From: Cyanophora paradoxa CCMP329 | Taxonomy: Eukaryota; Plantae; Glaucophyta | Reading direction: 5' to 3' | DNA length: 64,000 nucleotides | Assembly (NCBI GenBank): GCA_004431415.1 | Contig: QPMI01000167.1 | Location: forward strand, 161,222 to 225,221 | Shown: one piece after another, positions 1 to 64,000 of the stretch | Layout of the letters: every line of letters begins with the position of its first letter | How positions within the stretch are numbered: the first letter of the stretch is position 1 | Position numbers and translations under genes: made by a program | The notes under the pieces: generated by a model | The model's input: the letters and a program-made list of their open reading frames with translations, nothing else | What the model was told of the DNA's origin: nothing | The model's database searches: none

Positions 1-1742
1 GAGCGGGGAGGGGCGCGGAGACGCACTTCTCGCCAGGCGGCCGGCGGGCCGGCTGTTGGGGCCTCCTGGGGGGCGGTGAGGGCCGGCGGGCGCCGCCGAA
101 AGGCGGGGCGCACGGAGTTTGAGGTGGAAGCGAGGGCGTGGGCGGCGTGGCGGAGGGCGGCGAAGGCGGCGGGGTCGTTGACGAGGGGCGGGTAGGGCGT
201 GCTCGGCACGCTGAACTCGGCGCTGCAGTTGTGCGCCGCGGCCGCCGCCTCGATCGTCTCGCGCACCTGCGCCCCGCTCGCGGCGGCGTGGCGGGGCCCG
301 GCGGCGGGGGGCGGGGGGCGGGCCTGGAGGAGGAGGGCGGCGTGGGCGTCTGCGGAGAGGGCGCGGACGGTGCCGCCGAGGCGGGCCTGCTCGGGGATGA
401 CGTTCAGGCCGCTCCCCGTCCCCGCCTCCAGCAGCGTCACCGAGACCACCGCCGACTCGAACGGGCTGGGCCCCCTCAGCACCCCGCCCCGCCTCTGCGG
501 CGCCCCGCGGCGCACCTCGTGCGGCGGGCGACGAGCTGCGGGGGGGGAGTCGGTTACGGCATCCGGAGCGGGGCGGGGGCGGGGGCGGGGCGGACGGTCT
601 GGAGGGCGAGGACGGCGCTGGCGGCTGCGGGGACGGGGTCGACGGCGAGGTGCGGCATCGCCGCGTGGCCCCCGCGGCCCCGGATCGTCGCCACGAAGCG
701 CCCCGACGCCGCCATCTACGCGCGCCCGTCCCACCCGTCCTCCACCCGCCCTAGGCCCGCCCCCGCCGTCGCGCCCTCGTGCGCACCAGCGGCCCTGCCA
801 CGCTCCCCACCAGCCCCACCGGAAGCTGCGGCCCGGCAGTCAGCCCGGTCTCCCGGGGCGGGGGCGGTCGGTTTACATCGGGCCAAGTGTGAAGACCGAA
901 CACGGCTTCGGAGGGCGCGAGGTCGCTGGGGCCGGCGCGCAGGGCACCCTCGTTGCACATGCGGAGGGCGCCGGCGCCGCCCTCCTCCTGCGCGCGCCTC
1001 AGGTGGCATCCACCCGCTCCAAAATCGACGACCTTAGTTTGCGTACGGCGGGCTGGAAGAGGAGCCTGGGGAGCGCCGTGTGAGCGGCCCGGCGGTGGAG
1101 CGGTGCGGGTGTGGCGGTGCCGGGCGGGGCCGGCGTCGGACCTGACGGTGCCGTTCAGAACGGCCTCCCGCGCCTTCAGCAGCCGCGCCGCCCCGAGCAG
1201 CATCGCCACGTGCCCTGCCGCCGCCCCCGTAAGCCTTGAAGCCCGGCCGCTAGCGGCCGGCCGGCACCGTCGTGCCCGCAAGCGTGCATGCGTCCGCCTA
1301 TCTCGCTGCGGAACGGAGACTCGACCGCCTCTTGGATCGGCAAAGCGTCCATGTCGGCACGGAGAGCCACAGAGCGCGGCCCGCGCCCCATCCAGGCCAC
1401 GACACCAGTGTCGGCCTGTGACAGCCGTCGGCGCCAGCGCTAGCGCGTATAGTAGGTTGGCAGCGCTAGCGCCCGGCGTACGATAGGGTGATGGAAAGGG
1501 ATCTGCAGCTCAGAGAGCACCTCTCGCACGAACGCCGACGTCTCGAATTCTTTGTAAGCGAGCTCCGGACGCCTGTGGATGCGCTGTCTAATAGCTCGCA
1601 TCCATTCGACCGCGCCCCGCGCCTCCACAAGGAGTTCGCCGGCTGGATCAGAAACTGTTGCTCCCAGCTGCAGGCCGGCAAGCGGCCCTTCAGAGGCCAG
1701 CGCGCACGCGCAGCACGCCATCAGGACCCACGCGCGCAGCAT
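1..1742 (-). CDS. Peptidase M20D amidohydrolase (IAA-amino acid hydrolase ILR1-like) with signal peptide; multi-exon, 3' end runs off the window
   Basis: Exons encode [16 protein letters not shown] (signal), [56 protein letters not shown]|EEGGAGA, FGLHTWP. These are all M20D hallmark motifs. Confidence 0.9.
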
Positions 1743-1897
1743 GTTCACAGACTGCACGAAGCCTCCTACGCGCCCGAGCGATGAATCCCCAGGGCCAGGG
1801 CCGAAGGTTCGTGTACCCCCAAATCCAAACTACCTCTACTCCCAGCAACGCGACCGCCCACCGCCTCGCCTTCGCCGCAGCGCAGAAGCAAGGCGTA

Positions 1898-2686
1898 ATG
1901 CACAGCGCAGTGCTAAAGCGACTGGCTCCAGCCGCGCGGCGCTCTTCGGCGGTTCAGCGGCGGATCGCGGAGCGCGTCTTGAGCGCAGCGGCGAACGAGT
2001 GCTCGTCAAGCACGTCGGCAGCGACGCCGCGGATGCTGGCGGACTGGCGCTTGCCACATATCGTTGCTTCGCGTCACAGCGCGGTGTTGGCGAGGAATGC
2101 GCACTCCAAGCCGTCCGTGCTCAAGCCGCGGAGCGGGCCCCCGCCTCTGGAGTGAGTCACTCACACTTTGTACTCACCGGCGCCCGGGCTCACGCGGTCT
2201 GCTGCAGCGCGGAAGGCCTGCTGGACGAGCACGTCTATCATGAGGCGGCGGACGCGCAGATGGATCGGTTGCACGACTGGTTGGAACCCATATGCGAGGC
2301 CGAGGAGGAGGAGGATTTTGATCTTGAGCTCAGCGTTCGCTCCCTGGCGCGTGCTGCGGTCGCTTGAACTCTCTGAGGGCCAGCCGCGCAGATGGGCGTG
2401 CTGACCCTCAAGCTCGGGAGACATGGCACGTACGTGATCAATAAGCAAGCCCCCAATCGCCAGATCTGGTTTTCCTCGCCCTTGAGGTCCGCTGCTCTTG
2501 CGCATGCACGGGCTCCACAGATCGGTGCCTGACCAGCTCGTGCGTCACAGCGGGCCGGGTCGGTACAATCTGGATTACGCTGGAGGCCTGTGGCGGAGCA
2601 ATCGTGATACCAGGTCTCTCGAGGGCGTGCTAAGCGCCGAGCTCTCCAAGATGCTCGGCAGGCCAATACCCCCTCCCGTGAGCTAG
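1898..2686 (+). CDS. FXN: Frataxin, mitochondrial (multi-exon)
   Basis: Arg/Ser-rich presequence MHSAVLKRL..., then [29 protein letters not shown]|[31 protein letters not shown]|SGPGRY. This is the frataxin signature. Confidence 0.93.
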
Positions 2687-2817
2687 GCTCCGCTAGCCCC
2701 AGACTCCCCAGTTAAGCTGAGATCTCGCAGCCAAACGTTTGCTCGAAACATTTACTTGTCGGTATTACAATCGCATGCGGCAAGCTTGAGAGCTTGTACT
2801 TGTACGGCGGCGGGCCG

Positions 2818-4880
2818 ATGGGCTCATTTGCGCCCTCCTGCAGCTGGCCATGGCACGGGGCGCCGGCCGGCCTTTCAGCCGCAACTGCGCACAGCAGATT
2901 CAACATCTTACCCTCGACCGCGGATCTTGCTCCGGCAGCCCGGCCGCGGTGCACGTGCACAATGGTCAAGGCCGGCGCTCGCATCAAGCACGGGCGCTGG
3001 TTCGGCTGCCCTATGCAGTTTCGTTCAAGGCCGGCTCTCAGCTACGCGGCCAAGTCAGGCTCAGCTGCAGTTTGCGAACCGCGCGCATGCGCGGAGGAGC
3101 TCGAGGACGCCGCTAGCGCTGCCGAGTTTGTCGCGCTCACGCGGCGGGAGCTGGAGCGCGAGGCAGCGCCGGCTTCTGCGCCGTCGAATGTCCTCGCCGC
3201 CCTCTTCTTGCCCGTGCGCCCCCGTGCAGGCTCCCGATGGACGAAAGTTGGACGAAAGTTGGACGAAAGTTGGACGAAAGTTGGACGAAAGCTGACGTCC
3301 CCGATGGCAGATTGGCTACCCGCAGTCTGTGCCCGAAGGCTACATGGCATGGACATTCTGGCAGGCACTCCGAACCGTTTTTTTACAGTGCGCGCCCACC
3401 GGCCGCGCGCGGCCCCCGCCGCTTCGATCGCACTCCGGGTCCTGCTTAAGCTTCAATTGCAAGACAGCCTGTGACTTCCCGGCCGGCCCAGGACGTGCAG
3501 CGTGATTAGCACTGAAGCGCTGCTCCTGTCGGTCGGCCTTAGCGCCTCTTCCGCTCTCCCGCTTTCAGCAATTTGGAACTGGGTCCGCGATCCGTATCCC
3601 CGCCCAAATCGATATCTCGAGCTCCGAAAAGCTCTTAAGAGAGACCGGTGCGATGGCGCGCAGGTTCTGAAGGACGGGCTCGGGTACTTGTTGAAGCTGC
3701 TCTTCGGCTCGCGTTTCGCGCCCTCTTTCGACCGGGAGCCGAAGCGCTGGCGGGTGGCATGCGACGCGGTCATGGTGACCGGCGGCCTGCTGGAGGTGTC
3801 GACGGCGCTCTTCCCCGCGCAGTTCCTCATCCTCGCGGCCCTCGGAAACGGTGCGCGCCATGCCCCTGCCGGAAGCGCCGTGCAAACGGGGCGCCGGCAG
3901 CGGTCAAGGCCTGCGCCGACGCTGCGACGGTGCGGGGCGCACGCCTGCGGGGACCGTGGGGCTGGGGCGGGCGCTGAGGGGGGGGCAGGGGGCGAGCTAC
4001 CGGGTGTTCCTGAACTCGTTCGCGGAGGGCGCTGGGAACATCGGGGACGTCTCGGCGAAGAGCGAGTCGCAGATTGTCGCCGCCAACGTCCTCGGCGCGC
4101 GCCCCGCCCGTCCTGGCTCCTCCCTGCCCCGCCCCGGCGTGACCGGTCCCCGCAGGCCTCGCCCTCGGCGTCGGGCTCTCGGCGGCTTTGGGGACGGAGG
4201 GGGGCGGGGCGCGGCTGGCGGCGGCGTACGTCGGCCTCGCGGTCGCGCACGTGGTCTTCACCGCGCGCGCCGCCTACGCCGTCCTCCTCCCCACCCTCAA
4301 CTATCAGCGGCTTGCCACCCTCCTCGCCGCCGCCTCCACCGGCGCCCCGCTCCCCTCCCCCGCCGCCGTCAACCGCGCCGAGCGCTTCTGGCCGGGCGCC
4401 GGCCCGCACCTCGTCGTACCGGGCGGGGCGGGCGGGGCGTGGGGGCGGCGGGGCGGGGCGATGATCGTGCTGGGGGCGCCCGTGGGGTCGGTGCTGGCGG
4501 CGGGCCCCGGCGGCCTCGTGCGGCTCTACGCCGACGAGCGCTACCTGCTCGCCCTGGAGCCGGCGGCGGGGCGGGCGGGGGGCGGGGGCGGGCGGGGCGC
4601 GCGCCCTCGTCGCGCTTCGCGAGGACGCCGGCGAGGGCGACCTCCTCCAGGCCCTCGCCCAGGCACACCGCCTGCTCGCCCAGCCCGCCCCCCGCGAGCC
4701 CCCGCCCGGCCACGACCCTCTCCTGCCCCTCCGCCAGAGCCTCCGCTGGGCCCGCGCCGCAGCTCCCGCAGTTGTCCGCGAGGCTGCCGCCGCCGGCTGG
4801 CGCACGACTCCCCTCCTCCTGCCCCCGGCCCACCACCTCTACCGCCGCATCCCGGGCCCGGCGGCTCCGGGCGGCCATAG
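2818..4880 (+). CDS. Root UVB sensitive (RUS/DUF647) family protein, probably plastid-targeted; 3' end approximate
   Basis: LFLP..YPQSV, ISTEALLLSVG, WNWVLKDGLG, FDREPKRWRV, SFAEGAGNIGDVSAKSESQ, LPTLNYQRL. N-terminus MGSFAPS has Phe at position 4. Confidence 0.82.
3239..3291 (+). repeat. Intronic 11-bp tandem repeat (GGACGAAAGTT) x4.8
   Basis: Perfect tandem copies are directly visible in the first RUS intron. Confidence 0.95.
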
Positions 4881-5202
4881 CGAGACGTCGACATCATCAG
4901 ACGTCGACTCTTCAGCTTCGTGCAAAAGCGACTGACATGTTACTAATGTCGAGCATCACTCGTGACTGAAATCAGCAAAGCAAACGGTGCAGCGAAAAAG
5001 CGAGGAGCGTTGATATCTACCGCTGAAGCGAAATGAGAACTGTAGCAGAAGCTGTGGAAAAAGGGAAATAAAAGGTCTGAGCCGTTGAGAGGCCATTTTC
5101 AAAGAAGGGGTGCGCCACGGTGCGGACGGCGACGGGAGACGGCGGCTGGGCACGACAAGGCGAGGAGAACGGAGGGGAACGGGGCGGGGGCGGGGCGGGC
5201 GG

Positions 5203-7033
5203 TCAGCACTCGGGGGAGAAGGAGTCGCGGCGGCCCTCGAGGCGGGCGAGGGTGCGCCGGCTTTGCCGCGTCGCGTAGTGCTCCGCCCCCAGCCGCTCCC
5301 GCCGGATCGCCACCGCCCGCTGCCGCCCGTCACGCGCCGCGGCGGGCAAAGGCGAAGGGCGGGGGCGGGGCACCTGGGCGGCGGCGCGGGCGGCGGGGCG
5401 CTCGGAGTCGGGGAGGGCGAGGGCGAGGGCCTCGAGGGCCTCCGCGAGGAGCGGGTGCCCGCCCCCGAGCGCCGTCTCCCGCACCGCGCACGCCCGCTCC
5501 GCCAGCTGCCCCGCCCGCCCCGCCTCCCCCGCCACCCGCGCCAGCGCCCCTCCACCAGCAGCGCCTCCGCCGTCTCCCCGCCCGCCCCGCCCCGCCGCCA
5601 GCTGCTCCCCAGTCGGCGGCGGGGCGGCGGGGCGGGGCGGGGCGGGCGGGGCGGGACCTCGAGGAGGGGCCGGGCCCTGGCGGCGTCCCCGCGGGCGGCG
5701 AAGTGGAGGGCGAGGGCGAAGAGGGTGCCCGGGGGCGGGGGCGGCCTGCCCCCCGCGCGCCCCCGCTCCACGATCTCGAGCGCGCGCTGCGGGGCCGTCA
5801 GCGGGGGCGGGGCGGGGCGGGGGCGGGGCGGGCCTTGAAGGAGCGGGCGGCGGCGTCGGGCTCGCCGGCGGCCTCGAAGAGGGCCCCCAGGCCGCCCAGC
5901 GCCTCCGCCACCGCTGCGTCGTGCGGCCCGCGCCGCACCGACGCCGCCTCCAGCGCCCGCTGGTACAGCTCCCGCGCCCGCCCCAGCTCCCCCTGCCGCC
6001 CCTCGCGCCCCGCCGCCGCCGCGGCGCCGCGGGGCGCGGGGGCGCGGACCTGGAGGAGGCGGAGGCGGGCGAGGGCCATGCGGGCGGCGAGGGGGCCGTC
6101 GGGGGCGGCCGCGGGGCCCCCTCCCGAGCTCCAGCGCCTCCTCCAGCAGCTCCGCCGCCGCCCCGTACTCGCCCCGCGCCTCCCGCTCCCCGCCGCCCGC
6201 CGCAGCGCCGCCCCGTCCTGCCGCAGCGCCAGCAGCTGCCCCCGCACGCTGCCCTCCCCACCGCGGGCCCGGCGCGGGGCCGCCGTCGCCGCCTAGGGCG
6301 GCGCGGGCCTTCGCCTGCGCGCGCGCGCCGATCTCGCCGGCGCGCTTGAAGGCGGCTCTGGCGGCCGCCTCGTCGCCCCCGGCGCGGAGGGCCTCGCCGA
6401 GCCCGGCGAGGGCCTCCGCGAGGAGGGGCGAGTGCGGCCCGCGGTGCTTCTGCGCGATCTCCATCGCCCGCTGGAACATGAAGAGGCTCCGCTCGCGGCG
6501 CCCCTGCGCGGCGTAGAGCCTCGCGAGGTCGAGGGAGGCGGCCGCGAGGCTGTCGTGCTCCTGCCCGAGGGCAGCCTGGTCGACCTCCAGCGCCCTCTCC
6601 AGCAGATCTACCGCCTGCGCGAACTCGCCCCTCTCCACGCACGCCTCCGCCGCCGCTGCAGCCCCCGCGCTCTCGACGCCACGCGCGCGCGCGAGCTCGA
6701 GCGCTGAGCGAGCCGCGCCGCACCTCGGAGGCTCGTCGTGTCTTTCCTGAGGCCGCGCAGCCTACTTCGAATACTGCCGTTGCTTCCGACGGAGCCGTGT
6801 GAGCCGTCCGACTCTGGCAATCAGGCGCAAGATCAGGCGCGCGCGTCCTCACGCGTCACGCTCAGAGCTGGCGGCTCGAGTTCGCTCGACGCACCCGATG
6901 GCGGCTCGAGTTCACCCGCAAATGTCCGCGACTCCTGACTCCCTTCGGATAGGGAAGGGCAGGGCTTCGATTGGAAGTCCTGGCCGGTAGAAAAGCGCTT
7001 GCGGTTTGCGGTCTTGCTGCCGGATGTTCCCAT
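5203..7033 (-). CDS. TPR protein (kinesin-light-chain/TPR_12-like repeats) with N-myristoylation-type start
   Basis: GEFAQAVDLLERALEVDQAALGQEHDSLAAASLDLARLY, ARELYQRALE, ERLGAEHYAT. Start MGTSGSK joins via a phase-1 GT-AG intron (ACGC|gtgag...ccag|AGTCG). Confidence 0.75.
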
Positions 7034-7346
7034 TCCAGGCAGCTGCAGAATCAGCTGTGCCAGCCAGCCCGCTGTGCAGGCCGTGCGCCGCCGATTGCAG
7101 TTACGATCCAGGAGCTCAATTGAAGGTGATACAGCACAACCGAACACGATACTCCGCCCAGGGGACTCTCGCCTCGTCGCTTTCTGAGAAGTCGCGCCCC
7201 TTTTTTTCTGAATCGCATCTACCCCCCTCGAACCAGCGAGTCGCAGCGACTCTGGCAGCGGCAGCGGCAGCGACTCTGGCAGCGAGTCAGCAGCGTGTCA
7301 GCAGCGACGTCCAGCGTGCAGTGCCGGTCCAGCGGTCCGGGCAGCC

Positions 7347-9565
7347 ATGTTCTCTGTGGCACCGGTACCTGCGGCCTGCAGCCCGGCGCCTGCACGCGCC
7401 GCACCTGGCCGCCCTACCTCAAGCTGCGCTGTGACGCTCGTGCGTCCAATTCCACGCCGCACAACGCGGCAGGCGGCAGCCGCTTCGTGGCACGGCGCAC
7501 GCGTGCGTTTGCGCGATGCAGCGTCTTCTAGGCTGTTTAGTGCGGAACCACGCTTTCTTGTGCGGGCGGAGGTCGGCAAGGAAACCGCGGGCGGCCAGTT
7601 TTCGCAATCTTTCAAGCAGCTCTCTGGCGTCGATTTCTCCCCCGAGGTCGCTGCGATCATGAGCGTCTACTTCGTTCAGGGCGTGCTCGGCCTGGCGCGC
7701 CTCGCGATAAGCTTCTTCCTCAAGGACGAGCTGAGCTTGAGCCCCGCGGCGGTCGGCGCCCTCACGGGGGTGGCGATGCTCCCCTGGCTGATCAAGCCGT
7801 TGTACGGCTTCATTTCGGACGCTGTACGGCTTTGTCTCTGTTCGTTTTGCTTCGGCGCTTCTGACGCACCGTGGCAAACGTCTCGTCGCAGTTTCCCTTA
7901 TTTGGATACAGAAGGCGGTCGTACCTGCTGCTCGCAGGTTAGTTATGCCGAGCCTCGGGAGATGCTTTAAATCTCTCATTTACGGCAGGTCTCGCTGGCT
8001 CGTGTGCTTGGCTGGCCCTGAGCACCGTCGTGAGCGACCCGGCGAGCGCCACCGCGGCCTGCTTCGTCGCCTCGATGTCCGTCGCCGTCGCCGACGTGGT
8101 CGTGGACTCCCTCGTCGTGGAGAAGGCGCGGGGGGAGGAGCCTGGGCTTGCGGGCTCGCTGCAGTCGCTCTGCTGGGGCTCCTCGGCGGTCGGGGGCCTG
8201 CTGAGCGCCTACTTCTCGGGGAGCCTCATCGAGGCGCTCGGCACGCGCGGCGTCTTCGCCGCCGCCGCCGTCTTCCCGCTTCTCACCGCTTCGGTCTCTA
8301 CGCTCCTTCAGGAGGCCCGCGCCGCCCCCGACCGCCCGGACGGGTGCGGCCGCCACGCGGGGCGGGCGGCGGGGCGCTGAGGGCGCGCAGGCTGGCGCCC
8401 GTGCTCGAGCAAGTCCGCCTCCTCAAGGAGGCCGTCACGCAGCGCGCGGTACGCCCCGCGCTTCCCGCTGCCTTCCGGAGGCCGAGCGCGGGGCGGGGGT
8501 AGGTCTGGCTCCCCACCCTCTTCCTCTTTATATGGCAGGCCTCCGCCAACTCGGACGCCGCCTGGTTCTTCTACCTGTACGCCCCCCGCCCCGCCCCCCG
8601 CCCGCCCCACCGCCCCCCTGACGCGCTGCACAGCACCAACGAGCTAGGCTTCGTACGCGCCCCCCCCCGGGGGGGGGGGGGGGGGGGGTTCACACGTGAC
8701 GGGCCGCAGCGACCGGAGTTCCTGGGGCGGGTGCGGCTGTTCACGTCGGCGGGGGCGCTGGTGGGCGTGGCGCTGTACAACCGCTGGTTCCGGACGGTGC
8801 CGCTGCGGACGATCTTCTTCTGGAGCACGCTTGCGTCGGCCCCGCTCGGCCTCACCTCCCTGTACGCCCCCCGCCGCCCGCCCCCGCCCCCGCTGCGCCC
8901 CATTTAACGGGGCCAACGCCAGCGTCCTCGTCTACCACCTCAACCGCGCCTTCGGCATCCCCGACGAGCTGTCCGCCCCTCGCCCCCGCCCTCCCCCCGG
9001 CCCCGTCCCCGCTCACGCCCCGCCGCAGCTTCGCGATGGGCGACTCGGTGGTGCGGCGGCCCCCGCGCGCGCGTGGGCGCGCGGGGCGCGACGGGGCGGG
9101 CAGGTGCTCACCGTTCTGGGGCAAATTTCGTTCATGCCGGTGCTGGTGCTGGCGGCGCGGCTGTGCCCGCCGGGCGTCGAGGCCTCCCTATTCGCACTGC
9201 TGATGTCGTGCATCAATGGGGCCTCTACTGTGCGCCCCCCGCCGCCCGACCCCGCTGCGCCCCGCCGAGCTCCCGCCCCAGGTCGGCACCGAGCTCGGCG
9301 CGCTCCTCACCTCCCTCCTCGGTGTCACGGAGAGCGACTTCAGCAACCTTCCGCTCCTCCTCCTCATCTGCAACCTCTCCTCCTGGATCCCGCTGCCATT
9401 CATTTCCTGGCTGCCGGCCGAGAGCTCGGCCGAAGCCGCAAGGTGCATGCGCCCTGCCCGCCTGCCCTCCACGCAGTGTGACCGAGCGCCACCGGCAGCG
9501 CTGCAGAGCTCGAGAGAGCGAAAGGCGTCCTCCCCCCCCCGGACGATCCCGAGCACCACATGTAG
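7347..9565 (+). CDS. Folate-biopterin transporter (BT1 family), plastid-targeted
   Basis: Transit peptide MFSVAP..., then [84 protein letters not shown]. Confidence 0.92.
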
Positions 9566-9729
9566 CCCCTGCGATTCTCCCCTCTACCCTCCCTGCCCTC
9601 AGGGCCTTTTCGTTGCTCTCGGGCGCGTCGCAAGGAAAATTTGCTACTGCCACTGCTATCGCGGGTCAAAGAAGAAAAAAAGATGGCGCGGGCCGCCAAA
9701 AACGGACGACTGGCCCGAGGACGGGGGCG

Positions 9730-12700
9730 CTAGAAGCGGAAGCGGATGGGGGGGCCGGCGGATGCGTCGGGGGGCTGGGCGGGCTCGTACGGGGCGCGGT
9801 GCGGGGCGAGGAGGGGCCGGTGCGGGGCCTGCAGGGGCCGTTCGGCCTCCCAGTCGGGGATGCTTCCCGGAGCGCCGTCCCAGGCGCCCCCGCTCCCGTC
9901 GTCCTCGCCGTGCGGCGCCAGCGTCGGCGCCCGCGCGGCGAAGGGCGAGCGCGCGCGCATCGCCGCCTGCAGCTCCGTCCCCTGGTTCCGCGGCGTGTAC
10001 GGCTCCTCCTCCACAGCCGCCGGCCCCGCCGCCCGCCCCGGGGCTCGGGCGGCGCCCAGGGCGAGGGGGAACTCGGCGTGGACCGAGGCGTGCGAGCCCT
10101 GCGTCCCGTTCGGGCGCGCCCACGCACCGCCCCGCGCGCCGCTCGAAGGGCCCGCCCAGCTTCCCTCCACGGCGCCCGGCCCAAGCAGGGGCCGCACGAG
10201 GGGCCCGTGCTGCGATCCCGAGGGCCGCCGCGGGGGCCGGGCCTGCCCTCGAGCCGCCGTTGCGGGGCCGCCGGCGGCGTGATCCGTGAAGGTGGGGCCG
10301 AGGACGGGGGGTGCGAAGATGGAGGCAACGGCCAGCGGCTGGTCCTGCGAGGGCCGGGATCGCAGCCCGAGGAGCGCCTGCGCCTCCGCCACCGCGCTGT
10401 CCCACACCGCCCGCAGGCTGGAGCCGCCGCCAGCCTCTTCGGCGCGGCCCTCCTCCCGCACCACGAATGTCGGCAGGTCGCGCCCACGGCCGAGCTGCGG
10501 CGGCGGCTGGGCGCCAGGGTGCGCGCTGCGGCGGCGGGGCGGCTGCTGTTCGGGGCCGGCGTGGGCGTGGTGCGGGCGCTGCGCAGAGGCGAGGCGCTGC
10601 ATGGACTGCTGCCGCTGGAGGGACTGCTGCCGCTGGAGGCCCTCCCCGTGCCCGTTCACGCCGCCGTGCCCGTGGTGCCCGTGCGGCCGCCGCACGTGCG
10701 CCGCCGCCGCCCCTGCGCCCGCGCCGCCGCCGCCGTCTCCGCCCGGAACGACACCGCCTGCGGGCCCCTTCGGCGGGAGGGGCGGCGGGGCGGCGGGGCG
10801 GCGCACGATCTCGGTGGCGGCGGTGAAGGCGCTCGAGGCGAGGCGGCTCAGGCCGGCACCCGAGGTCGACTCGCCGTGCTCGCCCGCCTCCTGCTTCTGC
10901 GGCCGCCTCGCGGGGGCGCGGCGCCCGCGCGCGGCGCAGGCGCACCCTCGGGGGCGGGGCGACGAGGCCCACGGGCTGCGTGGCGGGGGCCTCTGGGGCC
11001 GGGGGCCCGCCGGCGGCGGCCTGAGCCTGGGCGAGGGCAGCGAACTCGGGGGGGATCTGCGCGGCGTGAGCGACGCGGGGCGGGGCGGGGCGGGGTGGGG
11101 CGGCGGGCCTCGACGCCGAAGAGGGAGGCCTCGCGGGCGAGGAAGGCGGCCTGCCGCCGCCGCTGGTGCTGCGCCCGCAGGTGCGAGTTGATCAGCGCCG
11201 CCAGGTTCCCCAGCGGCGATCCCAGCAGCTGCGCAAGTTCGCCCCATGTCAGCGCCGGGCCGGCGGCGGGGCGGGGCGGCGCGGGCCTGGGTCATAACGC
11301 GGTTGGCGGCGGCCTCGACGGCGGAGCAGAGGACGCCGCGGAAGATGGCGGCGATCGAGTTGTATAGCCAGCTCATCTTTGAGCTCTTGAACGTCAGATC
11401 TGCCGCCCCGCGCCCCGTCGGCCCCTGGCCACGCGGCCCTCGCGCCGCCGCGCCTCGCGCCTGCTCACCGATGTCGGAGACCTTGACGTTGTTGAAGTCA
11501 GCGGCGATCTCCGGGAGCTCCTCCGGGCCACGCTGTACGATCTGCCCGCCCTCAGACCGGCCCGCGCCCCGCCCTGCCCAGGACAGCGCACCTTGAGGGG
11601 GAAGGAGAGGTGCGGGCGGGAGGCCGGTCAAGGCTCGCGCGCGGGGAGCGGGCGTGGCGTGCGCGAGAGGGGGCGTTGTGGGGCAGGGAGGATATGGGAG
11701 TGAAGTTAAACTCGGCGTCGAGGAGGCCGTTCGTCTGCACGGCGGCGTCAGACGGGGCGGGGGGCGGGGCTGGGCGGGGCGGGGCGGGGCGGGCACGGAG
11801 AAGGCGTCGTGCTCCTCGAAGGCGACGCTCCAGGCGATGTCGTTGAAGTTGGCCAGCAGCGACATGCTGCGCCCCCTCGCACGCGCCCCGCCGGCCCCGC
11901 GTCCCACACCGGCACCGCGCACTTGCTCAGGTGGAGCGCGTCCCCGCGCCGCTCGAACCGCACATCCGCCGCCGAGAAGGAGAGCGACGACAGGTGCACG
12001 TTCTTAACCTACGCGGCGCCTCACGCAAAGCGGCCCCGCAGCGCCGCAGCCGGCCCCGCACCGAGAACTCGGCCGGCCCGAGGGGACTTGCTGCGGGCCG
12101 CGTGCGTCGCACAGGGGAAGCGGGCGCGCTGGCGGGCGGGGACGAACCGGAGCGGCCGGATATGGGGGGGACGACGATCTTTCGGATGACCTGGATTAGC
12201 ATGTCGCTGGAGAAGACCTGCGCGCCCGTCGCCCCTGTCCCGGCCGGCGGACCCAGCGGGCGGCGCGCCTGGGAGACGACGTTAATGGCCTCGTCCGTCG
12301 ACAGCGAGACCGCCTTCCCCACGCGGATCACGTCCTCGTGCTGGCCCCCGGTGAGGCTCCGTGGCCGCCTGCAGCCCCCGCCCCCGCGCACCCGTAGCGT
12401 GGCGCTAGCGTCGAACGGGACACGGTCCACGGCGGCGACGGCCCGCAGCAGTAGGGTCCGGCAGGCGCTGATGAGGGACCCCATCACCTGCGAGCACCGC
12501 GTCTGTGTCCCGGGCACGCCCACGCACAACAATAGCGCAAGGTGTGAAAACGAACGTTGTTGCCGGACAGGAGCGATCTCCGACCGAGCTCGGTGTGGAA
12601 GAACGCCTTCAGCTCATCTGCGCAGCAGTACGTAAACGGAACCCGCCAAGGATCGACGGGCCACGACGGACCGTCCACTTCTTGCAGCGTGGCTGCCCGG

Positions 12701-13640
12701 TCTTTGTCGCTCTTCATGGCGTTCATGAAACTTGTCGACGCCGAGAATAACTGTGCATTTGAATCAAGAAAAGCATCGACCAAGAAAGACAAGAAAGACA
12801 AGCTGCTGCGGCGATGAAAAGGGAAGAAAGGACGCGATGCGGCGGGAGCCGTTCATCTCTTCATTCCAAAACGCTCGCACCAAGTGGCCCCAATCGGTAG
12901 CCCACAGGTGGTCGAGTGCGAACGACGCGTGGTCAAGTGCGCTGGAGTCGTCAGGCCAGCCCATGATCTGCCAAAGGTCATCAGTCTGTGTGAGAGGCTG
13001 CCAAGTGAGCGCACATTGTTGAGCGTGTCCAGCAGCCAGCGCCCGTCTCTCGAGTCGAAGAGCTGCCAGTTGCCGGTCAGTCCGAGTGCGCAGGCTGGAG
13101 CGGAAACGCAGACTCCATGCGAGCGCACTCGGTTCCCGACTCGCTCGACCTCCCTGCTTCGAGCGGCCAGGCCCGGGTTGCGTGAGATCGCCCCCCACAG
13201 CAGGCGGACATCGATGATAGGTTGCTTCACTTGCTGCCGCTGTCGAATCCACTCCTGAGGCGCGTCAGCTTGGAAACCAAGCCGCTGCGGTGCACTAGGC
13301 GCACTTGGATGGCGCCGATGCTGGCCTGCACTTCCTGGCAACGGCCCAAATCGTCCAGTACGCGCTTGCTGGCGTTGATGCTCTGCTGAACCTTCTTGAG
13401 CTCGCTAGCATACCTGCGGTCGCGTTTAGGCGGGTCTGCTTCGCGGCTAACTGCAAAATCCGCGCGGGTGCTCAAACAGGCGCGGGAGTCTAACCTTTCT
13501 TCTTCCTTTCTCTTCTTCCGCGCATCCTCTCGCGCGGGGTCGCGCTTCCCCTGTCGGAGCTGCGGCGGTGTGGCGCCGTGCGGTGCGGTGTAGGGCAGCC
13601 CCACGTAGGGGGGCGCGGGCTGCGGCGGCTCTGACAGCAT
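9730..13640 (-). CDS. Large multi-exon hypothetical protein with a possible BPI/TULIP-like lipid-binding region and Pro/Ala-rich C-terminus (may be two genes)
   Basis: Chain of spliceable exons from MLSEPPQ... to ...PPIRFRF*. The segment VKNVHLSSLSF...DLTFKSSKMSWLYNSIAAIFRGVLCSAVEAA resembles the end of a BPI/LBP domain (by eye only). Confidence 0.45.
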
Positions 13641-13825
13641 CGCGCTCGGACCGTGCTCTGATCAGAGCGTCGTCCCGAAACGTTAGCCGCACGTCGACAC
13701 GCGTACCCGTACGGCGTGTGGTCAAAACCGAGCAACTTCCAGCTGCAGCCCCGCGACTACAGCCTGTCAAACGAAGCGCGAGGGGGAAGCGGAAGAGCTT
13801 TTTAGAGCGTTGCACCCCCGGCGCC

Positions 13826-14998
13826 ATGTTTCTGACAAGGTGTGTACGCGCGCCCGCTCCGCGCGCCCTGCAGCTCTGCGGTCTCCGTCTTCGAGATCAG
13901 AGATGCACACGCCGGGTCATATGCCCACCTTCGATGGCCGCAGGAACGAGTATGACCGCGGCGTCAACACATTCTCGCCCGAGGGCCGGCTTTTTCAAGT
14001 CGAGTACGCTCTTGAGGCGATCAAGGTGCGGCCTACGCGTGCACATCGCTCTCAGAGGCCGCGCATGTGCCGGGTGCCTTACGTTCGCGGCAGCTGGGCT
14101 CGACCGCCGTGGGCATTCAGACCGCCGAGGGCGTGATCATTGCGGTCGAAAAGCGCCTGACATCACCTCTCCTGGAGCCTTCGAGCGTGGAGAAGATCAT
14201 GGAAATCGACTCGCACATGGGCTGTGCGATGAGCGGTCTCACTGCCGATGCGCGGACCCTCATCGACTTCGCTCGAGTGGAGACTCAAGTACGAGTGCAC
14301 GCGAGCGGTGGGTTGCGTCTGGCGCGCTCACCCGCGGCAGAACTACCGGTTTTCGTACAACGAGCCGATGGGGATGGAGTCGTGCACACAGGCGATTTGC
14401 GACAAGTGCCTTGGATTTGGAGAAGGGGGAGAAGATACGATGGTGCGTTTCATCGATGACGAGTGCTGTCTTATGCAGGCACTGAATTTTGTCGCAGTCT
14501 CGGCCTTTCGGAGTTGCATTGCTGATCGCTGGCATCGACGGGCTTGGCCCTGCATTGTGTGTTCCTTTTTGTTTTCATATCCGAGCTGCCTTGCATGGCC
14601 TTCCAACTCACGTCAACCCTGGTAGGTATCACACCGACCCGTCAGGCACGTACACTCGTTTCGACACGAAGGCGATCGGCTCGGGTGCCGAGGGCGCTCA
14701 GACTGCACTCACGGAGGGTTACAACAAGGTGCTAAGCGCTCAGCGACCTTTCTCTTCTCTTTTCTGTGCATGACCTCGCATTCTTTCCCAGAGTATGACT
14801 CTCGCCGAGGCCGAGAAGCTGGCATTGAGTACGCTAAAGCAGGTCATGGAAGAGAAAATCACGGACACAAATGTCGAGCTGGCATCCGTCCGGACTGACA
14901 CCCGCAAGTTCAAGATCTACTCGCAGGAGGAGCTCCGGGAGGTTCTGGCACGGATCACGACAACAGCTGGGCCTTCCGATGCTGCAGCCCCAGCGTAA
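13826..14998 (+). CDS. PSMA5: 20S proteasome subunit alpha type-5
   Basis: MFLTR|[27 protein letters not shown]|LGSTAVGI...[12 protein letters not shown]...[10 protein letters not shown]...LKQVMEEK. Confidence 0.97.
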
Positions 14999-15355
14999 CT
15001 CGAGTGACTTTCTTCTCCCGGCCTCGTGTTCCCTGCATGATTTTATGGCACTTCTACACACGTACACCCAACGATTTCGGTCCGCATATGGCCACCGTCT
15101 TGACTGCGTGGGTTACCGCGGCTAGCTATAGTGGTACATAAAGCGGGCGCCGTCGAGCGCTCCCCTTCATGACGCGACGAGCACCTGGTTTCGGAACATC
15201 GTATTCACATAATCAATGTCGTCTACACGACAAATGTGCAGTGGACGATAGCAGAGAAGGTTCACGGGATGGGTAGGGGCGAAAACGCGGAAGACACCGC
15301 GCACGCTCGCAGGACGGGGGAGCGCGGCGGCGGGGAGTGAGGACAGTTAAATAAT

Positions 15356-16026
15356 CTACTTCGACATGAGCAAGTTGACGAAATCGGCGTAGTTGACCTT
15401 GCCATCGCCAGAGACATCTGCTTCCCGAATCATCTCGTCGACCTGGCGTCGCCATCAGCACCACTCACAGACGCCGCCGCGTAAGCTAACTCGCAGACCT
15501 CCTCGTCAGTGAGCTTCTCGCCGAGGTTTGTCATGATGTGCCGCAGCTCGACAGTGGTGATGTAGCCGCTGCCCTCCTTATCGAACACGCGGAAGGCATC
15601 CATAATCTCCTCGGTCGAGTAGGGCTCCTTGGACTTCTTGCTCATAATGGTGAGGAACTGTAAAGACAGCCGACACGCATCAGCGTTCTGGCCATTTTTG
15701 AGCGGCGGCGCCCATATGGGCAAAGCGCACGTTGGCAAAGTCAATGAGGGTCGTTCCTTCGGCCTGGAGTTCATTGATGAGCTCGTTCAGCTCCGCCTCG
15801 GTGGGTGTCTGGCCGAGCGAGCGCATCACTGTGCCGAGCTCCTTCGGGGTGATGCAGCCATCGCCGTCGCGGTCAAAGAGAGAGAACGCCTCCTTGAACT
15901 CCGCAAGCTGCTCCTCGGTGAACTCGTGGTGGCCGGCCTGCACGAAAGGCAGGTCAGCATGGGAGCGCACCAGGCGGGCCAACCGCCGACGAGTTCGCCG
16001 CGCAGAGGCTGCCAGCGGCACACCAT
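15356..16026 (-). CDS. Calmodulin-like EF-hand protein (divergent calmodulin)
   Basis: M|[50 protein letters not shown]...[33 protein letters not shown]|[28 protein letters not shown]. Confidence 0.93.
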
Positions 16027-16527
16027 TTGCGAATGCTACTGCGCTGCGGGTTGCGGATGGCCGAGGTTTTGAAGTTGGGTCTTTTCTTAGACCGTCGTTT
16101 CTGCCAGGGGTGGACCTGGCCGGGGGTACGGAGCCTCGGAGATCTCTGCATGGGCAGCTGCAGCTTGCGCTAGCAGCTCAGCGGTGATCAACAGCTGTAT
16201 ATATACGGCTGCCACAGGCTGTACATGTACATGTACGTACTGTATATAGTTTCGAATTCCCCTCCGCAAACTTGAAATACGTATACTGCAGCTGGTACCG
16301 CGGCCGGCCGCGGTCACACACGGCCGCGGGTACGTACTAGTACTACGGTATATGTACCGGACGGCTCACGCGTACGTGCACTGCGCGTGCGCATGCAGCT
16401 GAGCTCGAGTCATGCATATGCATATGATCATGATCATGATCGATATCATGGCCATGCCATGGCCACGGCCGCGGCCGGCGCCATGCCCATGGCCATGCAC
16501 AGTACACTAGGCCTAGGGCATATACGT

Positions 16528-16718
16528 ATACGCATGCATATATATGGTCGACATCATGATCATATATATATATGATCATGATCATGATGCATATGGTAAC
16601 GTTTGCCAAGTACTAGTTGCATCATGATCATGATCATGATCAATTTCAGCTGCAGACAGCTTAATTATATAACTTAGTAACTTGGCGGCAATTTGCAACT
16701 GGGCGGACCCGGGAGCTC
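16528..16718 (+). repeat. Dispersed ~200-bp repeat rich in CATGAT, copy 1
   Basis: Aligns to 29391-29608 (atacgcatgcatatatatggtcgac ... caatttcagctgcaga ... gggcggacccgggagctc). Confidence 0.85.
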
Positions 16719-17715
16719 AAGAGGGGACCCGGGCCCGCCAGGCCTAGGGGGCCCCTGGCACCGTGCCACGCCGTGTGACGGTGGGACTGCGGCAGGCCTA
16801 GGGCGGGCCGGGCCTTGTGCCAAGCGTACGGGCCTTGTACATATGCCGCGCGCCTTGAGCTGAATTCGAGTCGAGGGCCGCTCATGATCAGCCGCTGAGC
16901 AGCTCCCGATCCGATCGCGAGTTCCAGCTGCAGTGGGGCCGGGGCCCGGCGGCCGGCTCTTAAATTTTCCCCGCGGGCACGGTTACTCGGCAAGGGCGTG
17001 TTTTTTTTCCCTAAAGCGGTAATCTAATTCAAAGCACAGTCCACAGAGCACAGTCTAGTCTAAGTAACTATACTACAAGAGGGGTGTAGTGTAGTGTCTA
17101 AAGCTAGCTGGCTTGTTGGAGGTGTTGAATGTAGAAGGTCCCCCGTGGTTGTTGCGCCGTCCACTGCCGACCGCCTGCTGGATTATTCCTGGGGCGTGAA
17201 GCCGGACCTGGTTCTGCATCTCGCAGGGTCCTCCTCCAAGCAGGAGCCTTACTCCTCGGTTGCCAGTTGAGTTGTAGAGCCTCCTTTTGTGGCATCCCAA
17301 AGGGCTGTCCACTAGGTATTGGTCTTGGCCGTGGTAGGGGGCGCACATAGCTCGTCTTCGACACTGGGTGCTCTGGGCGTATATATAGCGCAGGCGTCGG
17401 CCAGAGAGTACTACGGTTTTCGCTGCTCAGCGGCTATCCCATGTGCCCTACTCTATACTCCCAGCGGGCTCCCACGTAGGTACGTTTACAATGAGATGAC
17501 CGGCTCCCTTCCTGACTTGTTGGACCATTCCTCTTCCAGAGAGAAGAAGCAGATTCCGGCCTTCCTCTCGATACTATTATTCAGGCCGGTCTGGGCGAGC
17601 TCGAGCTTGAGGATGGGCCCACTGTTTGAACCCTGGAGCTGGAGATCCGGACCCCAAGAAGGCCAGGCGCCGGAAACAGCTTCTGCTCTCTGGAAGAGGC
17701 CAAAGAAGGAAGAGG

Positions 17716-20018
17716 TCAGCAAGGAGGAGGCGCATCAACCATGCCCTTTCTCCTGAAAGCGTCTAGATGCAGTGTCGGCATACCTAGTGCCAATATCGCG
17801 GCCTGCATCCGTGCCAATGGCACGGGCGGCATACCAGTGGTGCGAGACTTCCTGCTCTGGCGGACGAGGAGGAAGCCCTGCAAAATTCTCGGCTCGCGGC
17901 TTTGTGTGTGTGTGTGTGTTGGGGGGGGGGGGGGGGGGGCTCGAAGCAAGCGCACAATCATTCTCTGGTGGAGGCATAACCGGGGTTGAGGGACTTGCAA
18001 TGGGCGAGAAGCTCTTCGGAGATGGAGGTGATGATCCTCGAGTCGGGTCTGGCAACTCGGACGTTCGACAGACAGCGGCGTGGGAAAATAGAGCTCACCT
18101 CGGCGACGGGTCGGTCGTCTGGGCATAGACGAGGATTGCTCGAAGGGCTGTGCACAGACAGACGAAGGGGTCTGAAGGGGCGGAAGGCGGAGCGCGGCAG
18201 GATGGCTAGTGAAAGGCGATGAGGAGGAGGTTGGAGGCGCGGTAGCCACGTTGGCGTCGGAGGAGCGGGGGCGCAAGTCGAGGTGTGGAAACTCGGAGGA
18301 GGGCAATTCGGAGGTGGCGCGGGAAGGCGACTGTGGGCCGCCAGAGAAGCGCAGGGAAAGGGCCATGCGGGCGCTGCTCGTCGCAGCAGTGCCACGAGTC
18401 GGGAGGGGTGCGCAGGTGGGGCTGTCAGCCTGGTCGTCCCACCATGCTGTCCGGGGAACAGAAGGCGGAACCGTGTCGATCCCTCCGTGGCTCGCGGCCC
18501 TGAGTGACACACATTAATCGGCGAGCGATGCGCGAAACGCAGAGGGCGCGGCAGGACGTACGACTCTTGAAGCACTGGGGCACCCCGCCTGCGGGGCGCA
18601 TCGGCCTCCCGCGCCCGGCGGCGGGCGCGCTCGCGCTTTGCAGCTTTCGCCCCGAGGTATTGCCGGTACACGGCCTGAATTCTGCGTCCAGACGGTCGGG
18701 GCGTGCGGACGAGTCGAAAAAAAGTGGCACCGTAAGGCCGATTCGTTCGCTAGCAGAGCTCTTGCCCGTTCGCTCGCTCTCTGTGCATCTGCCGTTCGCC
18801 TCCCCAACCGGCCTTTCGTCGCGACCTGTGCGGAGCTGTATAAGAGGGCGCAATATTCAATTGGGCCGAAATGGCGAGCCTGAGCGGCAGACGACGCGCG
18901 CCCCATCTTGGACCGGAACATGGCAAGTCTGTTGGCCGTTAGCAATATGCGCGAGGGTGTACGCTTGGCGTGCAATGCACTGGGAATCATGCACCTGGCG
19001 AGAAGCATCCTAGTCGCCGACTGAATGATCACTGCCGCGTATTCCTCCTCCTCCTTCGACTCGTTCAGGCGAGCGGGCGGGGCACCGCGGCAGGGTGGGG
19101 GTTCGAGTTGCCTGGCTTTTGATGTTCACGTACAGCTGGCGATAGTATTCATCATACGGGTGCTCCCAGATGCTCTCATCCGATGCCGCGTCGTAGTAGT
19201 ACACCGCCCCGTCCTCCGTCTGAAAAGCAGCACTCAGCAATGGAGGGAAGACAGCTGACAGGATCCGAGGCACCTCGTGCTGTGTCCATCCATCGGGAAG
19301 TGGTGCACCCAGCGCATACTCCGCGATCCACAGTAGATGCGAGTCCCACACTGGGTCCATCTGCAGCTAGCGTTACATGGGGCCCCCGCGTTCAGCCCGC
19401 CCCTATACTGGAACTCACTCCGATGACAGTTTTTGCGTACTCTAAAATCTCCTGCGAACGCAAAAAATGTGGGTGGGTTTTAGAAAAGAGCCGAACAACT
19501 CGTGCTCCGCGAATGAAATCGTCAGGTAGATCCTAAAAAACGCAACCTGAGCGGTAAACTCGGTCTCCTGCGATGCGGGTCAGGCATTCTGCTCGACAAG
19601 CTGCGGCATTCATGTGCACCGGAGCATTAGCCTGTTCCTGAAACGCGTCGAGCGCCCAACCAGTCTGCTCGGGAATTCCCCCGCTGGGGGACTTCGAAGT
19701 CGGACTGTGGGCCACGCTGTTCCGGTGCGAGCCCCTCGATGAGCCTCGAGACAGGGGACGCCGAGGGGCCGGAGACTGCGGTAGAGGGGGGGAAAAGCTT
19801 CCGGAGCCCGACTTCGGACTGCTTGGTACTTGAGACCCAGGCGAGCCCGGAACGCTTGGCGACAACCTAGCGCAGCGTTGGCCAAAGCGCTTGCGCGCGG
19901 TAGCCGAAGCGCGCGAGGGCATCAGGATCCAGCGCTTGCGCGGTTTGCGTTCGCGCACCTTGCATCCGACGACGCGCCCGGGCGCGCGGGGGCCGATCGT
20001 GGGTGACGCCGAAACCAT
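17716..20018 (-). CDS. WW-domain protein with CEP164-type N-terminal module; boundaries uncertain
   Basis: EILEYAK..MDPVWDSHLLWIAEYALGAPLPDGWTQHE|TEDGAVYYYDAASDESIWEHPYDEYYRQLY matches the CEP164-like WW module. It is preceded by an S/P-rich region. Confidence 0.6.
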
Positions 20019-20709
20019 TCCTTTACAAGCTGATCAAGCACCTGCGCGCGCCAGCGCTTAGCTAAGGCTGCAGCGGGTACTTCGGCGCGGCGGCACCTCC
20101 TTCTCGGGCTTCTCTCGCGGGTTGGCCCGCAGAGGGCGGAGGTTGGCCCGTCGGCCGCCGGTCTCACCGCCCTTCCCACCCCTCAACATGTGTCAGTGCA
20201 TCGGCATTCGATCGCTGCCTCGTCAATCCCGCGCAGCTGTGCTGTACGCCGTTCCCCGTTCGGCGTTCGGCGTTCGGTCTGAACGGCGGTGAACCGTGAA
20301 CCGTGAACGGCGACGCGGGGTACGCGGTACCGCGATACGGTTGAAGCTGCTTGAGTCGCCACCCTCTCCGTCTCCACCGCCTCCGCCTGTGCTCCCTGTT
20401 CATTGAGCTGCTCGCGTGTGCATCCCTGGAAGCGCACAGGCATCTCCGTGCCTGACTTATCAACCTGTAGCGCAGCAGCCGGCGCTGCATTGTGTGCGCT
20501 GCCTGTGTGCATTGGAGAAGCACAATAAGCTACGACGCAACACCAAACGACCAAACCGTCAACGCCTAGGGCCAGCAAGTCGAAGCCTGGCAATTCGATC
20601 TCTTCAATTCAGCAAGTCAATTCAGTTCGATCTAGCTCAGTATGGGGAACTGCTGGCCATCGCCAGGTTCGTTTTGTGCATCGGCCGCGCGGTTCTCTCT
20701 AGCTGTCTA

Positions 20710-21000
20710 ATGGCCGCGTTAGACAAGATCCCCATGGAAGAGGATGTGTGGAATGCACATGACGACGGTATGCGCCGGCCCCTCCCGCCCCGCCGGCCCC
20801 GCTCGCCCACCGCAAGACAAGCATTGACGACGCCATAGATTCGGACCACGGAAACGCAGACCGAACTAGCTCTTCTCATCCATCACCTCTTTTCCCACGG
20901 AGCTCGCGTCCACTCAAGTACGTGCGAGGCAGCAAAGTAGAGAGCCCCTTGGAGCGCAGATGTAGATCTAGAGCTCCCGCCCAGCACCTTAGAAGATAAA
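20710..21000 (+). CDS. Possible short two-exon hypothetical gene or gene fragment
   Basis: MAALDKIPMEEDVWNAHDD followed by a canonical gtatgc...catag intron. No recognisable family. Confidence 0.2.
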
Positions 21001-22091
21001 TACTTCCAACCGCTAAGCGCTCGTTCGTGGCCTGGGGTGAACCGGCATTAAACCAAAAGAGGGCTCTCTAGTATGCAAAAATCATGACTTCAGTGCTCGC
21101 TTGTTCATGGCCCGGGGTGAACCGAAACTAACCAACCTCAACAGTGTACAAGAAGGGCAACAAGGATTCATTCGGTGATCCATTCGATCCTACAACTGGA
21201 GCCCCTTCTTGCGTCTGCTGAGTCATTTGGACACGAACTGAATCGGGAAGTCCGGGCTACAATCAAGTGTGAGATGTACAGTGTGGCACAACGAGCTCAC
21301 TCTGGACCAGCCGGGCCCTGCGTTGCCCTCTTAACTTTTAAAAGGGGAATAATGGGCCACCCACGGAACACTGGCTGAGATGTGGGATCCGGAGCCTGGC
21401 GAATCGGGACAACACTAGGAGTTTCACATCGCCCACATAAACTTCTCCGACTGGGTTCTATCTGGGGACCGTCGAGTGCTGTTCTCTAGATTTTATTCTA
21501 CGTTCTACTGGACCTGTATCTACAGGGTGAATCGGATAGGTCGGGTGTGAGGGGTCGAGGAAGAAGGGGGAGGACTCCAGGAAGGAAGAGGAGCTTGCAA
21601 TTGGTGCCTCTGAGGCTCCGCCCCCGATAGGGACGGCTGTTCACCATGGCTGGGCCGCCCTGCTCCACTTTTCCATTAACGACGTCGACGTCGACGCTAG
21701 TGCGATGGCCGGCTATATATAGCTAGTGCTCGACGCTCCTGCTATGAAACATGTACACGGGCGAGCGCGTCTCCCGTCTCAATTGCAAGTTGGCAACGGC
21801 TTGCGTTCAGCGTAGACAGAGCTAGCTAGCTGTGTACTGTGCGAAAGCAAAAGCCAGCAAGCGCGCACAGGAGCGTCGGATGCTTCTCGCCTACTCGATT
21901 CTCAACTTCATTTTCTTCATCCTGCTTTTCTCTATGGCCCTGTGCGCTTCGCCACCCTGGGCGACTTACGCCAGCTAAGATCTGGCCTCTTGCATTGGCC
22001 GGCGGGAGACTCGCCGGGAGTCCGTGAATGGGTACCGTCCAACTTTCGTCCAACAACAAGCGAGATCAACGCAGCTAAGATCTAGAGCGCG

Positions 22092-22618
22092 ATGGCAGGG
22101 AAAGACGGCGATGTCGAGCATCGGAAGCAGGTCATGGAGCTGCAAGGCAGGTTTATGGAGACGCAGCGGCAGCTGGTGGGTATCACAGCGCAGATTCAGA
22201 TGCGCGATAGAGAAAAGAAGAAGACGGGGCTCACGCTCAAGGAGATCGACGAACTGCCGAAGGGTGTCAACACGTACAAGTCCATCGGCGCGCCCTGCTA
22301 GCGCTCACGCATGCCGCTGTGCGCTGACCCTTTCTTGCAGGGAAGATGTGCGCAGCGGCGGCGTCTTCCGCCGACGTCGGAATTGAAGTCCTCACGCCGC
22401 GCTGCAGGTTCCTTCTAACACCCACCGAGATGCTCGCCGCGGAGTTGAAATCGAGAATCGGGGATGCAGAGAAAGACATACAATCATTCTCGGTACGTTT
22501 CTTTGAGTTGCACCAGCAGGGCGGGCAGTTACACTGCACCGCGCAGAATTCCCGCGCATACCTGGAGCGGCAGCTGCGCGAGGTTGAGACACAGCTCCGG
22601 GAAATCACGCGCTCCTAG
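22092..22618 (+). CDS. PFDN1: Prefoldin subunit 1
   Basis: MELQGRFMETQRQL...LTLKEIDELPKGVNTYKSIG-KM-FLLTP...SRAYLERQLREVETQLREI. The model includes a 7-nt microexon at 22341-22347. Confidence 0.9.
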
Positions 22619-22774
22619 CTAGAACTTGTGTCGTTTGTGAAACGAATCCACAACATTTGGACACAGTCGCAAGGTCAAATCGCCGGCCCCGCGGGCCCCG
22701 GCATTATTCCTCACGATCAGGGGGCGAGTGCAGGCAAAGTCTTGCCCGACCTAAGCCACCTGAGGCTATCTCTC

Positions 22775-23444
22775 CTAGCGTTCTCGCCGACAAGCTTGCT
22801 GTTGTAATTGAGCAAAGCTAGCCGAATTCGAAGAGCGAGCGTGCATGAATTCGGAGCTCGCCAGAGCTGGATGAACAGCAAGCCGGATATATAACCCGCA
22901 GCGATACGCAGCGCTTCTCGGTGCTATCAAGCAAAGCCAGGTGGATGTCCAAACGCTGGTGAGGAAGAACCAGCTTCGACAGGCGAATTTGACGTCGACG
23001 AGCAACCTCCAACGCAATCGTGCGCCGCGCCGGCGCCCTGGTCTTCAAGCGCACCAACTTAGTCTTTGCATTTCGGCAGATGCCCGGTTGATGCGCGGAA
23101 ATGGATAAAAAGACGGCTTCGCCGCGTCCGGGTTTCACAGATCCACCTGTATCTAAGGACACGGCTCCCGAGGCGCACCTGCCCACGGCACGAGCGCATG
23201 GAAGGGGCAAGCCCAACCCTCCGACCAGTTTCAAGCCGAGCTGGATAGCCTTACGGCAGGCCTGCAGCAAGCGGTGAGATCTTACACAACCGATGAGAAA
23301 ATCCTCGTGGACGAAAGTCTCGAGTAGCAGCGACCACCTCGTAGAGGGCAGTGCTTGTGGGCTGGGCCTGCAGCGACGGCGGCCGCAGTGGACATCCCAC
23401 ACTTGCAGCCCGGACTTGTGGTTTGAATTCGTGTCCAAATGCGA
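22775..23444 (-). repeat. Dispersed ~650-bp repeat, copy 1 (inverted relative to 33076-33725); probable degenerate mobile element
   Basis: Long reverse-complement alignment with 33076-33725. ORF translations are near-identical (e.g. LLETFVHEDFLIGCVR in both). Confidence 0.85.
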
Positions 23445-23463
23445 TCATTCAGAACAACACACA

Positions 23464-24439
23464 TCACAAGATCTTGTCCTCGAGCAGGGATACAAGCTCG
23501 GCTGCGAAACGATGTTGTGGGAACCTGACGGGTGAGGTTAGGAAGAGGACTGACAAGCACGCTGGAGCCATCACGGCGCACCCCATCACATTGAAATAAT
23601 CTCCATTCACTCCCCGGACAAAGCTGCCAGCCGCACCCTGAATGCCGTAGGCGCCAGCCTTGTCCATTGGATCTCCCGTGGCTATGTAAGCATGTATCAA
23701 GTCGCTGGATAGCTGCAGCATTTGGAATCAGAGAGATCATTTTAAAAAGACCGGTCCGCACACTGTTGCAAATTGCACTTCGGTGCGCTCTGCAAAGGCC
23801 CGGACAAGCGGCTCAGCATTCGAATCGCCTCGAGGCCGAGGGACAATTAGGGAGACGCCGGTGAAGACGTCGTGTGCGCGCCCGCTCAAGGAGGAGAGCA
23901 TTTTGTGCGCATCCGACTCATCAAGGGGCTTCTCTGGGTCGCAGTTGGTCGTAATTTTGACGTGGGGATTTTTTACGATTACCCAGAATCTTGCCATCCA
24001 AGACCACTACCGTGTCGGAGCCGATCAACAGGTGAGGTATTTGCACTTCAGGATGGCCAACACTGTTGGCAAGCAACCGCAACGCGACCTCCATCGCCTT
24101 ATTCGTCGCATTCGCCTTGACGTACTCGGCCGGGGAGGGAAACGCGGCCTTGTCCTGCGAAGGCAGCTTAGCCCACAAGCCGAGACCTCGAGGAGACGCG
24201 AGGTCAGCGCGCGCACCATCGTCCTCTCGTCGAAGTTCGACACGGCGACCTCGAAGTTCAGGCCGAGGTTCGCCAGAATCTCGCGCCGTCTGCGGAGCGC
24301 TCCGGCAAGCCGCGCGCGGACCGGAGCCTATCGAATCCTAGCGGAGCCCTACCGCTTCGGCTATCGAAGCGCACCTTGGTGAGCCCGACGCGAGGACCAC
24401 GCGCAGCTGGGCCACTCGGCCCATGTACGGAAAGAGCAT
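23464..24439 (-). CDS. Maf-family nucleoside triphosphate pyrophosphatase (ASMTL N-terminal-like)
   Basis: [22 protein letters not shown]|[61 protein letters not shown]. Confidence 0.93.
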
Positions 24440-24906
24440 GCTTAGCTAAGCTAGAACAGCTCGGAAGCTGCGCGCCCGCGCTCGACGCGCTGGACCCGCT
24501 GCGCCGCGTATCGCTCTGGCGGCGGCGCACGAGCCACTACCCCGCGGATGTAGTCTGCAGTCTGCGTTCAGCGTAGACAGAGCTAGCTAGCTGTGTACTA
24601 CGCCTGTCTGGGTTACACGTAGGGAGGTGCGGCCCTCGCCGTTGCAGCAAAGGGATGGCAGACGCAGCGGTAGAGCGATAGCGAGCCGCGCTTGAGGGTG
24701 CCAAAAGTGGGCGGTGAGAGCCCGCACGCGAGGAGGCGGTACGTATACACGGAATACAAACGCGCTCGATGACCGTAGCGTACGCGCGCATGTCGCACGG
24801 CCGCACCGAGGGGGTGTTCATCTGCGCCTGCGTTGTGAAAGCTGGTGCGCGCGTCAGTGTGCGCAAGTGACTCTGAAACATTGACGGCGCAGTACAGTAC
24901 CTCGGC

Positions 24907-25593
24907 CTAGACGTATGTGGCTGGGATTGATATCGGTCTGTTCTGCAGTCTGAAGACCGAGGCGGGTAGCTGTACCCAGCGCGGATCGTTCCAGGACGAC
25001 GACGTTCCTCGACGTTCCTGCGCGCGAGTGTCTTGCTCTCTCAAGGTCTCAGCTGCAGAATGGCGGGCAAGCCGGAATTCCAAATCGTCGAGGAAGCCGT
25101 TGGTGCCGTTCCGGTCGTCAACTTCGTGCGCTCCCTCATCCGCCCGCGGGCCTGCGCGGGCCGCCCCAGCGCACTCGCTGTGCACTAGGTGCCGCGCCCA
25201 CACATCATTAGCTGATTCGCGTGCAGCTCTACCGGGGCGTCGCGTCGAATCTCGCCTTCCGGCGTGGTAGGACGTCCAGCTGCAGCCTCGCCGAACCTTT
25301 GGCTCAACGCGTGTCAACGCGTGCGTGTGCAGGAGATCAGGAGGAGCAGATGCGGCAGGAGGCGCTCGGCTCGCGTGCGGCGTGGAAGACAATCGCCAGC
25401 GCTATCTCGTGGTCGATCTGGGGGCGTGAGGGCGCGATTGCGGGCGCAGTTGTCGCAGAGGTGAGCGGCTAACACCTTTTCCACTGAAATCGCTTAGAGC
25501 GGTGCATGCAGATCGCGGACCGGCTAGGTGTAATGGAACCCCAGGGCCCGGCGCAGCAGCAGTAAGTAGGCACTGGTAGCTTCGTAACGCCAT
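24907..25593 (-). CDS. Possible hypothetical protein
   Basis: Open coding-like exon ending ...GFLDDLEFRLARH...PATYV*. No family recognised. Confidence 0.25.
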
Positions 25594-25778
25594 AAGTCCT
25601 TGACATTATATCGATGTATGGGGCTTCTTCAGCCCGTGTCCGCGGCATGCCTCGAGCACTAGCTTCTAGGTTCCTCTCGTCGTGTGGGCGTGTTCCTCTC
25701 GAAACGGCAGACTATCCTCGTTCCGCGTAGACAAATGATGTCTGCTGCGTAGACACGTGATGTTCTTATGTAGATATC

Positions 25779-25890
25779 TGCATTTCAGACGCGACCAACG
25801 ACATCTGGACTAGCCTAGTAGCTGTTTGACTAGCAGCAAGTCGCCGGTCGACTAGGCACGTCGACTTCGAGTTCGAAATCGAAACCGAGC
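25779..25890 (+). repeat. Short dispersed repeat, inverted copy at ~46730-46875
   Basis: tgcatttcagac.cgaccaacgacatctggactagcctagtagc...gccggtcga is shared with the reverse complement of 46795-46875. Confidence 0.8.
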
Positions 25891-26145
25891 GGCCGACTCG
25901 GCGAAACCGAAATCCGATGATCGAAGTATATTTGTATTGAGACACCGGGCTGAATATCAAAAGAGCAATGGTGCAGGCCTTGCACATGCCCGAGGGGAAG
26001 GACTGCTGCCCGAGAGGATCAAAATCCTAACGAGCCCCGGCCCGGAGACCGGTACCGGGCCTCCCCCGCTCCCCATGGGGATCGCAAAAGGAGGAGCCGC
26101 ATCGCATCGCTTCAGAAGCTATCAATGCACAGCAGCAGCAGAGGC

Positions 26146-26880
26146 TCACGCCCCCTTCGCCTCCCCAGACGCTGTTTGCTGGAATGCCGCACCAACCAGG
26201 CCCCGCAGAAGGAAGAGCGGCCGCTCATCGCTCGCGTCGCTTTCGGACAGGGCGCGGAGCGCAGTCACAGCCGCTGGAGCGCCCCGCATCATGTTCTCCC
26301 GCTGCGCCGATCAGAAGAAGCCACGCCGGCCCAGCGGCGCCTGCTCGGAGGAAGCGGAGGACGCACCGCTTGTTGCAACTGTGACGCTTGGTGCTCCACG
26401 TTGGCGAGGCGATCTTCGATCTCGGATTTCTCGGCGCGACGTCCTCGGACGTCGTAGTACCACTTGCCGCCGAGAAGGAATCCGCAGAGCACGATAAATA
26501 GATCTGCGTGATGCTCGAGCCTGGCGCGGGCTCAAGTTGGGTGCGGACTGCGAACACCTAGGTAGTTCTTCCTCAGCGCCTTCCGCTGCTCTGCTTGGAG
26601 ATCCTCCATCCGGGCTTTAACTACTGGATGCCTCTCCATAGACTGCGAGATCTCGCGCTGGAGCTGCCCGAGCTCCCTGCGCATGGGTCAGAAGCACGCG
26701 GCATGCAAGCAGCACGTGTACAGCAACGAACTCCTGAGTCATGCCACGCGCATTAACGGCATCCATTGCTTCCCGGATCATGTCCGCTTGCGCCTTGTCG
26801 GTCGCGCTGGCGGCGGACCGTCTCGCCGCGGACGCGACGGCGGGCCGAGCGCGCGGCAGCACCCAGAGGGCGGATTGCAT
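26146..26880 (-). CDS. Hypothetical mitochondrial single-pass membrane/coiled-coil protein
   Basis: Arg/Ala presequence MQSALWVLPRARPAVASAARRSAAS, TM-like DLFIVLCGFLLGGKWYY, coiled coil KSEIEDRLANVEHQASQLQQA, and canonical introns. Confidence 0.5.
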
Positions 26881-27289
26881 GGCTTAGCTGCGCTGCGGGG
26901 CTGTGGTGCCTGTAGCGGGAGGCGAGGCCGCTGAGGCAATGGAGGGCGTCGGAGGGCCGTCGGAGGGCGTCAGGGCCGGTGAGTTCGCGGTGACTCTCGC
27001 CGGTGAGGCGAAAAGGGGTAAAATTCGAGCGGCCGGAGGCCGGGGGAGAGTCGGAGGGCGTCGGAGGGCGGAGGGCGTCGGAGGGCGGACTCCGGCGCGT
27101 GAGGGGTACGCGCACAGCTTGTGGGCGGATTCTGCTTCTTCGGGCGCACCTTAGCTTAGCTTAACGCAGCTTAACTCAGAACGCAGCCATTTGTTCAACG
27201 CAGCAGCTAAGAGAGACGACCGACGAGCGACCGACGCGCCGTCATCCGTCCGCCTACCGACGCGTCACCAACGCGCCGCCGCGCGTGCG

Positions 27290-29056
27290 ATGTCGAAGCT
27301 GCCGTGCTTCGTTGTGGGAAGCGCGTACATTGTCTCCGCGGCGCCGTCCTGGACGAGCGCCGGGTGCGCATCGCGCGGCTCAGCCGAGCTGCCTGGCTGC
27401 GGAGATCGTCGGTAAAGCTCATGCGTTGCGTTGATGCAGGTCGCTGCGCGCGTCGCTGCGCGGCGGCCGGGCGGCGAGGTGTGCGGCTGCGGTCGAAAAC
27501 CCAGCGTTCAAACCAATGCCGTCAAGCCGTCGCGTCTTCAGAATCCGGGCCCCGGATCCTGCTCAGCGGTCCTTTCACATCGTTGCGGAGACGCCCACTC
27601 GACGAGAGGAACCTGCGCCTTCAGCGCTCGATGCTCCCTTGATCGTCGACGTGGAGCCAGAGGATCAGGATACCGTCCAAGTCGCCTCTGAATTTCTAAT
27701 TGGTCCTATTCTTGCCGTTGTATTTATTTCGATGCTGGATGCGGCTGGTTTCTCATTCGTGAAAATTCTCGATAACGATTTGGCCCCAAGTCTAAGTACC
27801 GCACTAAGGTGCATGAGCCACGAACGTTCAGATTACCGAAACCCTATCCCTAACCCTTACCCTAACCTTACTCAGATTCTCTGTGGCCTCGATCGGGTTC
27901 TTGCCGTATCTCTGGAAGCACCGCAACGATATGGAGGCCTTCCTAGCAGGAGGAGAGCTTGGACTTTGGCTATTCGCAGGCTTTGCTTTCCAGAGCCTGG
28001 CTCTCGTGAGCCGGCCCCCCGCTTATGTCAGCAAACCGCTAAGTTCTGGCAGCAAACCGTTGAGGCCTCCCGATCGGCTTTCATCTCGTCTCTTGACGTC
28101 GTCATCGTACCGATGGTAGAATGGTAGCGGCTGTTATGCCCGCGCGATCTGCACGCCTTGTCCCACACTCTCCAGGCTGGTCTTCCGGTATCGCCTCGGC
28201 GTCAGGACATGGGTTGCCGCCCTCGTGGCCTGTGTGGGAGTCATCGCCCTTGAGACCGGCGGGATGCACGGGCCCGAGATAGGTGACCTTTTTTCGGTAT
28301 TAATGGCTACATGTTGGGCAATCAACTTTATCCGACTCGAGGAACACGGTCACAAGTGCGAGCCGCGTCGACGAGCCCAGTTTTACTCGCAAGCCACTTG
28401 TAACGCAAGCCAGGCATTCTGCAACGCTCTTGTCGGCGGTGGAGTTGTGTGCCACCAGTGTTCTGTGCCTAGGCTGGTTCATTGCCGGTGCGGCTCCTCT
28501 ACAATCGCTCGTGAAGAAGTGCAACGCTGAGGGGGTCCACAGAGCGGCCTGCCGTCGATCTCTCGACCATCCCCTGGTGCGCCACCTTGCTTTCCTGCTC
28601 CTGCTGGCTCATCTGTTGTGCGCAGGCCGACGGTCGCTGTGGCTGGCTTAGGACTCACAGCTTTACCAACTTGGATGTCAGGTGTGCAGGGCCCGTTGCT
28701 CTTTCTACGCTACGGGCGCGCCAGCCCTCCTACCTCAGCGCTTGACCAATGTCACAGCCGTCGCCCTCCGTACTGTGTCAGGTGCGGGGCGGGATGCCTG
28801 CTGTGGGCGTGCCGCCTGCAGGAGGCCGAGTTGGGAGGGGGCAGCGTTCGAGGCGACGGTGGTGTTGAGTCTGGAACCCCTGTGGGCCGCAGGCCTCGCC
28901 TTCGTGCTGTTAGGGGAGACCCTCGCCTCACAAGCGTACCTTGGTCTGTGTCGCCCTTTCCTATGCTGTTGCTTTGTTTGACTTCCTCCAGGGGGACTAC
29001 TTATCGTCTTGGCCTGCCTCCTCCACCACCTTATTCCCGAAACCGAGAAGAAATAG
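27290..29056 (+). CDS. EamA/DMT family transporter, probably organelle-targeted
   Basis: LAPSLSTALR|FSVASIG, GGELGLWLFAGFAFQSLAL, ASRSAFISSLDVVIVP, GDLFSVL, ATVVLSLEPLWAAGLAFVLLGE, GLLIVLACLL. Confidence 0.87.
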
Positions 29057-29390
29057 CTATAGCCTAGATACTTAGCCTATCCGCCCCCTCCACCCTCCCC
29101 CCCCCCCCCCCCTCCTACCCCTCCTTCCTCTCCCTCTCCTCCCTCCCCTCGCCTTCACCCCACACACACACACACACACCCCCTTCCTCTCCCTCTCCTC
29201 CCTCCCCTCGCCTCCCCCCCCCCCCCCCCCCCCAATTTGCCTCCCAACCCTCACATTTTCCTCCCTCCCCTGGCTGCCCCGCTTCCACAAATTGCTTCCT
29301 CGCCCCTCGCCCCCCTCTTATGCTGTTGCCGCTAAGTGCTGTGTGGCTGCTCTGTCTATGCAAAGCGTCGGCACAGCTGTACACTAGTGC

Positions 29391-29608
29391 ATACGCATGC
29401 ATATATATGGTCGACCGTCGGACATCATGATCATATATATCTATATAGGATATATATATGATCATGATCATGATGGTAACGTTTGCCAAGTTGCATCATG
29501 ATCATGATCATGATCAATTTCAGCTGCAGAGAGCTTAACTTAGTACTAGTAAGCTTGAGACTCTGAGAATTTGCAATTGCAACGTTAACTGGGCGGACCC
29601 GGGAGCTC
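29391..29608 (+). repeat. Dispersed CATGAT-rich repeat, copy 2
   Basis: Aligns to 16528-16718. Confidence 0.85.
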
Positions 29609-29683
29609 ATTACTGTCCATAGGGGGCCACACAGGGCCCGACTGGCCGAGCGTGATTACTGCACAGCAGGATTTTCTTCAGCA

Positions 29684-31638
29684 TTACTTTGAGCCGAAAA
29701 GTCGGCCGAAGAGCCCGCCTGTGCTCACGGACTTCTTGGCTAAAACAGACTCTGCGTCGACTTCCTCTGCATGGACTCGAAACATGAGAACGGGAGCTAA
29801 AAGTGATGGGAGTTGGCATGCCGGCGCGCACGCACCGCCGCGGGAAGCTCTGGATAGGACATCAGACACAGCTGGAAATGCTGGCCGCTCTTCAACTTCT
29901 GCTTTCCAGTGGGACGCTTAGCATGATTCTTCTACCAGGACTGATTTTTCGCACCAAGAACGCAGCGATATTCAGCACTTGCGCCCTCTTCGCCGTTCCC
30001 TGGTCCCACCTTTGCCGTTCGTCCGGTCAGTGATGAAAGAAAGAAACGCTGTGACGATTTCATACCAGGAGGAGGATGCGCCATGGACCTGGGTATACGC
30101 GATGCAACGCCCCCCTGAAGAATGGCCGCAGGAAATACGCTGGCTCCGCAACGGACAAAAAGCGCTCGTCGAACGCCCGCGATGGATACCCAGGCCAGCC
30201 GATGTTGCCCTTTATTTTTTCGAGTCTATCCACATCACGTTTCTTAACCAATGCAACGACGCGAGGGACACTGAGGCGCACTCCGCATTGAAGAGGATCA
30301 TTGGCTTCTTGCCTGTCTTGATCCAGAGCTTCTCGGACTGCAAAAGGTTTGAGGGATACTAGAGATGCACCCTGCGCTCTCATCCGCTCTCATCCCTAAC
30401 AGCACGGGTACAGTTAAAGCGCTGAGGTAGGAGGTCCGGCCGTGCCCGTAGCATAGAAAGAGAAAGCATCATACAGCTCGCACATTCAAGATTTCGTCAA
30501 TATTCCAAGTCGGGTTGATGACTCTGCAAGCCCGATTAATGCGACGGACGCTTTAGGTTGCAGGGGTCTGCAGGCTCAGTGGCCGGAAAAAAAAACACGA
30601 AACACGGGCGACTCACATCTGCAGCTCGTCCTGTTGATAGACAATCCCCAATAAGTGACTCATTAAGCATACAACTCGGCCTGTGAGCACCTCTGGGGCC
30701 GGCTCGCGAGACAGGGCCGAGACCTGCAGGGAGAGATCTAAGCACTACGTAGGACGTAGTGTGAAGAGCAGACGGGCTCAGTCAGTGCGAACCTTGAACG
30801 AGACGTTCCCAAAGACTCGCGATTTTGCGATGCCAGCCTCCTCTTCGTTCGGCTGCGCCAGGCACGTTTCAGGAGTCAAAGAGGGGGCGGGGCGCCTGTG
30901 TGTATGAGGGATCAGAGGTTTCTCACAAAGACGAGCCGCAAACGTCTGCCGAGAAGCTCAAACGGCGCAACGAAAATACCTAGAAGAAACTGAGAGTCAG
31001 AGTCTCGGGACGGCGATGGTAGCTCTTATAGCCTACAAGCTTAAGTTGGTGCTGGGCCGGCCTTTACGGCTGTGGTAGCTCTCGTAATGCCTTTAGTCCG
31101 ACCTCTATGTGCTGACGGGGAGCTTACGGAGGGCATCCATGTTGCCGTCGAGAATCCGGGCCACTGCCGCAAGCGTCGGCGGTTCGTAGTTGCCGTCGCC
31201 CCCCAAGGGGACGGCCTTGATCCTGCCTAGCTCTAGTAGAAAGTCTTATCGTAATCGTAATCGAGGATCCGACCCCTCAAGCCCTCGATTATGAGCATGG
31301 CCAAGCTTCAAAAAAATGCTGCGCGCACCGTCGGGGTCTTTGTCGCTGGTGACAGGGAACTGTATTTCGAGCAGATTTTTTCCGTCGTCAATCGCTTGCT
31401 TGGCAGCGACGCGGGCCTGATCGGCCGTCTCCAGAAGCGTCCGCGGAAGCCTGCTCCGTGCCGCGCCATCGGACGAAGCAGGCGGCGTCGAGTCGCACCG
31501 CACTTGAAACGACGGTGAAGTACGCCGAGCAGTCGAGCCGACGGACGGTGCAGGGGCGGTAGAGCTCCGCACTGGCTGAGCAATGATACAGCTCGAGCTT
31601 CGCCACACCGGCACGGCGCAGGCGAAGGCGGCGGCCAT
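29684..31638 (-). CDS. Plastid DUF1995 protein, LPA3 (low PSII accumulation 3)-like
   Basis: Transit peptide MAAAF..., then PRTLLETADQARVAAKQAIDDGKNLLEIQFP, RLRLVF|PNEEEAGIAKSRVFG, INPTWNIDEIL, KPMILFNAE, AYFLRPFFRGALHRVYPGPWRIL. Ends GGLFGRLFGSK*. Confidence 0.8.
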
Positions 31639-32174
31639 GTCGAGTTTGCGCCGTAGCTGGCGCTGCAGCTGGGGAAGCGAGTTGGGCTGAATGAGCTGAG
31701 CGGCCCGAGGTGAGCGGCGAAGCAGACCGTTAGGACTGCAGCACTGAGCAGTGACGAGCGTGTGTGCTCCTATTAACGCACGCAAGGCGGTTCCTTTTTT
31801 TTCGGCGCTAGCCGTTAATTGCTTCTAAGTTCATGGCTCTCATACAAATTCTTTGGCAAGAGCGCACTCGACTAGGAACGAACCAGACGAACAGGAATCG
31901 CGTTAAAAGTGTAGAGGAGGTCAATATCTCCAGACCATTTTCTCAGATCTGAAAGCGTGGCCGTCGAAAGACGCGATTGCACGTAAAACTTGAAAACAGG
32001 CCTTCACCTAAGGAATTGCTGATCGCCATGTGTGTGCGACTCGTCTGCGCCATACTCGTCTGCGACTCGTCATAGCTCGAGCAGTGTGCTGAGCTCGAGC
32101 ACTGTGCTCGAGCATTATAAGCTACGGGCGCGCGGGACCACTCCTAGACCGTCAACGCTTTAACTATACCCGAC

Positions 32175-32552
32175 GATTACGACGATTACGATTAGGGGTT
32201 AAGAAGAATTACGATCACGATTAGGGGGCTGGGAGGGCGAGCTCTGGTCCACACAAAAATTACGATCACGAAAATTACGATCACGATTAGGGGGCGCTCG
32301 CCATTAGCGACCGAGGCCAGCGATGAACTTCGGAAAAATTACGATCACGATTTATAGGGGGCTAGGGAGAATTACAAGCTGCAGCCTCCGTCGAGCTGGG
32401 GGGCTAGAGAGAATTACGATCACGATTTAGGGGGGGCTAGGGAGCTCTGTCAGATGAACAATTACGATTGCACGATCATGATCAGTACGATTATGATTAC
32501 GATCGCGATCAGGGGGCTAGGTGTGGGAGCTCTGTCAGATGAAAAATTATGA
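32175..32552 (+). repeat. Degenerate minisatellite: AATTACGATCACGATT(T)AGGGGGC units with variable spacers
   Basis: Core recurs near 32207, 32258 (partial), 32273, 32337, 32412, 32460 and 32497. Confidence 0.85.
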
Positions 32553-32825
32553 TCGGGCGGGCCGGTCGAGTCGTACGTCGACTGGAAAACTGGAAACTGT
32601 ACATGTATAGGGTTTTTCACAACACCACACGCTTCGAAGTCACTAGTACTGGACCCGAGCTCGAGACCCTTATATATTTCGTTTTCCGAGAATTAATTTT
32701 TTTAACGATCGCGATCGAACTGATCATGCCATGATGATCATGAATTCGAATTCGAATTGCGCACCTTGATCTACTAGGCTAAATCTGGAATCAGAGATCA
32801 TTTTAAAATTAAATTTTATAACACC

Positions 32826-32977
32826 TTTTTTTTTTTTAAGATCTACGGTGGGCGTGCCCACTCGTAGTACACAACGAGGATACAAGTCACGGTATCGGGA
32901 ATCACAGGGATTCGAAGTACAACGTAGCGGAAACAGCAGGAACCGAACCCGGGAATCCGGGAGGTCGTAGCACGACC
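32826..32977 (-). mobile_element. Poly(A)-tailed retro-insertion (SINE or 5'-truncated LINE), ~150 bp
   Basis: Poly-T at 32826-32837. A 10-bp direct repeat TTATAACACC at 32816-32825 and 32978-32987 forms the TSD. A stem-loop lies next to the tail. Confidence 0.8.
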
Positions 32978-33075
32978 TTATAACACCGGGACATAGGCTT
33001 TACCTTGCTTACACATTGACCCTATGCACGTAGACTGTACTGTGATATACTATGATAATCAATGAAACTTGACTC

Positions 33076-33725
33076 TCGCATTTGGACACGAATTCAAACC
33101 ACAAATCCGGGCTGCAAGTGTGGGAATGTACACAGTGCACGTGCCCGCCGTCGCCGCAGGCCCAGCCGACCAGCACTGTGGCAAGCCAACCGGCCGGGCC
33201 CTGCGTTGCCCTCTACGAGGTGGTCGCTGCTACTCGAGACTTTCGTCCACGAGGATTTTCTCATCGGTTGTGTAAGACCTCACCGCTTGCTGCAGGCCTG
33301 CCGTGAGGCTATCCAGCTCGGCTTGAAACTGGTCTGAGGGTTGGCCTTGCCGCTTCCATGCGCTCGTTCCGTGGGCAGGTGCGCCTCGGGAGCCGTGCAT
33401 CAACCGGGCATCTGCGAAGACTGAGCTGATGCACTCGAATACCAGGGCGCGGCGCACGGTTGCGCTGGAGATTGCGCGTCAGATTCGCCTGTCGAAGCTG
33501 GTTCTTCCTCACCAGCGTCTGGACATCCACCTGGCTCTCCTTGATAGCACCGAGAAGCGCTGCGTATCGCTGCGGGTTATCCGGCTTGCTGTTCATCCAG
33601 CTCTAGGCGCCGCCGCGGCTTGCTGTTCATCCAGCTCTAGGCGAGCTTCGAATTCATGCGCTCGCTCTTCTAATTCTGCTAGCTTTGCTCAATTACAACA
33701 GCAAGCTTGTCGGTGAGTACGCTAG
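33076..33725 (+). repeat. Dispersed ~650-bp repeat, copy 2
   Basis: Reverse complement of 22775-23444, with indels. Confidence 0.85.
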
Positions 33726-33826
33726 CGCTTGATCTATTTTCTGGTTTTTTGTCTTGTGGGGTACGTGCATTTTCGGCGCAAGCCGTTAATTATTGGGGAA
33801 GGGTAATACACTTCCGGATCGGCCTT

Positions 33827-34417
33827 CACAGCTCGTTTTTTTTACCGGTCGACCCAACACGGGTCGACTCGGTAATTCTCCCTAAAATTTTACCGAGTCC
33901 CTCTAAAACAGGGGGGGTAGGCTAGTGACCGGCGCGCCAGCGACCGCCGGGAGCGCGCTCCCCGGGCGCTCTGCAGCCCGTCCAGCTATGCCCCGCAACT
34001 ACCAGAGGAAGCCTGACGCCACTAAGAGCCGCGCCGGCGCCGTCGGCAACAAAGTGAAGCATGGCAAAGAGCTCACCCACGCTCCATAGCTAGCGCGCGC
34101 GGTGCATGCGCTGACTGCTCCTGCTGCTAGCGACGGCCTGCTGCTACTAGCTGCCGCCGCCCGCGCTGCGGCTATCTTTGGTCTCCTCTGGCGCTCTCTA
34201 GCTTTTTCCTCTACTAGCAGTTGTGGGTCGATGTGACCCACGGTCGCGTAATTTGCTTGATCTCTAAATCTCCTCTAGCATAAAGCGGCGTAACTTTTTA
34301 ACTCCTCTAGTTAAAATCAAGGTTTGATTCGGCCCCACAAAATTAGCCGGCCGACCCTGCGCCATACAAATCCGAGTCGACCCGTGTTGGGTCGACCGGT
34401 AAAAAAAACGAGCTGTG
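33827..34417. mobile_element. Non-autonomous DNA transposon, CAC...GTG ends, 3-bp TSD (CMC/Chapaev3-like), 591 bp
   Basis: ~45-bp TIR CACAGCTCGTTTTTTTTACCGGTCGACCCAACACGGGTCGACTCGG at both ends. TSD CTT at 33824-33826 and 34418-34420. Confidence 0.9.
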
Positions 34418-34513
34418 CTTAGCTTGGGGAAAGGAGAGGCCCTTAGGTCTCAGTCTGTGCCTGTCTTGTCAGTGGATTCAAAATGCGATTCAGGTCAGAA
34501 TTTTTGGACCTAG

Positions 34514-34754
34514 CACAACTCGTTTTTTTTACCGGTCGACCCGACACGGCCAAATATCCGGTTTCGTTAAATTCCCCTCGGGTTTTTGGAATTCCCCAGC
34601 TTTAGCTAGTGCAATCTACCCGGTAGCATGCCGGCTACAAGCGGTTGCGAGGAGACTAGCCGTTCTGCGGCGGGTGAAAAGTTATCGCGATCGCCGGCTA
34701 CCCTTGCCCATAGAATGGGCATGTCGAGTCGATTAGGAAAAAAAACGAGCTGTG
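34514..34754. mobile_element. MITE, same CACAG family, 241 bp
   Basis: Ends CACAACTCGTTTTTTTT / AAAAAAAACGAGCTGTG with TSD TAG. The interior is nearly identical to 34946-35187. Confidence 0.9.
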
Positions 34755-34945
34755 TAGGTACCCATTTTCGACCCTAGGGAGCACGATGGCGGCGCTACTT
34801 TTCAAATGTGACACCTCTAACATGCACTAACAGCACGTACGAACGAAATTGTTCGCGTCAAGCCCGATCGCCATTGGCACAAAAAGTCAATTCACCCATT
34901 CACGGACAAGCGCGATTGTCATTGGTTCCAGCTTGCTTCCCCTTC

Positions 34946-35187
34946 CACAGCTCGTTTTTTTTACCGGTCGACCCGACACGGCCGAAATCCGGTTTTTGAC
35001 CAATTTCCCCTCGGGTGTTCGGAATTCCCCGGCGCAAGCTAGTGCATTCTACCCGGTAGCTTGCCGGCTACAAGCTGTTGCGAGGAGACTAGCCGTTCTG
35101 CGACGGGTGAAAAGTTATCGCGATCGCCGGCTACCCTTGCCCATACAACGGGCATGTCGAGTCGATTAGGAAAAAAAACGAGCTGTG
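34946..35187. mobile_element. MITE, same CACAG family, 242 bp
   Basis: Ends CACAGCTCGTTTTTTTT / AAAAAAAACGAGCTGTG with TSD TTC. Confidence 0.9.
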
Positions 35188-35242
35188 TTCGCCGATGGAA
35201 ATTGCAAAGAGCCTCTGTACCCGGCTGGAAGGCTGGAGTCAC

Positions 35243-35748
35243 CAGTGTTGCTGAAATTTTATTATCCCTAAATGCCTTGTAAATTTTCAGTAAACTTTCG
35301 AAAACTTTCAGCAAATATTTTCACCCATACAAAGTTTACTTGCACAGCGAAAGTGACACGTTTCTCTGCAGAGAAGCCTCCAGACACGAGCGATATGCGT
35401 TAGGATGTCATCGAAAACCTTTGTATTACAAGTGCACGAGGTGCAGATGTATCTTTGCCGTTCTTTTCACGTTGGGGAGGGGGGTACGGTTCCTGAGAAA
35501 TGCATACTCTGGTCTCTTGACACCAGCAGAGACCGCCCGAATGTGTCCAGGCCTCCATAGTCTCGTATTTCGACGGATTTGACCCTCGTTTATGGCGTGA
35601 AACGCCCCCAGAATGGTCTCTTCAAGGGTACCCCCCTTGCAAATTTATTGAAAGTTTTCATTGCTCATTTTGGAGGTGAAAATTTACTGAAAATTTACAT
35701 GAAAATTTTCAAGTTGAAAGTTTGGAAAGTGAAAGTTTAGCATCACTG
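35243..35748. mobile_element. Non-autonomous hAT-type DNA transposon, 506 bp
   Basis: Imperfect TIR CAGTGTTGCTGAAA / CAGTGATGCTAAAC. 8-bp TSD GGAGTCAC at 35235-35242 and 35749-35756. AT-rich subterminal AAA(C/T)TTTCA repeats are in inverted orientation at the two ends. Confidence 0.88.
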
Positions 35749-35789
35749 GGAGTCACTAGGCGCTTCGCCGGCGGAATCGCCGCGCGTCG

Positions 35790-37380
35790 CTTCGCAAACG
35801 ATCGCGATCGATATCAACGTTAATGATCGAGCGCCAGCGCTAGCGCTGTAGCTACTAGCTAGCATGCGCAGCGCCGGCGCCGGGCGCCGACGTCGACGTC
35901 GCGATCGATATCGACGCCGTCGCCGCGGCCGGCCGCGCCAGCATGCGCCGGCGTTGCTATACGACGAAGCCTAGCTATCGGCGTATACGTACGCGTATAC
36001 GTGTCGCTAGCGCTGGCGCTAGGTACTAGACCAAGCTAGAAGCTACTAGCTATAGGCGGCGTATACGTAGTCCTCTCAACAGTAACCGCGCGCGGTTAAC
36101 GTTGCGGGCCCCGTTTTAAAACAAAGAGCGGCCACCCTCACCCCTTGAAACCCCAAGATCCAAGGCCACTCCTGCTCCGCAGGGACTCGCTTGTCCGATC
36201 CCCTCAGCAGGGCCTGTCCCTGTCACTCGGGCCCGGCCCAACCCCGGGCCCACCCCAAATTAAATCCCAATTCCCCGACCTCCTCAAAACCCGGGTCGGG
36301 CCGGCGCCGGGCGCCGCGCGGTATATCCTGAAATTAAAGCCCATCCCCAGGGGACCCCGAAACCGTGTCTCCCGGCCGCGGTCCCGTCCGACCAAATGCA
36401 TATGGTGATCCAGGCCTAGGAACGGGCACCAACGTTAACACCCGGGACAAAAATTAAATGGGTCCAGCGACGCACAGGCCATGGACTCACTCCGGAAAGA
36501 AAAAGGCTTATAATTAGCTATATATATAGTGTTCAACACTTACGGCAGACTTGGTGTTAACGTTGTTACGGATTCGGACAGTATCGACGTTGACTCATGA
36601 TATCGATCACCCCCCGCGCCGGTGCCGGTACGTCCGACGGTCCCATGACACTTGCACGGCTAGGCATTTTGATCATATTCATGACTCTCCCGATCGATAT
36701 CATCCGATATCGGTGATCGGATCCTGCCCGGCGGCCAGCTGAGCCTCGGAGTCCACTTGCCAATTGCAATTGCAATTGCAAGTTGCACTTCACATTGCTG
36801 CATAAGTTGATCATGAAGAAATCTCATTAACCTAGGCCTGCAGCTGCGCATGCGTGCACATCATTGCATGCATCATGGCATGCACCGTACGCGTGGCACA
36901 TGTACATACTATGATACATGTACATGTACAACTGATCATGAGCACTAATCAAGAGCTTCGATATATATATCCCGCCAAGCGCTCAGCGGCTAGCGCTAGT
37001 TAGTATACGTACTCAGTGACTGGCCCGCGGCCCATGTATACGTATACGTATCTGTATCTGCCAGATTCTGTATATGTGTGTACGCACACGGCTTATATCC
37101 CGTATATATATATGTGTGTGTGTGTCTGCCAGTGTACATGTGTGTACGCCGGCCGTGTGTGACGCATCATGGCATGCGCATGCGCACATGTACACGGCGC
37201 CGGTGCAGATCTATAGCTAGATGTGCATGCACAAATTCTATCTAGAATAGTACTCTGAGATCTAGCTATAGACATCGATCATCGGATTTCGATCTAGATC
37301 TGATTCAATGATTTGATTTGAGATAACGTTAACTTCAGGATAATAATTACTTTATTGAGCTATAGCTATCTAGTATAATT
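35790..37380. other. Non-coding DNA saturated with overlapping short palindromes
   Basis: Examples: cgatcgcgatcgatatc, gcgctagcgc, gacgtcgacgtc, caattgcaattgcaattgc, catgtacatgtac, tatacgtatacgta. Confidence 0.8.
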
Positions 37381-37651
37381 AGTAATATTTACATTGATGG
37401 TGCCGCACTGTTTTCAAATTCAGCATGCCATGATGATCATGATCAGTTACGATCCTCTGAGCTCGAGGCTCGAACTCCTCCTGGCGCTCACAACCAGCCT
37501 GCTGCAGTGCCGCAGTGACGGGCACAGCTGCAGCTGCAGGGCACGTCAGCTGCAGGTCCAGCACGAGCTAGCGGCGCGGGATAAGAGGGGCTCAGATCAG
37601 TGGCGAACTAGCGATTGATGGATCCGGAGGTGTTGCGCATGCGATGCAATA

Positions 37652-40600
37652 TCAGATGCCGGCATTAAGTGTGGACGGATCGTCCCCTCCAGCGGAGGCA
37701 GCGGAGTGGGCGCGGGAACGGGCGCGGGAGACGCTGCCGAGGCGGCGGTCGTGGCGGCGGCGGGCCCGGCGTCCATCGAGCTCGGAGGGCTCGGGGGCGG
37801 CGGCAGCAGCAGCTGCAGCGCGCTGGCGGCGCTCGAACTCGATGAGGATGCGCTCGCGGACCGCCTCCACGGCGAGCGCCTCCGCTTCGATCGCCCGCAG
37901 CTTCTCCCGGATCGCCCGCCCCTTCGCCTCCTCGAACGCATCCCCATCCCGCCCTTCCCCCTCGTCGCTCCCCGCGCCCCTCGAGTCCCATCCGGACAGC
38001 TGCGCACCAGCATGAGCATCAGGGCAGCAGCAGATGACACATGAAAGGGTACCTTCGAGCTGCGGCGGGGGGCGGGGTACCGGTCGGCGCTGGGCCGGCC
38101 TTCGAGGCTGCTGCTCCTGTGGCGGGCGGCGGCGACGGCGGCGCTGAGGTCGGGGCGGGTCTTGCGGCGCGTGCTGCCGGCCGCCTCGCCCCGCCCATCC
38201 TCCTCGTGCTCGAGGTCTGCCCTCTCGTCCGCTATCCGCACATGGCCCTGCGCGCCGCCCCGCGTCACCGGACCCGTCGGCGCGGGTAGGCCGCTTGGTC
38301 GCACTCTCTTGGCGGGCGGGCTGCTGTTTGTAGCCGCGCTCGACGGCGACTGCGACTGGGAGGAGGGGGATGCGCCCCCGGCCCACGACTCCGCGTCCGC
38401 CTCGCTCCGCGCCTGACTCTGTGGCGCTCGCGTCAGGCGCTGGATCCGGATGCGTGTGTCTGGCGGGGCGCGCCCTGCCGGCGCGCGGCCGCACCCGATG
38501 GGTCTTCTGGCGATACGTGCGGGCCCCTGCGGGGGCCGGCGGCGGGGTGGCCTGCGTGCCGCCTCAGGGGCCGGGAGGGGAGAAAAAGCGGGCGCGGAGC
38601 GCGAGCCTGGAAGCCGACAAGGGGCCGGCGGGAGACTGCGGGGGACGGCCGCGCGCTGCCCTCTGCGATGACGTAGCCCGAGAGGCGCCGGCCTGCCCGC
38701 CGCCGCCCCTCCGCCCCTGACCCCTCTTCGCCGGGTGCGCCGGCCGACGCCTCGCGGCCGTCGCTGCCGCTCTCGCCGCTGCTCTCGCCGCTGCTCGCCT
38801 CGCTCCCACCGTTGGATACGACTGGCGGGGCGCGCGAGGCCGGCCCTTCCTCCTCCGTCAGCTCCTGCCGCCCCCCATGGGCCCCCGCGGGGCAGAGCTG
38901 CGCGCTCCGGGGCGGGGCCGGCGGACGGGCGGGCGCACGGTGAGGAGGCCAAGGGAGATGCGGCGGGCGCGCTCCCGCGCAGCGGCCGCCGCCTCTACGG
39001 CCGCCTGCACCTGCCCCGTGCCCGTCAACGACGACCCAGCGGGGCCGGACGCCAGCGTGCGCGCCTCGCGCAGGTGGGGGTCGGCGGGGTCTGAAGGGGC
39101 CGGCTCGGTGGAGGCGCGGCGGCTGCGGGGCCGGTGGGAGCGGCGCGAGATGGTGCGCTCGTTGCCGTCCTCGTCCATCTCAGCGGCCACAGAGGCGCGC
39201 CGCCGGTGCGCCGCCTGCGGCCGATCAACGGGGCGCCGGGCGGCGGGGCGGGCGGCGCACTGCATAGGTGCGGTCGGCGGTGAGGGTGCCGCGGCGTGCC
39301 CGGTGCGCCGGCGGGCGCGGCCCCTCCGCCTCGTCCTGCCCCGTGGAGGACGCCTGTCGCATCCCCGTGATGGGCGGCAAGTCCAGGAGGCTGCCGCGCC
39401 GCGGAGCCTCCTCGGGAAGCGGCCGCGAGGCGCGGCGGAGGGCAGGGCTTGGGGACGGGGCGCCGCGCGGGCTGGCGACGGAGGCGTTGGAGGGGGCCCG
39501 GAGGCCGGCGGGGGCGGGGGCGGGCAGGAGCAGCAGCTCGTCACCGCCAAGGATCGACGCCGGCCCCTGCGGCTCGAAGCTCCGCGCCAGCGCCGCCCGC
39601 CGCGGGTCCTGCACGGGCCGCAGCTCCCCAGGCGCGCGCCCTATCGGCCCCTCCGACGGCTGGAAGGCTGGCGGCCCAATAGCGGGGCGGGCGTCGGGAG
39701 GCGGAGGAGGCGCGCGGTGGGGGACAGGGGCGCCGCAGGCCGCGCCCTCCTCGCGGGTGGCAAGCTCGATCCCCTCATCCGCCGCAGCGCAGGCCCCCTG
39801 CACGCGTGCCACGGCCTCTGCCGCAGTGGGCGGTGCGGCGGCCGCGGCGGGCGTGTCGGGGGCGACGTAGACCGCCCCCCGCGCGCCGGGGCGGCAGAGG
39901 GAGGGGATGAGGCGCTGCGGGACGGGGTAAGGGAGGGGTGGGGGAGGGGGCGGGGAGGGCGGACGAGGAGAAGCGGGTACTGGCCGTAGAGCTGCGCGGC
40001 GAGCAGCAGCGCGAGCCCCGCCGTAGGTAGCCCGCAGAGGAGCGTGGGGAGGGCGCCGCGCGAGGTTGCCGGCAGGGCGGAGGCTTGCGCGGCGCAGAGG
40101 GCGCAGAGGGCGCCGACCATGAGGCCCGAGGCGAGCGCCTGCAGGCCGTTCTCCAGGCGGCACCTGCCGGCCCGTCACCCCGGCCGCCGCGCCCGACGGG
40201 GGCAGTTCGGCACCGGAACGGGCGCCCGAGGGCGATGCAGGCGAGGTGGGCGGCGTGGAGGGCGGCGAGGGCGGCGGTGGCGGCGAGGGGCGAGGCGGCG
40301 GGGCGGTCGCCGGGGAAGGGGATGGTGGCGGCGGCGGCGCACGCGACGCGAAACAGGAGCTCGGCGACCGGGAAGAGGGCCCGCCTGGGGCGCGTCAGGA
40401 CGGCCGGGAGGCGCGGGTGGGCGGTCGGGGTGGCACCTGCCCGGCCGGTAGTTCTCAAAGAGCGCGCCCCACGCCCGCAGGTGGCCCTCCCGGCCCCCGG
40501 CCCCGCCGCCTGGGGGCCTCCCCGGCCGGCGCCACCGCTCGCGGAGCCACCGCCGCGGGGCCGGCGTCGGGGAGCCATGCGCCGGCGAGGGATGCCCCGC

Positions 40601-42752
40601 GGAACCAGGCCGCCAACGCGACGAGGCGACCCCTCGCGCTGGCCGCCCCGGGGTCCCCGCAGCCGTCCGGGGGCACGGGGCCGCGGCGCCGAGGCGGGCG
40701 GAGTTGCCGCGACGGCCGGCGCGGAGGCGGGCGGAGGGGCGGCGCGGCACGATCTCGACGACGTCGGGGGCGGCGGGATCGGCGCCCTTGAGTCCCTGCG
40801 GGGGGTCGGGGGCGTCTCGGGCGCGGGGCCGGGGGGCGCACGGGGAGGATCGTGTAGACGGCGATGCGCCCGCACTCTTCTGCCCCGCCCCGCCCCGGCC
40901 CCTCCTCTTTCTCCGCCGCCTCCGCGCTCGTCGGGGTCGCCGCTATGGGATACGACGAGGCGGCGGGCGCGGGGGCGGGGGAGCGGGGGGCGAGGGAGAG
41001 GAAGCGGGGGAGACGGCGGGGCCGGAGGGGCCCGAGGAGGGCGGCGGCGGCGGCGGAGGCGAGGATGGCGAGCTGGCGCGGCGTGAGCGGGGCGGGGCGA
41101 CGCGGAGGGGCGCGGCGGGGGGCGGGCCGCACGAGGGAGGCCCCCACGGCGAGGGCGAGGGGCTGCGCCCCCGGCGCCCCGACGGCGGCGAAGGCCCCGT
41201 GGGCGAGCCCCGCGCCAGCCAGGAGCGCCCTGCTGACGTCAGGCGCCCGGGAGCAGGGCGGGGGGCGGCGCGGGGGCGGGGCGGACCAGTTGGCGGCGAG
41301 GCGGGGGAAAAGGAGGACGTTGGGGAGGTGCGGAGCGGGCACCCGCAGGCCCCGCAGCACGAGCCGCGCGGTCCCCGCCAGCAGCGCGCAGTACACTGCC
41401 CTCCACGTCACGCCCCCCGCCTTTGCTTGGCGGTGGGCGGCGGAGCGGGCGGGCGCACGGGCGAAGAGGGCGGCGAAGGCGGCGGCGCTGAGGAGGGCGG
41501 CGCAGGGCGCCGAGGGTGGCAGCAGCTCGGGCCAGAGGGCGCTGGCGACGGGCTCGGGGGCGGGGCCCGGGCAGAGGGCGGCGCCCGGAGCCTGGAAGAG
41601 GGTCCAGCGGAGCTCGCGGGTGAAGGCGCGGAAGGCGTCGGGGGCGGCCCCCGCGGGGAGGCGCCAGAGCAGCGCCGCCCCCTGCGCGTACAGCGGCGCC
41701 CCCAGCCAGTGTCCGTAGAAGGCGAACGGGCCCGAGCCCCGCCGCGGCGCCTCCGCCGGCCCCTCCCCCGCCGGCCCGCCGCCTGCCGCTGGTGAGGGGC
41801 GGGGCGGGCGGCCGGCGGGGGCCGCGCACGGCGGGCGGCGGCCTGGAGGTGGGCGAGGGAGGCCCCCGCGGCGATGGAGAGGAGGGCGCTCGCGAGCACC
41901 AGCCATGAGGCCATCCGCCCCAGCGCCCCGCCCCGCCCCGCCGCCGCCCAGTCCGCTGCCGCCAACTCAGACAGGCGCCCGGGGCCGGGCGAGCGGGGCG
42001 CACCGATGTGGAGGCGAAGGGGCTGAGCGCGGGCCTCGCCCTTGGCGCGCCAGCTGCGAGTGCGGGGGGTGAGGGACGGGCGGGGGTGCGGGGGCGGCGG
42101 GGCGGGGGCACCGGAGGGTGAGGGGCACGGCCTCTGCGGGCCCCGTGAGGTTGAGGAGGACGAGGGCGAACTCGCCCGGCGGCAGCGACTGCTGCACAAC
42201 GTGCAGCCGCGGCGCCCCGCTGCGCCCCGCCCCCGTCACCCCCGGCCCCCGCCACGAGCCGCCCCGGGAAGGCGCACAGCGCGGGGTCCCACTCCGAGGG
42301 GCACCAGCCGTCCCGCACCCGGCACTCCGTCCACCGCCTGCGCGGCCACCCTCGGCCGGCGCCGCAGGGGCGGGGGCGGCGGGGCAGACCACTCCCAGAT
42401 CCAGACGGAGGCGGGGTCGCCCTCCGCGTGCACCCACTCGACGGTCACGTTGCTCAGCCACTCCGCCCCGCGGTTGTACACGTACACACCGAAGAGCCCG
42501 TCCCGCCCGCTCGGGCCCCGCGGCGCGCTCCCCTCGAACCTGTACGCGGCGCCGAACACCAGGGCATCCCCTGCGGCCCCCAGCGGCGCCGGATTGAAGC
42601 TGAAGTTCCCAGCCGCTGCGCAACCCGCCCAAGGATCGAAACGGACCATACGACTGTCTGCGTGCCAGAGTCCCACCTGCTGCGCACGAGCCCATCCACA
42701 CCAGCGCGACAGCCAGGGCCAGCGCGGCCGTCCGGTCGCTAGTTCGCCGCAT
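37652..42752 (-). CDS. Large multi-pass membrane hypothetical protein (signal peptide, ectodomain, several TM segments, long low-complexity cytosolic tail); may be more than one gene
   Basis: Signal MRRTSDRTAALALAVALVWMGSCAA, ectodomain (GLFGVYVYNRGAEWLSNVTVEWV), hydrophobic exons (MASWLVLASALLSIAAG, LPTLLCGLPTAGLALLLAAQLY), and a coiled-coil end (AIREKLRAIEAEALAVE). Confidence 0.45.
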
Positions 42753-43048
42753 CGCCGATGCTTCGGCCTTCTCGGCCGGCTAAAAAGTGCCACGTCCTGG
42801 CGCAGCGAATTCGATTCTTCTCCGTGCTCTTCTCGGGGTCGTAACCAGCTGCTGATGCAGCGCTGTGGTGGAGCTTCCTCCCTGCGGTGCCGCCGGTGCG
42901 TAGAGGTGGCAAAAGCGCGCTTGCCGCTGCGCATGCGAAAAGCGGGCGCGCAAACTCGACAGGCGCCGCGCAGAAACCCAAGAGTCGTCGATGTTGCAAT
43001 CTGGCCGCTCACGCATACCCCAGCTTCGTTCGCAGGCCGGCGGCTTCG

Positions 43049-46000
43049 ATGGCCGACGGCGCTGGCGCAGCTAGGCCGGTGAAGCGCGCAAAGACGGAAA
43101 CCCCCGAAATGACGCAACTAGGGCAGAACCCTTTCGCGCTCCTCGGTGCGCTCGCGCCGCGGACACTGGCGGCGGTCGCGCTCTCTTCGTACGCGTGCGT
43201 GTAGCTGATGCTAGCTTGGCTCCTCCCCCGTCAGCGAACGCGGATGACGAGGTCGAGGAGGGCGAGACCCGGGAGGAGCCGACAGCGGCCGCCGACGGCT
43301 TCCAGGCGCGTGTGATGCCGCGCACGCGCGTTGGAACGCTGCGTACGACCGCAACTGAGTCGCACGGCCGGGCTCACGTCGATCGTGAGCGCAGGTGCCC
43401 AAGGAGCAGAAGCGAAAGCAGAAGAAGCTGCAGCGACAGGTGCAGGCTGGCAAAGCATCTTCGCAGCAGATCCGCCAAGTCCTGGGCTCCTCCGTGCGTC
43501 TGCTCGGGGGAGGGAGCTCGCCCCTCGGGCCCTCGCCGAGCTCCCGGCAGGCGCGGGCGGAGGTCGAGGTGAAGAAGTCAGAGATCCGGGGCCAGCTGAA
43601 GATGCGGGCGAGTGAGGCAGCGCGGGGCGCGCGGGGAGCAAGGCTGACGGGGCGGCAGAGCGCGACGGACGTGGTGATGTTCGTGCTGACCTCGCCGGGG
43701 CACCCGGAGAGCGCGCGCTTCAACCCCGTCATCCCCAACTGGCTCGTAATCAAGGTGCGGGGGCGGGGCGGGGCGGGCGGGGCGGGCAGGTGTATGACGG
43801 GGGCGGGAGGGCAGAACAAGCCGCTGGTGGAGCGGGTGGTGGTGCTGCTGGCCCCCGGCCTCGACGAGGCGACCTTCCGGGCGCACGCCGCCTGCTTGCC
43901 CAACCTCGCCCGCATCTTCCCCGCCGCCGGGCCCAACGGCCCCGTCCCCATGCGCGCCCCGGGCACCCGTGCCCGCATCTCCTCCCCCGCCCATGCCCTC
44001 ATCATGTACCCCGTCAAGAAGCGCTCCAAGCGCGACGCCGCCCGCGCCGCCGCCGCTGCCGCCGGCGAGGAGGCCACCGGCGAGGCGGCGTGGGGCCCCG
44101 AGCAGCTCCTTGCGACGCGCCAGCAGGTGCAGCCGCCGGGCGCCGCTCTCGCGCCCCGCCGACGCGCACCGGCAGCTCGAGGAGAACAACTTCCCCCTCT
44201 TCCCCCTCCCCGGCGCCCCGCAGGCCACACCGCACCACACCGACGCCGCCCCTCCCGACCCCGGCGGCGCCGCTGCCCCCAAGGTCCCGCCCGCCAGCCG
44301 CCCTGGGCCGCGCTGCGGCGAGGAGCATGCGCAGGCGGAGCTGCGGGGCTACGTGCAGACGCGGCGCGGGGCTGCGGGGCCGGAGGCGGGCGGCGGCGGG
44401 GCGCGGCTGCTGGCCCTTGACTGCGAGATGGCGCGCGGGGCTGGGTGGGGCGTGTGCGGGCTGGGGGCCTGAGGGGCGGGGCCAGGTGACGACGGGGAGG
44501 GCCTGGCGCTGGCGCGCTGGACGCTCGTGGACGAGGCCGGCCGCGTCGTCGCCGACGAGCTCGTCAAGGCCCGCCCCGCCGGCCCCCGCCCCGCCGCCCC
44601 CGCCCGACGCGGCGCAGCCGGCGGAGCCGGTGACGGACTACAACACGCGGTGGAGCGGGATCACGGCGGAGATGCTCCGGGGGGTGACGCGGACGCTGGG
44701 GGAGGCGCGGGAGGCCTTCCTGGCGCACGTTGACGCCGCCACCATCCTCGTCGGCCACTCCCTCGAGAACGACCTGCACGCCCTCAAGGCCCGCCCCCCG
44801 CGCCCCCCGCCCGCGCCCCCGGGCCGAGGCGGCGGCAGGTCGTGCACGAGCGCGTCGTCGACACCTCGCTCCTCTTCGAGCACCCGCGCGGCCCGCCCTA
44901 CAAGGCACGCCCCGAGTCCAGCCGCCCTGCCCCGCCCCGCCGGGCGCCGCGTGACGGCGGGCAGTCGGCGCTGCGGCACCTGGCCTCGAAGTACCTCGAG
45001 ATCTCCATCCAGGACGGCACCGCGTGCGCCGGGCCGCCGCCGCGCGCGCGGGGCGGCGGGGCATGAGGGGGCGTGCGGGCAGGGGCCATGACAGCGCGGA
45101 GGACGCGAGGGCGGCGATGCGCCTCGTGAAGCTCAAGCTCGAGAAGGGCGCCCGCTTCGGCGAAATGGGCCAGGCCCGCCCTCCCGGCCCCTCCCGGCCC
45201 GGCCCCGGCCGAGGCGCGTGCAGGAGGAGATGGAGAGCGTGTTCCGGCTGGTGGCGGCGCAGGGGCGCGCCGTCTCCATGTACGAGCGCCCCGCCGCGAT
45301 GCGCATGTGGGTCTCGGGCACCGCTGTCAGCGCCGTCCCCTGCCACTCCGACGCCGAGGCCCGCCCGCCCCGCCCCGCCCCGCCCCGCCCCGTCCCGTCG
45401 GAGGCTTTGCCGCGAGCGGGGCGCAGGTGGCGTCGCGGCTGGCGCGGGACCTGCGGGGCGCCGGGGAGGCGGGGGAGGGGGCGGGGGTGCGGGGCCCGCA
45501 CCTCTGCTGGGCCCACCTGCAGGACCTCAACACCTTCCTCAACGGTGCGCGGCGGGGCGGGGTGGGGTTCGGCGGGGACGGGGGCCTGAGGGGGGCAGAG
45601 AGCGCGCGGACGGTGGACGTGGGGGACGGGGCGACGCTGGACGGCCTCGTCGAGGGCCGCCCCGGCTGCCACGGCCGCCTGCCCCCCGCCCGCCCCGCCG
45701 GCCCCGGCCCCACCGCCCCCGAGGCCGCCACGCCCGAGGTGCTCGCCGAGGCGGAGGGGCAGCTCGCCGTGCAGCTCGAGCTGCTCGACGCCCGCGTCGG
45801 CGAGGTCCACGCCGCCCTGCCCCCCAACGCCCTCCTCCTCCTCTGCACCGGCCACGGCAACATGGGCATCGTCTCCAGGTCCGCACGCCGCCCCCCGTCC
45901 CCCCCTGCCCCTTCCGGACGCCCCGCAGGCTCGCGGGGCACAAGGCGCAGTGCGAAAAGGGGCGGGCGGGGGACGAAGCGGGGGCCGTACTCGAGTGGAC

Positions 46001-46126
46001 CGAGCGGCACGAGCAGGCGCGCGCTGCCCGGCGCGGTGCGGGGCGGGCGGCCTGACGCTCCCGCAGGCGCTGGCGGCGGCAAATCAGCGCGCCGGCAACG
46101 CCCTCTGCTTCGTCGCCGTCAAGTGA
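43049..46126 (+). CDS. DEDDh RNA exonuclease (REXO1/REXO5/SDN5-like)
   Basis: LALDCEM|V, PVTDYNTRWSGIT, ILVGHSLENDLHALK, VVDTSLLF, GHDSAEDARAAMRLVKLKL, C-terminal LPPNALLLLCTGHG...LCFVAVK*. Confidence 0.92.
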
Positions 46127-46130
46127 CTCC

Positions 46131-46373
46131 CGCACGCAGTAACCAGCGGCGAGGGGCCCAGGGAAGCCGGCGAGCGGCGCGCACCGGGACGACAGTCTTG
46201 AGGAGCTGGGCCCCTCTCGCGTGTGCCCTCGCTTCCATTCGCGTCGATCTTCCAGCGGCGGGGCTCGCGAAATAGTGCAGCGAGCGCCGGCTTATAAGCC
46301 TTGATGCGTTCCTGCAGAGCTTCAATTAGGAACTGCGTGCATTCAGCGACTGCGCGACCCGCGACCCGCAACC
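46131..46373 (+). pseudogene. Internally deleted duplicate remnant of the 52.7-54.3 kb PsbQ-like locus
   Basis: 46151-46296 matches 52686-52836 (upstream region). 46299-46361 matches 54093-54155 (last exon and 3' UTR). The copy then jumps to 54235-54252. Confidence 0.8.
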
Positions 46374-47173
46374 GAGCTGCAGCGGCCTGCTTGGATCGAA
46401 AGTTGAGGTTTGATAATACAATGAGTACGATCCACTGGGCCAAGGTTTGATATATATACACGCGATGCGGCTCCACCTTACGCACCTTCGGGAGCGCCGG
46501 CGGGGGAGGCCCGCCGGCCGGTGCTCGCGATCGTTGCCAAGTTGGGGTTCCGGCCCCCTCGGGCAGCATTCCTCTCCCTTAGCGGCCAGCCTGGCAGCTG
46601 GCAGTCCGTGGCGGGAACGGGCGAGCCTCCGGCCCGGCGGGCACGGCCCGCACCTTGATCTTTTGATCTTAATCCCGTAGATCTAGAGCAAGCCTTGAAG
46701 TAGACGTAGGTTTTGATCTCGAGCTTCGGTATTCGATTTCGATCTCCGAGGCTCGACGTCACTAGTACTTGCCACACTTGAGCCCTTACGATTTCGACCG
46801 GCGGCCCACTGCTAGCCAAACAGCTACTAGGGCTACTAGGCTAGTCCAGATGTCGTTGGTCGTGTCTGAAATGCAGTATGCGCTGCTGTGCCGCAGTGCC
46901 ACTGGGCCACTGCTCAGAGTCGGCCCCACGGCCGGCCGGGCCCGGCCCCGCGGGCCGGGCGCCGCGGCCGTGACCCCGCGGGGCCTCGAATCAACAAGCC
47001 CTGGGAGTTGTGCAGGATTTCGGGATCGAGTTACAAGCCTTAAAGCTCCCATTCTCTCTTGGCAGTGAACATGTATTTACAGCGAGGCAATAGAGGACGG
47101 CCCGGCGGGCGGATAAAACTGCGTGCCGATCGATCTGGCACTGGCCGTCGAAACAAAAGCTGCGGCCGGCGCA

Positions 47174-49219
47174 TTACTGGCCATGGGCTTCGTTCTCGAA
47201 GACGGCGGCGGCGCCCATGCCGGTGCCGATGCACTGCGGGGCGGTCGGGAGGGGCGAAGGGGGCGGCGGGGCGGCGGGGGCGGGACCATGGAGACGACGC
47301 CGGTGCGGGCGGCGGGGCCGCGGCGCTTGAGCTCGTGGAGGAGGGAGACGACGAGGCGGGAGCCCGTGTTGCCCAGCGGGTGGCCCAGCGCGATGGCGCC
47401 CCCGTTGGGGTTCACCTGCGGGGCGTGAGGCGGGCCGGGGGCCGGGGGCGCGGGGCGGGCGCCTTGGCCTTGTCGAGGGCGAGCTTGTCGACGCAGTAGA
47501 GGGCCTGGCTCGCGAAGGCCTCGTTGATCTCGTACACGTCCACCTCCTGCAACGACGCCAGCCCCGCCTTCGCCACCGCCGCCGGGATCGCGTACGCCGG
47601 CCCGATCCCCTGCCGCGCCCCGCGCCTCGGACCCCGAGCGGCGGGGGCGCGACGCGGGGCGGGGACCATGACGGAGGGGTCGACGCCGACGACGGCGAAG
47701 GAGCGGAGCGAGGCGAGCGGCGCCATCCCGAGCTCCCGCGCCTGCGCGCCCCCGTCCGCCCCCGGGCGCCAGCCGCTCCGCGCCGCCCGCGCACCCGCTT
47801 GCGGGTCATGAGGAGCACGGCAGATGCGCCGTCGGAGACCTGGCTCGCGTTCCCGCTGCCCGGCGCCCGCGGTGGGCGGGGCCGGCGGGGCGCGGGGGGC
47901 GGGCGGGGGCGGGGGCACCGGTGGTGGAGCCGTCCTTGGCGAAGGCGGGCTTGAGCTTGGCGAGCTGCTCGAGGGTGGTGCCGGGGCGGACGCCGTCGTC
48001 CTTGTCGCAGGTGACGGCGACCGACTCCTTGGAGACGGGGTCGTTCACGAACGTCTCCACCGCCACCGTCTCCTCCTTGAAGCGCCCCGCTGCGCCCGCC
48101 TCACGCCCCGGCCCCACAGCCCCGCCCCGCCCCGCCCCGCCCCTCGCGCCGGGGCGCACCGGCGAGGGCCGCGGCGGCGCGGCGGTGCGACTCGGCGGCG
48201 AAGGCGTCCTGCGCCTCCCGGCTGACCCCGAAGCTGCCGCCCCGCGCGTCACGCCCCGCGGCCCCGCGCTCGGGGCGGGGGCGGGGGCGGGGCACCGCTT
48301 GGCGACGTTCTCGGAGGTCTGGCCCATGGTCATGTAGCAGGAGCGGACCGAGCCCTTGAGCGCCGACGGGTTCACCTGCCGCGCCCCTGAGGCGGCGCCC
48401 CGCGGCCGGCCCCCGGGCGGCGCACGCGGACGCCCGAGAAGCTCATGTCGTCGTTCGACATCGACTCGACGCCGCCGGCGATGCCCACCTGCGCCCCGCT
48501 CGCCCCGCCCGCCCCGCCCGGGGCGCGCGGGCGGGCAAGGCGGCGGGCGGCGGGCCTGGTACTGGCCGGAGCGGATGGCGGCGGCGACGTCGGCGATGGC
48601 CTGGAGGCCCGACGAGCAGAGGCGGTTCACGGTCTTGACGGGGACCTGCGCGGCGCTCGCCGGCGGGGCGGGGCGGGGCGCCGGCGGGGCGGGGCGGGGC
48701 GGACGGTCTCGGGGAGGCCGGCGAGCATGGCGGCGACGCGGGCGTTGAGGGCCCCCACGTCGCTCTTCGGCAGCACGCAGCCCACCGCCACGTCCCCCAC
48801 CTGCCGCCCTTAGCGCACCGCCCGCACACCCAGCCCGGACCGGGCCGGCGGGGCACCTCCTTCGGGTCGAGGCCGCGGGCGCGGGCGTCCTCGACAAGGC
48901 GGCGCAGCACGGCCGCCAGCAGGTCGTCCGCGGCCGTGTCCTGCGCCCCCTCAGCGCCCCGCCGGCCCCGCGGCCGGCCCCACGCCGCTCGCCTTGAGGA
49001 GGCCGCGGCGGGCGCGGGTGACGGGGGTGCGGAGGGCGGCGACGACGACGATGTCCTCGCACCCGCGGCTCCCCAGCGCCCCGTACATCCCCGCCCCGCA
49101 GCTCCCCGCCCCGCACCCCGCCTTGCCCGTAGCCCGCCCGCCCCCGCCCCCGCCGGCGCCGAGGCGGCCGAGACGACGCTCACGGGGAGCGGCTCGAGGC
49201 CCGTCAGGGGGCGGTTGGC
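47174..49219 (-). CDS. 3-ketoacyl-CoA thiolase (peroxisomal type); apparently the C-terminal moiety of a fusion with the upstream MFP
   Basis: [91 protein letters not shown]. Confidence 0.93.
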
Positions 49220-52200
49220 CTGCGGGGCAGTGGGCGCGCGGCGGGGCGGGGCGGGGGGGGGAAACGGGGCGGGCGGACGCCGGCGGCGTCGAGGAGGAAG
49301 GGGCTCGGGGCGAAGAGGCGCGAGCCGAAGCGGCGCTCGTACTCGCGCAGCTTCTCCACCACGAACTGCCCCGGCGTCAGCGCCCCGCCGCCCCGGGCGC
49401 GGCGCGCCGCCGACCTTGGCGCCCAGCAGGGAGGCCCACTTGAGGACGCCACCCCTGCGGGGGAGGGTGAGGGCCGGGCGGGGCGCGGGGCGGGGCCGGG
49501 GCCGGGGGTGCGGGCTTGGCCGGGGGGAAGCCCATGCCCATGACGGAGGCGACGTCGATGTCCGAGGGGCGGACGACCATCCCCTCGGCGAGCACCCGGC
49601 ACGCCTCGTTCACCACCGGCAGCAGGCACACCAGCGCCACCTCCTCCCCGCTCAGCTCCGGCGCCTGCCCGCCCCGCCCCGCCTCGGCGCCCCGAGCGGG
49701 GGGCGGGGCTGGAGGGGGCGGGGCGGGCGGGCCTGCGGGGCGGGGTGGCCGGCGTCGCGGCGGGAGCGGTCGAGGATGGGCTCGATGGCGGCGCTGTCCT
49801 CGCTCGCCTGGCGCGCCTCGTGGCGGTAGTAGCCGGCCCCCGTCTTCTCCCCGAGCCGGTTCGAGTCGATCATGTACTTGATCTGCGCGCCGTCGGCCCC
49901 GCGCGCAGCGGCCGGCGGGGCGGGGCGGGGCGGGGTGGGGGGGCCGGGCCTGCGTGGACTCGTAGATGCGGTCGCCGTAGGCGGCCTTGATCATGCCGCC
50001 GACGTGGCCCTGGACGTCGAGCCCGACGAGGTCCCCCATGCGGAAGGGGCCCATCGGCATCCCGAACCGCACCACCGCCCGGTCCACCTCGTACGGGCTC
50101 ATCCCCCGGTCCGCCAGCAGCGCCTGCGCCCCGCTCGGGCCAGCCGGCGGCGGCGGGCCGGCGGGGGGCGAGGCGGGGCGCGGACGGCGGCCATGGGGTA
50201 GGGGAAGAAGATGCGGTTGACGGTGAAGCCGACGCAGTTGCCGACGACGACGGCCGTCTTCCTGCCGGCCGCGTCAGCCCCGCCGGGGCCGCCGGGGGCG
50301 GGGCGGGGCGCGCTTGATCTGGCGGCAGAGGGCGAGGGCGGCGGCGACGGCGTCGGGCCCGCAGGCGGCCGGCCGCACGACCTCCACGAGGGGCATCACG
50401 TGCGCCGGGCTGAAGAAGTGCACGCCCAGCATCCGCCCCTTCGCCTCCGCCCTGCACCCCCGCGTCGGGCCGCGCCCCGCCAGCAGGGCCGGCGGGGCGG
50501 GGGCGGGGCGGACGGCAGCTCGGCGGAGATGGCGTCGATGTCGATTGTGGAGGTGTTGGTCGCTGCGGGGCGTTGGGGGCCGGCGCGCAGGAGGGGGGAC
50601 GGGGGGGTCACCGAGGACGCAGCGCGGGGAGCAGGCGGCGAGGAGGTCGGCGAACACGCGGCGCTTGAGGGGCAGGCTCTCGATGACGGCCTCGATGGCG
50701 ATGTCCACCTCGTCGAAGCCGGCGAGGTCCAGCTGCGGCCGCACCCGCCCCAGCATCGCGTCGTGCTCCTCCTGCGTGATCTTCCGCTGCCGCAGCCGGC
50801 TCCCCAGGTTCGCTGCCCCGCCCCTCAGGTGCGCAGCGCGGGGGCGTGGGACGGGGCGGGGCGAGGGCAGGGGCGGGCCCTGGATGCGTTTCATGCCGGC
50901 GTCGAGGAACTTCTGGTCGACCTCCTTGAGGCGCACCTCGATCCCGTGCATCGCCAGCGCCGTCGCGATCCCTGCGGCGCCCCCTCACGCCCGCCCCGCC
51001 CGCCCCGCCGCAGCCCCCGCCGCACCCGAGCCCATAAGGCCCCCGCCGATGACGCCGGCGGAGCGCACGGGGCGACCCGAGGGGCTCACCCCCGGCACCT
51101 GCGTGGGGCGAGGGGTCGAGGCGGGGCGGGGCCGGGGGGCGGGGCGGGGCCGGGGGGCGGGGCGGGGCGGGCGGGCCTTGGCGGCGGCGCGCTGGGCGAA
51201 GAAGAAGTGGACGAGGGCGCGTGAGACGGGCCCCTTGACGAGCTCGACGAAGAGGTCCGCCTCGCGCCGCAGCCCGGCCACGCCGCCCTTCTCATACCCC
51301 GCCTGCACCGCCTCGATGCACGCCAGCGGCTGCGGCATGCCCCCGGCCCGCTTCGCCGCCTCCTTCCGCGCGAACGAGAAGACCTGCGCCCCGCTCGCCC
51401 CGGGCGAAGGGGGGGGGAGGGGGGGGGGTAGGCGCCGCGCCTGCTTCGCCACGACAGCCATCTCGAGCCGCTCCGAGCTGCAGCCGGGTCAGCGGGCGGT
51501 CGCCCCCGGCTGGGCGGGGCGGGGGCGGGCCTCTCGATCCAGCGGACGCGCTTGCGCTTGCCGTCGGCGAGCTCGAGGGCGACGCGCTTGGCGAGGGGCA
51601 GGAGAGCGGCGGCGTCGGGGGCGACCTCGTCGACGAGGCCGCTCTTCGCCGCCTCCGCCGCCTTCACCATCTCCGACAGCTGCGGCCCCGTCACCCCGCC
51701 CCCGCCCTCCCCGCCCCGCCCCGCGGCCCGCGCACCAGCATCATCGTGAGGCCCTTGCGCAGGCCAACCACGCGCGGCAGCCGTTGGGTCCCTGCGGCGA
51801 GCTCGTCTAACGGCAGAGGGGGGCGGGGCCAGGGCACCGCCGAAGCCCGGGATGAAGCCGAGCTTGAGCTCAGGGAGGCCCATCGTCGCCCTCGCCGTGC
51901 ACACGCGCGCGCTGCACCCCTGCGCCCACGCTTCACGGGCCGGCGCTCGAGCCAGCCCCCCCCGGCCGCGCTTCCCGCGCACCAGCGACAGCTCGAGGCC
52001 GCCCCCGAGGCACATCCCTGCCGCCAGTGAGCGCGGCGCGAGCAATGCCGAGCCCGCACAATCTTACCGTCAATAGCAGATACAGAAGGTTTGGGACCGG
52101 CTGCGTGGCGGGGCTGAGCACTCTAGCGAAAACCGCGCGCGGGGTTTGCACCTTCGACGGCGAGCATAATCTTGCTCCCGTTCTCGATGCCGGCGCGCAT

Positions 52201-52520
52201 CTCGGCCTCTGCGCTCTACTAAGCAAATTTCGCGCGCTTGGTGACCTCGCGGGGGCACCGGATATCTTGCCGTCCTGGAAAGCCTGCATGAACGACACGT
52301 CCGCGCCGCCCGAGAACGTGCCGCCCGCGCCGGTCACCACAATGGCGCGTGCGGTGGAGTCCGCCACAGCGCGATTGAAATTCTCGAAGAGTGCGCGCTG
52401 GACCTCGGCGCTGAGCGCGTTGATCGGCGGGTTGTTGATTGTGACGATGGCGACGCCATCCTCGACGCGGTAGGACACGGGCGCTTGATTCGCAGCCGCA
52501 CCCTGTGGGGATGCGGGCAT
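49220..52520 (-). CDS. Beta-oxidation multifunctional protein (enoyl-CoA hydratase/isomerase + 3-hydroxyacyl-CoA dehydrogenase; MFP2/AIM1-type)
   Basis: DGVAIVTINNPPINALS, FSGGAD, LGGGLELS, GLPELKLGFIPGFGGTQRLPR, GVIGGGLMGSG, EAVIE, TNTSTI, GVHFFSPAHVMPLVE, GNCVGFTVNRIF, FGMPMGPFRMGDLVGLDV, FAPSPFL. Confidence 0.94.
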
Positions 52521-52917
52521 CAGAGCGGCGTGACACACAGCGATCGGCCGCGGATACTGCGCGGATGCGCTGGCGTCTGATCTCACGAACGTTCCCACCA
52601 GCGCGTACGTGGGGGTCGCGCGTACTACCGCAAGCTAGCGGGTATGATGCGTGGATCGGCGCGCACGCGCCGGGAAACCGGCGCCGAGGGGGGCCAGGGA
52701 AGCCGGCGAGCGGCGCGCACCGGGACGACAGTCTTGAGGAGCTGGGCCCCTCTCGCGTGTGCCCTCGCTTCCATTCGCGTCGATCTTCCGGCGGCGGGGC
52801 TCGCGAAATATATAGTGCAGCGAGCGCCGGCTTATATCGATATCGGCCCCCCCCCCCCCCCCCCCCCTCCCCCTCCCGGAGCGGGTACTGTGGCTAGCGG
52901 TTTCCCTCGCCGAGTCG

Positions 52918-54123
52918 ATGGCAGCATTCGCCCAGCCCGCAGCTGCGTTCGATGCAAAGCGCTCTCGGTTTGTCCAGGGCGAGCTCCCGGTTTGTCCGAT
53001 GAGCCCGTGCACGCCGTCTCGAGCGGCGCGCCGTCCCGCTCTCGGCGAGCGGCGCCGTGTCTCGTTCTCAGTTCGCTGCGAGGCTGCGCCGTCGGGCAGC
53101 TCGCTGCCTCGCCGGGCGGCGCTGGTTCGGGCTGGTGCGGTGGCCGCTTGGTCCTGCTTTATGGTAATGGAAGCAGCCTGCAAATCACATTAAAGCTGCC
53201 ATTACTAAAGCAGCCGCGATTCTGCAGCTGCAGAGCTCAGCCGCGCATGCCGCGGATCTGGCGGAGCTCTTGGATACTGTGCGGTCGGCGCGCGCGGCTC
53301 TGGCCTCGACCGACAAACTGATCGAGACCGCGAAATGGGACAGTGTTAGAACGGTGAGCGCGCGTACAGCCGCGTACGCCGTAGCGCTTGAAATTTGGCG
53401 CAGCCTGTGTACTAATACAATTCCGACCGCACGCGCAGGTGATCGCCCGGCAGCCGGTCCTCGGGCTCAAGAAGGTGGGCACCGGGCCACGTCATCGCCC
53501 TCAGCCCTTGACAGTCCGGCAGACCATGCAGGCGGCGGTCGAATTCCTCGAGGGCGACGCGCGCGACGATGCAACTGATGCGCTCTACGAAGCTCTCGAC
53601 GACATCGGCTTCCTCGGTGCGCGGCGCTGTTGACTTCTCGTAACCGCTCTGATTTCATGGGTTTCAGATGATTTCGTCTATACCAGTACGTTATCTATAG
53701 AGAGAGATAGAGATCTAGATCGCGATGAGCCGCGGTGCCCCGCCCCGCCCCCTCCGCCTCCTCTTCCGCTGCACTCGCCGCCTCCTCCTCTGCCCCCGCC
53801 TCCCGGGCCCGTTGAACTCGCATTGGCCTGGAGGCCGCCCAAGGATTCCCGCCCCGCCTTCCCATGGCCAGCCGACAGTCGCCAAGTAGATCTGCGCTTC
53901 TCATCGCGTCGCACTTCTCTCATACTTCCTATTCTGATCCCTTGAAAGATGTTTTCGTGGGCGAGGAGCGCCAGGTGCTGGGGACGAAACTGGATTACAG
54001 CACGCCAATGCGGTACCGGCAGCTCGCACTGGAGGTCCGTTGGTTGGCCCGATCACGCATGAGATGCGCAAGTCAGTAACCAGCGCGCAGCACCTTGATG
54101 CGTTCCTGCAGAGCTTCAATTAG
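52918..54123 (+). CDS. Thylakoid-lumen protein with bipartite (Phe transit + twin-Arg) presequence, PsbQ-like helical protein
   Basis: MAAFAQP...VRCEAA, SLPRRAALVRAGAVAAW..SAACAA (Tat signal, AxA), LIETAKWDSVRT, and last exon LALE|HLDAFLQSFN*. Confidence 0.65.
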
Positions 54124-54395
54124 GAACTGCGTGCATTCAGCTGCTGCGCGACCCGAAATGTCATCTTGAATGACCCCGGCCCGGCCCTCCCATTCGCGCG
54201 TCGGCCCTTGCACTGCAGTCACCCGCGCCCCTACGACCCGCGACCCGCAACCCATAACCGCGTCCATTGAGAGACAGCGGGAAGGGATAGAGGGACGGCG
54301 ACAACGGCCGGAGCTGCGCGAAGCCCGGACTCACGGGAAGCGCGAACGGTGACAACGGGAAGTGTTGACTGTTGGGGAGGCCACGACGGCCGGAG

Positions 54396-57173
54396 CTACG
54401 CGAAGGGGTCATCGCCGAAGCCGGCGTTCGAGGCGGGTGCGGCGGGAGCGGGGCCCGCCTCCCCGTCCGCGAACGGGTCGGCCCCGAACGGGTCCTCCCC
54501 CGCGCCCGCCGGCGGCGGCGTCGGGGCCGTCCGCGGCGACGGCGCCGTCTCCTCCTCCGCCGGCGCCGGGGGCGGAGCCGGCGCGGGCGCCGCCTTCGGC
54601 TCGGCTGGCTTGGAGGCGGCCTTGTCGGGGGTTGCCTTTTTGGGGGCCTGCTGGGGGGAGAGGGGCGGCGTCTTCGCGGCCGGCTCCTTCTTGGCGGCGG
54701 CGGCGGCCGACGCGTGCTTCTCCGCTTCCTCGATTTTCTTGTCCACCTCCCCGCTCACGGCCTCCTGCGCAGGTGTTTGTCGGCGCGGGGGCGCTGCCGG
54801 TGGGCTGCGCGCACGTATTCGGTCTTGCACCAGCCGAAGAACTGGGCGGCGGTGGTGAGGATTTGCTGCATGGAGGCGTTGTCGGCCTGGGCCTTGAGGA
54901 GGCGCTGGTTGTCGCGCTCCGCCATCTTGACGATCTCCTGCACCTCCTCCGTGATCTGCACCCGCGTCACGCGTGCCCCCGCCGCCGGCGCGCGCCCCGA
55001 CGCGGGTGCGGGCCTTCACGAGCGAGCCCTTGCTCTCCTCGACGGCCTTCTCCGCCTTCTCGCGCTCGGCTGCCAGCTGCGCGTAGATGAACTTGAACTG
55101 CTCCAGCGTTGCCTTCTGCTCCGCAATGTCCCGCTCCGCTTGCTCCCGCTCCGCGCTGTTCCGCGACATCTCCTCCTGCGCCTGCGCCCCGTCCGCCCGC
55201 GTCGCGCCCCGCCCCGCGCCCGCCCCGCGCCCGCCCGCGCACCTGCTTGCACTTGATATCGAAGTCGGTGAGCTCCTCGTGCAGCCGCCGCACTTCCTTC
55301 TGGATCTCCTCGGCCTGCGCGGGGTCCGTCGGGGGCGCGGGGTCGGTCGGGGGCGCGGGGCAGGCGCCCGCTCGGGGGCACCTGTCGGCGCGTCTCCTGC
55401 AGCTCCTTGTCGTTCTCTTCCCACCGCTTCTTCATCACCTCCCACTGCGAGGTTGGGCGGTCGGGGGATGGGGGCGGGGCGCGGGGCGGGCCGGGGCGGG
55501 CCTGGCTCTCGAGCATGGTGCGCTGCATGTCAAGGGAGATCTTGCTCTCCCGCACCGCGCTCGACGCGTCCGCCTGCTTCGTCAGCATTGCCTGTCCCGA
55601 CTCCACCTGCACCGAGCCTCTCAGCCGAGCCCGGGCGCCTGGCGGTGTCCCATGCGCGGACCTGGGATTTGAGCTGCGTGAGGTGCGGGTCGCTCTTCGC
55701 GTCTGGCTTCGCCGGCCACTGGAAGTCCAGCGGCGGCGGAATCTAACGCCGCCCTCGCGTCGGCGGGCGCCCATCAGCGAAGGAACACCAGAAGGGGCTC
55801 ACCGACGCAGCACCGGGCGGGCCGCCCATGCTCATCTGCTGCACCGCGCCGGAGAGGTGATCGGCGCCGTGCGGCTGGGCCATGGCCGGACTGCGGGACG
55901 TGAGCGGCGCGAAGACGGGGCGGCAGTCGCAGGGGGGCGCACGCTCCGAAGGCGCCGGGTGCGCCACCGATAACGGGGATGGTCGGGAGTTGAATTGCGG
56001 GCTTCGGGGGCTGCGGCGCGGCCATGCCCATCTGGGGCATGGGCGGGGGCATCTGCATGCCGGGCGCCATGGGCATGCCCATGTACGTCTGCTGGGCCGC
56101 CTTGACAAGGAGGTGCGGCGGCAGAGCAGCCGGCAGCTCGCCGCCCGTCCGCTTGTAGTTAACGAGGTGCATTGCAATGCAGAATTCGTCCTTGTCCAGC
56201 TTTCGGTCCTTGTTCTGATCTGCCAGCACCCTGCGCGCTAGTGAGAGCGCAAGAGGAGAGCGGAGGGCAGCGAAACAAACCAAATCTGAGCGAGGACGTT
56301 CGACGGCAGGTTCGATTTGCCGAAGAACTCTTTCGCCTGCTCGCCCGTCACGAAACCGTCCATGTCAGTGTCCAGCGTTTTGAAGTAGCCCTCGTAGTTC
56401 GCCCGGTCCTGGGGCGTGACAGGGCCTGGCCCGCCGGCAGCACCCTGCAGCATTCATTCTAAGATTGAATTCGACGCGCAGCAGACTGCCGAGAACCGGT
56501 GCGCACCGGGGCCGCGGGCATTCCGGGCATTGAGGGCGCGCCGAAACCGGCCGCGGGTGTCGGTGCGGGGGGCTGGATGCCCTCGAACCTCGGCAAGCTG
56601 GAGCCTGTAACAAGAAAGAGGCAGTTCATGAGAAGCGTGTCACCCAGCTGCTAAGGCAGGGTGCACCGTTCAAGGCGCGCGCCGCTACAGCTGTGAGCGA
56701 CGGGGTGGGCGTTCCCTGCTGAGCGAGAAGGACCAGACGCATCGCGATGTTGAATTCGGCACGCCCGAGCGATGGCTGCCCACCGGAAGCCGCGGCCCAG
56801 ACCTGCGCGAGGAAAAAAACCACCTGCTCAGAACCGAAAACTCAAGCGCCGCGCCTTATTCGCTTTCTGTACCTGCTTGAGAACATCACGGGAGATACCG
56901 GACTTCATCAGGAACTGCGCCTCGGCGCTGCAGCCGCGGAATGTCAGCTGATGGCAGCCACACAAAGCAACGCGACGGGCGCACCCATTGATGCGGCCGT
57001 CGCGGTCCTGGTCAGCCATTTGGAATAGCTGCTCGTAGAACTTGCGCTCCTGCTCAGTCAGCGGCAGGTCGCCTGCGGCCGATGAGGCGAGCCGGGAACG
57101 TGAGCCCGGGCGCGTGGCTCGGCGTTCACGGTGCAGGCGACGCACCTCCGGTCGCAGGCGCATAGGCGCTCAT
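54396..57173 (-). CDS. Eps15-like endocytic adaptor (two EH domains, coiled coil, DPF motifs)
   Basis: LTEQERKFYEQLFQMADQDRDGRING..AEAQFLMKSG; VTPQDRANYEGYFKTLDTDMDGFVTGEQAKEFFGKSNLPSNVLAQIW..DEFCIAMHL; C-terminal DPFGADPF...DDPFA*. Confidence 0.9.
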
Positions 57174-57445
57174 CGGCGCTTGAAAGCCGAACATTGTGCC
57201 TCGTGCGAGCCCGTTTGCGGCACACGCGAACCAAGCTGAAAGCTTGCAATAAACACACGCGACGGGCTCCTGTGGGCCTAGAACTGCAGGCGCCGGCCGG
57301 CGAGCGCCGAGCCTGCTCAGGGGGGTAGCGGAAGGCGTGGTGCCAGAGGGGGTAGGTACAACGAACGGTTCCAAAAAAGTCGCAGACCTCCGAGTCGCAG
57401 AGCAGGCCGCACAAGCAGCAGCGCCACGGTGTCCTCAGAACCGCG

Positions 57446-58560
57446 ATGGCGGATGCGGGCGTGGACTGGGATGCAATAAACGTGCGCGCCCTGTCCGAGC
57501 ATACTAGCTGCGCAGCTGCGCGTGCTAAACGCAAACCTCAAACCTCAAACTTCTCTGCCAGGCCGCAGTTCCAAGGCGTTTCCCAGGAGCGCACCCAGCT
57601 GCGCCGCCGATGTCTGGGAGTATATACTCGCCGATGCCGTTCCGTCCCTGGGGTCTCGATCCGCATGCCGATCGATACCGCTATCCCGAGGTGCTTTCTT
57701 TCGGTCCAGTTCCTCGCGAGCTCTTTCGCTCCTGAACGCTTCTTCCGGTCCAGGGAACGCTGCTCTTGAGGACCTCGGGGGTGAACTATGCCGTGGGAAC
57801 GCTCGAGGATCTGGGCCCCGACCTGGCCAGGTTCAGGCCGAGCTCCGCCTCGAACATCTCGATGGCGAGTCCTCCTCTCGATCTTGCGCGGAACCGGGAG
57901 CTGTAGTAATTTACCGCGTGCGTTGTGCAGGTCACGTACTCAAAGCGGAAGCCTTTCGTTAATTCCTCAGGTGGGGCCGATGGAAGCCCCGAAGCCGTTC
58001 TCGGACAGAGTCCCGCAACGCGCACCCGCCCATCCTCCGCCGCGGCAGGAAGGCCGTCTTCGGCATCGCTAGCTGCAGCTCCGAAAAGTTTGCCGGTACG
58101 GCCGCACTCGGCCGCCATCACGCGGCCGTATCGGGTTGCCCCCGCCATCTGCAAGGTGTGTAGGGGGTCGACCCAGCCTGAAAGGTGTGCCCGATCGTTT
58201 ATTCCGTGCGACAGGACGACTACATTTCAGGTCCCGAGCGAGCTCTGATCAGAAGGCCTATCAAAGCTTGATAGAACGACAGGTTACGGCGGACACCTCC
58301 CGGCGGTTGTCTCCTCGAACGTGTGCGGGCTCGGGAGTGAGCAAGCTGTCTTTCGTTCGCGCAGAAGCCTCAGTGGCTCACGTACCCCCCTCCCCCGCGC
58401 AGATGTTGAGGGACAGGTAACATGCCCGTTCTTTCTTCCCCCCTCCCCCGCTACGTTTCAACGTTGCTCACGAATCCTGGTATCCCAGCACGTTGCGCGG
58501 GCATACACTTACTTGGCGAGGGCGCGCGCGCGCTCTGTAGGGCGCGTGCGGGGCATGTAG
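57446..58560 (+). CDS. Hypothetical multi-exon protein; structure uncertain
   Basis: MADAGVDWDAIN followed by a GT intron, and further spliceable exons (GTLLLRTSGVNYAVGTLEDLGPDLAR; RPSSAAAGRPSSAS). It lies head-to-head with the Eps15-like gene. Confidence 0.35.
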
Positions 58561-58628
58561 CGAAATTCGCAGTGGTTGTGAAATTGAATTCCGATGCAAT
58601 ATCTACATATACGGAGTCCCAGAGGACT

Positions 58629-61460
58629 TCACAAATCCTTCGAGGCGTCTACGGCGTGAGCGTTGCGCACGCGGGGCGACACCGCTCGCGGGGAGGGTGC
58701 CCGTGGAGAGAGCTGCGGATGGCCGCTGGAGGGAGGCCTGGGACTAAGCCGCGGGGAGAGTGGGGCGAGGATGAGGCCAAGGCTCAAGCCGTCAGGGGCA
58801 CCGGCGTGCGCACTGGAGGGTGATCGCGGGGGCGAGATGGAAGGAGGGGAGCAGCAGATGTTGGGCGAGACCGAGGCCCGGCGGATCACCCGTGGGCTCG
58901 GGAAAGCGGGAAGGCGGGAAGGCGTAATGAGGCCTGCCGGATGCGGCGAGGCGCTGTCGGTAACAGAGACCAGGGGGAGGCTCGGCACCGTTGGAGCGGA
59001 GTAGCGCCGACTAGTACCACGAGAGGGGGACACGGCGCTCCGGGTGGGGGGGAGGGGCAGGAGGTGTGGCGCCGGCTCCGAGACCACTATGGAGGCAGGC
59101 GCAGAAAGTGCTGGTGCGATCTGAGCGACGATCAAGGGGGTCGAAGCGCACGGCAGTGGCAGCGGTGGTGGTAGCGGCTGACCATGGCTGCGAGCTCCGA
59201 GCGGACGGCACTGACCTCGGTCACGGGGCCGGGCACGGAGCTCCCGCGAAGAAGCGCGGACGGCGGCGCAAGGGACTCCTCTGCCTCAGCGCCGGAGAAG
59301 GGGCTCACGATGCGGGGCCGGAGGGCTTGCCGCTGTGCGCCACCCCGCCCCGGCGCGTCGAGGCTGCTGCTGGGGGCGGGGGACAGGGCAGGGCGCGGGG
59401 AGGGGCGCGGAGACGGAGTCGGGCGCGGCGGGCTGGCGCCCCTGGAAGTCGCGACCGACGCGCGGCGCTCCGGAGTCGGGGTTGGCTTGGCAGGACCCAC
59501 GAGGGGACGGTCCCCGACCCTGACTTCCGGGTTTCCTGACTTCCATCGACTCCAGTTCCCCATCAGGCTGAAACAAAAAACATTACAAATAACGGGAAAT
59601 GTGGAAAATTAAACCAAATATTATGTTGTGCTAAAATAATTTTATACCTCTGATAGGCCTTCTGATCGATGTCGGGCGCTGTAAACCGGCGCGCGTGCCG
59701 GGGGGGCTCCTGCCGCCCCGGCACATCGAAACGTGAGTTGTGTGTGCACACAGTTGGCGGGCACTAGAGGGTGAACCGGGAAAGGCGCTTCTTCATCCCT
59801 CTTGAAGACTTCTCCAACCCGTATCTCTGGAGGACGCAAGCGTGGGCGCGTGGGCCGGGTGGTGGAGGAGGGGAGGAGAAGGGGGGAGGGGAGAGGGGGG
59901 GGGGGAATGGGGGGGAAGGGGGGGGGAAGGTGGGAGGGGGAGGGGCTGGATGAAAGAGAGAGGATTACCCTCGAGCTTCTTTAGGCGGCGCTGTCCCGAG
60001 TCATCCCGTGCCGTCATGACGTCGAGGAGACGCGTCAACCTGCACCACAAACATGGGAGGGAGGGGGCGGAGCGAGAGGAGCTGCACATACATCCCGTCG
60101 TATTCTGCGCAGGAGAGATGTTCAGCCCGAGGTGCGGCACAACGCGAGTAGGTTGCCACGATTTTCGCACCCTCCAGGTCGACGCCTTCGGTCCAGAGGT
60201 CCACGAGCTGGAAAAGGGCGAGGCGGAATTCCTCGAGGCCTGATCGGGGTACGCTTATGCACAGGCGCAGCATCGACCAAGCAGGGCCCACCGAGGGTCG
60301 TCCGTCCGCGCCTGTCGAACTCTATGGAGGTCCTTGAGTTTGATTGCGACACGGAAATATTCAATGCTCGCACCCCAATCCTCTTGTGCACACTCCAGAG
60401 CTCGCTTCGGATCCCTGGGCGGTGGTTGCGTCAGCATCAGCGCATCTGTGTCATGCTAAAGGCCAAGCTCTACCATTTTTTGTGGAGTGCCCTGTAGAAA
60501 AGCATACTTAGGGATATATACTCTTCTTTATTAATCTTACCATCGTGGTTTGCATCGCATGCCCTCCAGAACTCCGTTTGAAGGCTGCAGCGGAACAGAG
60601 TCAATTGCTGTTCACTATCAACAGCGGGGGGGATGGGGGTGGGGTGTGGGGGGGTGGGGGGGGGGTGGGTGGGGGGGGTGGATGGGGTGGGGGGGGGGGG
60701 GTGGGGTGGGGGGGGGGGGGTGGGGTGGGGGGGGCGAGTAGGGCCGGAGATACCTGATGATTCCGGGGTCGAACTTCAACTTCTCACGTCTCACAAGAGC
60801 GGCATCCGACAGGAGCTCGTTGCCATCACGCAGTTCTTCGAGAACCTCCTTTCCCACCGCGGCTTCCATGTCATCGAGAAGAGTAGGAACGCCAGCGTGA
60901 GAGAAATCCTGAAGGAAGACGTGAGAGAAGTGAGAAGGAAGCCAGCCAGTCAGGAGCCGGGCGGAGGGAAAGGCTCGCCTGAATTTTGAGTCGCCGCACG
61001 GATCTTTTGGGCAGCTGGAAATGACGTCCGCTCTGAATTGTGCGGATCATCGCTTACGCCCCGGTACTTCGTTGGACAGGGGGTAATTTTATCATAGTAA
61101 TCGTTCGGTGTTACCTTCGAAATGAACTGAACGTTTCCCTCAGGTGTAAAGTGGAACCTGTGGCGCGTGAACATGCTAAAGCACGGAATCGGCAAATGCT
61201 TCTCACCCTCCCTTGATGCTTTTCCCCGTCGGCCCAACGGGTCCGAGATCGTCTTCCTCTTCTTCCTGCTCGTCGTCTTCCTCGACTCCCGCCTCTTCCT
61301 CCGGGCTCTCAGATGGCCCGCGGGGCCGAGCCGGCCCCCTCGACGGGGCCGGGAGCGCTCCAGAATCGAATTTCGCATCTGACAGAAACGCGGACGGGCT
61401 GATCGCATGCTCCTCTGGTATAGACACTTCCAGAAGGTCGGCGCTGGTGACCTGGTCCAT
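58629..61460 (-). CDS. Hypothetical protein (acidic N-terminus, conserved-looking EDW...LFQLVDLWT segment, SPR-rich tail)
   Basis: MDQVTSADLLE...EEDDEQEEEEDD; LSDAALVRREKLKFDPGI; ECAQEDW; GLEEFRLALFQLVDLWTEGVDLE; repeated SPR motifs. Confidence 0.45.
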
Positions 61461-62301
61461 GCCCGCTCGACGGACGCCAAGGCCAAGCTGTTGCAAAACA
61501 GCGTAGCTAGGGTCTGTTGTGCTTCGGCCAAGAGAACTAGTGGTAACCTTAGCTAACTGCTCAACTTAGCTGGACTACGTCGTCAAAGCAGGTCTCAGCG
61601 TGGTGGCGCCACGACTTGGGCAAGTTCGCAAACTGGGAAAGGCGGATCACAGACTCGGCAACTCAGAGTCAGAACAAACACGGCCTGTGACACGCGTCTA
61701 CGAGCTGCCAGATGACCGGAACCAGCCAAGTCGTTTAGCAAGGTCGCTCCTGATTACACGTACCCCCAAGGAGGACAGCCTGGTCATAGCCAAATCCATG
61801 ATCACCGCCTAGGCCTACATAGCTAGCCTCGAATTCTAGATCTAACCTCGAGCTCCCCTCCAACTTCGAGGGTGGCGAATGTAGCACTCTGTACGCCCTT
61901 CCGATCCTCCCTCCCGCTAGGGCCTATAGGCCTCGAACCTAACGAATATTGAGGTGCACGGGGCCGGGCGGGGGGGGGGGGGGGGGGGGGGGGGGAGGGT
62001 GGGTGGGGGGGGGAAGGGGGGGTTTGCCATCAAAAATTTAAAGGCAACGCAGGGCCCGGTCAGCCAACTTGCTGGTGAGCTGGGCCCGCAGCAGCGCTAG
62101 TGGCGTCACAGTACATTCCCACACTCGTTGCCCAAGCTTGAGGTTTCAGATCGTGTCCAAATGTGGTGGTTTGCCGCCCAAACTTGCGGTTTCAGTTCGT
62201 TTCCAGATGCGGTGGCCCAGTGGTTTGCCGAACAGTTGCGGAATGAGCACCAGATGACGACTACAGTCTATTGTCTAGAACTGACGACTACAGTCTATTG
62301 T

Positions 62302-63277
62302 CTAGAAGGCACTGATATCCGAGAACGTGTAACCTCCTCCCAGGATCGATGACCTGTCCGCTGCTTGAAGCTGAGCAAGCTGATGACGAACGTATTCAAC
62401 TACTGCAGCAAGCTCGACCGCAGACCCCTTTGATTCGAAAACATGCCTGTGCAAAAATACATCCGTCAGCATGGAATTGTGGTTCTTTTGGAATAGGGCA
62501 GGAACCTCCAAAGAGCAGCCGCAAGCGCAGCGTCATCTTCAACGAGAGCTTCGTCCATTGCAAAGCTCATGGAGTAGAATGTCATCTGCGACTCCTTCAG
62601 GAACTTTGTCACATACAGGAGCTTGACCTTAGTTGCGGAGTCAGCGGCACAGGAAAGCGGCAGCCAGAATAATTGAAACCGACCCCTGGCTGTTCGTTGA
62701 TGAACTTCTCTACGTGCCGAAAAGCGATGTCGAAGATTTCCTGCATCATCTGCTTGCCCTCAGCGCCCTCCACTCGCAGCCGGACAAAGTACATCCACAG
62801 GTGAAGAGCCAGCAGGCGGTACTCCGACGCGGCATCGTGCCCCAGGCCTACGGCTGTGCATGCGGTCAATTGGAAGAGCGGCCACGCTCTTACTGCGGAC
62901 GCTGGTGAGAGCACCTTGCCAACGCGAGAGCGTCGACTGCGTGTTGATGCTCGCGTACGCAGCGCTCGAGCATCTCATCATCGTGGACGACGAGCTGCTG
63001 TATCCCAGTAGGGACAGGATCAACTTCTGGGTTCGCGTCTGCGGTGGTTCTGCCCCCGACTGAGCGCTCCGCGCGTGCGCGCAGGAAGGTGTCGCGCACT
63101 CGCGTCGACCAGCGCTCTCGCAAACTCAAGCTCGGTGGCGCTCAGGGCGAGCGTGGCGCGCGCCGGTTCCCCGGCGCGTGTCGACGCGTGCGCTGCAAAG
63201 TGGGCCGCCGGCGCGCGCCGCGCACCGCTCGCACTTTGTCCGGCGAGAGAGGCCACACGCAACGCCGCGCGTATCAT
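62302..63277 (-). CDS. UQCC1: Ubiquinol-cytochrome c reductase complex assembly factor CBP3/UQCC1, mitochondrial
   Basis: Presequence MIRAALRVASL..., then EYRLLALHLWMYFVRLRVEGAEGKQMMQEIFD, AMDEALVEDDAALAAALW, VVEYVRHQLAQL. Confidence 0.88.
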
Positions 63278-63408
63278 TGTGTTCAGGAAATGGGACGAGA
63301 AAGTTGTTTGGGACTAGCGCCCGTCGCTGTGGGCCACTGGGCTAGAGCAGACTTATCAGCTCTGCCGATCGCCAAGCGCTGAGAGCTAGCGCACTAAGCG
63401 CACTGGCG

Positions 63409-64000
63409 CTAAGCGCACTGAGCGCAGCTGAGGAAGGGTACAGTTGACGCGCCTTCGCTCTCCCAACGGCCGTGCGGTCGCGCGTGTCGTGTAGCCACAC
63501 CAAACCTGGATGGCGAAGCCGGAAGTTGTTCTCGGTGTGGTTCCGCGAGCCTGCTGGACCGCGCTCGTTGACGACAGGAAATTCCCGGGTCCGCAGTCGC
63601 TCCGGAAGCTGTTTCGCACCGCCAACGCCACTGTTCGGCAGATGGACCGTGTTTGAGCTTCGTCGTTTCCAGAGTCCTCTCGATCGGCATCATCGCAGGC
63701 TCGGTCCTTGTAAAAGTGCCGCAGATCTTGAAGATTGTGCGTGCACGCAGCGCAGAGGGCCTCAGCCTGTCTATGTTCTGTCTGGAACTCGTTACGTGCG
63801 TCACCTGTGCGTAGCAACGGTATGGTGTCTGACGGAGAGTGACAGCTATATGATCACTATTTGCTACTCCTACTCGAGAAATTTCCCACCAAGCACGTAT
63901 GGGGAGTACGTTTTCATGGTCATCCAAAGTGCACAAGCTTTTACTCTTACACCCAGAAACGCACCGGAACTAACTTCTGGCGCAGACGTAATTATTGTTG
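63409..64000 (-). CDS. Possible 3' part of a hypothetical gene entering from the right
   Basis: Long open frame (LDDHENVLPIRAWWEISRVG...). No family recognised. Confidence 0.25.

Follow-up and report, generated by a model that had tools for sequence, protein, structure and literature searches.

A probable one-chain beta-oxidation enzyme in the glaucophyte Cyanophora paradoxa, orthologous to the red-algal three-domain MFP

A one-chain architecture composed of ECH, HACDH, and KAT domains was reported in 2016 from Cyanidioschyzon and Porphyridium and presented as a trait of red algae (Mori et al., PMC4928187). When peptides from the ends of the C. merolae protein were fused to GFP, the fusions were not peroxisomal, and the protein was absent from a peroxisome proteome (PMC4928187). 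Red algae lack PEX7, and their PTS2-to-PTS1 transition has been described as unexplained; the Cys cleavage motif and the protease DEG15 have been described as well (PMC7710942).

The window analyzed here is a stretch of 64,000 nucleotides from Cyanophora paradoxa CCMP329 (contig QPMI01000167.1, positions 161,222 to 225,221). The protein that this glaucophyte encodes there is orthologous to the three-domain MFP of red algae, and the fusion is a further instance of a published architecture, already in public annotation. A preliminary description of the locus had implied that the fusion was new, while holding that an existing description would remove the novelty; for the architecture, the 2016 report on red algae (PMC4928187) does so. 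The literature searched, which did not reach most subscription journals, yielded no paper describing the fusion in organisms other than red algae.

The region (78–80% GC) is an intron-rich gene, the features of which are collected in Table 1. The EukProt C. paradoxa models tig00000692_g3274.t2 and.t1 (P0182 and P0393) matched the window exon by exon, and the public model g3274 (1,141 aa, spanning 52774..47174) joins hydratase, dehydrogenase, and thiolase. The assembly is PacBio-based and has abundant short introns, and its authors caution that the models require curation (PMC6704402). When built from coordinates, the MFP half comprised 21 stop-free exons from the ATG at 52774 to 49279 (728 aa), and the thiolase half 13 exons from 49058 to 47174. 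The start had been placed at an ATG at 52520; this site falls within the 3' part of the first intron (acceptor 52503), and the start codon is the one at 52774. Outside the junction of the halves, the acceptor was CAG in 32/32 introns, the donors were GT (21) and GC (11), and 31 of the 32 introns were 46–78 nt long. Pfam was run exon by exon and on the stored public protein P0182, and both searches gave ECH, 3HCDH_N, 3HCDH, Thiolase_N, and Thiolase_C, in that order. The locus is very probably one gene of about 35 exons, reading from the ATG at 52774 to the stop at 47174, with a predicted chain of about 1,150–1,170 aa for steps 2–4 of beta-oxidation.

Table 1. Coordinates of the features of the MFP–thiolase locus (positions in the window)
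Feature	Position	Strand	Basis
Putative promoter: TATA-like boxes ahead of the start codon	52807..52836	(-)	Sequence; function inferred
First exon with the start codon; encodes 18 aa, among them a degenerate PTS2-like nonapeptide; donor GT at 52720	52721..52774	(-)	
Putative small exon exclusive to public models (ends 52599 in t2, 52587 in t1)	52587..52634	(-)	
Enoyl-CoA hydratase/isomerase domain exons, containing both catalytic Glu	51531..52502	(-)	Pfam, residue check
Part between hydratase exons and dehydrogenase C-terminal exons	50262..51098	(-)	Pfam, residue check
Dehydrogenase C-terminal domain exons, two 3HCDH stretches, stop-free end	49279..50261	(-)	Pfam
First junction intron, GT..CAG, 59 nt	49220..49278	(-)	Frame agrees with Gloeochaete linker
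Linker exon, secure as far as 49184 and coding-like up to ~49160	49160..49219	(-)	Codon LLR +4.2 and +10.5
Second junction intron, two candidate spans: 49183..49122 (AAG, public model) or 49157..49102 (GAG)	49102..49183	(-)	
3-Ketoacyl-CoA thiolase, 13 exons, catalytic Cys-Asn-His-Cys set, without PTS1	47174..49058	(-)	
One-base frameshift at a G run, start of thiolase exon 9	47852..47856	(-)	Exon phases
Thiolase stop codon	47176..47174	(-)	

The residues expected for all three activities were found. Both catalytic Glu were in the crotonase domain, and the dehydrogenase had GxGxxG, Ser, and His-Glu, both as in the MFE-1/plant MFP type; the thiolase had Cys, the Asn of NEAF, the His of GHP, and the C-terminal Cys, as in KAT2/ACAA1/POT1. 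The best solved relatives were AtMFP2 (2wtb) for the MFP half and AtKAT2 (2c7y) for the thiolase half; no fused chain was found in the PDB sequence set, and no enzymology of a fused chain was found in the searchable literature. The Gloeochaete chain, modelled with AlphaFold, was well predicted within each domain (pLDDT 82.8), and its first 720 residues matched 2wtb with TM 0.94; the pTM of this monomer was 0.62 and the linker pLDDT was <50, and the relative placement of the halves is not predicted. The chain would hydrate enoyl-CoA, oxidize 3-hydroxyacyl-CoA with NAD+, and cleave 3-ketoacyl-CoA with CoA, presumably in peroxisomes and after acyl-CoA oxidase. Thiolases of the peroxisomal degradative type are dimers, and by analogy a homodimer equivalent to the alpha2-beta2 complex of FadAB is the likely working form: dimerization via the thiolase domains would yield a covalent equivalent of the bacterial complex with a fixed 1:1 stoichiometry, in which channelling between active sites might occur.

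Fused relatives were collected by searching long proteins with the thiolase part of a protein from the cluster of P0002. The latter, which has 3HCDH and thiolase, was found by word search with a thiolase-frame reference, and its cluster holds a 1,139-aa fused protein on five intron-free contigs of 3.6–3.9 kb. Both halves were present in 81 fetched proteins (some redundant), with the MFP first in 81/81. The red algae among them were Porphyridium, Timspurckia, Compsopogon, Chondrus, Gracilaria, Agarophyton, Hildenbrandia, and Galdieria; the non-red members were Cyanophora, Gloeochaete, Heterolobosea BB2, Andalucia godoyi, Balamuthia mandrillaris, and further protists. The Gloeochaete orthologue is a single ORF on intron-free transcript contigs of 3.6 kb (P0398, attributed to Gloeochaete by its placement in one 90% cluster with the named P0399), and it paired with Cyanophora in the trees of both halves (SH-aLRT 93–99). 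Continuous mRNA spanning the junction was thus shown for Gloeochaete and a metatranscriptome relative. With the public gene model, the fused Gloeochaete transcript, and the 81 fused homologues, the proposal that three beta-oxidation steps are in one chain is supported. No fused ORF was found at 80 bacterial loci, of which 24 had the two genes adjacent in the order of the fusion. A representative-set protein search gave no protein >807 aa among the best 150 matches and is uninformative on fusions. Three intron positions were common to the Cyanophora gene and Balamuthia (1.4 expected, p = 0.15).

As initially described, the halves are on the same strand about 230 bp apart: on the minus strand, 220 nt separate the end of the last MFP exon (49279) from the start of the thiolase core (49058). 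Stops in the gap were found only at 49206 and 49182, both in the frame that is read if the intron 49278..49220 is kept, and the frame across the junction was open for plausible splice paths. The acceptor at 49220 scored 10.5, which is typical for the 31 short introns of the gene. Codon scores are indicative, the training set being this gene alone: the frame from the GT donor at 49278 had an LLR of +4.2 over 12 codons and then +10.5 for 49183–49160, and the frame from the GC donor at 49280 had −19.0 over 12 codons, with wrong-frame usage. The former frame aligns with the Gloeochaete linker, and the latter does not. The GC-AG intron 49280..49220, on which the preliminary description had built its main linker, was rejected on both counts, and its second option, GT at 49278 followed by a GTGAG intron (49183), turned out to be the path of the public model. 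The second junction intron requires a non-CAG acceptor, unlike the 32/32 other introns, which is a point against the fusion model. Its options 49183..49122 and 49157..49102 scored equally (13.8) and both preserve the frame; since neither acceptor is typical, the second half of the linker is unsettled.

The in-frame ATG at 49088 would allow two genes, with the MFP ending in a retained intron at 49204 and the thiolase starting at this ATG. Such an arrangement is extremely improbable: a normal-looking intron would have to be retained, the resulting Pro-rich tail has intron-like codons (LLR −22.1, codon model trained on this gene alone), there is no space for a terminator and a promoter, neither product would have a targeting signal, and the fused orthologues would be unaccounted for.

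The junction could also be that of a polyprotein, in which joint import of a single chain is followed by cleavage of the linker by a peroxisomal protease of the DEG15/TYSND1 type, so that MFP and thiolase work as separate subunits; mammalian MFP-2 and SCPx are processed by cutting in this way. A splice path among the top-scoring ones (49157..49102, 56 nt) gives Ala-Ser-Ala-Cys-x-Ala-Gly, which resembles the pre-core Cys cleavage motif of plant KAT. This path, however, was chosen post hoc among 980 in-frame paths and requires the GAG acceptor, the Gloeochaete linker has no Cys, and the Cys motif was present in 0/81 annotated fused linkers versus 45/115 standalone thiolases. Processing of this kind was considered unlikely, and the uncut chain is preferred.

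Within the thiolase half, the exon 48089..47919 ends in phase 1 and the next exon, at 47855, needs phase 2, which leaves a one-base break. It was absent from the earlier observations, and the public model bypasses it by removing a conserved loop that is kept in all fused relatives. The break might be genuine and the thiolase half a decaying remnant, with MFP activity alone surviving in Cyanophora, and no GT/GC-AG intron rescues the phase except one that deletes the conserved loop. Against decay, all four exons past the break keep conserved sequence and the catalytic His/Cys, and the break falls on a run of G, within sequence of 80% GC in an assembly built from PacBio data. A remnant is therefore very unlikely; from the intact downstream exons and the site at the G run, the frameshift is probably an assembly deletion.

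Entry into peroxisomes would proceed by an N-terminal PTS2-type signal, degenerate in Cyanophora, or by piggy-backing. The N-termini of Gloeochaete, Andalucia, and Balamuthia have R-x-x5-H-L nonapeptides, and that of BB2 is a near match. The nonapeptide in exon 1 of Cyanophora is placed as in these relatives; it fails the strict PTS2 consensus and fits a relaxed R-x-x5-Q-L. Most named non-red fused members thus have a PTS2-like N-terminus, and the red-algal ones a PTS1 C-terminus: a PTS1-type C-terminal tripeptide was found in 60/81 fused chains, including nearly all named red algae. The absence of PEX7 from red algae fits a PTS2-to-PTS1 switch. Neither signal was found in the c10013 group and P0121. 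Targeting had been called puzzling; the Cyanophora chain indeed has no C-terminal PTS1 (it ends HGQ), but the puzzle stems from the missed exon 1, which is at the PTS2-like position of the relatives. The "decayed PTS2" (ERRLGRL) proposed in the linker was dismissed, as the GC-49280 frame is probably not translated and the motif lacks the His/Gln-Leu end.

The missing PTS1 and the degenerate PTS2 of Cyanophora, together with the GFP and proteome results for C. merolae, would also suit a genuine chain that is cytosolic instead of peroxisomal. This was regarded as rather unlikely, because both halves belong to peroxisomal families and the relatives retain PTS2 or PTS1, the latter in the PEX7-less red algae. 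A peroxisomal chain remains the favored reading.

All trees were quick searches on chosen subsets, in which Porphyridium and Galdieria stood in for CMR380C. The thiolase tree recovered the peroxisomal-type thiolases of eukaryotes, the Cyanophora half included, as one clade (98), and most fused halves, including those of Cyanophora and red algae, clustered (SH-aLRT 87–93); Balamuthia and one relative branched without resolution at the base, and KAT of green plants fell outside the fused group. The MFP tree placed every fused half and the green MFPs in one plant-type MFP clade (100), with green MFP adjoining the red-algal and c10013 fused proteins (SH-aLRT 94–97). In AU tests, the alternative to green MFP nested among fused proteins was not rejected (p = 0.23), nor was a single clade of all fused thiolases (p = 0.35), and the tests of green KAT placement were borderline (p = 0.052 and 0.086). 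Green KAT as a simple fission product was rejected, as the trees set it apart at these borderline values. P0257 is an unfused MFP transcript with the N-terminal PTS2-like signal kept and a true stop, the form that loss of the thiolase half from a fused gene would be expected to leave. These data suggest one old fusion with the thiolase half lost in green plants, the trees being without significance; repeated fusion or lateral transfer among protists may also explain them.

A plausible, if tentative, history is that the fusion is ancient, was present in the archaeplastid ancestor, and is common to Discoba and Amoebozoa. It would first have been imported by PTS2 and would have acquired PTS1 in red algae upon PEX7 loss, and plant MFP2/AIM1 would have arisen by loss of the thiolase half, with its job passing to an ACAA1-like paralogue. 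The fusion spans three eukaryotic supergroups and may be much older than thought, and the PTS2-versus-PTS1 contrast tracks PEX7 loss in red algae. An ancient fusion, if true, would revise the account of plant MFP origin. A natural one-chain version also offers a direct test of channelling from the peroxisomal MFP to the thiolase.

Compared with known systems, the Cyanophora protein is closest to the red-algal three-domain MFP (C. merolae CMR380C, Porphyridium purpureum): domain order and one-chain layout are alike, the length is similar, and the identity is 41–44% and 52–56% in the two halves. It differs in its glaucophyte host, many introns, and longer linker, and has an N-terminal PTS2-like exon without a C-terminal PTS1, whereas the red-algal members end in SRL/ARL/AKL/SKL-type tripeptides. 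Plant peroxisomal MFP2/AIM1 and KAT2/PED1 have identical catalytic residues and are the best PDB matches of both halves; in green plants, however, these are two genes, MFP with PTS1 and KAT with PTS2, and plant KAT is apart from the fused thiolases in trees. Bacterial FadB-FadA and the mitochondrial trifunctional protein have the same three activities and folds, but on separate alpha and beta chains instead of the single model of Cyanophora, and the identity of the MFP half to these counterparts is 31–39%.

GC donors were found in 11 of the 32 introns of the MFP-thiolase gene (47174-52774), and in two of these 11 the base before the donor was A, not G.

The composite copy 3' of the gene (see table) consisted of two joined pieces. 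The first, of 161 nt, was 94% identical to 52676-52836, which spans the putative promoter, exon 1 and the exon-1 donor, and the second, of 63 nt, was 97% identical to 54093-54155; the 1.26 kb lying between the two source segments was as if absent from the copy. It looks like captured or filler DNA. A separate segment (46794-46876) matched 25778-25851 in opposite orientation (82% across 83 nt), lies within low-GC sequence that contains GC-rich palindromic runs, and is possibly a small repeat element. The upstream neighbour appears EPS15/intersectin-like, and the motifs of the downstream neighbour suggest a DEDDh RNA exonuclease; a Pfam scan of two pieces of this second neighbour gave no match.

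Features around the MFP-thiolase gene
Feature	Position	Strand	Location	Basis
Composite copy	46141-46361		downstream of the gene	sequence identity to two other segments
Upstream neighbour	54396-56283	minus	upstream of the gene	EH domain and coiled-coil-like exons
Downstream neighbour	43395-46130	plus	downstream of the gene	DEDDh RNA exonuclease-like motifs

Among the homologous proteins, one eukaryote group carrying the fusion (P0140, P0141, P0149 and P0165 (L091)) was close to red algae in the thiolase trees, and neither PTS1 nor PTS2 was evident in these four proteins. Two unfused protist MFPs, P0257 (L092) and P0256 (L093/L094), were close to the discoban fused proteins; their chains stop directly after the dehydrogenase, without a PTS1, and the N-terminus of P0257 is PTS2-like. 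Two further unfused MFPs, P0354 (L090, 5001-7136) and P0279, were placed in the trees at the base of or within the plant-type MFP clade. One of them comes from a prokaryote-like contig that is densely packed with genes, and no thiolase lies next to it; the pair may represent a donor lineage or a transfer.
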